Source of the DNA: Erysipelotrichaceae bacterium
Lineage (GTDB): Bacteria; Bacillota_I; Bacilli_A; Erysipelotrichales; Erysipelotrichaceae
Assembly (NCBI GenBank): GCA_030604855.1
Contig: JAUVVC010000002.1
Location: 90,001 to 122,000 of the forward strand
Length of the DNA stretch: 32,000 nucleotides
Direction of reading: 5' to 3'
Notes under the pieces: generated by a model
What the model was told of the DNA's origin: nothing
The model's database searches: none
The model's input: the letters and a program-made list of their open reading frames with translations, nothing else
Position numbers and translations under genes: made by a program
Shown here: in pieces, positions 1 through 32,000 of the stretch
Layout of the letters: every line of letters starts with the position of its first letter
Position numbering within the stretch: position 1 is the first letter of the stretch

Positions 1-190
1 AGAAGACCATAAGCAAACCGAGGGTTGCCAAAGTTGGAATGGTTTGAAATAAATCAAACACAAAGATGACATACTTTCTAACCTTCGGGAATAGATAAGC
101 GATGATTCCAAAGATCAAACCAAATACGATGGTGAATAAAGCTGCCATAAGCACTAAATAGATGTGCTGTGTCACATGTTCTAGTTTCAT
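1..190 (-). CDS. ABC transporter permease, glycine betaine/choline/carnitine (OpuCD/OpuBD-like) family; N-terminal part only, as the gene runs off the window start
   Basis: Minus-strand ATG at 190-188, 1 nt after the TAA (194-192) of the upstream permease, preceded by a GAGGAGGA SD. My translation is MKLEHVTQHIYLVLMAALFTIVFGLIFGIIAYLFPKVRKYVIFVFDLFQTIPTLATLGLLMVF. It is hydrophobic and carries the QTIPxLA permease motif. It is absent from the ORF track because it has no stop in the window. Confidence 0.75.
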   Translation of the reverse strand, partial: MKLEHVTQHIYLVLMAALFTIVFGLIFGIIAYLFPKVRKYVIFVFDLFQTIPTLATLGLLMVF

Positions 191-191
191 A

Positions 192-839
192 TTAATTCCT
201 CCTCAAGCCACGCGGTGTGAGTTTGACTTGGACTTTGTCAATCAGAAAGCCAAGACCGATGGCCATCAAGGCCGCTGGAATCGATCCCATGACAATGAAC
301 TGTTTCATATTACTGTTGATGCCGATATAGATGAATTCACCTAAACCGCCTTGACCGATCATTGCGGCAAGAACCGCCCAACTGACCGTGTAGATGGTGG
401 ACATCCGGATCCCCGTGATGATGCTGTTGAGTGCCATTGGCAATTCAACACGCCATAAGAGAATCCAAGGATTCATACCGATGCCTCGACCCGCTTCAAT
501 CAAAGCCGGGTCCACCGTTACGATGCCTGTATAGGCATTTTTTAAGACTGGTAGAATGGCATAAACCGACAAGGCGATGATGATCGTTTCAGGACGCATT
601 CCGATGTAAATGAAGAGCACACCGATAAACACAATCCCTGGAATCGTCTGGAAAATGCCCAGTATCGGCATTAGATATTTCGCAGCTTTTTTAAAGCGCG
701 ACAAGGCAATCGCAAGAATGACCGCGATGATCGATCCGATCGTCACGGATATGATCACAAAGTAGAAATGGGTTAGGATGGCGTTCATTAGGCGTGGTGC
801 GTAACGAACCCACATGCCCCAATCAAACATTGTTCTCAC
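192..839 (-). CDS. ABC transporter permease (OpuCB/OpuBB-like compatible-solute uptake)
   Basis: 215-aa multi-TM ORF with FQTIPGIVFIGVLF and the EAGRGIGMNPW (EAA-loop) motif of binding-protein-dependent permeases. The track start at 839 is GTG. An ATG at 830 overlaps the ATPase stop (ATGTTTGA) and is equally plausible. Confidence 0.85.
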   Translation of the reverse strand: MRTMFDWGMWVRYAPRLMNAILTHFYFVIISVTIGSIIAVILAIALSRFKKAAKYLMPILGIFQTIPGIVFIGVLFIYIGMRPETIIIALSVYAILPVLKNAYTGIVTVDPALIEAGRGIGMNPWILLWRVELPMALNSIITGIRMSTIYTVSWAVLAAMIGQGGLGEFIYIGINSNMKQFIVMGSIPAALMAIGLGFLIDKVQVKLTPRGLRRN

Positions 840-1947
840 CCCACAAGGTGGTGCTTAGTGATCGAGCGATTGAGCCTTTGGTAATGATGCCGACGACTTT
901 TTGTTTGTCATTCAAGACGACAACGAAGTCTGCACGTTGATTTTGAATCGCATCCATGGCTTCTTTGGCATGGGCCTCGGTGGATAAGGTGATGACATCG
1001 TTACGAATGATGTTTTCAATCGTTTGTCCAGGGACACCACGCTTTTGAAGATCATCGATATTGACGATGCCCAAATAGGTGTTCGTTTTATCGACAACCA
1101 CAACGGAGTCCGTGCCTTTACTGCGCATCAATTCCAAACTCTCAAGAACCTTACGTTTCGAATCCACCTTTAAGACATTGGTCTTCATGATCTCACCACA
1201 GGTCAACTCAATCGTATTGTTTTGTTTTGTATGCTTACCCATGAACTGACGGATGATATCCGCTTTCGGATTTCTTAACATTTCCTCAGGGCTGTCCATT
1301 TGGACGATGTCCCCTTTATCCATAAAGACGATTTTATCGCCTAGTTTAATGGCTTCTTCCATGTCATGGGTGACAAACACGGTTGTGATGTTCAACTTTT
1401 GTTGAAGATCCTTGAGTTCTTCCTGTAAAGTATCCCGTGTGATGGGATCCAGGGCCCCGAAGGGTTCATCCATCAAGAGGACAGGGGGGCGTGCGGCGAG
1501 AGCTCTGAGCACTCCGACACGTTGTTGTTGACCACCGGACATCTCATTGGGATATTTATGGGCGTATTCTTCATAGGGAAGATCGACCATCTCCAAGAGT
1601 TCACGAACACGTTTGTCCATGTCTTCTTTCTCCCATTTCAGGAGCCTTGGAACGACACTGATGTTCTGTGCAACGGTCATGTTGGGGAATAAGCCAATCT
1701 GTTGGATGACGTACCCAATGTGTGTTCTTAAATCGGTTAAATCTTTTTGTGTTATATCTTCATTGTCAATTAATATCTTTCCAGAATCCATGGGTATCAA
1801 TCGATTGATCATCTTTAAAGTGGTCGTTTTACCACAGCCGGATGGACCAATAAGTACAATAAATTCACCATCGTTGATGGTAAAACTTAAGTCATTAATG
1901 ATTGGTTTTCCATGATAAGATTTGGAAATATGCTGAAATTCAATCAT
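823..1947 (-). CDS. Compatible-solute ABC transporter ATP-binding protein with C-terminal tandem CBS domains (OpuCA-like)
   Basis: Walker A GPSGCGKTT, signature MSGGQQQRV, Walker B LLMDEPFGALD and a C-terminal CBS pair. I place the start at the ATG at 1947 (MIEFQHISKSY), 8 nt after a TAGGAGGAAA SD. The longer track ORF (to 2022) has no SD. Confidence 0.9.
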   Translation of the reverse strand: MIEFQHISKSYHGKPIINDLSFTINDGEFIVLIGPSGCGKTTTLKMINRLIPMDSGKILIDNEDITQKDLTDLRTHIGYVIQQIGLFPNMTVAQNISVVPRLLKWEKEDMDKRVRELLEMVDLPYEEYAHKYPNEMSGGQQQRVGVLRALAARPPVLLMDEPFGALDPITRDTLQEELKDLQQKLNITTVFVTHDMEEAIKLGDKIVFMDKGDIVQMDSPEEMLRNPKADIIRQFMGKHTKQNNTIELTCGEIMKTNVLKVDSKRKVLESLELMRSKGTDSVVVVDKTNTYLGIVNIDDLQKRGVPGQTIENIIRNDVITLSTEAHAKEAMDAIQNQRADFVVVLNDKQKVVGIITKGSIARSLSTTLWGENNV

Positions 1948-2130
1948 AGTTTTCCTCCTATTCACGCAAATATACCAACATTTTATCATATAAATGTCTC
2001 TAATTAAAATTATAAGAGCCAATTAGTGACGAAATAGTTCATCTCGGCACAATCAAAAGTTACATATAAGTAAGTAAATAAAGGGGATTATTGAAATGTG
2101 ATAAATTTGTGAAAATATTTTATTCAGGCA

Positions 2131-2154
2131 CAAAATAACCGCTCATTGCGGTTA
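2131..2154 (-). terminator. Rho-independent terminator after the thioredoxin-like gene
   Basis: Stem TAACCGC (2136-2142) / GCGGTTA (2148-2154) with a 5-nt loop. On the minus strand it is followed by TTTTG (rc of 2131-2135). The stop codon lies in the stem. Confidence 0.55.
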
Positions 2155-2475
2155 GTTTTTGAGTATATCGAGCATGCGCTCTATTTTTGCGAAGTCTATG
2201 AAACGGCTTTCACGCAGTACCTCCTTACCTTCAAAGAAGACAAGGATGGTTGGAACCGTGAAAATCAAATGCTGCCCAGCAATGTCTGGAAACTGCTCCG
2301 CATCAATCTTGACGGTGGGATTTGTGTAGTCCTGCATCAAAGCTTCCAATTTTGGGAAGATGGATTTACAGACATTACACGTGGTTGTTGTGAAGTAGAG
2401 GACGATTGCTTCGGAAGGATTCGCAAATAGGGTGTCGAATTGTTCTTGAGAGGAAAGGATTATGGTTGGATTCAT
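2152..2475 (-). CDS. Thioredoxin-family protein (CxxC = CNVC)
   Basis: About 107 aa with YFTTTTCNVCK (CxxC) and a downstream TVPT cis-Pro loop, typical of the thioredoxin fold. ATG at 2475 is preferred. The track ORF starts at GTG 2493, overlapping the upstream gene. Confidence 0.7.
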   Translation of the reverse strand: MNPTIILSSQEQFDTLFANPSEAIVLYFTTTTCNVCKSIFPKLEALMQDYTNPTVKIDAEQFPDIAGQHLIFTVPTILVFFEGKEVLRESRFIDFAKIERMLDILKN

Positions 2476-2480
2476 GGCGT

Positions 2481-3164
2481 TCACTTTCTGCACTTGGATA
2501 CGAAATCATTGAAAAGTGCTTGGAACGGAGCGATTGCTGTCATTCGTTCCGGATGCCATTGTACGGCAAGGATACCATCGGTTTCAAGTGCTTCGACCAG
2601 ACCATCTTGTGCGTGGGCAGAGGCCATCAAGTTGGACGCAAGTTCTTTGATGCCTTGGTGATGATAACTGTTTACTTCAATCTTTGATCCAAGCAAGGTA
2701 TAAAGATGGGAATTCACATCCACTTCGATCCAATGACCTTTCAAAGGATCCTTATGGTTTAAACTATGGTTGTGATCCAAAGTGGTATCGGTTTGACTTG
2801 GAAGATCTTGGTATAAACTTCCACCGAAAGCCACATTGATGATTTGAAGTCCCCGGCAGATACCAAAGATGGGTTTCTTCTGTTCAGCCATGTAAAGGAT
2901 GGCTTCGATATCGAGTGTCTCAATCTCGTCTTCAATCGGGAAACTCCCATCATTCATTTCGGCATAGGTTATTGGGTTGACGTCATTCCCCCCTGGAACG
3001 AGCAAACCATCACAATGATCTAAGAAAAAATGAAGATTTTCAATCGACATGGGGGGGAGGATGATGCAGTCCGCACCAGCGTAGGTGAGACCATCGAAAT
3101 ACGCTTGATTCACGGTGTATCTTTCATCGTTGATACGGCTTAAAAGGGCGATTTTTGGTTTCAT
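2481..3164 (-). CDS. Class I glutamine amidotransferase, peptidase C26 / gamma-glutamyl-GABA hydrolase (PuuD-like) family
   Basis: 227 aa with GICRGLQIINVAFGGSLYQDL (nucleophile Cys elbow), SYHHQG and WHPE motifs. Confidence 0.85.
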   Translation of the reverse strand: MKPKIALLSRINDERYTVNQAYFDGLTYAGADCIILPPMSIENLHFFLDHCDGLLVPGGNDVNPITYAEMNDGSFPIEDEIETLDIEAILYMAEQKKPIFGICRGLQIINVAFGGSLYQDLPSQTDTTLDHNHSLNHKDPLKGHWIEVDVNSHLYTLLGSKIEVNSYHHQGIKELASNLMASAHAQDGLVEALETDGILAVQWHPERMTAIAPFQALFNDFVSKCRK

Positions 3165-3289
3165 AGAGTAATTATAACGAAAAACAATTCGATCTGCATA
3201 TTGTTTAGTGTTTTCTAAAAATAATGTTAAAATATCTTTACCGCTCTACTTGAATACTAGCCTTATAATTAAGCACAAGGAGATACAAT

Positions 3290-4216
3290 ATGCGTCTTGG
3301 GGTCATTGACTTAGGTTCGAATACCATTCGTTTGGTGGTCTATCAATGGAATGGTCAAAGTTTGGAAGTTCTTGAAAATGTAAAACATCATACGCGAAAC
3401 ATCAAATTCGTTCGCCATGCACAGATGAGTAAGGAAGGCTTGGATTACATCGTAGCCTCTGTCAAGGAATTGATGGTCATTGCCCGTGCTTACGATACGG
3501 ATCATTTGCATATCTTTGCGACGGCTTCTTTGCGCAATATCAAAAATTCAGATGAGGCGGTATCTTATATTGAGAATGAAGTCGAACATGTGATCGATTT
3601 GCTCAATGGTGATGAAGAAAGTCTTTTTGGATTCGAAGGCATGCGCCGTAATGTCAGTTTACCTTTGGAAGGTTTGAGTGTGGACATCGGTGGAGCATCC
3701 ACGGAGATCACCTATTTCAAAAACAACAAGGCGGTCTTTATGGGTTCACTGCCCATGGGTAGTCTTAACCTTTTCATTCAGCATGTCCATAATGTCATGC
3801 CTACGGAATCCGAACAGTTCCTAATTCGACTCGATGTCCAAAATCACTTGGAGTCCCTTGTTTGGTTGAATCAATTGAAAGTGAACAGTGTCATTGGGAT
3901 TGGGGGTTCCGCGCGTGCGATCATGCGTCTGCATCAAGCTAAGTATGATATCAATACTTCCATATATGATATTCATTTAAGTAAGAAACGGGTATCTGAG
4001 TTGGCGAACTTCAATATGGATCAGCGGGATATCGAAACACGTTTGATACTTAAAGCGATCCCTGATCGTATGACCACAGTCATTCCAGGAGCGATCATCA
4101 TTGATGAAATCATGAATTTGATCCATGCGGATGATTATATGGTTTCATTGTATGGTGTTCGTGAAGGTTATCTCTTCAATCGCATCTTAAAAGATATAGA
4201 AATGGCTAAACAGTAA
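3290..4216 (+). CDS. Ppx/GppA family phosphatase (exopolyphosphatase-like)
   Basis: N-terminal GVIDLGSNTIRLVVY and DIGGASTE ASKHA-fold phosphate motifs. AAGGAGA SD upstream of the ATG at 3290. Confidence 0.85.
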   Translation: MRLGVIDLGSNTIRLVVYQWNGQSLEVLENVKHHTRNIKFVRHAQMSKEGLDYIVASVKELMVIARAYDTDHLHIFATASLRNIKNSDEAVSYIENEVEHVIDLLNGDEESLFGFEGMRRNVSLPLEGLSVDIGGASTEITYFKNNKAVFMGSLPMGSLNLFIQHVHNVMPTESEQFLIRLDVQNHLESLVWLNQLKVNSVIGIGGSARAIMRLHQAKYDINTSIYDIHLSKKRVSELANFNMDQRDIETRLILKAIPDRMTTVIPGAIIIDEIMNLIHADDYMVSLYGVREGYLFNRILKDIEMAKQ

Positions 4217-4219
4217 AAA

Positions 4220-5074
4220 ATGAAAACAGTGTTTTTAGACATCGATGGAACGCTCGTTGCCGATAAGGGCATCGTTCCTGAAACCGCAATCAAGGCGATC
4301 AAACTTGCACAGAAAAATGGTCACAAAATCTTTTTATGTACCGGTCGTGCCATGCCTGAGATTTATCCCTTTATCTTAGATATTGGGTTTGATGGCATTA
4401 TTGCCTGTGGTGGCAACTATGTCGTCACAGAAGGACATACATTATTGGATCGAGCCTTCACTCGTGAAGACTTGGAAGAGCTTTATGCTTATTTCCATAA
4501 ACATGACATTGATTTTTATGCGGAAGCCAATTCAGGCTTGTATATGAGTCGAGGCTGCGATCGTCATCTTCAAAGTATGATTGATGAGCCTGAGGCTTTT
4601 GGAATCTCAATGCATGTTTCGGAGTCTTTGGCGCATTTTAAAAGTCATTTGATCGCAAAGGATGATTTGCTTATCTCGGATATCAATAAGATTTCATTTT
4701 TGGGATCTGACCATCCTTTTGAAGAACTTGCCAAACACTTTGAAGATAAGTTTGAATTGTTTGATTTGGTGGTTCCGGTTTTTGGTAAAAACAGTGGTGA
4801 AATCTCCATCAAAGGAACCGATAAGGTCAAAGGCATTCAATTGATCATGGATCACTATGGCTGTGATCATGAACATACCGTTGCGATGGGGGATGGCAAT
4901 AACGATTTAAGCATGCTTAAGTATTGTGAAGTCGGGGTTGCGATGGGCAATGCGACGCCACAGCTTAAAGAAGTCGCTCAGATCGTGAGTGATCATGTGA
5001 ATGATGATGGTTTGGCGAAGGCGTTTAAATTAACGGGATTGATCGAGGAGGACACATGGAATATTTCAAATTAA
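4220..5074 (+). CDS. Cof-type HAD-IIB family hydrolase (sugar-phosphate phosphatase-like)
   Basis: Motif I FLDIDGTL, motif II CTGR, motif IV GDGNNDLSML. Starts 3 nt after the ppx stop. Confidence 0.85.
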   Translation: MKTVFLDIDGTLVADKGIVPETAIKAIKLAQKNGHKIFLCTGRAMPEIYPFILDIGFDGIIACGGNYVVTEGHTLLDRAFTREDLEELYAYFHKHDIDFYAEANSGLYMSRGCDRHLQSMIDEPEAFGISMHVSESLAHFKSHLIAKDDLLISDINKISFLGSDHPFEELAKHFEDKFELFDLVVPVFGKNSGEISIKGTDKVKGIQLIMDHYGCDHEHTVAMGDGNNDLSMLKYCEVGVAMGNATPQLKEVAQIVSDHVNDDGLAKAFKLTGLIEEDTWNISN

Positions 5075-5865
5075 GCAATGGGATTGAAATCCCAGCATTG
5101 GGTTTCGGGACGTGGAAGGTTAAAGGTGAGGATTGCGTCAAGGCGGTTAAAACGGCGATAGAAGTGGGTTATCGACACATCGATACCGCTTGGGTTTATA
5201 AGAATGAAAAGGAAGTGGGTCAAGCGATTCGAGAAAGTGGAGTTCCACGAACAGACTTTTTCATCACAAGCAAGTGTTGGAATGATCACCGCGGTTATGA
5301 AGCGACTCTGAAGGCATTTGAAGTTTCATGCGAGAATTTGGGGACAGAATATTTGGATCTCTATCTCTTGCATTGGCCAAAGCCCTTGGATGCACAGAGT
5401 TGGCGAGCCATGGAAGAACTCTATGAAGCAGGACGCATCAAGGCAATCGGGGTGAGCAATTATCATAGACATCACTTGGAAGATTTGAAGAAGACTGCAC
5501 GCATTCTACCCATGGTCGATCAAATCGAGTTCTCTCCACGTTTGACGCAAGAACCCTTGAGGACTTATCTCAAAGAAGAGGGGATTCAAATGGAAGCTTG
5601 GAGTCCTTTGATGCAAGGACAAGTCTTTGATATTGATGTTTTAAAGGAACTTGCATCAAAATACAATAAATCGATTGCTCAAATCGTTCTCCGATGGAAC
5701 ATTGACAAAGGTGTCGTTGTATTGCCGAAATCCGTGACGGCTTCACGCATCAAAGAAAACTTTGAAGTGTTCGACTTCAGCTTGGATCCTAAAGACATCG
5801 AGCGTATCGATGCCTTGAATCAAAACATTCGTACGGGTGCGGATCCGGACAACTTCGACTTTTAA
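5056..5865 (+). CDS. Aldo/keto reductase (2,5-diketo-D-gluconate / glyoxal reductase-like)
   Basis: 269 aa with GFGTW, YRHIDTAWVYKNE, LDLYLLHWP and GVSNY motifs of the AKR superfamily. Overlaps the HAD gene by 19 nt. Confidence 0.9.
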   Translation: MEYFKLSNGIEIPALGFGTWKVKGEDCVKAVKTAIEVGYRHIDTAWVYKNEKEVGQAIRESGVPRTDFFITSKCWNDHRGYEATLKAFEVSCENLGTEYLDLYLLHWPKPLDAQSWRAMEELYEAGRIKAIGVSNYHRHHLEDLKKTARILPMVDQIEFSPRLTQEPLRTYLKEEGIQMEAWSPLMQGQVFDIDVLKELASKYNKSIAQIVLRWNIDKGVVVLPKSVTASRIKENFEVFDFSLDPKDIERIDALNQNIRTGADPDNFDF

Positions 5866-5903
5866 AAAAAGCTGTAACCATGATTCGGTTACAGCTCTTT
5901 TTT
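5864..5903. terminator. Bidirectional rho-independent terminator between convergent AKR and hydrogenase genes
   Basis: A7 run (5864-5870), 9-bp stem GCTGTAACC (5871-5879) / GGTTACAGC (5887-5895), then TCTTTTTT (5896-5903). The T-tracts can be read on either strand. Confidence 0.85.
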
Positions 5904-7374
5904 AAGTGTTTTCGTGATGACGATGTACGTTGATGTCACTGAAGTCGTAAAGCTCCAAGGTCTGCTTGATCGTACGACTGAGATGGGGCGCATTCTCCTT
6001 GTCCACTTTCTGCTTGACCTTTGGGGTGTTGGTGATGACGGCGGGTCCGTTAGCACAACCGCCTTTACAGGACATACCTTCACAGATGCTTGCAGGGAAA
6101 CGACCTGCTTTGATGATCATCATGGCTTTCTTGCATTCATGGATGCCATCGGCATACTGAGCGGTGAATGCGAAATTATCATCTTCTTTGATGGCTTGAA
6201 CCAAAGCTTTGGAGACGCCGCCCCCAAAGGCGAAGTTGCGTGCGAAGATGCTGGCTTCGAGATTGGGTTGAGCTTCGAGTTCACTCAGGTAGATGTGTTG
6301 GGAGACCAACATTGCCGCGATTTCTTCGTAAGTCAAGACATAATCGACTTCTTGTCCATCCATGCCTTCTTGTTTCTTAGCGACGCAAGGTCCAATGAAC
6401 ACCACGGAATAGTCGGGATATTTCTTTTTGATATAGCGTGCCATCGCAACCATCGGTGATACCATGGTCGACATGTTTTTATGATAGACATCAGGATAAT
6501 GTTGGCGTGCGAGGTTGACGAATGCTGGACAACAGGAGGTCGTCATGGTCACATTCTCAGCCATCTTTTCACGCAATTCATCTTTTTCATACCAAGCAAC
6601 CACATCCGCGCCTACTGCGACTTCCACAACTTCGGCAAAACCGAGTTTTTTAATGCCCAGTTTGATTTGGTCTAAATTGGCACTGTCGAATTGTCCTTGA
6701 ATGGAAGGGGCGATCATGGCGACCGTAGGTTTACCTTCACGGATATCGTTGATGACATTGACGATCCAAGATTGATCTTCGATGGCTCCGAATGGACATG
6801 CGGATTGACAAGCAGCACAATTGATGCACTTTTCTTCATCGATGAGTGCGATGTTGTATTCATCGTATGAGATTGCATCGACCGCACAGGATGCCTTACA
6901 GGGACGCGGAGTATCAATGATCGCATTGAATGGACAAGCTTTTGCACAAGCCCCACATTCAACACATTTGTTGTAGTCGATGACCGCTCGATCTGCTCCA
7001 AAACTGATCGCATCAAATTTACAGGCTGTACGACAACTCTTGGCCATGCATTTACGACAGTTGTCTGTGATCAAAATTCTACGGATGGTACAACCATCAC
7101 AAGCGGCATCCAAGACCTTGACGATCTGCTTTGGACGTACCTTTTGGTCTTTCTTTACGGTAGGGCATTTTCCCATGGCGACACGGACACGTTGACGTAT
7201 GATTTCACGTTCTTTGTATACGCAACAGCGGAAATCGGCTGTCATGCCTGGTATCAACTTATACGCCATCTCATCGTCAAATTTGTCGGTGAGCGTGCCA
7301 TCGAAGGCTTTGATTGAAACTTCTCTTAATACATCGAATTTAAACTGTCTTGCCTCATGATCAAATAGTCCCAT
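5902..7374 (-). CDS. Monomeric [FeFe]-hydrogenase with multiple N-terminal 4Fe-4S ferredoxin-like clusters
   Basis: H-cluster signatures TSCCPAF (P1), GPCVAKKQE (P2) and EGMSCKGGCANGP (P3). Two canonical CxxCxxCxxxCP motifs plus additional Cys clusters. AAGGGGAA SD before the ATG at 7374. Confidence 0.9.
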   Translation of the reverse strand: MGLFDHEARQFKFDVLREVSIKAFDGTLTDKFDDEMAYKLIPGMTADFRCCVYKEREIIRQRVRVAMGKCPTVKKDQKVRPKQIVKVLDAACDGCTIRRILITDNCRKCMAKSCRTACKFDAISFGADRAVIDYNKCVECGACAKACPFNAIIDTPRPCKASCAVDAISYDEYNIALIDEEKCINCAACQSACPFGAIEDQSWIVNVINDIREGKPTVAMIAPSIQGQFDSANLDQIKLGIKKLGFAEVVEVAVGADVVAWYEKDELREKMAENVTMTTSCCPAFVNLARQHYPDVYHKNMSTMVSPMVAMARYIKKKYPDYSVVFIGPCVAKKQEGMDGQEVDYVLTYEEIAAMLVSQHIYLSELEAQPNLEASIFARNFAFGGGVSKALVQAIKEDDNFAFTAQYADGIHECKKAMMIIKAGRFPASICEGMSCKGGCANGPAVITNTPKVKQKVDKENAPHLSRTIKQTLELYDFSDINVHRHHENT

Positions 7375-7406
7375 AACGTTCCCCTTGTTAAATGTTTCAC
7401 AACAAT

Positions 7407-7435
7407 TTTATATCATGAAGCTTACATTTAAGTAA
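7407..7435 (-). promoter_or_regulatory. Putative sigma-A promoter of the hydrogenase gene
   Basis: On the minus strand: TTACTT (rc of 7430-7435), a 17-nt spacer ending in TGA, then TATAAA (rc of 7407-7412), i.e. an extended -10. It lies about 30 nt upstream of the start codon. Confidence 0.4.
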
Positions 7436-7525
7436 TGATGAAATGATGATGAGAACGTTTACAAAAATGATTTCATGCGAAACTTATAAAAGAGACTTGA
7501 AAATATACTTAATTAATTAAAATAT

Positions 7526-8320
7526 TCACAAGTTAGGTTGAATATGGATTTCATCATTAAAGAGGAAGCATGGTGTTCCATCCTCTTTTTTTACCAGAAG
7601 GGTGCCATTCGCTTGAATATCCACGATTTGCACAACTGTTTTGATGCCTTCGATCGTAGTTGTGATGAAGGTTCCTGCAGGCAGCATATGCAATCGATAG
7701 AGTGGAAGAATGTCGTCTTGTTTTAATAGATCTTCAAAAATTGAAAAGAATCGAATCAGGATTTGATTACGATCGAGGGTCTTGGGAACGACCTCCTCAA
7801 GTGCGATCGCATTCAAGTCACTCAAGTCTTGAAGATAGACATTCAAACCAAAACCGATGACCACATCCATAGCTCCTGCATGATGGAGTGTCTCAATCAG
7901 AATTCCTGCGAGTTTCTGATTATTTATAACCAAGTCATTCGGCCATTTGATTTGAATGTTCGTTTGATACAAATCATGAAGGGTGAGTGTGAGCGCAAGA
8001 GCGGTCGCAAAACTGATGTGATTTAGTTTTTGAACATCCACATGCTTTAACAGAAATGAACAATAGATGCCTTTATCACGTTCAGATTTGAAATGGCGTT
8101 TAAAACGTCCTCGACCAGCGTTTTGTTGATTTGCCAAAACAAGGGTTCTATCTGGCAAAGAGGTTGCGTGTTCTTTTAAGTATGTGTTCGTCGAAGCGAT
8201 GTCATCAAAGATCGTATGGACATGCCAGACATCCAGATGTGCATTCAAATATGGGTGTGAATAAGGGATGATGTTGGACATGAGATGATTGTAGTTAAAA
8301 TATGTGAACATTGCAAACAA
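7526..8320 (-). CDS. birA: Biotin--[acetyl-CoA-carboxylase] ligase, group I (no N-terminal HTH)
   Basis: GRGRFKRHF (the GRGRxxRxW-type biotin/ATP loop), KWPNDL, and a C-terminal SH3-like tail. The start is uncertain: TTG 8320, ATG 8311 or ATG 8281, none with an SD. The protein is too short (251-264 aa) to hold a wHTH repressor domain. Confidence 0.85.
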   Translation of the reverse strand: MFAMFTYFNYNHLMSNIIPYSHPYLNAHLDVWHVHTIFDDIASTNTYLKEHATSLPDRTLVLANQQNAGRGRFKRHFKSERDKGIYCSFLLKHVDVQKLNHISFATALALTLTLHDLYQTNIQIKWPNDLVINNQKLAGILIETLHHAGAMDVVIGFGLNVYLQDLSDLNAIALEEVVPKTLDRNQILIRFFSIFEDLLKQDDILPLYRLHMLPAGTFITTTIEGIKTVVQIVDIQANGTLLVKKEDGTPCFLFNDEIHIQPNL

Positions 8321-8333
8321 TTATACGTAAGTG

Positions 8334-8365
8334 TCACACATTTTCACACAAATATCACACAAATA
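8334..8365. repeat. Phased direct repeats TCACACA x3 (10/11-bp spacing), including a perfect tandem 11-mer TCACACAAATA x2
   Basis: TCACACA occurs at 8334-8340, 8344-8350 and 8355-8361. Positions 8344-8354 and 8355-8365 are identical. The first copy lies within the near-palindrome GTGTcACAC (8331-8339). The array sits between the birA start and the acpP -35. Confidence 0.8.
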
Positions 8366-8367
8366 TC

Positions 8368-8395
8368 TTTACAAATGGTTATTTGCTCGTATAAT
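8368..8395 (+). promoter_or_regulatory. Putative sigma-A promoter of the acpP-acc-fab operon
   Basis: TTTACA (8368-8373), a 16-nt spacer, then TATAAT (8390-8395), about 37 nt upstream of the acpP ATG. Confidence 0.55.
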
Positions 8396-8432
8396 TGCAG
8401 TTATGTTTCGATTGAAACAAAGGAGATTAATC

Positions 8433-8660
8433 ATGTTAGAACAAATCAAAAACGTCTTAGTAAACGCAATCCATGTCGATGCCGACTTAATTAAACCAGA
8501 AGCGAAATTAAAAGAAGATCTTGATATTGATTCATTGTCAGCGGTTGAGCTTGCGCTTGAATTGGAAACCAGCTTCGATATTCGCATCGAAGATGAAGAA
8601 CTTTTGAAACTCATCACTGTGCAAGACGTTGTGGATATCGTCGAACGTAAAAAGGCTTAA
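8433..8660 (+). CDS. acpP: Acyl carrier protein
   Basis: 75 aa with DLDIDSLSAVELALELE (the DSL phosphopantetheine-attachment serine). ATG at 8433 follows an AAGGAGA SD. The 5' extension in the track ORF (from 8331) covers the promoter and is rejected. Confidence 0.9.
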   Translation: MLEQIKNVLVNAIHVDADLIKPEAKLKEDLDIDSLSAVELALELETSFDIRIEDEELLKLITVQDVVDIVERKKA

Positions 8661-8674
8661 TCGCCTTCTTTTTT
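8652..8674 (+). terminator. Weak hairpin plus T-tract between acpP and accB (possible leaky terminator/attenuator)
   Basis: AAGGC (8652-8656) / GCCTT (8663-8667), 6-nt loop, then CTTTTTT (8668-8674). The stem is only 5 bp and overlaps the acpP stop. Confidence 0.3.
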
Positions 8675-9094
8675 ATGGATACGAAACAACTCGAAACCAT
8701 TCTGGCTCTGTTTGAGAAGAGCACAGTCAGTGAGATGGAGCTGGAAAGCGAAACATTCAAACTCAAGCTGAAACGAAATACCGAAATCCATGAAGTGCCT
8801 GTCAAACCTACGATTGCACAAGCACCACAGCCCACAACTGTTGTGGACACTGCACATTGGGTCAAAGCCCCTTTGGTGGGAACGTATTATCATTCTGCCA
8901 ATCCAGATGCGAAGCCTTATGTGGAAGTTGGACAAAGCGTTAAAGAAGGTCAGGTCATCTGCTTGATCGAAGCCATGAAAGTCATGAATGAAATCAAAGC
9001 GGACCGAAGCGGTGTGGTACAAGAAATCAAAGCAATCAACGGCAAGATGGTTGAGTACAACCAAGCGCTTGTTCGCATCGGAGATGCACCGTGA
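8675..9094 (+). CDS. accB: Acetyl-CoA carboxylase biotin carboxyl carrier protein
   Basis: 139 aa with a C-terminal lipoyl/biotinyl domain and CLIEAMKVMNEI (the biotinyl-Lys AMK motif). Confidence 0.92.
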   Translation: MDTKQLETILALFEKSTVSEMELESETFKLKLKRNTEIHEVPVKPTIAQAPQPTTVVDTAHWVKAPLVGTYYHSANPDAKPYVEVGQSVKEGQVICLIEAMKVMNEIKADRSGVVQEIKAINGKMVEYNQALVRIGDAP

Positions 9095-10461
9095 TTCAAA
9101 AGATTCTCATCGCGAATCGGGGTGAGATCGCCGTACGCATCATTCGTGCCTGTAAAGATTTAGGCATCCAAACCGTTGCCATCTATTCCACGGCCGATCA
9201 AAGTGCCTTGCATGTCCAACTTGCGGATGAAGCGGTGTGTGTCGGTGAAGCCAACAGCAAAGACAGTTATCTAAATGTAAACAATATTCTTTCAGCGGCT
9301 TTATTGACGCATGCGGATGCGATTCATCCAGGTTTTGGATTTCTTGCGGAGAATGCCTCCTTTGCCCGTTTGGCTCAGGCTTGTGGTTTGATCTTCATTG
9401 GACCCAACCCAGAGATCATCGATTTGATGGGCAATAAAATCAATGCACGGATTGCTATGCACAAAGCAGGTGTCCCTTTGATTCCCGGATCTTTCGAAGC
9501 CATCCCTTCACTGGAAGAAGGCCTAAAGACGGCACAAGAGATTGGTTATCCAATCATTTTGAAAGCTGCAGCGGGCGGTGGGGGACGTGGCATCCGGATC
9601 ATTTTGGATGAAGTGGCTTTTCGTCAAGCCTATCCTGTGTTGAAACAAGAAGCCAAAAATTACTTCAACGATGATGCCTTGTATATGGAGAAGCTGTTCA
9701 CATCGGCAAAACACATTGAAGTTCAAATCCTTGGGGATCAGTTTGGGAATGTGATCCACTTGTATGAGCGGGATTGTTCCTTTCAAAGACGACACCAAAA
9801 GATGATCGAGGAAGCACCTTGCCATTTGTTGAATGAAACACAGCGTAAGGCCTTATGTGAGGATGCTTTGAAAGCAGCCAAAGCAGTAGGTTACGACAGT
9901 GTGGGAACCATTGAATTCTTAATGGATGAGAACTTCAACTATTATTTCATGGAGATGAACACACGGATTCAAGTCGAACATCCTGTAACCGAGATGATCA
10001 CAGGTGTCGACATCGTCAAAGAACAGATCCGCAGCGCCGATAAACAGAAGTTGAGTTACCAACAAAACGATATCAAGATTCTGGGTCATGCCTTGGAATG
10101 TCGCATCATTGCGGAAGATTATCGCCATGATTTCAAACCTTCCATTGGGAAAATCAGTTTCTATCATGCCCCTGGGGGTAAAGACATCCGTGTGGACAGC
10201 GCTTTGTATACCAATTATGAATTGTCGCCCTTTTATGATTCCATGATGGCTAAGATCATCAGTTTTGGACCTTCGCGTCTACATGCCATCAAACGCATGC
10301 GTTCCGCATTGGAAGAAACCATTATCGAAGGTGTGGAAAACAATCTTGAATTCTGTTATTTCACATTATTCAATCCACAGTTTGTCGCAGGTCGCTATAC
10401 TACGGACTTTGCTAATGCTTGGATCAAGGAGTTAAATGAACGTGAATCTACCCTTTCATAA
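9091..10461 (+). CDS. accC: Acetyl-CoA carboxylase biotin carboxylase subunit
   Basis: 456 aa with ILIANRGEIAVRIIRA, an ATP-grasp glycine loop KAAAGGGGRGIR and EMNTRIQVEHPVTE. The GTG start overlaps the accB stop (GTGA). Confidence 0.95.
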   Translation: MIQKILIANRGEIAVRIIRACKDLGIQTVAIYSTADQSALHVQLADEAVCVGEANSKDSYLNVNNILSAALLTHADAIHPGFGFLAENASFARLAQACGLIFIGPNPEIIDLMGNKINARIAMHKAGVPLIPGSFEAIPSLEEGLKTAQEIGYPIILKAAAGGGGRGIRIILDEVAFRQAYPVLKQEAKNYFNDDALYMEKLFTSAKHIEVQILGDQFGNVIHLYERDCSFQRRHQKMIEEAPCHLLNETQRKALCEDALKAAKAVGYDSVGTIEFLMDENFNYYFMEMNTRIQVEHPVTEMITGVDIVKEQIRSADKQKLSYQQNDIKILGHALECRIIAEDYRHDFKPSIGKISFYHAPGGKDIRVDSALYTNYELSPFYDSMMAKIISFGPSRLHAIKRMRSALEETIIEGVENNLEFCYFTLFNPQFVAGRYTTDFANAWIKELNERESTLS

Positions 10462-11314
10462 ACGAAAAGAACGTTTGAATCTGTTTCAAACTCTTTTTGG
10501 TAAAAAGAAAAATATCAAAGTCAGTTCCAGTGAGATGAACATCGAAATGTGTCCACACTGTTCAACGGCCATTGAAAGTCAAGCGTTGAAGGCACAGCAA
10601 TATGTATGTGCACAATGCAATCATCATTTTCCTTTGAGTGCGTATGAACGGATTGATGCTCATTTCGATGCGGATAGTTTCATTGAAATCTATGCGAAAG
10701 CCAACAGCAACCAGCTCAGCTCTTTTCCCGATTACTTGAATAAATTGACCAAGTATAAGAAACAAACGGATCTTAACGAAGCGGTGGTCGTGGGTACGGC
10801 TCGCATCGCCAATCAGAAAGTTGCGCTTGCGATCATGGATAGTCGTTTCATGATGGGAAGCATGGGTCAGATTGTCGGTGAGAAAATCACACGCATCATT
10901 GAATTGGCGGATCGACGTAAATATCCTCTGATCATCTTTACGGCATCTGGTGGAGCACGCATGCAAGAGGGCATCCTGTCTTTGGTTCAAATGGCCAAGA
11001 CCAGTGCGGCCTTGGAACGATTTCATCAAAACAAGGGTCTCTATATAAGTATTCTGACCCATCCGACAACGGGTGGTGTCAGTGCGAGTTTCGCGATGTT
11101 GGGAGATATCATCGTGGCGGAACCCAAAGCCTTGATTGGTTTTGCAGGACGACGTGTCATTGAGAAAACTCTCCAGGAACAATTACCGGAAGATTTCCAA
11201 AGTGCAGAATTCCTCAAAGCCAAAGGTTTTGTCGATAAAATCGTGCATCGAGGTTCATTGCGAACATTTTTAATTCAAATCTTAAAATTGCATTCAACTG
11301 AGGTCAAGGTATGA
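10436..11314 (+). CDS. accD: Acetyl-CoA carboxylase carboxyltransferase beta subunit
   Basis: N-terminal Zn ribbon CPHC...CAQC, and GGARMQEG of the carboxyltransferase domain. AAGGAG SD. Overlaps the accC end by 26 nt. Confidence 0.92.
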   Translation: MNVNLPFHKRKERLNLFQTLFGKKKNIKVSSSEMNIEMCPHCSTAIESQALKAQQYVCAQCNHHFPLSAYERIDAHFDADSFIEIYAKANSNQLSSFPDYLNKLTKYKKQTDLNEAVVVGTARIANQKVALAIMDSRFMMGSMGQIVGEKITRIIELADRRKYPLIIFTASGGARMQEGILSLVQMAKTSAALERFHQNKGLYISILTHPTTGGVSASFAMLGDIIVAEPKALIGFAGRRVIEKTLQEQLPEDFQSAEFLKAKGFVDKIVHRGSLRTFLIQILKLHSTEVKV

Positions 11315-12111
11315 AGAATCTAAGCGCTTGGGAACGCATCACGATCGCGCGTTCACAGAATCGATTGAAAGCCTTGGATTTGATTCCTTATCTTTTCGAT
11401 CATTTCGTCGAGTTTCATGGGGATCGTCTGTATGGTGATGATCGTGCTTTGGTGGGCGGTCTGGGGAGTTTCGAAGGTCAAGCCGTTACGGTTTTAGCCC
11501 AATCCAAGGGACGCAATCTTGAGGAGAATCTTAGTTGTAACTTTGGGATGTTGCATCCTGAGGGGTATCGTAAAGCCATGCGTTTGGCGAAACAAGCCGA
11601 AAAATTCAATCGACCGATCATAACGATCATCGATACGGCAGGTGCTTATCCAGGTAAAGAAGCAGAAGAACGCGGTCAGGCAGAAGCCATTGCGCAATGC
11701 TTGAGACTCTTTGCTCAAATCAAAGTTCCTGTGATTGCCATGGTTCTCTCCGAAGGGGGGAGTGGTGGTGCTTTGGCCTTGAGTGTTGCGAATAAAATTT
11801 ACATGCTTGAAAACGCTGTGTATTCGATTCTCTCTCCAGAAGGCTTTGCCAGCATTCTTTGGAAAGATGAGACGCGGGCCAAGGAAGCGGCTGAACTTAT
11901 GGAATGTACCGCCTTTGATTTACACGCCAAAGCCTTCATTGATCGCATCATTGAAGAAGCGGATCAAGGCTTGGAAGCAAATCCTTTACACAGCATCGTT
12001 CAGATCAAAGATGCGATCCGCCAGGATCTGAGTGCTCTGAAGAAAATGAAGCTGAATGTGATGTTGGAACAACGTTATCAGAAGTTTAGAAAGATGGGGT
12101 CGCAATTATGA
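11311..12111 (+). CDS. accA: Acetyl-CoA carboxylase carboxyltransferase alpha subunit
   Basis: 266 aa with IDTAGAYPG and GEGGSGGALA-type motifs (here SEGGSGGALAL). ATGA overlap with accD. Confidence 0.92.
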   Translation: MKNLSAWERITIARSQNRLKALDLIPYLFDHFVEFHGDRLYGDDRALVGGLGSFEGQAVTVLAQSKGRNLEENLSCNFGMLHPEGYRKAMRLAKQAEKFNRPIITIIDTAGAYPGKEAEERGQAEAIAQCLRLFAQIKVPVIAMVLSEGGSGGALALSVANKIYMLENAVYSILSPEGFASILWKDETRAKEAAELMECTAFDLHAKAFIDRIIEEADQGLEANPLHSIVQIKDAIRQDLSALKKMKLNVMLEQRYQKFRKMGSQL

Positions 12112-13076
12112 ACATCGAGATCATCGGTTATGGTTTGGCCCAAGCCGAGAAATGTGTCACCAATCTAGACCTTTCGAAGTCGGTGGATACGAATGATGCG
12201 TGGATCCAAGAGCGTACCGGCATCAAGCAACGTTATTTCAGTGTTGCAAAGAATACCTCCGATTTGGCGAGTGAAGCAGCTTTGATGGCCATCCAGGATG
12301 CTCAAATCGATCCCAAGACGATTGACTTGATTCTTGTGGCGACCATCACACCCGATGGCATGATGCCCAGTGTCGCAAGTCTGGTTCAAGCCAAATGTGG
12401 TTTGAATGCTCAGACCTGTTTGAGCTATGACATCAATGCGGCTTGTACCGGCTTTGTGGTGGCCATGCAAAACGCACAAGCCATGCTTGAAGCAGGTTAT
12501 GTAAGCAATGCCTTGGTGATCGGAGCGGAAACGTTGAGCAAGATTCTGGATTTCAAGGATCGGACAACCAGTGTTTTGTTTGGCGATGGGGCGGGTGCGA
12601 TCATCATGCGTCGATCTTCATCCAAGAAAATGTTTCATTATCTACGCAGTGAGGGAGACCTTACCGGTGTTTTGACCAGTGATGGTCTCAGCTTGAATCC
12701 AGAAATGGTATTTGATCAATCATCCACGCATTATCTTCGCATGCAAGGTCAAGCGGTATTCCGTTTTGCGGTCAAAGCCATCGAAGATGTGCTTGTGAAT
12801 CTACTCAATAAACAGGATTTGAAGGTGGATCAAATCGATTGGATCGTTCCTCACCAAGCCAATCGCCGCATCATTGAATATGTCGCAAATAAAATGAACA
12901 TCGAACTTACGAAGTTCTATTTGAATTTAGATCAGTATGGCAACACATCTTCTGCAAGCATTCCCATTGCCTTGAGCGAAATGAGGACAAAGGGCTTGCT
13001 TAAAGAAGGCATGCGTGTCATTTGTGTTGGCTTCGGGGCTGGATTGACCTGGGGCGGAAGCTACTTCGAGAGCTAA
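12108..13076 (+). CDS. fabH: 3-oxoacyl-ACP synthase III
   Basis: Catalytic triad contexts NAACTGF (Cys), VPHQAN (His) and YGNTSSASIP (Asn). ATGA overlap with accA. Confidence 0.93.
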   Translation: MNIEIIGYGLAQAEKCVTNLDLSKSVDTNDAWIQERTGIKQRYFSVAKNTSDLASEAALMAIQDAQIDPKTIDLILVATITPDGMMPSVASLVQAKCGLNAQTCLSYDINAACTGFVVAMQNAQAMLEAGYVSNALVIGAETLSKILDFKDRTTSVLFGDGAGAIIMRRSSSKKMFHYLRSEGDLTGVLTSDGLSLNPEMVFDQSSTHYLRMQGQAVFRFAVKAIEDVLVNLLNKQDLKVDQIDWIVPHQANRRIIEYVANKMNIELTKFYLNLDQYGNTSSASIPIALSEMRTKGLLKEGMRVICVGFGAGLTWGGSYFES

Positions 13077-13084
13077 GGAGCGTT

Positions 13085-14032
13085 ATGTTAAATCAATTGT
13101 TAAAAATTAAGTATCCGATCATTCAAGGAGCGATGGCAAACATCGCTACCGCAAAATTCGCGGCAGCTGTATCCAATGCTGGAGCCTTGGGTGTCATCGG
13201 AACAGGCGCGATGACGCCTGAGATGGCACGTGCTGCCATTGATGAATGTCGTAGCTTGACCGATCGACCTTTTGCGGTGAATGTGATGCTTATGAATCCG
13301 CACAGCGATGCCATCATGGACATCATCTGTGAACTCAAACCAGCCGTCGTCACCACCGGTGCCGGGAATCCGGGCAAGTACATTGAAAAACTGAAAGCCC
13401 ATGGAATACTGGTTGTCCCCATCGTCCCAACCGTAGGTTTGGCACGTCGCATGGAACAAGCCGGTGCGGATATGTTGATCGTTGAAGGCACGGAGGCCGG
13501 AGGACATGTGGGTGAACTCACCACCATGGCTTTGGTTCCTCAAGTCGTCGATGCGATCAAGATTCCAGTCATCGCAGCTGGCGGCATTGCCGATGGACGC
13601 GGATATGTGGCGGCTTTGGCTTTGGGGGCCATTGGCGTTCAAGTCGGAACCTGTCTATTGGTTGCGGATGAATGTCCGATTCATGAAAACTATAAACAAG
13701 CCATTTTGGATGCGAAAGACACCGATACGGTCGTGACCGGCCGCAGTGTTTCGGCACCCGTTCGCATCAAGAAGAATGCGATGAGTCAGAAATATCTGAA
13801 ACTCGAACAAGCCGGTGCGGTTCGTGATGATCTTGAGAAATTGACCCTTGGTTCGCTTCGTAAAGCGGTCTTTGATGGTGACATGGAAAATGGCTCCGTC
13901 ATGATGGGTCAGATCGCAGGCATGATCAAAGAACGCAAGTCCTTGGCTCAGATCTTTGCAGATATGACAAATGACGCCAGACACATATATAAAAGTATCG
14001 AGACCCATGTGAATGGAGAGGATCATGCTTAA
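13085..14032 (+). CDS. fabK: Enoyl-ACP reductase II (FMN-dependent, NPD/TIM-barrel family)
   Basis: Collinear with my recollection of S. pneumoniae FabK: YPIIQGAMA, TTGAGNPGKY, EGTEAGGHVG, PVIAAGGIADG and GSVMMGQIAG. ATG at 13085 follows an AAGGAG SD. The track 5' extension overlaps fabH and is rejected. Confidence 0.88.
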   Translation: MLNQLLKIKYPIIQGAMANIATAKFAAAVSNAGALGVIGTGAMTPEMARAAIDECRSLTDRPFAVNVMLMNPHSDAIMDIICELKPAVVTTGAGNPGKYIEKLKAHGILVVPIVPTVGLARRMEQAGADMLIVEGTEAGGHVGELTTMALVPQVVDAIKIPVIAAGGIADGRGYVAALALGAIGVQVGTCLLVADECPIHENYKQAILDAKDTDTVVTGRSVSAPVRIKKNAMSQKYLKLEQAGAVRDDLEKLTLGSLRKAVFDGDMENGSVMMGQIAGMIKERKSLAQIFADMTNDARHIYKSIETHVNGEDHA

Positions 14033-15071
14033 GCTTGATCAACTCCGTGTGCCTTTGATTCAAGGTGGGATGGGGATCGGAGTCTCCTTGGGTAATCTTG
14101 CAGGTCATGTGATGCTAGAAGGGGGTTTGGGTGTGATCTCAGCCGCTCAGCCTGGCTATCGTGAAGCAGATTTCTATCAAAACACCATCGAGGCCAATCT
14201 ACGTGCGCTTGAAAAGGAAGTTACCAAGGCACGTGAAATCAGTCAAGGCAAAGGACTCTTGGGCATCAACGTTATGGTGGCGGCAGAAGATTATGATCGT
14301 TACGTCAACGCCATCAGTCAAATGGACATCGATGTGATCATCTCCGGTGCAGGCTTGCCTTTGGAACTGCCAAGTTTGGTGGGCGAATCCAAAGTCGCCT
14401 TAGCTCCGATCATTTCAAGCGCGAAAGCAGCCTTTCTCTTGTGTAGGCGTTGGTTTTCAAGAAGTCAACGTTTGCCGGACCTATTGATCATCGAAGGACC
14501 TTTGGCGGGTGGCCATCTCGGTTTTTCCTGGTCCGATTTGAAAGAAGAAAAAACGCAAGATCTTGCGAGCATCCTAGAAGAAGTGTTAGTGGTGTTAAAA
14601 GATCAAAATTGGGACATTCCTGTCTTTGTGGCAGGGGGTGTTTATACCGCAGAGGACATCCAAAACTATTTGAATCAAGGTGCACAAGGTGTGCAGATGG
14701 CGACGCGCTTCATCGCAACCCATGAGTGTGATGCGGATATACAATTCAAACAAGCATTCGTGAATGCCAAACAAGCGGATATACGTTTCGTCATCAGTCC
14801 TTCGGGCTATCCAGGTCGTGCGATCAACAATCCGCTTGTGGATACTTTGATGCGTGATGAGAAAGTCAAAGTCAAACGCTGTGTGAACTGTTTGAAACCG
14901 TGCAACCCGGCAACGACACCGTATTGCATCACAGAAGCTTTGATCCATGCGGTCAAAGGGAATGTACAGGACGGTTTGATCTTTACCGGAACCAATGGCT
15001 ATCGCATCGATAAGATCGTATCTGTAAAAGCGTTGATTGAAGAACTGTTTCCAAGTGAGGTAAGCGCATGA
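14025..15071 (+). CDS. Second NPD-family (nitronate monooxygenase/FabK-like) flavoprotein with a C-terminal 4-Cys motif; candidate FabX-like enzyme
   Basis: 348 aa with PLIQGGMGIGVS, EGPLAGGHLG and VAGGV FMN-barrel motifs, plus CVNCLKPCNPATTPYC (CX2CX3CX7C, nt 14880-14927), which is absent from the adjacent FabK. The ATG at 14025 overlaps the fabK stop by 8 nt. Confidence 0.8.
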   Translation: MLKLDQLRVPLIQGGMGIGVSLGNLAGHVMLEGGLGVISAAQPGYREADFYQNTIEANLRALEKEVTKAREISQGKGLLGINVMVAAEDYDRYVNAISQMDIDVIISGAGLPLELPSLVGESKVALAPIISSAKAAFLLCRRWFSRSQRLPDLLIIEGPLAGGHLGFSWSDLKEEKTQDLASILEEVLVVLKDQNWDIPVFVAGGVYTAEDIQNYLNQGAQGVQMATRFIATHECDADIQFKQAFVNAKQADIRFVISPSGYPGRAINNPLVDTLMRDEKVKVKRCVNCLKPCNPATTPYCITEALIHAVKGNVQDGLIFTGTNGYRIDKIVSVKALIEELFPSEVSA

Positions 15072-15988
15072 AAATCGCCTTTCTCTTCGCGGGTCAAGGT
15101 TCGCAAGTCGTCGGTATGGGCCAAGATGTCTATGCCAAGTATCCAAAGGCACAAGCAATCTTTGATCAAGCGAACTGTGACTTCGATGTCAAAGATGTCT
15201 GTTTCAACGGTCCACAAGAACGTTTGAATCAGACTCAATATACACAGCCATCTTTATTGATTACTTCACTCGCTCTCGCAGAAGCGCTGGCGAGTGAGGG
15301 CATCCTTGCGGATGTGTGTGCAGGTTTAAGTTTAGGGGAGTACAGTGCTTTGTGTTATGCGAGATCACTTGATGTGGATCAGGCCGTCGATGTGGTGGTA
15401 AAGCGAGGTCGTTTGATGCAGGAAGCATTACCTGCAAAAACCAGTGGGATGGCAGCTGTCTTGAGTTCGGATATTCAAAGCATCCAAAAGATCATCGAGG
15501 CGTGTCAGATGGAGCTCAAAGAAGTCCTTGAGATTGCGAACTACAACAGTCCCAGTCAAACGGTGATCAGTGGGCAGAAAGCCATCCTTGATTTGGCGAT
15601 CAAACGTCTCAAAGAAGCTTCGATGCGCGTTCTACCACTGAATGTGTCAGGAGCATTCCATACTTCGCTCTTGAAAGAAGCTGGAAATCATTTGAATCAG
15701 ATCCTACGATCCACAAGCATCAAGACAGCTCAGATTCCTGTTCTGTTCAATGTCAGTGGGGAAGAAGAAAAGGATGTCGTATCGGCCTTGACACGTCAGA
15801 TTTCCAGTTCCGTGCAATGGGTTCGAACCATTGAGCAGATGCTTGAAATGGGCGTCGAGGTGTTTGTGGAAATCAGTCCCAAGCCTACCTTGGATAAACT
15901 GGTCAAACAGGTCCGTCCAGATGCTCAGGTGTATACCGTCGCTGATGTGAAGAGCATCGAAGCGTTGAAAGGAGTTCTCCATGGGTAA
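15068..15988 (+). CDS. fabD: Malonyl-CoA:ACP transacylase
   Basis: FAGQGSQ, GLSLGEYSAL (active-site Ser) and GAFHTS motifs. ATGA overlap with the upstream gene. Confidence 0.93.
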   Translation: MKIAFLFAGQGSQVVGMGQDVYAKYPKAQAIFDQANCDFDVKDVCFNGPQERLNQTQYTQPSLLITSLALAEALASEGILADVCAGLSLGEYSALCYARSLDVDQAVDVVVKRGRLMQEALPAKTSGMAAVLSSDIQSIQKIIEACQMELKEVLEIANYNSPSQTVISGQKAILDLAIKRLKEASMRVLPLNVSGAFHTSLLKEAGNHLNQILRSTSIKTAQIPVLFNVSGEEEKDVVSALTRQISSSVQWVRTIEQMLEMGVEVFVEISPKPTLDKLVKQVRPDAQVYTVADVKSIEALKGVLHG

Positions 15989-16718
15989 TCCCGTATGTAT
16001 CGTTACCGGCGCGACCGGTGGCATTGGTCAGCAAATTGTCCTTGATTTTGCGAAACAAGGTTATGATGTGGTGATCAATTACAGTAAGAATGAAACAAGT
16101 GCCAAAGTTTTGGCTACGCAATGCCAAGCCATGGGTGTTCAAACCCTGGTCTTGGGCTTTGATGTGTCCAACAGCGTTGAGGTAGAGACCAACATCAAAA
16201 AGGTTGTCGATACGTTTGGACGCATCGATGTCCTCATCAACAACTCAGGCATCACACGTGATGGTTTGGTCTTAAGAATGTCGGATGCGGATTTCGATGA
16301 TGTGCTGCGCATCAATCTGAAGGGTGCCTTCAATTGTTCGAAGGCTGTGCTTCGATACATGTTCAAAGCACGCCAAGGACGCATCATCAATATGAGTTCC
16401 GTCATTGGTTTGATTGGCAATCTTGGTCAAGCGAACTATGCGGCGAGCAAGGCTGGACTGATTGGTCTGACCAAATCGTTGGCAAAAGAAGTCGCCAGTC
16501 GAAACATCACGGTCAATGCAATCGCTCCGGGTTTTATTGAAACACCGATGACGGAAGTATTGAGCGACGAGATCCGAGTGCAGATATTGAAACAGATACC
16601 AGTGGGTCGTTTCGGTAAGGTGGAAGATGTGGCACACTGTGCTTTGTTTCTAGCGAGTGAGCAAGCGAATTATATCAATGGACAAGTCATCCAAGTTGAT
16701 GGCGGAATGGTGATGTGA
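15981..16718 (+). CDS. fabG: 3-oxoacyl-ACP reductase (SDR)
   Basis: TGATGGIG Rossmann motif, NNSG, YAASKAG catalytic YxxxK, GQVIQVDGGM tail. 8-nt overlap with fabD. Confidence 0.93.
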   Translation: MGNPVCIVTGATGGIGQQIVLDFAKQGYDVVINYSKNETSAKVLATQCQAMGVQTLVLGFDVSNSVEVETNIKKVVDTFGRIDVLINNSGITRDGLVLRMSDADFDDVLRINLKGAFNCSKAVLRYMFKARQGRIINMSSVIGLIGNLGQANYAASKAGLIGLTKSLAKEVASRNITVNAIAPGFIETPMTEVLSDEIRVQILKQIPVGRFGKVEDVAHCALFLASEQANYINGQVIQVDGGMVM

Positions 16719-17962
16719 TGAAAAGACGAGTCGTGATAACGGGGATGGGAACCGTCAATCCCATAGGTAATGATGTGCAAAGCATGTGGGCAGCGATTCA
16801 AAATAAGGTGTGTGGGATCGATCTCATTCAAGCTTTTGATACAAATGAGTATAAAGTGAAATTGGCCGCAGAGGTCAAGGATTTGGATGTGGATGCGTAT
16901 TTCACGAAACGTGAAGTTCAGTTCAACGATCGTTTCACCATGTTTGCCCGTGTTGCAGCGAAACAAGCGATGGCGGATGCGAAACTGTTGGATTGTGAGA
17001 TCAATCGGGATCGTTTTGGCGTCATCATCGGCTCTGGCATCGGTGGTTTGGCTTCACTTGAGAATGCGAAACAAAATCTCAACGATCGTGGACCCAGCCG
17101 TATCTCGCCATATTTCATTCCGATGACCTTGATCAATCTTGCGGCTGGTCAGGTTGCGATCGATGTTCAAGCCAAAGGATTGTGTTCATCCGTTGTGACG
17201 GCTTGTGCAGCCGGAACCAATGCGATCGGCGAAGCGTTTCATAAGATTCGCGATGGTTACCAAGAAGTGATGTTGGCAGGGGGGAGTGAAGCAGCCATCA
17301 CACCTTTGGGCATTGCCGGTTTCATGGTCATGCGTGCGCTCCATATGGGTGAAGATAAAAACAACGCAAGCATTCCCTTTGATGAAAAACGCAGTGGTTT
17401 CGTCATGGGAGAAGGTGCGGGAGTTTTGGTTCTGGAAGACTTGGATCATGCGCTTAAGCGCAATGCGAACATCCTTGCGGAAATCGTGGGTTATGGAAGC
17501 AGTTGTGATGCCCACCACATTACGGCACCGATCGAAGATGGTTCCGGAGGTGCTCAAGCCATGATCAATGCTTTGGAGGATGCCTCTTTAAAACCAGAAG
17601 CAGTGGACTATATCAATGCGCATGGGACGAGTACCCCTTTGAACGATAAAACGGAAACCAAAGCTGTCAAACTAGCATTCAAGGAACATGCCTATAAACT
17701 GGCGATGTCTTCGACGAAATCTTTCACAGGTCATCTTTTGGGTGCGAGTGGTGCGGTTGAGGCCATCATTGCCGTTAAAGCCATTCAAGATGACTTAATT
17801 CCTCAAACCTTGAATACTAGCACTCAAGATGTCGAATGTGATTTGGATTGTGTCGTTGGTGCTTCACGAGAAACGAACGTGGATGTGGTCATGTCCAATT
17901 CACTGGGCTTCGGTGGACACAATGCCTCCATCATTTTAAGGAAATATAAATATGTTGTATAA
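16715..17962 (+). CDS. fabF: 3-oxoacyl-ACP synthase II
   Basis: [14 protein letters not shown] (active Cys), AHGTSTP and GHLLGASG motifs. The start is GTG 16715 or ATG 16718, overlapping the fabG stop. Confidence 0.93.
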
Positions 17963-18380
17963 CATCGAACAGATCAAAGCAATCATCCCACATCGTTATC
18001 CCTTCTTATTGATCGATCAAGTGGATGCGATCGAAGCCGATGGAACGATTGTGGCTCGTAAAGCCGTAAGCATCAATGAACCCTTTTTTCAAGGTCATTT
18101 TCCCAGTGTCGCCGTCATGCCTGGGGTCTTGATCGTGGAGGCCTTGGCCCAAACAGGGGCTGTGTTGCTCCTATCGCAAGAAGCCTTCAAAGGTCAGATT
18201 GCCTATTTTGCAGGCATCGATCAAGTCCGCTTCAAACAAATCGTTCGACCTGGGGATGTCCTGATGCTTAAAGTCAAACTGACAAAACAACGAGGATCCA
18301 TTGGTTTCGCCCATGCGGAAGCGCATGTCGATGGGAAAATGGTTTGTACGGGTGAATTGATGTTCAAGGTAGGGGCTTAG
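17952..18380 (+). CDS. fabZ: 3-hydroxyacyl-ACP dehydratase
   Basis: 142 aa with [11 protein letters not shown]-type N-terminus ([11 protein letters not shown]), FQGHFP...[11 protein letters not shown] hot-dog motif. 11-nt overlap with fabF. Confidence 0.93.
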
Positions 18381-19055
18381 ATGAATCCGCTTCAGTGGTT
18401 CGTGCTTCTTGCGTACTTTCCGATTCTGTATCTTCAATCGTTCAAAGTGCGCAATGCGGATTTCGAAACACGTTTTCGTTACTTGCAGAAGCTGTGCCAA
18501 AACTTACTTAAGGTCATGGGTATTGAGTTGGAGCTAAATGTCTCCACAAAGATTGATGTGAACGACACTTACTTTCTGGTGTCGAATCATCAAGGAACTT
18601 TTGACCCCATTTTGATCATGGCTTCCAGTCCATTCACTCACAGCTTCATCTCAAAAAAAGAGAATCTTAAGATTCCTGTGGTCAAGACTTGGGGTCGTTT
18701 GATTGAGTTCATTACGTTTGATCGCACGAACTTTGAGCAGAACGTGGCGATGTTGCGTCAAGCGACACGAACGCTAAAGGAAGGACGCTCACTTTTGATT
18801 TTTCCTGAGGGAACACGATCCAGAGGAGAAGCCTTGTTGCCATTCAAAGAAAAAGCACTGAGCCCGGCGTATTTTGCGAAGCGGGGGATCGTGCCTTTAA
18901 GTCTGAAGAATGCCTATCGATTAGACAAGTTCGGATTCAAGCGAGTCAAGATCACTTTGACCTATCATGACCCCATCGACACTCCGAACTTAAGTCAACT
19001 GACGTATGCGGAAGCGGCAGAGGCTTTACAGAAAATCATTGGTTCTGCTGTTTAA
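18381..19055 (+). CDS. plsC: 1-acyl-sn-glycerol-3-phosphate acyltransferase (LPLAT family)
   Basis: Acyltransferase motif I NHQGTFD (HX4D) and motif III FPEGTRS. The ATG immediately follows the fabZ TAG. Confidence 0.8.
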   Translation: MNPLQWFVLLAYFPILYLQSFKVRNADFETRFRYLQKLCQNLLKVMGIELELNVSTKIDVNDTYFLVSNHQGTFDPILIMASSPFTHSFISKKENLKIPVVKTWGRLIEFITFDRTNFEQNVAMLRQATRTLKEGRSLLIFPEGTRSRGEALLPFKEKALSPAYFAKRGIVPLSLKNAYRLDKFGFKRVKITLTYHDPIDTPNLSQLTYAEAAEALQKIIGSAV

Positions 19056-19507
19056 TCGATTTTCATCTCGATCAATTCATATGCGGGTATGGGTTCATGA
19101 CTGACCACGACGCAACAATACGCTTCATCGATATCGAGGGACTTCCAATACTCAGTGCTGATGTTTTTAAATAAGTAATGTTTGTCATCGTAGAGTTTGA
19201 TCAAGGCTTCCTTCAAACACCAGCTTAAAATGGGGTTTTCGGAATCAAGGTCAAACTTTTTTATCAGTTCAGATTTCAATGGTCTTATTTTTTCAAGATC
19301 GATCCCGATGGCCTGTGTGCTGTGGGCGATGATCAGGTATGCATGACTGTGTGTGACAGACAGATGACCTCGTTCACAGATGGGTTTACCATTTTGTGAG
19401 TAACTTATGGAACCCCAGTCATACACCATCGCAAGCTTTTTGAGGAGTGCACTGGAACTGTTGTTTTTAAAGTGTTCAACTGTGTTTTGATAAAGGAAGA
19501 TTTTCAT
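19052..19507 (-). CDS. 4'-phosphopantetheinyl transferase, short Sfp-type
   Basis: 151 aa with the motifs in Sfp order: NGKP...LSVTHSH...AIGIDLEKI...WCLKEALIKL (GKP / SxSHS / GxDxE / WxxKEAxxK). Confidence 0.7.
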   Translation of the reverse strand: MKIFLYQNTVEHFKNNSSSALLKKLAMVYDWGSISYSQNGKPICERGHLSVTHSHAYLIIAHSTQAIGIDLEKIRPLKSELIKKFDLDSENPILSWCLKEALIKLYDDKHYLFKNISTEYWKSLDIDEAYCCVVVSHEPIPAYELIEMKID

Positions 19508-19536
19508 ACCACTAGCTTAACACATGCCTAAAAACA

Positions 19537-19564
19537 TTGCATAAATCCATGCATCCTGTATAAT
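19537..19564 (+). promoter_or_regulatory. Putative sigma-A promoter of speD-speE-HAD
   Basis: TTGCAT (19537-19542), a 16-nt spacer, then TATAAT (19559-19564), 30 nt upstream of the speD ATG. Confidence 0.5.
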
Positions 19565-19594
19565 TGTAACGTATTTCAGAAAGGGTAAAGTGAA

Positions 19595-20419
19595 ATGAAA
19601 AAAATCGCTTTGTATGGCTTCAACAACCTTACAAAAACATGTAGTTTCAATATTTATGACATCTGTTATGCTAAAACAGAAGAAGAACGAAAAGAATATT
19701 TGGCCTATATTGATGAACAATATAATTCAACGCGCTTGACCAAGATTCTTACGGACGTCACAGGGTTGATTGGAGCGCATGTCTTGAATATCGCAAAACA
19801 AGACTATGATCCCCAAGGCGCCAGCGTGACCATCTTGATTAGCGAAGAACCGATCGATGAAAAGTATTTGGATGCGTCCTGTAATGTGGCAAAATTAGAG
19901 AATGGCGTGGTGACTCCCCGTACGGTCTTGGGTCACTTGGACAAGAGCCATGTGACGGTGCATACCTATCCGGAATATCATCCCAATCATGAGATCTCAA
20001 CCTTCAGAGTCGACATCGATGTATCGACCTGTGGTCGTATCTCACCGCTTAAGGCCTTGGATTATCTCATTGCCAGCTTTGATTCCGATATCATTACGAT
20101 TGACTATCGTGTGCGTGGTTTCACACGGGGCTTGGATGGGAAGAAATTCTTTATCGATCATGACATCAACTCGATTCAAAACTTCATAGCTAAACCAACT
20201 TTGGAGCGTTATCACAAGATCGATGTGAATGTATATGAATCCAATATTTTCCATACCAAGATGATGCTAAAAGAGATTAATCTTGAAAATTATTTGTTTA
20301 CCAGTGAAATTGATTCGATCAGTGAGGATGACCAAGCTCAAATGGTTGAGCTCGTCCACCATGAGATGACCGAGATTTTCAATGGACGCAATATCTATAC
20401 AAAGGAGGAAGAGGCTTAA
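19595..20419 (+). CDS. speD: S-adenosylmethionine decarboxylase proenzyme, long E. coli-type (class 1B)
   Basis: Near-collinear with E. coli SpeD as I recall it: [41 protein letters not shown], self-processing site [14 protein letters not shown], and DYRVRGFTR. Confidence 0.88.
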
Positions 20420-21279
20420 TGGATCTTTGGTACAGTGAATTCCATGCGGATACAGTCAAGTTTTCAATTCAAATTGAGAAACAATTGTTAAGTAAAAAAA
20501 GTTCTTTCCAGCAGATTGATGTGTTTGAGTCCAAAGAGCTTGGACGCTTCTTCACACTCGATGGCTATGTGATGATCACCGAGAAAGATGAGTTCATCTA
20601 TCACGACATGATCGTGCATGTGCCGATGCATGTGAATCCAAAAATCAAGAAAGTATTGGTTATTGGAGCAGGTGATGGGGGTACGGTTCGTGAATTATGT
20701 CGCTACCCTCATATAGAACATATTGACATGGTTGAAATCGATGAGATGGTCGTTCAGGTTTGTGAGGAATACTTCCCCATTACCGCAAGTAAATTGCGTG
20801 ACCCACGTGTTCATCTTTATTTTGAAGATGGCTTGAAATTCGTCGCGAACAAGAAGAATGCCTATGATCTGATCATCGTGGATTCCACCGATCCCTTTGG
20901 GCCAGGTGAAGGCTTGTTCACACGCAGTTTCTATCAAGACTGTCATGCGGCTTTGAATGAGAAGGGGATTTTGGTCAATCAACACGAAAGTCCTTTCTAC
21001 GATCATTATCGAAAAAACATGCAGCGGGCACACAAGCGCATTGTGGAGACCTTTGCGATTGCGAAGGTCTATCAAGCTTTTATTCCGACTTATGCTTCTG
21101 GGCACTGGTTGTTTGGCTTCGCAAGTAAGCATTTCGATCCGATCTTGGATTTCAAAGCGGATGCTTTTAAAGCGTTGGATTTAAAGACCAGGTATTACAA
21201 TGAGGACATTCATCGTGCTTCATTCGCACTGCCAAATTATGTTAAAGAGGCTTTAGCTGAAGGATTGAAAGATGAGTAG
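20419..21279 (+). CDS. speE: Spermidine synthase (aminopropyltransferase)
   Basis: VLVIGAGDGGTVRE, VEIDEMVV and DSTDPFGPGEGLF motifs. TAATG overlap with speD. Confidence 0.92.
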   Translation: MDLWYSEFHADTVKFSIQIEKQLLSKKSSFQQIDVFESKELGRFFTLDGYVMITEKDEFIYHDMIVHVPMHVNPKIKKVLVIGAGDGGTVRELCRYPHIEHIDMVEIDEMVVQVCEEYFPITASKLRDPRVHLYFEDGLKFVANKKNAYDLIIVDSTDPFGPGEGLFTRSFYQDCHAALNEKGILVNQHESPFYDHYRKNMQRAHKRIVETFAIAKVYQAFIPTYASGHWLFGFASKHFDPILDFKADAFKALDLKTRYYNEDIHRASFALPNYVKEALAEGLKDE

Positions 21280-21988
21280 TCTGAATACCATTCTATTTGA
21301 TTTGGATGGGACCTTATTGCCGATTGATGGTCAAGCGTTTGAACAGATCTATTTTGGCAATTTGGCAAAACAATTCATGGATGTTTATGAACCCAAGACC
21401 TTGATTCAATTGATCTGGTCGGCGACCAAAGCGATGGTCAAGGACACCAGTGAACGAACCAATGAAGTTGTCTTCATGGAAAACCTACAACAGCTTGTTG
21501 GTTCGGATATCACATGGATGCAAACGCGTTTCGAACGTTTCTATGAAACGGATTTCGATCATTTACGTGCGGCTGTCACACCCAATCCGAATATCTTGGA
21601 AGCGGTTAGGATTTTAAAGGAAAAAGGTTATCAGTGCGTCATCGTGACCAATCCGATGTTTCCTAAGCTGGCGATTGAGAAGCGGATCGCGTGGACGGGT
21701 TTGAATCGTGATGATTTCAGCTATGTGACTTCGTTTGAGAAGAATACAGCCTGCAAACCTCAGTTGAAACTTTATGAGGAAGTCTTAAGAGAATTGGATT
21801 TGAGTGTTGAAGAGTGTATGATGGTCGGCAATGACATCGAAGAAGATATGGTTGTGGCGAAGATGGGAATGGATCATTACTTGATCACCAATCATGTCAT
21901 GCAGGAGGATGTCATTCCTGATTTCGTGAAAAGATCTGGTGATTATGCGGATTTCTTAAATTTTGTGAAGGAACTTAAACCTCTTTAA
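21272..21988 (+). CDS. HAD-IA family hydrolase
   Basis: Motif I LFDLDGTL, motif II VTNP, motif IV VGNDIEEDM. 8-nt overlap with speE. Confidence 0.8.
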   Translation: MSSLNTILFDLDGTLLPIDGQAFEQIYFGNLAKQFMDVYEPKTLIQLIWSATKAMVKDTSERTNEVVFMENLQQLVGSDITWMQTRFERFYETDFDHLRAAVTPNPNILEAVRILKEKGYQCVIVTNPMFPKLAIEKRIAWTGLNRDDFSYVTSFEKNTACKPQLKLYEEVLRELDLSVEECMMVGNDIEEDMVVAKMGMDHYLITNHVMQEDVIPDFVKRSGDYADFLNFVKELKPL

Positions 21989-22005
21989 TTGAAGAGGTTT
22001 TTCTT
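21977..22005 (+). terminator. Rho-independent terminator after the speD-speE-HAD operon
   Basis: AAACCTCTT (21977-21985) / AAGAGGTTT (21992-22000), 6-nt loop containing the TAA stop, then TTCTT. Confidence 0.7.
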
Positions 22006-22045
22006 GAGCTGAAAAAAGGGTATGATTGTGATAGGAGGATACCAT

Positions 22046-22444
22046 ATGCCCTTGATCAAACATACGCCACACAAATCGTCGATGGGAATTCAAGCGAATA
22101 TCGTTATCTTAATCATATGGTTTGGAGGCTTTGTCGTCAGTCTCATCGAGCCGATTGCGATGTTTGCCTTCGCGGTTCCTTTTGTGATTCTATTCTTAGA
22201 GAAGGACAGTAATTTGGTTCGCTCACATGCGATCCAAGCAATCAGTCTGTACATCATCAACATCATCTTGAGTATCCTGTTGACGGTCATTCCTTTTTTG
22301 GTGTTTTTATTCTTCATCGTTGCCATTGTAGAATTGGCGTTGATCGTCGTTGCGGCATTCAAAGGCTGGTATTATCATGAATATGAACTGCCTTTGATCC
22401 AACCCTTGGCAAAATGGGTCAGTAGTGTCTTTTTAAGAGTCTGA
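22046..22444 (+). CDS. DUF4870-like small integral membrane protein
   Basis: 132 aa with 3-4 TM segments and the LEKDSNLVRSHAIQAISL motif that I associate with DUF4870. ATG at 22046 follows an AGGAGGA SD. Confidence 0.6.
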   Translation: MPLIKHTPHKSSMGIQANIVILIIWFGGFVVSLIEPIAMFAFAVPFVILFLEKDSNLVRSHAIQAISLYIINIILSILLTVIPFLVFLFFIVAIVELALIVVAAFKGWYYHEYELPLIQPLAKWVSSVFLRV

Positions 22445-22469
22445 TAGAAAGTGATTCATCTGTGTGAAC

Positions 22470-23840
22470 ATGAAACCAATTCGATATACCTTTGCGTTTG
22501 TCGTGAGTCGACTTACGATCATCGCTTTAAGAATCCTAGGTCGTAACGGAACGCATTTTCCGGGTGCGGTCGCGATGCGCTTGTGTCCCGATTTCATCCA
22601 ACATCTCCCCCAACCTAAGAAGTTGATTGCCATCACGGGAACCAATGGCAAGACGACGGTGACCAATCTTGTCAGTGATGTGCTAAAGAATGCCGGCTAC
22701 AGCTTGTCCAACAATGCCATGGGATCGAACATCCAAGAAGGCATCATCGTGACGGCGATTTTAGCGAGTTCTTTTTTCGGAGATAAAAGTGTTGTGGATG
22801 TGGTGGTGTTGGAAGTGGATGAGCGGATATCCCCCCGGATCTATCCTTATTTGAAACCGGATGTTCTGATCGTGACCAATCTGTTTCGGGATTCCTATCG
22901 ACGCAATGCGCATGTTGAGTTCATTCAGATGATGTTGGAACAAGCCATTCCTTCACACACGCAATTGATTGTGAATGCGGATGATCCCATCAGTTCTTTT
23001 CTATGTCCTGGCAATCCCCGGATCAGTTTCAGCTTGAAAGCTTTGGAAGGTGAGGAGCAAATCAAAGACAGTCGCATCGTTGATTTAGTTTACTGTCCGA
23101 AGTGTCAAAGCGAATTGAATTATGATTTCCAACGTTACCATCATATCGGACAAGTTCATTGTCCAAGTTGTGATTTCAAATCGATGTATCCGGATATCGA
23201 AGCAAACATCAACCATAAAAAGCTCAATGTTCAATACATGAATCAAAATCTAAGTTTCGATGTCTTGGGTGATAATCCAACCGATCATTACAATCTTTTA
23301 GCGAGCATTGCTTTGTTCAGTGTCTTGGGCTTTGATCTTGAAGGAATTCAAACAGAGTTGAACAAGCTCAAGATTGTCAAGACACGTTTCGATCAAGTCG
23401 AAGTCAAAGGGAAACAGATCACGATCATGATGACCAAGGATCAGAATCCGATTGCGACTTCACGTATCTTTGATTACATTCGTCACCAAAACGATCGCAA
23501 ATGCGCTTTGATTCTGATCAATGAGAACAGTGAGCATCATACTTTGAGTGAAAACAATGCTTGGTATTACGATACGGATTTTGACTATTTGAAACAGGAT
23601 CATGTCCTACAGATCATTGGGGGTGGACATCGTATCTTGGATTTGAAAGTCAAAATCGCTTTGACGGGCATTCCCTTAGATCATTATCGTTCGACTTCAA
23701 ATGAGTTGGACACATCCAGACTTGTGGATCTTGACTTGGTCGATGCGATCTATATTTTGAATGGAACCAAAAACATTCCTGAAGCCAAACAGATTCGCAA
23801 GCACTTGATAGAACGAATCGAAGCGGAGGTGCAGGCATGA
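22470..23840 (+). CDS. murT: MurT-like Mur-ligase family protein (lipid II isoglutaminyl synthase ligase-subunit homologue)
   Basis: P-loop ITGTNGKTTVTNL, VTNLFRDS, NADDP and the MurT-specific Cys4 ribbon CPKC...CPSC, plus a DUF1727-like C-terminus ending in WYYDTDFDYL. The start is ATG 22470 (GTG 22464 is possible), with no clear SD. Confidence 0.8.
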   Translation: MKPIRYTFAFVVSRLTIIALRILGRNGTHFPGAVAMRLCPDFIQHLPQPKKLIAITGTNGKTTVTNLVSDVLKNAGYSLSNNAMGSNIQEGIIVTAILASSFFGDKSVVDVVVLEVDERISPRIYPYLKPDVLIVTNLFRDSYRRNAHVEFIQMMLEQAIPSHTQLIVNADDPISSFLCPGNPRISFSLKALEGEEQIKDSRIVDLVYCPKCQSELNYDFQRYHHIGQVHCPSCDFKSMYPDIEANINHKKLNVQYMNQNLSFDVLGDNPTDHYNLLASIALFSVLGFDLEGIQTELNKLKIVKTRFDQVEVKGKQITIMMTKDQNPIATSRIFDYIRHQNDRKCALILINENSEHHTLSENNAWYYDTDFDYLKQDHVLQIIGGGHRILDLKVKIALTGIPLDHYRSTSNELDTSRLVDLDLVDAIYILNGTKNIPEAKQIRKHLIERIEAEVQA

Positions 23841-24550
23841 TCATCGAAATGCTTTATCCTGAAATCGCCAGTCTGTATGGTGAGAAAGGGAACTTGGATT
23901 TATTGAGACTTTGCTTTCCGGAAGCTGAGTTTAAAATGACAAAGTTGAATGAGGAGCCTTATTTTGTGAAACATCCGGTGGATCTGATCGTGATGGGCCC
24001 AACAACAGAGGATTTTCAAAAACACATCATCAAACGATTGACTCCCTATGTAGATCGTATTCAAAACCTGATCGATGCGAACGTACATTTCTGGATGACG
24101 GGCAATGCGATGGATCTCTTTGGGAAATTCATTGAAGATGAAGAGGGGAATCGTTTCTTAGGCTTGGGTTTGTTTGACTATCACGCTCGTTTGTATCGTC
24201 CTAAGCGCTTCAATTCTTATGTATTGGGTAAGGTTCAAAATATGGAAGTCATTGGTTTCAAGAGCCAGTTCAGCCAGATATTCTCGACCCAAGAATTGAA
24301 TTCATGGCTCAAAGTGGAACGTGGTTTTGGATTGAATGAGAAGACAATGGAAGAAGGCATCAAAGTTCATAATTTCATTGGAACACAGTGCTTAGGACCA
24401 TTTTGGATCTTGAATCCAGACTTTACGCTTTTGTATTTCAAAGAACTGGGTTATGCGAATGACGAGCTTCCGTTCCATGCGGAGATGATGGATGCTTATC
24501 GTCAACGTGTTTTAGAGTTCAAAGATGAGAAATTCATCAATTATCCATGA
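23837..24550 (+). CDS. GatD-like (CobQ/GATase_3-type) protein lacking the canonical Cys/His; probable pseudo-glutaminase partner of the MurT-like ligase
   Basis: 237 aa with an ATGA overlap on the MurT-like gene. Collinear with my recollection of S. aureus GatD (DLIVMGP.. vs DIFFIGGG, GFKSQ vs GFENH, EGIKVHNFIGTQCLGP vs EGIHYKNLLGTYLHGP). The nucleophile elbow reads WMTGNAMDLFG and the His position reads Leu. Confidence 0.7.
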   Translation: MIIEMLYPEIASLYGEKGNLDLLRLCFPEAEFKMTKLNEEPYFVKHPVDLIVMGPTTEDFQKHIIKRLTPYVDRIQNLIDANVHFWMTGNAMDLFGKFIEDEEGNRFLGLGLFDYHARLYRPKRFNSYVLGKVQNMEVIGFKSQFSQIFSTQELNSWLKVERGFGLNEKTMEEGIKVHNFIGTQCLGPFWILNPDFTLLYFKELGYANDELPFHAEMMDAYRQRVLEFKDEKFINYP

Positions 24551-24618
24551 TTGATGAGTATCGTGAATGTATTTCGTTTTTTGAAGGTTTATAATGAGTG
24601 TGGAAGTGAGGAAATACG

Positions 24619-25830
24619 ATGTACAACACACATGAAATCACACCGGGTTTGCATTGGATCGGAGGCAACGATCGTCGTTTGGAACGTTTCGAGAATCTTT
24701 TTCCTTTGCGCTTTGGGGTCGCTTATAATTCTTTTTTAATCGTCGATGAAAAGACCTGCCTAATGGATACGGTCGATTTATCCATCAGCCAACTGTATTT
24801 AGAGAATGTCGAACATGTCTTGAATGGTCGCAACTTGGATTATCTCGTGGTTAATCACATGGAGCCCGATCATTGCGGCAACATCGAATCGATCATTCGA
24901 CGGTATCCGGATGTACGTTTCATCGGCAATGCGAAGACCTTTCAGTTTTTTGAGCAATTCTATGGCTTTGATGCACGCAAGAACTATCAAATGGTCAAGG
25001 ACCAAGAAGAGCTTGATTTAGGCTCGCGGACCTTACGCTTCTATACCGCTCCGATGGTGCATTGGCCAGAGGTCATGATGACCTTGGATGTGACGAATCA
25101 CATTCTCTTCTCCAGTGATGCTTTTGGTACATTTGGAGCGCATAATGGGACGTATTTTGCGGATGAGATGGACTATCGTCGGGATCATTTGGATGAAGCA
25201 CGTCGTTATTATGCCAACATCGTGGGTAAATTCGGCGTACCTGTTCAGGGCATCATGCGTAAGCTGTCCAATGAAATCATCGAGATGATCTGTCCTTTGC
25301 ATGGACCGATGTATCGAGGCGAAGAACTGGCTTTGATTTTGGATAAGTATGAGAAATGGTCGCATTACATTCCTGAAAACAACAGTGCGCTCTTGATCTT
25401 TGGAACCATGTACAACAACACTGAGAATGTCGTGGATGCCTTGGCGACCCGTTTGGGACAATTGGGTGTCCGTAACATGCGCATCTATGATGTGTCGGAA
25501 CACGATCCATCGTATCTTGTGGCGGAAGCATGGAACTACAGTCATATCATCATTGCGTCACCGACCTACAATACGGGATTGTTCTACAAGATCGATGGTT
25601 TGTTGCATGAACTTGTCAGTTTGAATCTTCAGAATCGGAAGTTCTCCGTGGTTGTCAATTCAACCTGGGGAGGTCAGACGTTGGAGCAATTGCTTGAACA
25701 GATCGGTAAGATGAAGAACACTTCGATTGTTGGGGAACCTTTATTGATCAAGTCGACCTTGAAAGATCACAACATGCTTGAGCTTGAAGCCTTGGCAAAG
25801 GATATTGCCGCATCGATATTGAATGAATGA
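24619..25830 (+). CDS. Flavodiiron protein (FprA-type; metallo-beta-lactamase-like domain plus flavodoxin-like domain)
   Basis: Di-iron motif NHMEPDHCG (HxExDH), and a C-terminal flavodoxin-like domain (LIFGTMYNNTE). GTGAGGAAA SD. Confidence 0.88.
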   Translation: MYNTHEITPGLHWIGGNDRRLERFENLFPLRFGVAYNSFLIVDEKTCLMDTVDLSISQLYLENVEHVLNGRNLDYLVVNHMEPDHCGNIESIIRRYPDVRFIGNAKTFQFFEQFYGFDARKNYQMVKDQEELDLGSRTLRFYTAPMVHWPEVMMTLDVTNHILFSSDAFGTFGAHNGTYFADEMDYRRDHLDEARRYYANIVGKFGVPVQGIMRKLSNEIIEMICPLHGPMYRGEELALILDKYEKWSHYIPENNSALLIFGTMYNNTENVVDALATRLGQLGVRNMRIYDVSEHDPSYLVAEAWNYSHIIIASPTYNTGLFYKIDGLLHELVSLNLQNRKFSVVVNSTWGGQTLEQLLEQIGKMKNTSIVGEPLLIKSTLKDHNMLELEALAKDIAASILNE

Positions 25831-25854
25831 GGTCACGTCGTTGACCTCTTTTTT
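25829..25854 (+). terminator. Rho-independent terminator after the flavodiiron gene
   Basis: GAGGTCA (25829-25835) / TGACCTC (25842-25848), 6-nt loop, then T6 (25849-25854). Confidence 0.8.
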
Positions 25855-25902
25855 ATGCATGTGTGTTTTCCTTTTAAAAACAGGCGTTTTTCGATGTCTT
25901 CT

Positions 25903-25931
25903 GTTTTAACAGGGTTTCGCTATGTTAAAAT
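25903..25931 (+). promoter_or_regulatory. Putative extended -10 promoter of the ald operon
   Basis: TGTTAAAAT (25923-25931) with a weak -35 (TTTTAA, around 25904). A CTGTT-tt-AACAG inverted repeat (25901-25912) overlaps the -35. Confidence 0.35.
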
Positions 25932-25955
25932 GAAAGCAAATGTGGAGGACAAACT

Positions 25956-27056
25956 ATGTTTGTTGGATGTGTCAAAGAGATTAAGAATCAAGAATATCGC
26001 GTCGGTCTGATTCCCGCGCATGTGAAAAGTTTTATCGATCATGGACATAGTGTCTATGTCGAGAAGGATGCGGGTCTTGGATCTGGATTTACCAATGAAG
26101 ATTATGAACATTATGGTGCGGTCGTCTTTGCAACGGCTGAAGAGGTATGGTCAAAAGTGGATCTGGTCATCAAAGTCAAGGAACCCTTGGAAAGCGAATA
26201 CTGCTATTTCAGAGAAGATTTGATTCTGTTCACCTATCTGCATTTGGCAGCGGATGAAGCTTTGACCAAAGCCTTGTTGGAAAGCAAAATGACGGCTTTG
26301 GCCTATGAGACTTTGGATGTGAATGGCAGTTTGCCTTTATTGAAACCAATGAGTGAGATCGCAGGTCGTTTGAGCATTCAAGAAGCAGCGAAATACCTTG
26401 AGAAACCCTTTGGTGGAAAAGGTTTGTTGTTAAGTGGACTACCTGGCGTCATGAAAGCCAAAGTCATGATCATCGGGGCGGGTGTCGCAGGTAAGAATGC
26501 GGCCAAGATCGCTTTGGGCATGGGTGCGGATGTCTATCTTTTAGATAAGAATATCAACCGTCTCGAACAATTGGAAAGTGAGTTTGGTTTTCAAATCAAA
26601 ACACGCTATTCGACGCATGCGACGATTCTGGAACTCTTGCCAACCATGGATGTGGTGGTTGGGGCGGTCTTGGTTCCTGGAGCCAAGGCACCTAAACTGA
26701 TCATGCGTGAAGATTTGAAGAAGATGCAGCCAGGAGGCGTCATCGTGGACATCGCTGTGGATCAAGGGGGCTGTTTTGAGACCACACATCCAACCACACA
26801 TCTGGATCCAACTTTCGTCGTTGAAGGCATCATCCATTACTGTGTCGCCAACATGCCGGGCAGTGTTCCGATGACCTCGACCTTAGGTTTGAGTAATGCG
26901 ACCTTGGAATACAGTTTATTGCTTGCGAATTATGGTTTGAAAGGCGCGATCATCAAAAATAAGAATCTTTTAAGTGCCATCAACACCTACCAAGGCCGAT
27001 TGACCAATGCGGCAGTGGCCGAAGCGTTCAACCTCAAATTTGAGGCCTTTATCTAA
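25956..27056 (+). CDS. ald: Alanine dehydrogenase
   Basis: 366 aa with an N-terminal VKEIKNQEYRVGLIP, the NAD motif IIGAGVAGKNAA, and VDIAVDQGG. GGAGGA SD. Confidence 0.92.
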   Translation: MFVGCVKEIKNQEYRVGLIPAHVKSFIDHGHSVYVEKDAGLGSGFTNEDYEHYGAVVFATAEEVWSKVDLVIKVKEPLESEYCYFREDLILFTYLHLAADEALTKALLESKMTALAYETLDVNGSLPLLKPMSEIAGRLSIQEAAKYLEKPFGGKGLLLSGLPGVMKAKVMIIGAGVAGKNAAKIALGMGADVYLLDKNINRLEQLESEFGFQIKTRYSTHATILELLPTMDVVVGAVLVPGAKAPKLIMREDLKKMQPGGVIVDIAVDQGGCFETTHPTTHLDPTFVVEGIIHYCVANMPGSVPMTSTLGLSNATLEYSLLLANYGLKGAIIKNKNLLSAINTYQGRLTNAAVAEAFNLKFEAFI

Positions 27057-28504
27057 TGGTTCATATTTCAGATTTGCGTAGCTTTCGTTTTTGCCCACGA
27101 ATGTATTGGTTGAGCACACGTGAGCGGCGCTCGACCTTTCATTCATTCATCTCTATGTTGGAGCCGATCCATCAGATGTTGATCAAGAAATTGGGTGTGA
27201 AGGACTTTTTTTCGGGACGACAAGGAATGGATGCACAAGTTAGCATCGAAGCGATCCAAGCGAATGAATGGTGTTTCAATCTCCGTTTTGAGGCGAAAGG
27301 TTTACGTGTCAAAGTACCTGGCATTCATCGTGTCGAGGAGGGTTATGACCTTTATTTCACTTCGATGTCGACTTGGCCTAAGATTGAAGATGCATCGTAT
27401 TACGCGAATCATTTTTGGGTCTTGAATGAACTGGGCATCCAAATCCATAAGATGTATATTTTGACTTTCAATAAGGAATATGTGCGCCAAGATGAATTGG
27501 ATGTCGATCGTTGTTTCAATTTATCAAGCAATTTCATCAAACAGAGTGGTCATGTCCAAGGGGATATTTATACAATCGTGTCCAAGAAACACAAAGATTA
27601 TTCGGACATCCTTATGAGCATGGAACAAACACGCAATCGAGCTGAATATCCGATCACACTCGATGCCTGTCCCAATCCCATCAAGTGTGATTATTTCAAT
27701 AGCTGTTTTGAAGGGATGAAGTTTCCAGATGACTCCATTTACCATTTCTCAGCGCAGGACCGCAAACTGTGGATCGCGGAGGGGAAGACGAGCATTGCTG
27801 AAATTCCGGTCGAAGAATTGATGTTAAGCAAGGCTCAATACGCTCAGATCATGGCGGCACATTTGGATGGACGTTTTGTCGATCAACGTGCTTTGAGTCA
27901 TTGGTTGGAAAAGTATGAAGGAAAGACACTCTCGTTTGTGGATTTTGAATGGGATACCTTTGGAATTCCCCCTTATACACAAATGCGACCCATGGACGTC
28001 GTCTGTTTCCAATATTCCTTACATACGATTGAAGATGGCTTGATTCATCATCGAGAGTTTCTTGGGCAAGGCGATTGCCGTGAAGCCTTTATTGTGTCAC
28101 TCTTAAACCATCTACCAACCGAAGGACCTTTGTTTGCTTACAACGCATATGGGGCTGAAGCGATCCGCTTACGTCAGCTCGCGGAACAGTTTCCTCAGTA
28201 CCAATCAGCACTCCACGCAGTGATCGATCGTTTCGTGGATCTGGCGTTGATCTTCATTGATGGCATCGTCTATGATGCCAAGATGAAAGGTGCTTATTCA
28301 CTGAAACGCATCATTGAAGCGGTCAATCCTAACTTGTCCTACGAGAAACTGGCCATCAGTCATGGCTTGGATGCGGTATATCATTATCGCAATCTCAATG
28401 ACGATGAGGAACAAGATGAAGTTCGTGAAGCTTTATTGAGTTACTGTCGTATGGATACCTTGGCGATGGTCAAAGTTTATCAATGGTTGAAGACGCTTGT
28501 ATAA
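27056..28504 (+). CDS. DUF2779-like protein: Cas4/RecB-like Cys-cluster N-domain fused to a DEDDy-type (RNase H-fold) exonuclease-like C-domain
   Basis: 482 aa with an N-terminal Cys (FCPRMYW) plus CPNPIKCDYFNSC, the Cas4/AddB-style 1+3 Cys arrangement. The C-terminal half has FVDFEW (DxE), FAYNAYGAE and YCRMD (Yx3D). The ATG overlaps the ald stop (TAATG). Confidence 0.6.
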   Translation: MVHISDLRSFRFCPRMYWLSTRERRSTFHSFISMLEPIHQMLIKKLGVKDFFSGRQGMDAQVSIEAIQANEWCFNLRFEAKGLRVKVPGIHRVEEGYDLYFTSMSTWPKIEDASYYANHFWVLNELGIQIHKMYILTFNKEYVRQDELDVDRCFNLSSNFIKQSGHVQGDIYTIVSKKHKDYSDILMSMEQTRNRAEYPITLDACPNPIKCDYFNSCFEGMKFPDDSIYHFSAQDRKLWIAEGKTSIAEIPVEELMLSKAQYAQIMAAHLDGRFVDQRALSHWLEKYEGKTLSFVDFEWDTFGIPPYTQMRPMDVVCFQYSLHTIEDGLIHHREFLGQGDCREAFIVSLLNHLPTEGPLFAYNAYGAEAIRLRQLAEQFPQYQSALHAVIDRFVDLALIFIDGIVYDAKMKGAYSLKRIIEAVNPNLSYEKLAISHGLDAVYHYRNLNDDEEQDEVREALLSYCRMDTLAMVKVYQWLKTLV

Positions 28505-28513
28505 GGAGGGTTC

Positions 28514-29488
28514 ATGCCAAATATATTGACGCATGCCTTGATGGCCAATGATGTCCTACAGGATTTAGAAGCCATCAAGCTTAAAGAAATCATTCTGAAG
28601 TATCCACAGGTCTTTTCAATGGCGACCAGTGGACCGGATTTTTTATTCTACTATAAAGCCTTGTCGATGCAGGATGCGGCTTTAGGAAAGCCGATTCATG
28701 ATTTGGGCAATACCGTTCATTCAAAGAGAATCAATGCGTTTTATCAAAACGCCATCAACATCATCAAGAGCAGTGAAGACAATGAAATTCTGATTGCCTA
28801 TCTTGCCGGGCATTTGATGCATTGGTCCTTGGATGTGAAAGCTCATCCTTATGTGTTCAATCGAAGTGGTGAGATTGGTGGAAAAACAAAGTATTGGCAT
28901 TATCGTTTTGAATCCATGTTGGATACGATCATGGTCCAACAAATCAAGGGCTATCGATTGGATGCGACACGGACCTTTGATTGTGTACGATCCACTGCGG
29001 AAGATCGTGAACGATTAGCTGTGTATTATCGTGAAATCGTTTCAAGAACACACCAAGAAGATGTCTCGATCGATATCTATGCGGAGTCCATGGAAAGCAT
29101 GTATACCTTGGCAAAATGGTTGTTTGATCCCCATACGCTTAAGTTCCCGCTGATTCAAGGCATCGAAAAGATGATGAATCTGGATTGGAAATACTCCAGT
29201 CATATGGTCGTTGGTGAAGTGGATGAAAAACATGATGTTTTGAATCTTAAACATAAACCTTGGATGCATCCGGTCACAGGTGATGTGTCGGATAAGAGTT
29301 TTCTGGATTTGTACAATGAAGCGGTCTTATTGGGTCAAGCGGTCTTGTATCGTTTGAATGATATTCTGTATCACAACAAGCAGACGAACTTGGATGATTT
29401 GATTCGTGATCGAAGTTATGACACAGGCATGAAAGATGCGGGAGCGATGCGGTTTTATGCATCGGTGTATGAAAATGGAAATCTTTGA
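28514..29488 (+). CDS. Zinc-dependent phospholipase C-fold family protein (function unknown)
   Basis: 324 aa starting MPNILTHALMA, then GPDFLFY and HLMHWSLDVKAHP His/Asp-rich motifs as in the PLC/P1-nuclease Zn-fold family. No signal peptide is evident. AAGGAGG SD. Confidence 0.5.
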   Translation: MPNILTHALMANDVLQDLEAIKLKEIILKYPQVFSMATSGPDFLFYYKALSMQDAALGKPIHDLGNTVHSKRINAFYQNAINIIKSSEDNEILIAYLAGHLMHWSLDVKAHPYVFNRSGEIGGKTKYWHYRFESMLDTIMVQQIKGYRLDATRTFDCVRSTAEDRERLAVYYREIVSRTHQEDVSIDIYAESMESMYTLAKWLFDPHTLKFPLIQGIEKMMNLDWKYSSHMVVGEVDEKHDVLNLKHKPWMHPVTGDVSDKSFLDLYNEAVLLGQAVLYRLNDILYHNKQTNLDDLIRDRSYDTGMKDAGAMRFYASVYENGNL

Positions 29489-30416
29489 TCTGCATGCGGA
29501 CATCGGAATGGATGTCTTGAGTAAGAAGCTGAAAGGTGAACAGGATATCTTAAAAACCTATCATCTGGATAAACTTGCCCAAGGGCGTGTTTTAGGGGTC
29601 GGTATGGCTTGTTTCTTTGAAGGCCATGAGAATTGGCAAGTTGCTCAAGCAATGGTCAATGCATTGAAAGCAGAGCTTGAAATGAATCAAGATCGACTTC
29701 ACTTCTACAAAGGAGGAAGTCTGCTTAAAGATCGCCTGAATGCGATGATCACCATCGAAGGTATGTGTTTTATTGAAGATGAACCTGAAGCCCATTTAGA
29801 TTGGCTGTATGGACAAGGTGCCAGGATCGGATCCTTATGCTGGAACGATGAGAATGCTTTGGCCACAGGCGTCAAAGGCAATCCACTACGGGGTTTGAGT
29901 GATTTGGGCAAACGCGCCATTCAACACATGAATAAACTCAACATGATCATCGATGTCTCGCACACCAATGAAAAGAGTTTTTGGGATGTCCTGGCGACGA
30001 GCTCAAAACCTGTCATCGCAACCCACAGCAATACCCGTCAATTGAGCAATGTGGATCGTAATCTAACAGACCAACAGATCAAAGCTTTGATTCAAAAAGG
30101 AGGTTTGATCGGTTTGGTTGCGGCACGTTGGTTTGTCAGTAAGGATGAATCGATTCAAACGGCGCATCAATTGGCTTTGCATGCGGCTCACATCAAAGAT
30201 TTGGGTGGTATGGATCATCTTGCCATCGGCTTTGATTATATGGATTTCCTAGAAGGTAACTTTGGGCGCGCATCCATGGCGTCCGATCTTCAAGACGCAT
30301 CACAATCGCAGAACTTGATTCAGGCTTTGAGAAATGTCGGATTCAGTGAGGAAGAAATAAAAAAAGTCGCCTGGGGCAACGTGGAGTCATTCTTAGATAA
30401 ACATTTGAGTGCTTAA
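29469..30416 (+). CDS. Membrane (renal-type) dipeptidase family, peptidase M19
   Basis: FDLHAD (HxD metal site), TIEG, IIDVSHTN, and VIATHSNTRQLSNVDRNLTDQQIKALIQKGGLIGL. Start is ATG 29469 (or 29475). Overlaps the upstream gene by about 20 nt. Confidence 0.85.
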   Translation: MKMEIFDLHADIGMDVLSKKLKGEQDILKTYHLDKLAQGRVLGVGMACFFEGHENWQVAQAMVNALKAELEMNQDRLHFYKGGSLLKDRLNAMITIEGMCFIEDEPEAHLDWLYGQGARIGSLCWNDENALATGVKGNPLRGLSDLGKRAIQHMNKLNMIIDVSHTNEKSFWDVLATSSKPVIATHSNTRQLSNVDRNLTDQQIKALIQKGGLIGLVAARWFVSKDESIQTAHQLALHAAHIKDLGGMDHLAIGFDYMDFLEGNFGRASMASDLQDASQSQNLIQALRNVGFSEEEIKKVAWGNVESFLDKHLSA

Positions 30417-30508
30417 GCACGGTTACCCATATTCTACCATAAAAGACATTGAGCAAAAAGACTCCTTCTTTATTAAAAAGATCGTATAATAAGTGTAAGG
30501 AGGAAGTG

Positions 30509-31051
30509 ATGATGAAACTTCATATCCATGGAAAGAATGTGACGATTACCGAAGCAATGCTTCAAACCACACAGAAGAAACTCTCGTTTCTCGAGAAGTA
30601 CTTCTTGATCGATGAGGACACACCTGCAAATGTCTCCGTAAAGGTGTATCCGAATAGTTTGAAGGTTGAGGTGACGATTTTAAGTAAAATTGCCATCTTG
30701 AGAGCAGAGGTGTCACACGAAGATTATTATGCGGCGATCGATCTTGCGATTGATAAACTTGAAGATCAGATCCGTCGTCAAAAAACGCGTCTCTCGCGTA
30801 AGCATCGCGAGAAATTATCGAAGGCGTTCATTGAACAAATCGATAAGACCGATGAGGTGAAACCGATTGGGGTTGTGAAGACGAAGACAATCAGTGCGGA
30901 GGTCATGAGTTTGGATGATGCGATCATGCGCATGGAAATGTTGGGTCACTCTTTCTTCATTTATACGGATGAAGAGGAACACCAGATGGCGGTTGTCTAC
31001 AAACGTTTGGATGGCGGCTATGGTTTATTGGAGACAAGTCCAGCAAAATAA
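30509..31051 (+). CDS. hpf: Ribosome hibernation-promoting factor, long form
   Basis: 180 aa: MKLHIHGKNVTITEAM...KLSFLEKYF (S30AE/YfiA domain) and a C-terminal dimerisation domain (MSLDDAIMRMEMLGHSFFIY). AAGGAGGAA SD. The track 5' extension is rejected. Confidence 0.9.
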   Translation: MMKLHIHGKNVTITEAMLQTTQKKLSFLEKYFLIDEDTPANVSVKVYPNSLKVEVTILSKIAILRAEVSHEDYYAAIDLAIDKLEDQIRRQKTRLSRKHREKLSKAFIEQIDKTDEVKPIGVVKTKTISAEVMSLDDAIMRMEMLGHSFFIYTDEEEHQMAVVYKRLDGGYGLLETSPAK

Positions 31052-31055
31052 AGTC

Positions 31056-31080
31056 AAGGATGGGAAACCATCCTTTTTTT
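31056..31080 (+). terminator. Rho-independent terminator after hpf
   Basis: AAGGATGG (31056-31063) / CCATCCTT (31068-31075), GAAA loop, T-run to 31080. Confidence 0.85.
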
Positions 31081-31121
31081 GTGTCATTAGTGCTATACTA
31101 AAATGTGTTGGAGGAAATGAT

Positions 31122-31517
31122 ATGGGAATGCTTAATAAAGTAAAAAACTTTTTTAATCCAGTCGAGGAAGAACTTGAATTGGATGAACAGGAAGCCGCTC
31201 GTTTGAGCGACTATGAAGAACCAACGAACAAACAATTCTCTAAAGTCAGTATGGATACCAAGATGGTTTTATTTGAACCACGTACCTTTGATGAAGCGGA
31301 AGAAGTTGCGCGTCATCTCAAGGATCGTCGTGCAGCCGTCGTCAATCTACATCGTTTGAATCGTGAATATGCACAACGTACGATTGATTTTCTAACGGGT
31401 GTGGTCTTTGCGTTGGATGGTTCGATTCAAAAAATCGGACACAATGTCATCTTGTGTGCACCCAAGAGTGTGGGTGTCCATGGCAAGATTTCAATCGAGG
31501 GTGAAGAAGACAATTAG
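31122..31517 (+). CDS. sepF: Cell division protein SepF
   Basis: 131 aa: MGMLNKVKNFF... then the conserved core VLFEPRTFDEAEEVARHLKDRRAAVVNL...AQRTIDFLTGVVFALDGSIQKIG. GGAGGAAA SD and a TGCTATACT extended -10 at 31091-31099. The track ORF's upstream extension overlaps hpf and the terminator and is rejected. Confidence 0.9.
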   Translation: MGMLNKVKNFFNPVEEELELDEQEAARLSDYEEPTNKQFSKVSMDTKMVLFEPRTFDEAEEVARHLKDRRAAVVNLHRLNREYAQRTIDFLTGVVFALDGSIQKIGHNVILCAPKSVGVHGKISIEGEEDN

Positions 31518-31579
31518 TTGCTTGATTCAAAAAGTTGAATGTGACATAATAAGAACATCTTTGATAGGGGAAGGGTACA

Positions 31580-32000
31580 ATGGAGGCTAAGAAACCGAGA
31601 TTTCGGATCATGAAAAAAGGCTATGACCGATTTGCGGTGGATGATGCCCTCGAGCGTTTGACTTTTGATTTGGAGTCCAAGGAAAGTCAATTGCAAAGTT
31701 ACATCAAACAAACCGAGTACGCTCAGGAACAAGTTGACCAAATCAAAGAACGTTACCATAGCTTGCTTTCTGAACTCAGTGTTCGTGAGAAAGCAGCGGA
31801 TGATATCGCGCGTTTGGCTTTGAAAGAAGCGAACACGGTGATACAATCGGCACAGAAGAATGCGGATTCGATCGTGCAGGAAGCCTTATCGACAGCGAAG
31901 ATGATCTTGATTGAGATCGCACGCATCAGTCGTGAGGCGCAAGGTGTCAAAGCAGAGATGTTGGATAAGATCCAACGTTTGAGTGAATCGATTGAAGCTT
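31580..32000 (+). CDS. divIVA: DivIVA-domain protein; N-terminal part, as the gene continues beyond the window end
   Basis: My translation is MEAKKPRFRIMKKGYDRFAVDDALERLTFDLESKESQLQ..., followed by a coiled-coil-like sequence with no stop through 32000. The F...GYDxxxVDxxL motif is the DivIVA N-domain signature. It is absent from the ORF track because it is open-ended. Confidence 0.8.
   Translation, partial: MEAKKPRFRIMKKGYDRFAVDDALERLTFDLESKESQLQSYIKQTEYAQEQVDQIKERYHSLLSELSVREKAADDIARLALKEANTVIQSAQKNADSIVQEALSTAKMILIEIARISREAQGVKAEMLDKIQRLSESIEA

Follow-up and report, generated by a model that had tools for sequence, protein, structure and literature searches.

A FabX/UfaA-type flavoprotein gene in the fatty acid synthesis operon of an Erysipelotrichaceae bacterium, a probable source of the cis double bond

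In Helicobacter pylori, FabX (HP0773; structures 7E1Q, 7E1R, 7E1S and 9LT5) is a protein with FMN and a [4Fe-4S] cluster that acts as a decanoyl-ACP dehydrogenase and as a trans-2 to cis-3-decenoyl-ACP isomerase, and it is essential for unsaturated fatty acid (UFA) synthesis in that species (PMC8626469). A preliminary description of the locus reported here had placed FabX at the start of anaerobic UFA synthesis; the term holds for the type of pathway but not for the enzyme itself, which in vitro depends on O2 to accept its electrons (PMC8626469). In PMC11300592, which cites Isabella and Clark (2011) on this point, the Neisseria gonorrhoeae protein UfaA (NGO1024) is described as essential for anaerobic UFA synthesis and as a FabX homologue that shares about 36% of its residues with a Bacteroides FabX. 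FabX-like homologues with conserved cysteines and FMN residues have been described in anaerobes as well, namely C4N14_08920 of Fusobacterium nucleatum (PMC11091888) and HMPREF1077_RS10180 of gut Bacteroidales (PMC11300592). The FabX/UfaA family is the obvious candidate for introducing the cis double bond in clostridia-like anaerobes, and our literature search found no biochemical or genetic test of any Bacillota FabX homologue. The origin of that double bond in such organisms has reportedly been in question since the labelling work of Goldfine and Bloch. For Clostridium acetobutylicum the enzyme was described as "novel and unknown" as late as 2009, FabZ being without isomerase activity and FabF being able to replace both FabB and FabF of E. 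coli (PMC2700279).

The window, i.e. the whole 32,000-nucleotide stretch of Erysipelotrichaceae DNA that was analyzed, carries a fatty acid synthesis operon on the plus strand, where all features given below are located. Its upstream portion consists of acpP (8433..8660; NF002148, 71.8 bits), whose 75-aa product is the presumed substrate carrier, and of accB, accC, accD, accA and fabH (8675..13076). Two tandem NMO-family (PF03060) genes follow, flanked by fabH and fabD: fabK, encoding enoyl-ACP reductase II (13085..14032), and the gene under study (14025..15071), whose 348-aa product (PF03060, E 7.9e-54) is predicted to consist of an FMN TIM barrel and a C-terminal [4Fe-4S]-type subdomain. Directly downstream are fabD and fabG (15068..16718), then fabF (16715..17962; TIGR03150, 585 bits), which is the genome's only KAS I/II gene and presumably elongates the cis-3 intermediate, and fabZ (17952..18380; NF000582, 189 bits), the genome's only FabA-like hotdog gene. 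The tandem arrangement with an 8-nt overlap agreed with what had been described before, with the second gene starting at ATG 14025 and fabK stopping at TAA 14030-14032. A Shine-Dalgarno sequence, GGAGAGG, was read directly at 14015..14021 within the 3' end of fabK, and at the other end of the gene its TGA stop and the fabD start overlap as ATGA (15068-15071). An alternative in-frame start, ATG 14013, was judged less likely because it has no Shine-Dalgarno sequence and because the length of 348 aa is shared by a homologue with 93% identity. For fabK, the longest ORF begins at TTG 13022, and the start is probably ATG 13085, behind AAGGAG.

The first of the two genes, earlier described as collinear with S. 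pneumoniae FabK, is a genuine fabK, with matches to FabK of C. difficile (7L00, E 8.6e-106) and of S. pneumoniae (2Z6I, E 5.9e-85). Its score on the FabK equivalog model TIGR03151, 423 bits, is under the cut-off of 453.1, and its identity rests mainly on these PDB matches. A prediction of a complex between the two paralogues, made from two alignments, scored 0.00, which we count neither for nor against an association, and among the related loci compared the adjacency of the two genes was not kept outside the source lineage.

The second gene keeps the motifs QGGMG, AGGHLG and VAGGV, and its product is only 26% identical to the neighboring FabK. A HMMER search of the PDB matched it best to FabX (7E1Q/9LT5) with 263 bits (E 3e-77) over residues 7-341, whereas the best FabK structure reached 65 bits (E 1e-17 or worse); identity to H. 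pylori FabX is approximately 41%. Its AlphaFold (AF2) model (pLDDT 95.2) was aligned by Foldseek to FabX 9LT5 and 7E1Q with TM of 0.87 and 0.83, and to FabKs with 0.73-0.75. In a phylogenetic tree, 110 FabX-like sequences were separated from 31 FabK sequences with a support of 100, and the window protein fell into the FabX-like group. On TIGR03151 it scored 104.5 bits against the cut-off of 453.1, which does not support FabK membership, and this was the only match in NCBIfam, which has no FabX-specific model. Its label in databases is nitronate monooxygenase or NAD(P)H-dependent flavin oxidoreductase. By sequence and predicted fold, the product of 14025-15071 belongs to the FabX/UfaA family, a known family to which it adds a new member.

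Residues that define FabX were located by mapping the HMMER/PDB alignment to the residues named in PMC8626469. The peptide CVNCLKPCNPATTPYC, encoded at 14880..14927, bears four cysteines (C286, C289, C293 and C301) in a CX2CX3CX7C arrangement, the counterpart of FabX cluster ligands C300, C304, C308 and C320. An alignment of this motif with the FabX ligands had been suggested as a check, and C289, C293 and C301 aligned exactly with C304, C308 and C320, while C286 and C300 were one residue out of register in the pairwise alignment and shared a single cysteine column in the multiple alignment. The spacing was found in all of 120 close homologues, and the four columns were filled in 109-110 of the 110 FabX-like members and in none of the 31 FabKs, which have gaps in three of the columns and T or G in the fourth; the earlier observation that FabK lacks the clustered cysteines was thus borne out. 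In FabK, the NAD(P)H-binding part occupies the place of the Fe-S subdomain of FabX (PMC8626469).

The remaining functional positions gave a similar picture. His164 (codon 14514..14516, within AGGHLG), the counterpart of FabX catalytic His182, was invariant in an alignment of 46 sequences and in all 110 family members. FMN residues N99, E175, Q240 and T243 of FabX correspond to N82, E157, Q224 and T227, and glycines G22, G23, G25, G180 and G221 to G14, G15, G17, G162 and G205. A basic helix with K134, R141, R142 and R146 (14424..14462) is the counterpart of the ACP-docking residues K152, K159, R160 and R164 on FabX alpha-7, which are conserved among FabX homologues and not in FabK (PMC8626469). 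Lysine or arginine was present at positions 134, 141 and 146 in 108, 96 and 88 of the 110 FabX-like members, where the FabKs show A/G, a gap and M/L, respectively; position 142 is variable across the FabX family, with R in 20 of 110. As for the substrate tunnel, FabX L101, V305, I321, L325 and F339 correspond to M84, L290, I302, L306 and F320. FabX T130 is replaced by Leu.

The genome of this bacterium is 96.2% complete, which means that gene absences are not absolute. Within it, the fabZ of the operon was the single match to PF07977, with no FabA or FabN paralogue, and fabF was the one KAS gene beside one weak thiolase-like match, with no FabB. No member of the ECH family (PF00378), to which FabM would belong, and no membrane desaturase of the FA_desaturase family (PF00487) was found; the desaturase search covers PF00487, the acyl-ACP desaturase model PF03405 having been left out as its control was silent. 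The operon had been described as having one fabZ, one fabF and no fabA, fabB, fabM or fabN, and this extends to the whole genome, in which the FabX homologue is the sole candidate double-bond enzyme found. The host looks like a gut-type anaerobe: cytochrome bd and UbiA/MenA were not found in the genome, which carries a flavodiiron-type O2-scavenging protein. The organism might also import unsaturated fatty acids from its own host or from the diet.

Among 150 genomes of the same order, the gene was present in 83 and FabZ in 86, in nearly identical sets, with one FabZ in each genome, located 3-4 kb from the FabX homologue, whose operon position is conserved across the order. Using a 15-sequence alignment as query, we obtained 80 loci from Clostridium, Lachnospiraceae, Peptostreptococcaceae, Anaerovoracaceae, Dialister and Prevotella, and in 44 of them fab or acc genes adjoin the FabX homologue. 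In some Lachnospiraceae loci fabZ comes immediately before it, and many lineages have kept a true FabK next to it. A fusion of a FabZ-like and a FabX-like part was seen in one representative protein, P0224. Records under the names Thomasclavelia, Faecalibacillus, Blautia, Dorea, Dialister and Prevotella contain homologues approximately 40-55% identical to the protein.

Sequence and fold, which place the protein in the family, the conservation of all FabX-defining classes of residues, the constant position within the fab operon and the finding of no rival pathway together point to the gene encoding a FabX/UfaA-type FMN and [4Fe-4S] acyl-ACP dehydrogenase/isomerase, the branch-point enzyme of UFA synthesis in this organism, to which we assign a probability of about 0.8. 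Support for the Fe-S flavoenzyme proposed earlier comes from the cysteine alignment, bit scores, fold model, tree and genome content. Its activity, its chain length and above all its electron acceptor are inferred, and the following route was drawn by analogy with H. pylori FabX. A medium-chain acyl-ACP (C10, possibly C12) would dock through the ACP helices on K134, R141, R142 and R146, and its acyl chain would enter a tunnel between FMN and His164, ending at the Fe-S cluster of C286, C289, C293 and C301. His164 and FMN would then take hydrogens from C2 and C3 to give trans-2-enoyl-ACP, which would be converted to cis-3-enoyl-ACP, or the enzyme could start directly from trans-2-enoyl-ACP supplied by FabZ. 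The cis-3 product would be extended by the single FabF, and monounsaturated chains would be finished by FabG, FabZ and FabK. The two electrons would exit FMN singly via the cluster, which lies near the surface. The known electron route of FabX is not transferable to this host, because the H. pylori enzyme needs O2 and no cytochrome bd or UbiA/MenA was found here; the acceptor would not be a quinone-linked chain, and O2 is unlikely in a gut-type anaerobe.

This electron balance bears on a variant of the main reading, tentative and not exclusive of it, in which the protein is a redox-neutral isomerase that converts FabZ's trans-2-decenoyl- or trans-2-dodecenoyl-ACP to the cis-3 form, with a structural or redox-poising cluster and no external acceptor. 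Acyl/enoyl couples are too positive for the reduction of NAD+ or ferredoxin according to acyl-CoA dehydrogenase thermodynamics, and the same would be expected of ACP thioesters; together with the finding of no quinone-linked chain in the genome, this would favor such an isomerase. FabX has been reported as a bifunctional dehydrogenase/isomerase (PMC8626469), and both the Lachnospiraceae loci with fabZ directly 5' of the homologue and the fusion in P0224 are in line with a substrate supplied by FabZ. A conserved cluster alone is no proof of electron export, because most cysteine mutations of FabX destabilize the protein, with loss of FMN. However, the conservation of the four cysteines throughout a very large family is consistent with a working redox center, and the N. 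gonorrhoeae homologue, in the secondary account of it, is reported to depend on an electron acceptor.

The gene could otherwise encode a second enoyl-ACP reductase, receiving electrons through the Fe-S cluster and perhaps differing from the neighboring NAD(P)H-dependent FabK in chain length or reductant. This had been offered as a fallback in the preliminary description, and it has in its favor that superfamily, catalytic His and FMN site are common to both proteins, that the reaction is chemically reversible, and that in F. nucleatum a FabK inhibitor had an approximately 8-fold higher MIC when the FabX homologue was overexpressed (PMC11091888). We consider it unlikely, however, given the score far below the FabK equivalog cut-off, the position in the FabX clade of the tree and the 263 versus at most 65 bits in favor of FabX; moreover, a genuine FabK is already adjacent here, and is kept beside the homologue in many lineages, and the organism would be left with no double-bond enzyme. 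Highly improbable is an NMO-family oxidoreductase apart from the double bond, e.g. one for detoxification of nitronates or small molecules, left in the fab operon by historical accident, a reading suggested by the database labels and by the sub-cut-off FabK match in an NCBIfam with no model for FabX but opposed by the operon position kept across the order, the near one-to-one co-occurrence with FabZ, the fab genes adjoining it in distant Clostridia, the ACP-docking residues that are conserved unlike in FabK, and the acyl-ACP substrate of its closest characterized relative.

If the gene is a FabX/UfaA-type branch-point gene, as we believe probable, two sub-questions are raised by it, namely which molecule takes up the electrons where O2 and quinones are lacking and what chain length the enzyme acts on. 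One speculative answer, which we hold with low confidence, is that in strict fermenters without O2 use or quinones the FabX clade with CX2CX3CX7C and a short insert may be a redox-neutral isomerase or may recycle electrons within fatty acid synthesis, e.g. to enoyl-ACP via FabK, and may act at C12 in addition to C10. In Erysipelotrichaceae cultured in rich medium, omega-9 monoenes (18:1 w9c) are reported among the major fatty acids (PMC7543727), and action at C12 would explain them. If true, this would identify the long-sought anaerobic double-bond enzyme of clostridial type together with a new way of balancing electrons. The locus shows the FabX homologue as a fixed member of the core fab operon across an order and, in many Clostridia, as a neighbor of fab genes, and the double-bond question therefore becomes directly testable. 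Annotation pipelines still name FabX proteins nitronate monooxygenases. The six taxa under whose names homologues of approximately 40-55% identity are recorded are known from gut and host-associated habitats, and off-target effects of FabX-directed drugs on commensals are a concern. The case for FabX as a drug target specific to H. pylori has been made on the view that its homologues are rare in human-associated bacteria (PMC12079444).

Compared with known systems, the window protein shares with H. pylori FabX the fold (TM 0.87), the best sequence match, the catalytic His, the FMN ligands, the docking helix, most tunnel residues and the four cysteines, and like that of H. pylori (PMC12079444), its genome was found without FabA, FabB and FabM. 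It differs in the cysteine motif, which is CX3CX3CX11C in H. pylori, so that the last two cysteines are separated by a loop of 11 residues there and of 7 here, and in a shorter helical insert near FabX residues 54-75, where tunnel residues F74 and Y75 align to gaps. Because of the shorter insert, the change of T130 to Leu and the shorter loop, substrate length or ACP handling may differ. H. pylori FabX also uses O2 and gives superoxide, whereas the host of this gene looks like an anaerobe, with neither cytochrome bd nor MenA found in its genome. UfaA, likened here by its description, has a proposed O2-free role that relies on an electron acceptor, and the same situation is expected in this organism, but Neisseria respires nitrite anaerobically and no quinone-linked chain was found here. 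The F. nucleatum and Bacteroidales homologues, studied by overexpression phenotypes only, are not described as being inside a fab operon, unlike this one, which lies between fabK and fabD, a location that also sets it apart from H. pylori FabX. With FabK, which acts on acyl-ACP, the protein has in common the NMO TIM barrel, FMN, the GGH histidine and the fab-operon location, and it is distinguished from FabK by the cysteine motif and by its low identity to the FabK encoded next to it.

The fatty acid synthesis genes of the window form a tight single operon on the + strand, in the order acpP-accB-accC-accD-accA-fabH-fabK-second NMO-family gene-fabD-fabG-fabF-fabZ-plsC. The second NMO-family gene (hereafter fabX) runs from an ATG at 14025 to a TGA at 15071 (+ strand), encodes the 348-aa protein P0001, and is preceded by the Shine-Dalgarno sequence GGAGAGG (14015-14021, +). 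Since the TAA of fabK lies at 14030-14032 (+), the 8-nt overlap of the pair noted in the preliminary description is real, and ATGA is common to the fabX stop and the fabD start. P0001 contains the FMN-barrel motifs QGGMG, AGGHLG and VAGGV, is 26% identical to its FabK paralogue, and carries the cysteine motif CVNCLKPCNPATTPYC, encoded at 14880-14927 (+); the observation of a divergent paralogue with its barrel motifs intact is confirmed.

The first NMO-family gene is a genuine FabK, scoring 423 bits with model TIGR03151 and matching the FabKs of C. difficile (E 8.6e-106) and S. pneumoniae (E 5.9e-85). Its longest ORF starts at TTG 13022, which implies a 55-nt overlap with fabH; by the FabK model and by homologues the start is instead ATG 13085, 8 nt from the fabH stop and preceded by AAGGAG at 13075-13080.

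P0001, in comparison, almost certainly belongs to the FabX/UfaA family. In a HMMER search of all solved structures, its best matches were H. pylori FabX entries (7E1Q/R/S, 9LT5 and others; 263 bits, E 3e-77, residues 7-341), followed by FabK structures at 65 bits or less. An AlphaFold2 model built from a 46-sequence alignment (mean pLDDT 95.2) also retrieved FabX first with Foldseek (TM 0.87/0.83, 41% identity), against 0.73-0.75 for FabKs. When 110 FabX-like proteins and 31 FabKs, drawn from the same loci and from database representatives, were placed in one tree, the two sets separated with support 100, and P0001 fell within the FabX-like set. P0001 reached 104.5 bits on the curated FabK equivalog model, whose cut-off is 453.1, and no NCBIfam model fitted better. 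NCBIfam release 20 has no FabX/UfaA model, and source databases call FabX-like proteins "nitronate monooxygenase" or "NAD(P)H-dependent flavin oxidoreductase", an annotation gap that concerns thousands of genomes.

The cluster ligands of FabX (C300, C304, C308 and C320), its catalytic H182, and its FMN, ACP-docking and tunnel residues have been named (PMC8626469), and their equivalents were counted along the HMMER pairwise alignment. H182 corresponds to P0001 H164; the FMN contacts N99, E175, Q240 and T243 to N82, E157, Q224 and T227; and the tunnel residues L101, V305, I321, L325 and F339 to M84, L290, I302, L306 and F320. ACP-docking residues K152, K159, R160 and R164 correspond to K134, R141, R142 and R146, and ligands C304, C308 and C320 to C289, C293 and C301, which align exactly. 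C286 falls one residue after C300, because the spacing is CX3C in FabX and CX2C in P0001. With the extra residue handled as an insertion, the multiple alignment placed the first cysteine in a single column (109 of 110 family members) and the other three in all 110, and none of the four occurred in any of the 31 FabKs, which upholds the claim that FabK lacks them. Both the CX2C and the CX3C register are common in the family: in a set of 150 representatives clustered at 50% identity, CX2CX3CX7C occurred in 38, CX3CX3CX7C in 43 and the Helicobacter-type CX3CX3CX11C in 5. All 120 close homologues had CX2CX3CX7C.

Other sources of the double bond were searched for in the host genome (1.62 Mb, 96.2% complete). 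The single fabZ and fabF of the operon proved to be the only FabA-like domain and the only KAS I/II gene, apart from one weak thiolase-like match. No enoyl-CoA hydratase family gene, and therefore no FabM, was found in this genome, nor any membrane desaturase, and fabK and fabX were its only NMO-family genes at any strength. Neither cytochrome bd nor a UbiA/MenA prenyltransferase was found there. A 403-aa protein encoded in the window at 24619-25830 (+) joins an ODP-family metallo-beta-lactamase domain to a flavodoxin domain C-terminal of it, as do the flavodiiron O2/NO reductases that are typical of anaerobes. As a whole, the gene content looks like that of an anaerobe that lives by fermentation and lacks a quinone chain.

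Named near homologues of P0001 occur in Faecalibacillus and Thomasclavelia, which makes Erysipelotrichales the probable order of the host, and near-identical operons occur in metagenome contigs. In 150 evenly drawn genomes of the host's order, a homologue was present in 83 and FabZ in 86, nearly identical sets, with exactly one FabZ in nearly all carriers and the two genes 3-4 kb apart. All but one (G132) of the 64 genomes without FabZ also lacked the FabX homologue; these 64 are therefore presumably fatty-acid auxotrophs. Many of them are 1.2-1.7 Mb, a pattern that points to fatty acid synthesis having been lost repeatedly in this lineage. There are few exceptions. In two fragmented genomes of one genus (G031:C65 L105; G138 L106, L108), fabD apparently comes directly after fabK, fabX is missing, and another NMO paralogue of FabK size lies elsewhere, whereas fabX is kept in sister species; in another genus, two genomes (G074, G147) have FabZ and no NMO-family gene whatsoever. 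One genome of the host's family, G056, has two FabX-like genes (G056:C1:794891-795904 and G056:C1:1119569-1120600) along with two FabZ genes; the members of each FabX-FabZ pair are separated by about 3-4 kb, suggesting two fab clusters in this genome.

A sample of 301 genomes at the level of the class contained 72 with a homologue, spread over 13 of 29 families, and the protein family comprises 386 representative clusters at E <=1e-30. Fab or acc genes adjoined the homologue in 44 of 80 loci from named genomes, which span Clostridium, Lachnospiraceae, Peptostreptococcaceae, Oscillospiraceae, Anaerovoracaceae, Dialister, Prevotella and Desulfobacterales, among others. In Clostridium it is divergent from fabH-fabK-fabD-fabG-fabF-accB-fabZ, in Lachnospiraceae it lies after accA or between fabZ and fabH, and in Anaerovoracaceae such as Eubacterium nodatum the gene order is exactly that of the window. 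One database representative, P0224 (503 aa), fuses an N-terminal FabA/FabZ-like hotdog domain (E 9e-22) to a FabX-like domain and, if real, would be a Rosetta-stone link to the dehydratase step. In five others (P0128, P0175, P0202, P0253, P0265), each a representative cluster, a MarR-family winged-helix domain of about 160 aa precedes the FabX-like part; these could be fusions of FabX with a FabT-like regulator of fab genes, or simply merged gene calls.

The best reading of P0001 is a predicted FabX/UfaA-type Fe-S flavoenzyme, as the preliminary description proposed; it is supported by homology, by the conserved residues, by linkage within the operon and by the lack of alternatives in the host genome. 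We put at roughly 0.8 the probability that the host's double-bond enzyme is P0001. We infer its reaction, chain length and electron sink: P0001 would provide the cis-3-enoyl-ACP that the single FabF elongates. In C. acetobutylicum, FabF substitutes for FabB and FabF alike, and FabZ is incapable of isomerisation (PMC2700279). In H. pylori FabX, the electrons of FMN reach O2 by way of the cluster (PMC8626469), and PMC11300592 describes the Neisseria homologue as active anaerobically with an unknown acceptor. Since no quinone chain was found in the host, the acceptor would be trace O2 or some protein, or none if P0001 only isomerises the FabZ product.

UfaA was reportedly described in 2011 and FabX in 2016. 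The 2021 description of FabX mentioned homologues in 7 phyla (PMC8626469), and homologues are recognised in print in Fusobacterium (PMC11091888) and Bacteroidales (PMC11300592). In our literature search, no study was found that tests a homologue from Bacillota or that reports how constantly it sits in the fab operons of Erysipelotrichales; P0001 is therefore an additional member, new to an already known family. Its identity will not surprise a lipid specialist, and the locus opens the old clostridial double-bond question and the anaerobic electron-acceptor problem to direct test. Compared with H. pylori FabX, P0001 has a shorter helical insert, so that tunnel residues F74 and Y75 lie opposite gaps, a Leu at the T130 position, and a Cys3-Cys4 loop shorter by four residues.

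Follow-up and report, generated by a model that had tools for sequence, protein, structure and literature searches.

A pair of genes in the window analyzed here (a stretch of 32,000 nucleotides from an Erysipelotrichaceae bacterium) raises the question of what an enzyme of the MurT/GatD type does when the catalytic residues of its glutaminase subunit are gone. Staphylococci, pneumococci, and mycobacteria depend on MurT/GatD for viability, and the enzyme is a drug target. The amidation of D-Glu shapes cross-linking (PMC3266927, PMC6113224, PMC6085368) and affects the innate immune sensing of peptidoglycan (PMC11132681). A preliminary description of this DNA had proposed that the inter-subunit catalytic triad of the pair is substituted as a whole while the ligase part stays intact. 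We found the same pattern throughout a conserved family and not in this genome alone. On the sequence evidence, the pair belongs to a large, undescribed branch of MurT/GatD in which the ligase is intact and the glutaminase residues are all lost. In agreement with the earlier remark that its author knew of no described system of this kind, the literature that we searched held no description of a GatD family without the catalytic Cys, of a MurT paralogue linked to type-B walls, or of a polyamine ligase.

Organization of the locus

We confirmed the gene pair, a MurT-like ligase at 22470-23840 and a GatD-like protein at 23837-24550, and placed it among the following features.

21977..22000, + strand: terminator-like hairpin 3' of a HAD gene (10-bp stem, -10.8 kcal/mol, then UUUCUU)
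22022..22444, + strand: gene for a small membrane protein (Pfam DUF4870)
22470..23840, + strand: MurT-like ATP-dependent ligase, 456 aa from the ATG at 22470 (Pfam, phmmer, AF2 model)
23837..23840, + strand: ATGA start/stop overlap of the two genes (junction letters)
23837..24550, + strand: GatD-like pseudo-glutaminase, 237 aa (Pfam GATase_3, AF2 model, hhalign)

Both reading frames are intact (22464/22470..23840 and 23837..24550, both +), with a GTG at 22464 as an alternative start of the ligase. The junction between the two genes is GGCATGATC, where the ATG at 23837 overlaps the TGA at 23838-23840, which is the overlap that had been claimed. A terminator had also been placed between speD-speE and the pair. 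We observed a hairpin there (z -3.4 versus shuffled sequence) that a consensus terminator scan did not pick up and that is probably the 5' boundary of the transcription unit; the earlier picture needs correction in that the DUF4870 gene lies between this hairpin and the ligase gene. The DUF4870 gene is directly 5' of the ligase gene, occupies the same place in six Erysipelotrichaceae loci, is specific to that clade, and may be co-transcribed with the ligase gene. Public gene calls give its product as 132 aa, corresponding to a start at 22046.

The GatD-like protein and its former glutaminase site

The GatD-like protein scored 37.7 against Pfam GATase_3 (PF07685; gathering threshold 27). Its AF2 model (pLDDT 93.6) best matched S. 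aureus GatD (6gs2_A) with a TM of 0.86 and an rmsd of 2.6 A, so the protein is predicted from this model to keep the class-I glutaminase fold. When the family profile was aligned by hhalign with the GatD proteins of S. aureus and S. pneumoniae (probability 99.6%, E 8e-24), the alignment was gapless over the nucleophile elbow. Unlike canonical GatD, the protein has Gly89 at the position of S. aureus Cys94, Leu186 at that of His189, G54-P55-T56 in place of GGG, and F141-K142-S143-Q144 in place of FENH. The GGG forms the oxyanion hole of GatD, and Arg128/142, conserved here as Arg124, is the residue that captures the substrate (PMC6085368).

23996..24004, + strand: G54-P55-T56 replacing the oxyanion-hole GGG (hhalign, family columns)
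24095..24124, + strand: former nucleophile elbow MTGNAMDLFG, with Gly89 at the Cys94 position (alignments, family columns)
24206..24208, + strand: Arg124, the retained equivalent of Arg128 (S. aureus) or Arg142 (S. pneumoniae) (alignments)
24254..24271, + strand: GFKSQF, a new conserved motif replacing GFENH(G/Q) (alignments, family columns)
24386..24400, + strand: QCLGP, with Leu186 at the His189 position (alignments, family columns)

MAFFT and hmmalign also placed Gly89 at the Cys94 position. With phmmer, Thr88 falls there by way of a one-residue gap, and neither alignment puts a Cys at the nucleophile position. The stretches quoted earlier for the elbow, the QCLGP segment, and the ligase loop at 23520-23561 are exact translations, and the count of two Cys in the protein with neither at the elbow was also right (Cys26 and Cys185).

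We then read these columns in 347 distinct GatD-like sequences. Column 89 is G in 327, S in 15, N in 3, A in 1, H in 1, and C in none; column 186 holds L, I, V, or T except for a single H; and the Arg124 column is R in 333. The oxyanion columns read P/S/A/T at 55 and M/T/L at 56, with no Gly-Gly-Gly. No sequence has Cys and His together at the catalytic columns (0/347), and this pair is also absent from the top 150 representatives. Thus, the loss of these residues is due neither to chance nor to a sequencing artefact. Other parts of the site are kept, including the aromatic "plug" Tyr14, the D/E16 position, and the ammonia-path gate Asp205 (PMC6085368), as well as the GP motif that follows the His position. 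Newly fixed in the former pocket are N90, E/D93, K/R142, S/T143, Q144, and F145.

The proposal that the pair no longer generates ammonia from glutamine is well founded. In S. aureus, GatD C94G loses glutamine-dependent amidation of lipid II (PMC3266927), GatD C94S abolishes activity, and MurT D349N severely reduces it (PMC6113224); taken with the substituted triad, these losses argue against glutamine as the ammonia source. We consider it very unlikely that the enzyme is still glutamine-dependent through unconventional residues such as Cys185, or through ammonia from a separate glutaminase. In favor of such a mechanism, the Erysipelotrichaceae clade conserves Cys185, the sister clade reads H-C at 184-185, and the glutamine site still has Arg124 and D/E16. 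However, Cys185 is clade-specific (29/347) and cannot explain the family, which led us to reject it as a relocated nucleophile, and the oxyanion GGG is gone. An alternative dyad of Thr88/Ser and Lys142 was rejected as well, because some members have hydrophobic or neutral, non-catalytic residues at both positions, so that there is no conserved dyad.

The MurT-like ligase

The ligase matched Pfam Mur_ligase_M (PF08245; 41 against a threshold of 24) and MurT_C (PF08353; 49.4 against 25), and phmmer aligned it with the MurT proteins of S. pneumoniae and S. aureus over ~410 residues (E 1e-41). The 13 best PDB matches of its AF2 model (pLDDT 89) in Foldseek are all MurT chains, taken from three MurT/GatD complexes. 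In sequence and in fold MurT is ahead of pMurC and MurC-F as the closest relative, pMurC being the next-best NCBIfam and fold match. The architecture is that of MurT, with a truncated N-terminus that has no UDP-binding domain, a Mur central domain, a Cys4 ribbon, and MurT_C.

22638..22655, + strand: P-loop GTNGKT, aa 57-62 (G60, K61, and T62 invariant in the variant family)
22812..22826, + strand: Mg2+/acceptor site E115-V-D117-E118, then Arg119 (alignment to MurT)
22887..22913, + strand: remodeled active-site loop RDSYRRNAH, aa 140-148, replacing canonical RDQMDRFGE
23094..23171, + strand: Cys4 zinc-ribbon insertion C209, C212, C231, C234 (CPKC at 209-212, CPSC at 231-234)
23520..23561, + strand: C-terminal-domain loop NENSEHHTLSENNA, with Glu361-Asn362 in place of (R/I)-Asp349/355

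The P-loop, NADDP (aa 169-173), and Cys4 ribbon are all present as first described, and the four Cys of the ribbon are invariant in the family. So are E115, D117, and E118, which correspond to S. pneumoniae MurT E110, D112, and E113. Compared with the roles given in PMC6085368, the invariant residues of the ligases are K61, T62, N87, E115, D117, E118, N137, R140, D141, R145, R306, K323, N326, and P327, and the equivalents of the MurT P-loop Lys, Glu110, Asp112-Glu113, Asn85, Arg304, and Asn322 are invariant in 81-82 family ligases. The gate residue Asp368 of the ammonia path named in that study is retained too. The ligase thus keeps every MurT residue that serves ATP, Mg2+, or the acceptor carboxylate.

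The third member of the triad is substituted in the ligase. Asn362 aligns with MurT Asp349 (S. aureus) or Asp355 (S. pneumoniae), the residue facing the GatD site, and among 82 family ligases this column is N in 73, T in 6, V in 2, F in 1, and D in none. The residue before it, Glu361, is invariant in the 81 ligases from genome loci and is always followed by a residue other than Asp. The alignments place no Cys, His, or Asp at the Cys94, His189, and MurT Asp349 positions. The loop had been described as longer and free of Asp. It is indeed three residues longer than in the solved MurTs, whereas the lack of any Asp is a trait of the host clade only, other clades reading DDLHEAANGSEN.

Further residues at or near the active site are new and family-invariant, namely R119 (Gly or Ala in the solved MurTs), S142, N146-A147-H148, R332, and E361. 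Thus, unlike canonical MurT, the variant has two new invariant Arg, in place of Asp349 an Asn preceded by a new invariant Glu, and a rebuilt 135-143 loop that gains a His; S142, N146, A147, and H148 are unlike both solved MurTs. Another reading is that the enzyme acts on a different acceptor, for instance the epsilon-carboxyl of meso-DAP, the C-terminal D-Ala, or a non-peptidoglycan polymer. The residues that can be checked cover only ATP, Mg2+, and a generic acceptor carboxylate, of the 96 ligase positions conserved in the family, 35 are unlike both solved MurTs, and the gene context is mostly housekeeping and uninformative. This reading is nevertheless improbable given that MurT is by far the closest relative, that the truncated N-terminus, zinc ribbon, and MurT_C domain are all kept, and that cell-wall genes neighbor the pair in several clades.

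Extent of the family and gene neighborhood

The variant family comprises 367 clusters at 50% identity from at least 277 GTDB species of Bacillota. Identity to the solved enzymes is ~17-20% for the GatD-like proteins and ~24% for the MurT-like ligases. The pair falls short of the NCBIfam equivalog models (NF045635, NF052464, NF045636, NF052463) by four- to ten-fold, with MurT scores of 165 and 161 bits against a cut-off of 800 and GatD scores of 38 and 32 bits against cut-offs of 400 and 450; seven other members are likewise below these cut-offs. For this reason NCBI gives the members no name beyond MurT ligase domain-containing or DUF1727 protein. UniRef labels one member "glutamine-hydrolyzing".

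The two genes adjoin in 80 of 80 genome loci, and there are four natural fusions of ligase and GatD-like protein, one of which (P0300) matches both the MurT and the GatD models. The GatD-like gene has a dN/dS of 0.03-0.075, and the pocket residues are near-identical across very different clades. The GatD-like subunit is thus a pseudoenzyme in that its catalytic residues are lost while purifying selection and a conserved partnership persist. The family is an old, discrete lineage and not a set of recent sporadic losses. A decaying, non-functional murT-gatD remnant would also have lost its glutaminase catalytic residues. That explanation, which we consider extremely unlikely, is refuted as far as sequence evidence goes by the low dN/dS, the new invariant motifs across the 367 clusters, the strict adjacency and fusions, and the intact reading frames.

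Carriers include MAGs labeled Erysipelotrichaceae, Erysipelothrix sp., and Eubacteriaceae, and the majority are gut Clostridia and Lachnospiraceae. One carrier, Frisingicoccus caecimuris DSM 28559, is cultured. Tandem second pairs occur in Frisingicoccus, the second ligase copy having a degenerate P-loop and no acceptor Asn. There was no canonical murT-gatD pair within 10 kb at any of 80 loci.

In Clostridia the neighbors are housekeeping genes (aspS, mnmA, rlmN, and prpC-prkC-rsgA-rpe). In some clades the setting is one of peptidoglycan genes, with the pair between rodA/M23 and minCDE-PBP2-mreDCB, between two S11 DD-carboxypeptidase genes, or near vanY. Counting the window, cell-wall neighbors were found in 2 of the 81 closest loci and were absent from 79. 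The order speD-speE-HAD-DUF4870-murT'-gatD' is kept only in the Erysipelotrichaceae clade. The upstream speD-speE genes had been taken as weak context for a polyamine substrate; the order itself stands, but it is confined to this clade, no Negativicutes were among the matches listed, and we rejected the polyamine link through these genes as weak.

Candidate reactions

Our preferred reading, to which we give a probability of about 0.42, is that the pair acts as a lipid II D-Glu ligase independent of glutamine, in which the pseudo-glutaminase is a scaffold and free ammonia the most likely nitrogen source. The two genes would code for a heterodimer of the MurT/GatD type that represents a distinct, widespread subfamily. 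The comparison of sequence, profile, and fold shows that the GatD-like subunit is a conserved pseudo-glutaminase without the Cys, His, and GGG, and that the MurT-like subunit lacks the Asp which is the third triad residue in S. aureus. Because the ATP, Mg2+, and acceptor residues are seen in its sequence, the MurT-like subunit should still form the acyl-phosphate. By homology with MurT/GatD, the acceptor is probably, at somewhat better than even odds, the alpha-carboxylate of D-iGlu in lipid I or lipid II. The nucleophile may be free ammonia, with no hydrolysis of glutamine, which we put at a little under an even chance; the GatD-like subunit would then be an obligatory structural or gating partner that stabilizes MurT. 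In vitro, this is the behavior of the S. aureus complex with GatD C94G, and ammonia-specific carbamoyl-phosphate synthetase I, with its inactive glutaminase domain, is a parallel. The reaction would yield ordinary D-iso-glutamine in anaerobic habitats rich in ammonia.

The retained Tyr14 plug, D/E16, Asp205, and Asp368 of the ammonia path count for free ammonia, as does the peptidoglycan gene setting in some clades. The uniformity of the former pocket across clades fits one small common ligand better than it fits diverse amino acids. By contrast, a mere scaffold should drift at a dead pocket, so the newly fixed residues there count against ammonia. The same can be said of the family-invariant residues gained at or near the ligase active site, the age and discreteness of the lineage (~17-24% identity to the solved enzymes), the lack of peptidoglycan gene context at 79 of the 81 closest loci, and the failure of the S. 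aureus enzyme to use ammonium at pH 7.5 (PMC3266927). The two new Arg together with the carboxylate-binding Arg124 would suit a nucleophile that bears a carboxylate.

These features lead to another reading, in which the ligase joins an amino acid or diamine, and not ammonia, to the D-Glu alpha-carboxylate of lipid II. The group added might be a Gly or diamine substituent or the residue that starts a type-B (2-4) cross-bridge. The remodeled GatD-like pocket and MurT loop would help to bind or admit this amine. We consider it unlikely, though it deserves serious attention. Mur-family enzymes are amino-acid ligases by ancestry, and the remodeling of the two subunits is coordinated and fixed, with new Arg119, Arg332, His148, and Glu361 in the ligase and K/R142 beside the retained Arg124 in the former glutamine pocket. 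Tandem second pairs in Frisingicoccus and the carriers among Erysipelotrichaceae, Erysipelothrix, and Eubacteriaceae MAGs also speak for it. Type-B walls have been described in these lineages. The MurT C-terminal-domain loop is the counterpart of the residue-selecting motif of MurE (PMC6113224), and in the variant it is the longer, re-patterned loop.

Other evidence goes against a larger amine. The GatD site is ~20 A or more from the gamma-phosphate of ATP even in closed models (PMC6113224), too far for direct attack by an amino acid bound there. The pocket is near-identical in all clades, whereas type-B bridges vary between taxa, and most carriers are gut Clostridia or Lachnospiraceae without a reported type-B wall, which leaves the proposed link to such walls only suggestive. 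The second Frisingicoccus ligase is the degenerate copy. In the loci examined, the pair has no consistent link to genes for amino-acid racemases or amine biosynthesis, and no riboswitch or RNA leader was found with Rfam in the window or six loci. It is slightly more doubtful still that the pair is the missing ATP-dependent enzyme that places a group other than -NH2 on the D-Glu alpha-carboxylate of lipid II. In that case, Arg124, K/R142, N90, and Q144 with Glu361, His148, Arg119, and Arg332 would form or gate an amine-donor site, and the activity would be new and would explain a wall chemotype that has, to our knowledge, no known genetic basis.

A sister family of MurT/GatD, spread over no fewer than 277 species and present in abundant Lachnospiraceae and Erysipelotrichaceae of the gut, cannot use the textbook glutamine mechanism. 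If ammonia is used, the GatD-like protein is a clean natural pseudo-glutaminase kept as a structural subunit, and amidation of the wall would be tied to the ammonia supply of the gut. If another amine is ligated, a gene has been found for a wall modification without a known enzyme. Either outcome can be tested directly because F. caecimuris is cultured and carries the pair.

Comparison with known systems

The closest system is the glutamine-hydrolyzing MurT/GatD lipid II isoglutaminyl synthase (EC 6.3.5.13) of S. aureus, S. pneumoniae, S. pyogenes, and M. tuberculosis. Both have adjacent, translationally coupled genes, the MurT architecture, the GatD fold (TM 0.86), the ATP/Mg2+/acceptor residues, Arg128/142, the Tyr plug, D/E16, and the GP motif.

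The earlier idea of a scaffold has a direct precedent in S. aureus MurT/GatD-C94G (Münch et al. 2012, PMC3266927), where Gly likewise stands in for the nucleophile. This complex still forms and uses only NH3 in vitro, being active at pH 8.5 only; GatD is still required, MurT alone being inactive (PMC3266927). C94G is an engineered single substitution, whereas the natural family has the whole pocket, the interface, and one ligase loop remodeled.

The archaeal MurT-like/pMurC ligases of pseudomurein producers (PMC11915815; PDB 6vr7) are relatives in the MurT clade that have no glutaminase. Their genes have no GatD partner at all (PMC11915815), whereas in the variant family the partner is always present and conserved. 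As in MurC-F, the active-site loop of the variant carries a conserved His that canonical MurT does not have (PMC6085368), and the two His are putatively equivalent. Unlike MurC-F, the variant has no UDP-binding N-terminal domain and has a zinc ribbon and a GatD-like partner.

The glutaminase-fold (GATase) domain of carbamoyl-phosphate synthetase I (e.g., PDB 5dot) is a distant fold match of the GatD-like model (ranks 45-46). Carbamoyl-phosphate synthetase I keeps this module without the catalytic Cys and uses free ammonia. As it is an unrelated ATP-grasp synthetase and a single polypeptide, the analogy is one of principle only.

Identification of a MurT/GatD-like gene pair

Two ORFs in the same orientation encode a MurT-like ligase and a GatD-like partner (coordinates, strand, product; from the ORF listing):

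22464/22470-23840, +, MurT-like ligase
23837-24550, +, GatD-like partner

The ATG of the second ORF overlaps the TGA of the first at the junction GGCATGATC. Public gene calls start the ligase at the ATG at 22470, giving a protein 456 aa long. Translation bore out the preliminary description, made from the sequence without databases, of an ATGA overlap, a GatD homologue with two Cys and a ligase with a P-loop, NADDP and a Cys4 ribbon. The two Cys are Cys26 and Cys185, the P-loop reads GTNGKT and the ribbon CPKC...CPSC. The stretches that it quoted, MTGNAMDLFG (24095-24124), QCLGP (24386-24400) and NENSEHHTLSENNA (23520-23561), all translate as claimed. The ligase matches Pfam Mur_ligase_M and MurT_C, and the partner matches GATase_3. 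Among proteins of known structure, MurT and GatD from the complexes of S. aureus, S. pneumoniae and S. pyogenes are nearest in sequence, with E-values of 1e-41 for the ligase and only 6e-07 for the partner. AlphaFold models built on family alignments were confident, with pLDDT values of 93.6 (GatD-like) and 89.0 (MurT-like). The best PDB match of the GatD-like model was GatD 6gs2_A (TM 0.86, 17% identity), and the top 13 matches of the MurT-like model were MurT chains at about 24% identity.

The glutaminase residues are substituted and the ligase residues are kept

We aligned a profile of 28 family sequences with one of S. aureus and S. pneumoniae GatD (probability 99.6%, E 8e-24), without gaps across the nucleophile elbow. 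Gly89 is at the position of Cys94, Asn90-Ala91 at Gly95-Gly96, Asp/Glu93 at Gln98 and Leu186 at His189, with Gly54-Pro55-Thr56 in place of the oxyanion GGG and Phe141-Lys142-Ser143-Gln144 in place of FENH. The glutamine-capturing Arg128 of S. aureus (Arg142 of S. pneumoniae) is retained as Arg124. MAFFT and hmmalign were concordant with these equivalences. Phmmer offset the elbow by one residue, putting Cys94 on Thr88, and no alignment showed a Cys at the nucleophile position. In the ligase, Asn362 aligns to Asp349 of S. aureus (Asp355 of S. pneumoniae) and the preceding loop is three residues longer. Thus, the proposed loss of Cys94, His189 and the MurT Asp holds, with Gly89, Leu186 and Asn362 at these positions.

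Morlot et al. assigned to ATP, Mg2+ and the acceptor carboxylate the P-loop Lys/Thr, Asn85, Glu110, Asp112-Glu113, Asn132, Arg135, Asp136, Arg140, Arg304 and Lys321-Asn322-Pro323 (PMC6085368). All are kept in the variant ligase, in agreement with the earlier view that this part is intact. The ligase half is predicted to have kept ATP binding and the ability to phosphorylate a carboxylate. By homology, the likeliest acceptor would be the alpha-carboxylate of D-iGlu in lipid I or II, and a different acceptor is improbable.

In S. aureus, GatD C94G abolishes all glutamine-dependent amidation and retains NH3-dependent lipid II amidation at pH 8.5, and GatD is structurally required because MurT alone has no activity with any donor (PMC3266927). 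C94S leaves no activity and MurT D349N causes a severe reduction, with the proteins remaining folded (PMC6113224), and the role proposed for the GGG motif is that of oxyanion hole (PMC6085368). The natural variant family unites all of these changes. It is therefore well supported, by these experiments and by substitutions throughout the family, that the variant pair does not release ammonia from glutamine in the known way, as had been proposed. Residual use of glutamine by unconventional means is very unlikely.

We considered Thr88/Lys142 as a replacement dyad and rejected it, since neither is conserved: some members have Val, Ile or Phe for Thr88 and others have Arg, Gln or Thr for Lys142. 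Cys185 (24389-24391), the residue just before the former His position, is confined to the Erysipelotrichaceae clade of the window (29 of 347 sequences). The sister clade reads His-Cys at 184-185.

The variant family is widespread and under selection

Homologue searches yielded 114 GatD-like proteins and 845 MurT-like ones (E <= 1e-10; best 120 listed), and every match listed was of the variant type. When 1.84 billion representatives were searched with a profile, 367 clusters (50% identity) matched at E <= 1e-30. Scanning one genome per GTDB species by pattern confirmed relatives in at least 277 species, a lower bound, as the pattern GFKSQF skips members with GFKTQF or GHKTQF. The closest relatives are Erysipelotrichaceae MAGs (84-52% identity), and gut 'Clostridia' MAGs, for example Clostridium sp. 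CAG:245, make up most of the others. Named carriers include the cultured Frisingicoccus caecimuris and MAGs labelled Coprococcus sp., Lachnospiraceae, Lentihominibacter, Eubacteriaceae and Erysipelothrix sp.

In the Cys94 column, 327 of 347 distinct GatD-like sequences have Gly, 15 have Ser and none has Cys; the His189 column contains Leu, Ile, Val or Thr, with His once, and Cys and His never occur together. The MurT Asp column has no Asp in 82 ligases, and Glu361 just before it is invariant. The two genes are side by side in 80/80 loci. Four representatives are single-chain fusions, and the one examined matches MurT and GatD models. These natural fusions (P0280, P0300, P0318 and P0397) join a variant ligase to a dead GatD-like domain in 698-758 aa, with linkers of about 20-60 residues.

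In comparisons with three orthologues, the GatD-like gene had a dN/dS of 0.03-0.075 and the ligase one of about 0.05, with dS saturated. This selection contradicts the idea that the pair is a decaying relic, which is hardly credible. The family has fixed motifs of its own, TGN(A/S)xE and GFKSQF in the partner and NLFRDS(Y)(R/K)RNAHxEF and (S/T)ENxAW in the ligase. Arg119 (22824-22826), His148 (22911-22913) and Arg332 (23463-23465) are invariant in the family and absent in both solved MurTs. Arg119 immediately follows the Mg2+ ligands. His148 is in a loop that carries a His in MurC-F and none in canonical MurT, and by its place in this loop it may correspond to the Mg2+-binding His of Mur ligases.

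In Frisingicoccus, both a MAG and the type strain F. caecimuris GCA_004340975.1 have two tandem variant pairs (loci L045, 7268-11477, and L086, 10001-13952). In the second ligase copy the P-loop is degenerate (GTGGKV), Lys replaces the acceptor Asn and the RDS..RNAH loop is missing, suggesting that this copy may itself be inactive.

Candidate nucleophiles

The variant pair shares with MurT/GatD its architecture and presumed carboxylate activation. We favor free ammonia as the nucleophile, with a probability of about 0.4. This is because the C94G complex does likewise, ammonia abounds in the habitats (gut, digesters), very different clades share a uniform pocket, and the proposed path for ammonia still has its Tyr plug and acidic gate residues. 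There is also a parallel with CPS I, which is ammonia-specific and carries a dead glutaminase domain. That another amine takes the place of ammonia is a somewhat less probable alternative. In its favor and against ammonia, the dead pocket and an active-site loop of the ligase were both rebuilt and then frozen, Arg residues became newly invariant, and the lineage is old and discrete. Carriers also include MAGs labelled Erysipelotrichaceae/Erysipelothrix and Eubacteriaceae, lineages in which type-B walls, with cross-bridges on the D-Glu alpha-carboxylate, have been described.

Annotation of the variant family

Compared with glutamine-hydrolysing MurT/GatD, the variant lacks all four of the Cys, His, oxyanion GGG and MurT Asp, and it misses the curated equivalog thresholds. 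Eight members tested scored 165-224 bits with the NCBIfam MurT models (cut-off 800) and 38-66 bits with the GatD models (cut-off 400-450). No curated model covers the family, and EC 6.3.5.13 should not be used to label the pair. The F. caecimuris variant ligase (P0482) is named 'Lipid II isoglutaminyl synthase (glutamine-hydrolyzing) subunit MurT' in UniRef, probably an over-annotation, and only 'MurT ligase domain-containing protein' by NCBI. In keeping with the preliminary description, which knew of no such system, we found none described in the searchable literature.

Gene context

In some clades only, gene context supports a role in the cell wall. In a MAG labelled Eubacteriaceae, the pair has rodA/M23 on one side and minCDE-PBP2-mreDCB on the other, in a Coprococcus-like contig two S11 DD-carboxypeptidase genes flank it, and in F. 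caecimuris vanY is nearby. Cell-wall neighbours are nearly absent among the 81 closest loci, including the window.

Upstream of the pair in the window are a fatty-acid synthesis cluster, an acyltransferase gene, speD-speE and a HAD hydrolase gene. The stop codon of the HAD gene lies within a hairpin of 10 bp (-10.8 kcal/mol, z -3.4), and a U-rich tract comes next. Between this terminator-like hairpin and the ligase gene, 20-25 nt before the latter, is one further gene:

22022-22444, +, DUF4870 small membrane protein

Six related loci keep it at the same place, and its product may be a membrane partner of the pair. The speD-speE genes noted earlier are upstream, but not immediately so, as the HAD hydrolase and DUF4870 genes intervene, and the terminator noted with them corresponds to the terminator-like hairpin. 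Downstream are genes for a flavo-diiron-type protein and alanine dehydrogenase. This gene order is conserved within the Erysipelotrichaceae clade only, so a polyamine link is lineage synteny at most. The same 32 kb contains a Peptidase_C26/class-I GATase gene (PuuD-like gamma-glutamyl hydrolase, 2481-3164, -), which with speD-speE (19595-21279, +) forms a loose polyamine set near the ligase.

The listed ORFs for an S30AE ribosome hibernation factor (30449-31051, +) and SepF (30915-31517, +) overlap by about 135 nt. The true start of SepF is probably further downstream, because its domain starts at residue 118. A gene for the large subunit of an [FeFe]-hydrogenase, with ferredoxin domains (5902-7374, -), is consistent with a strictly anaerobic host.
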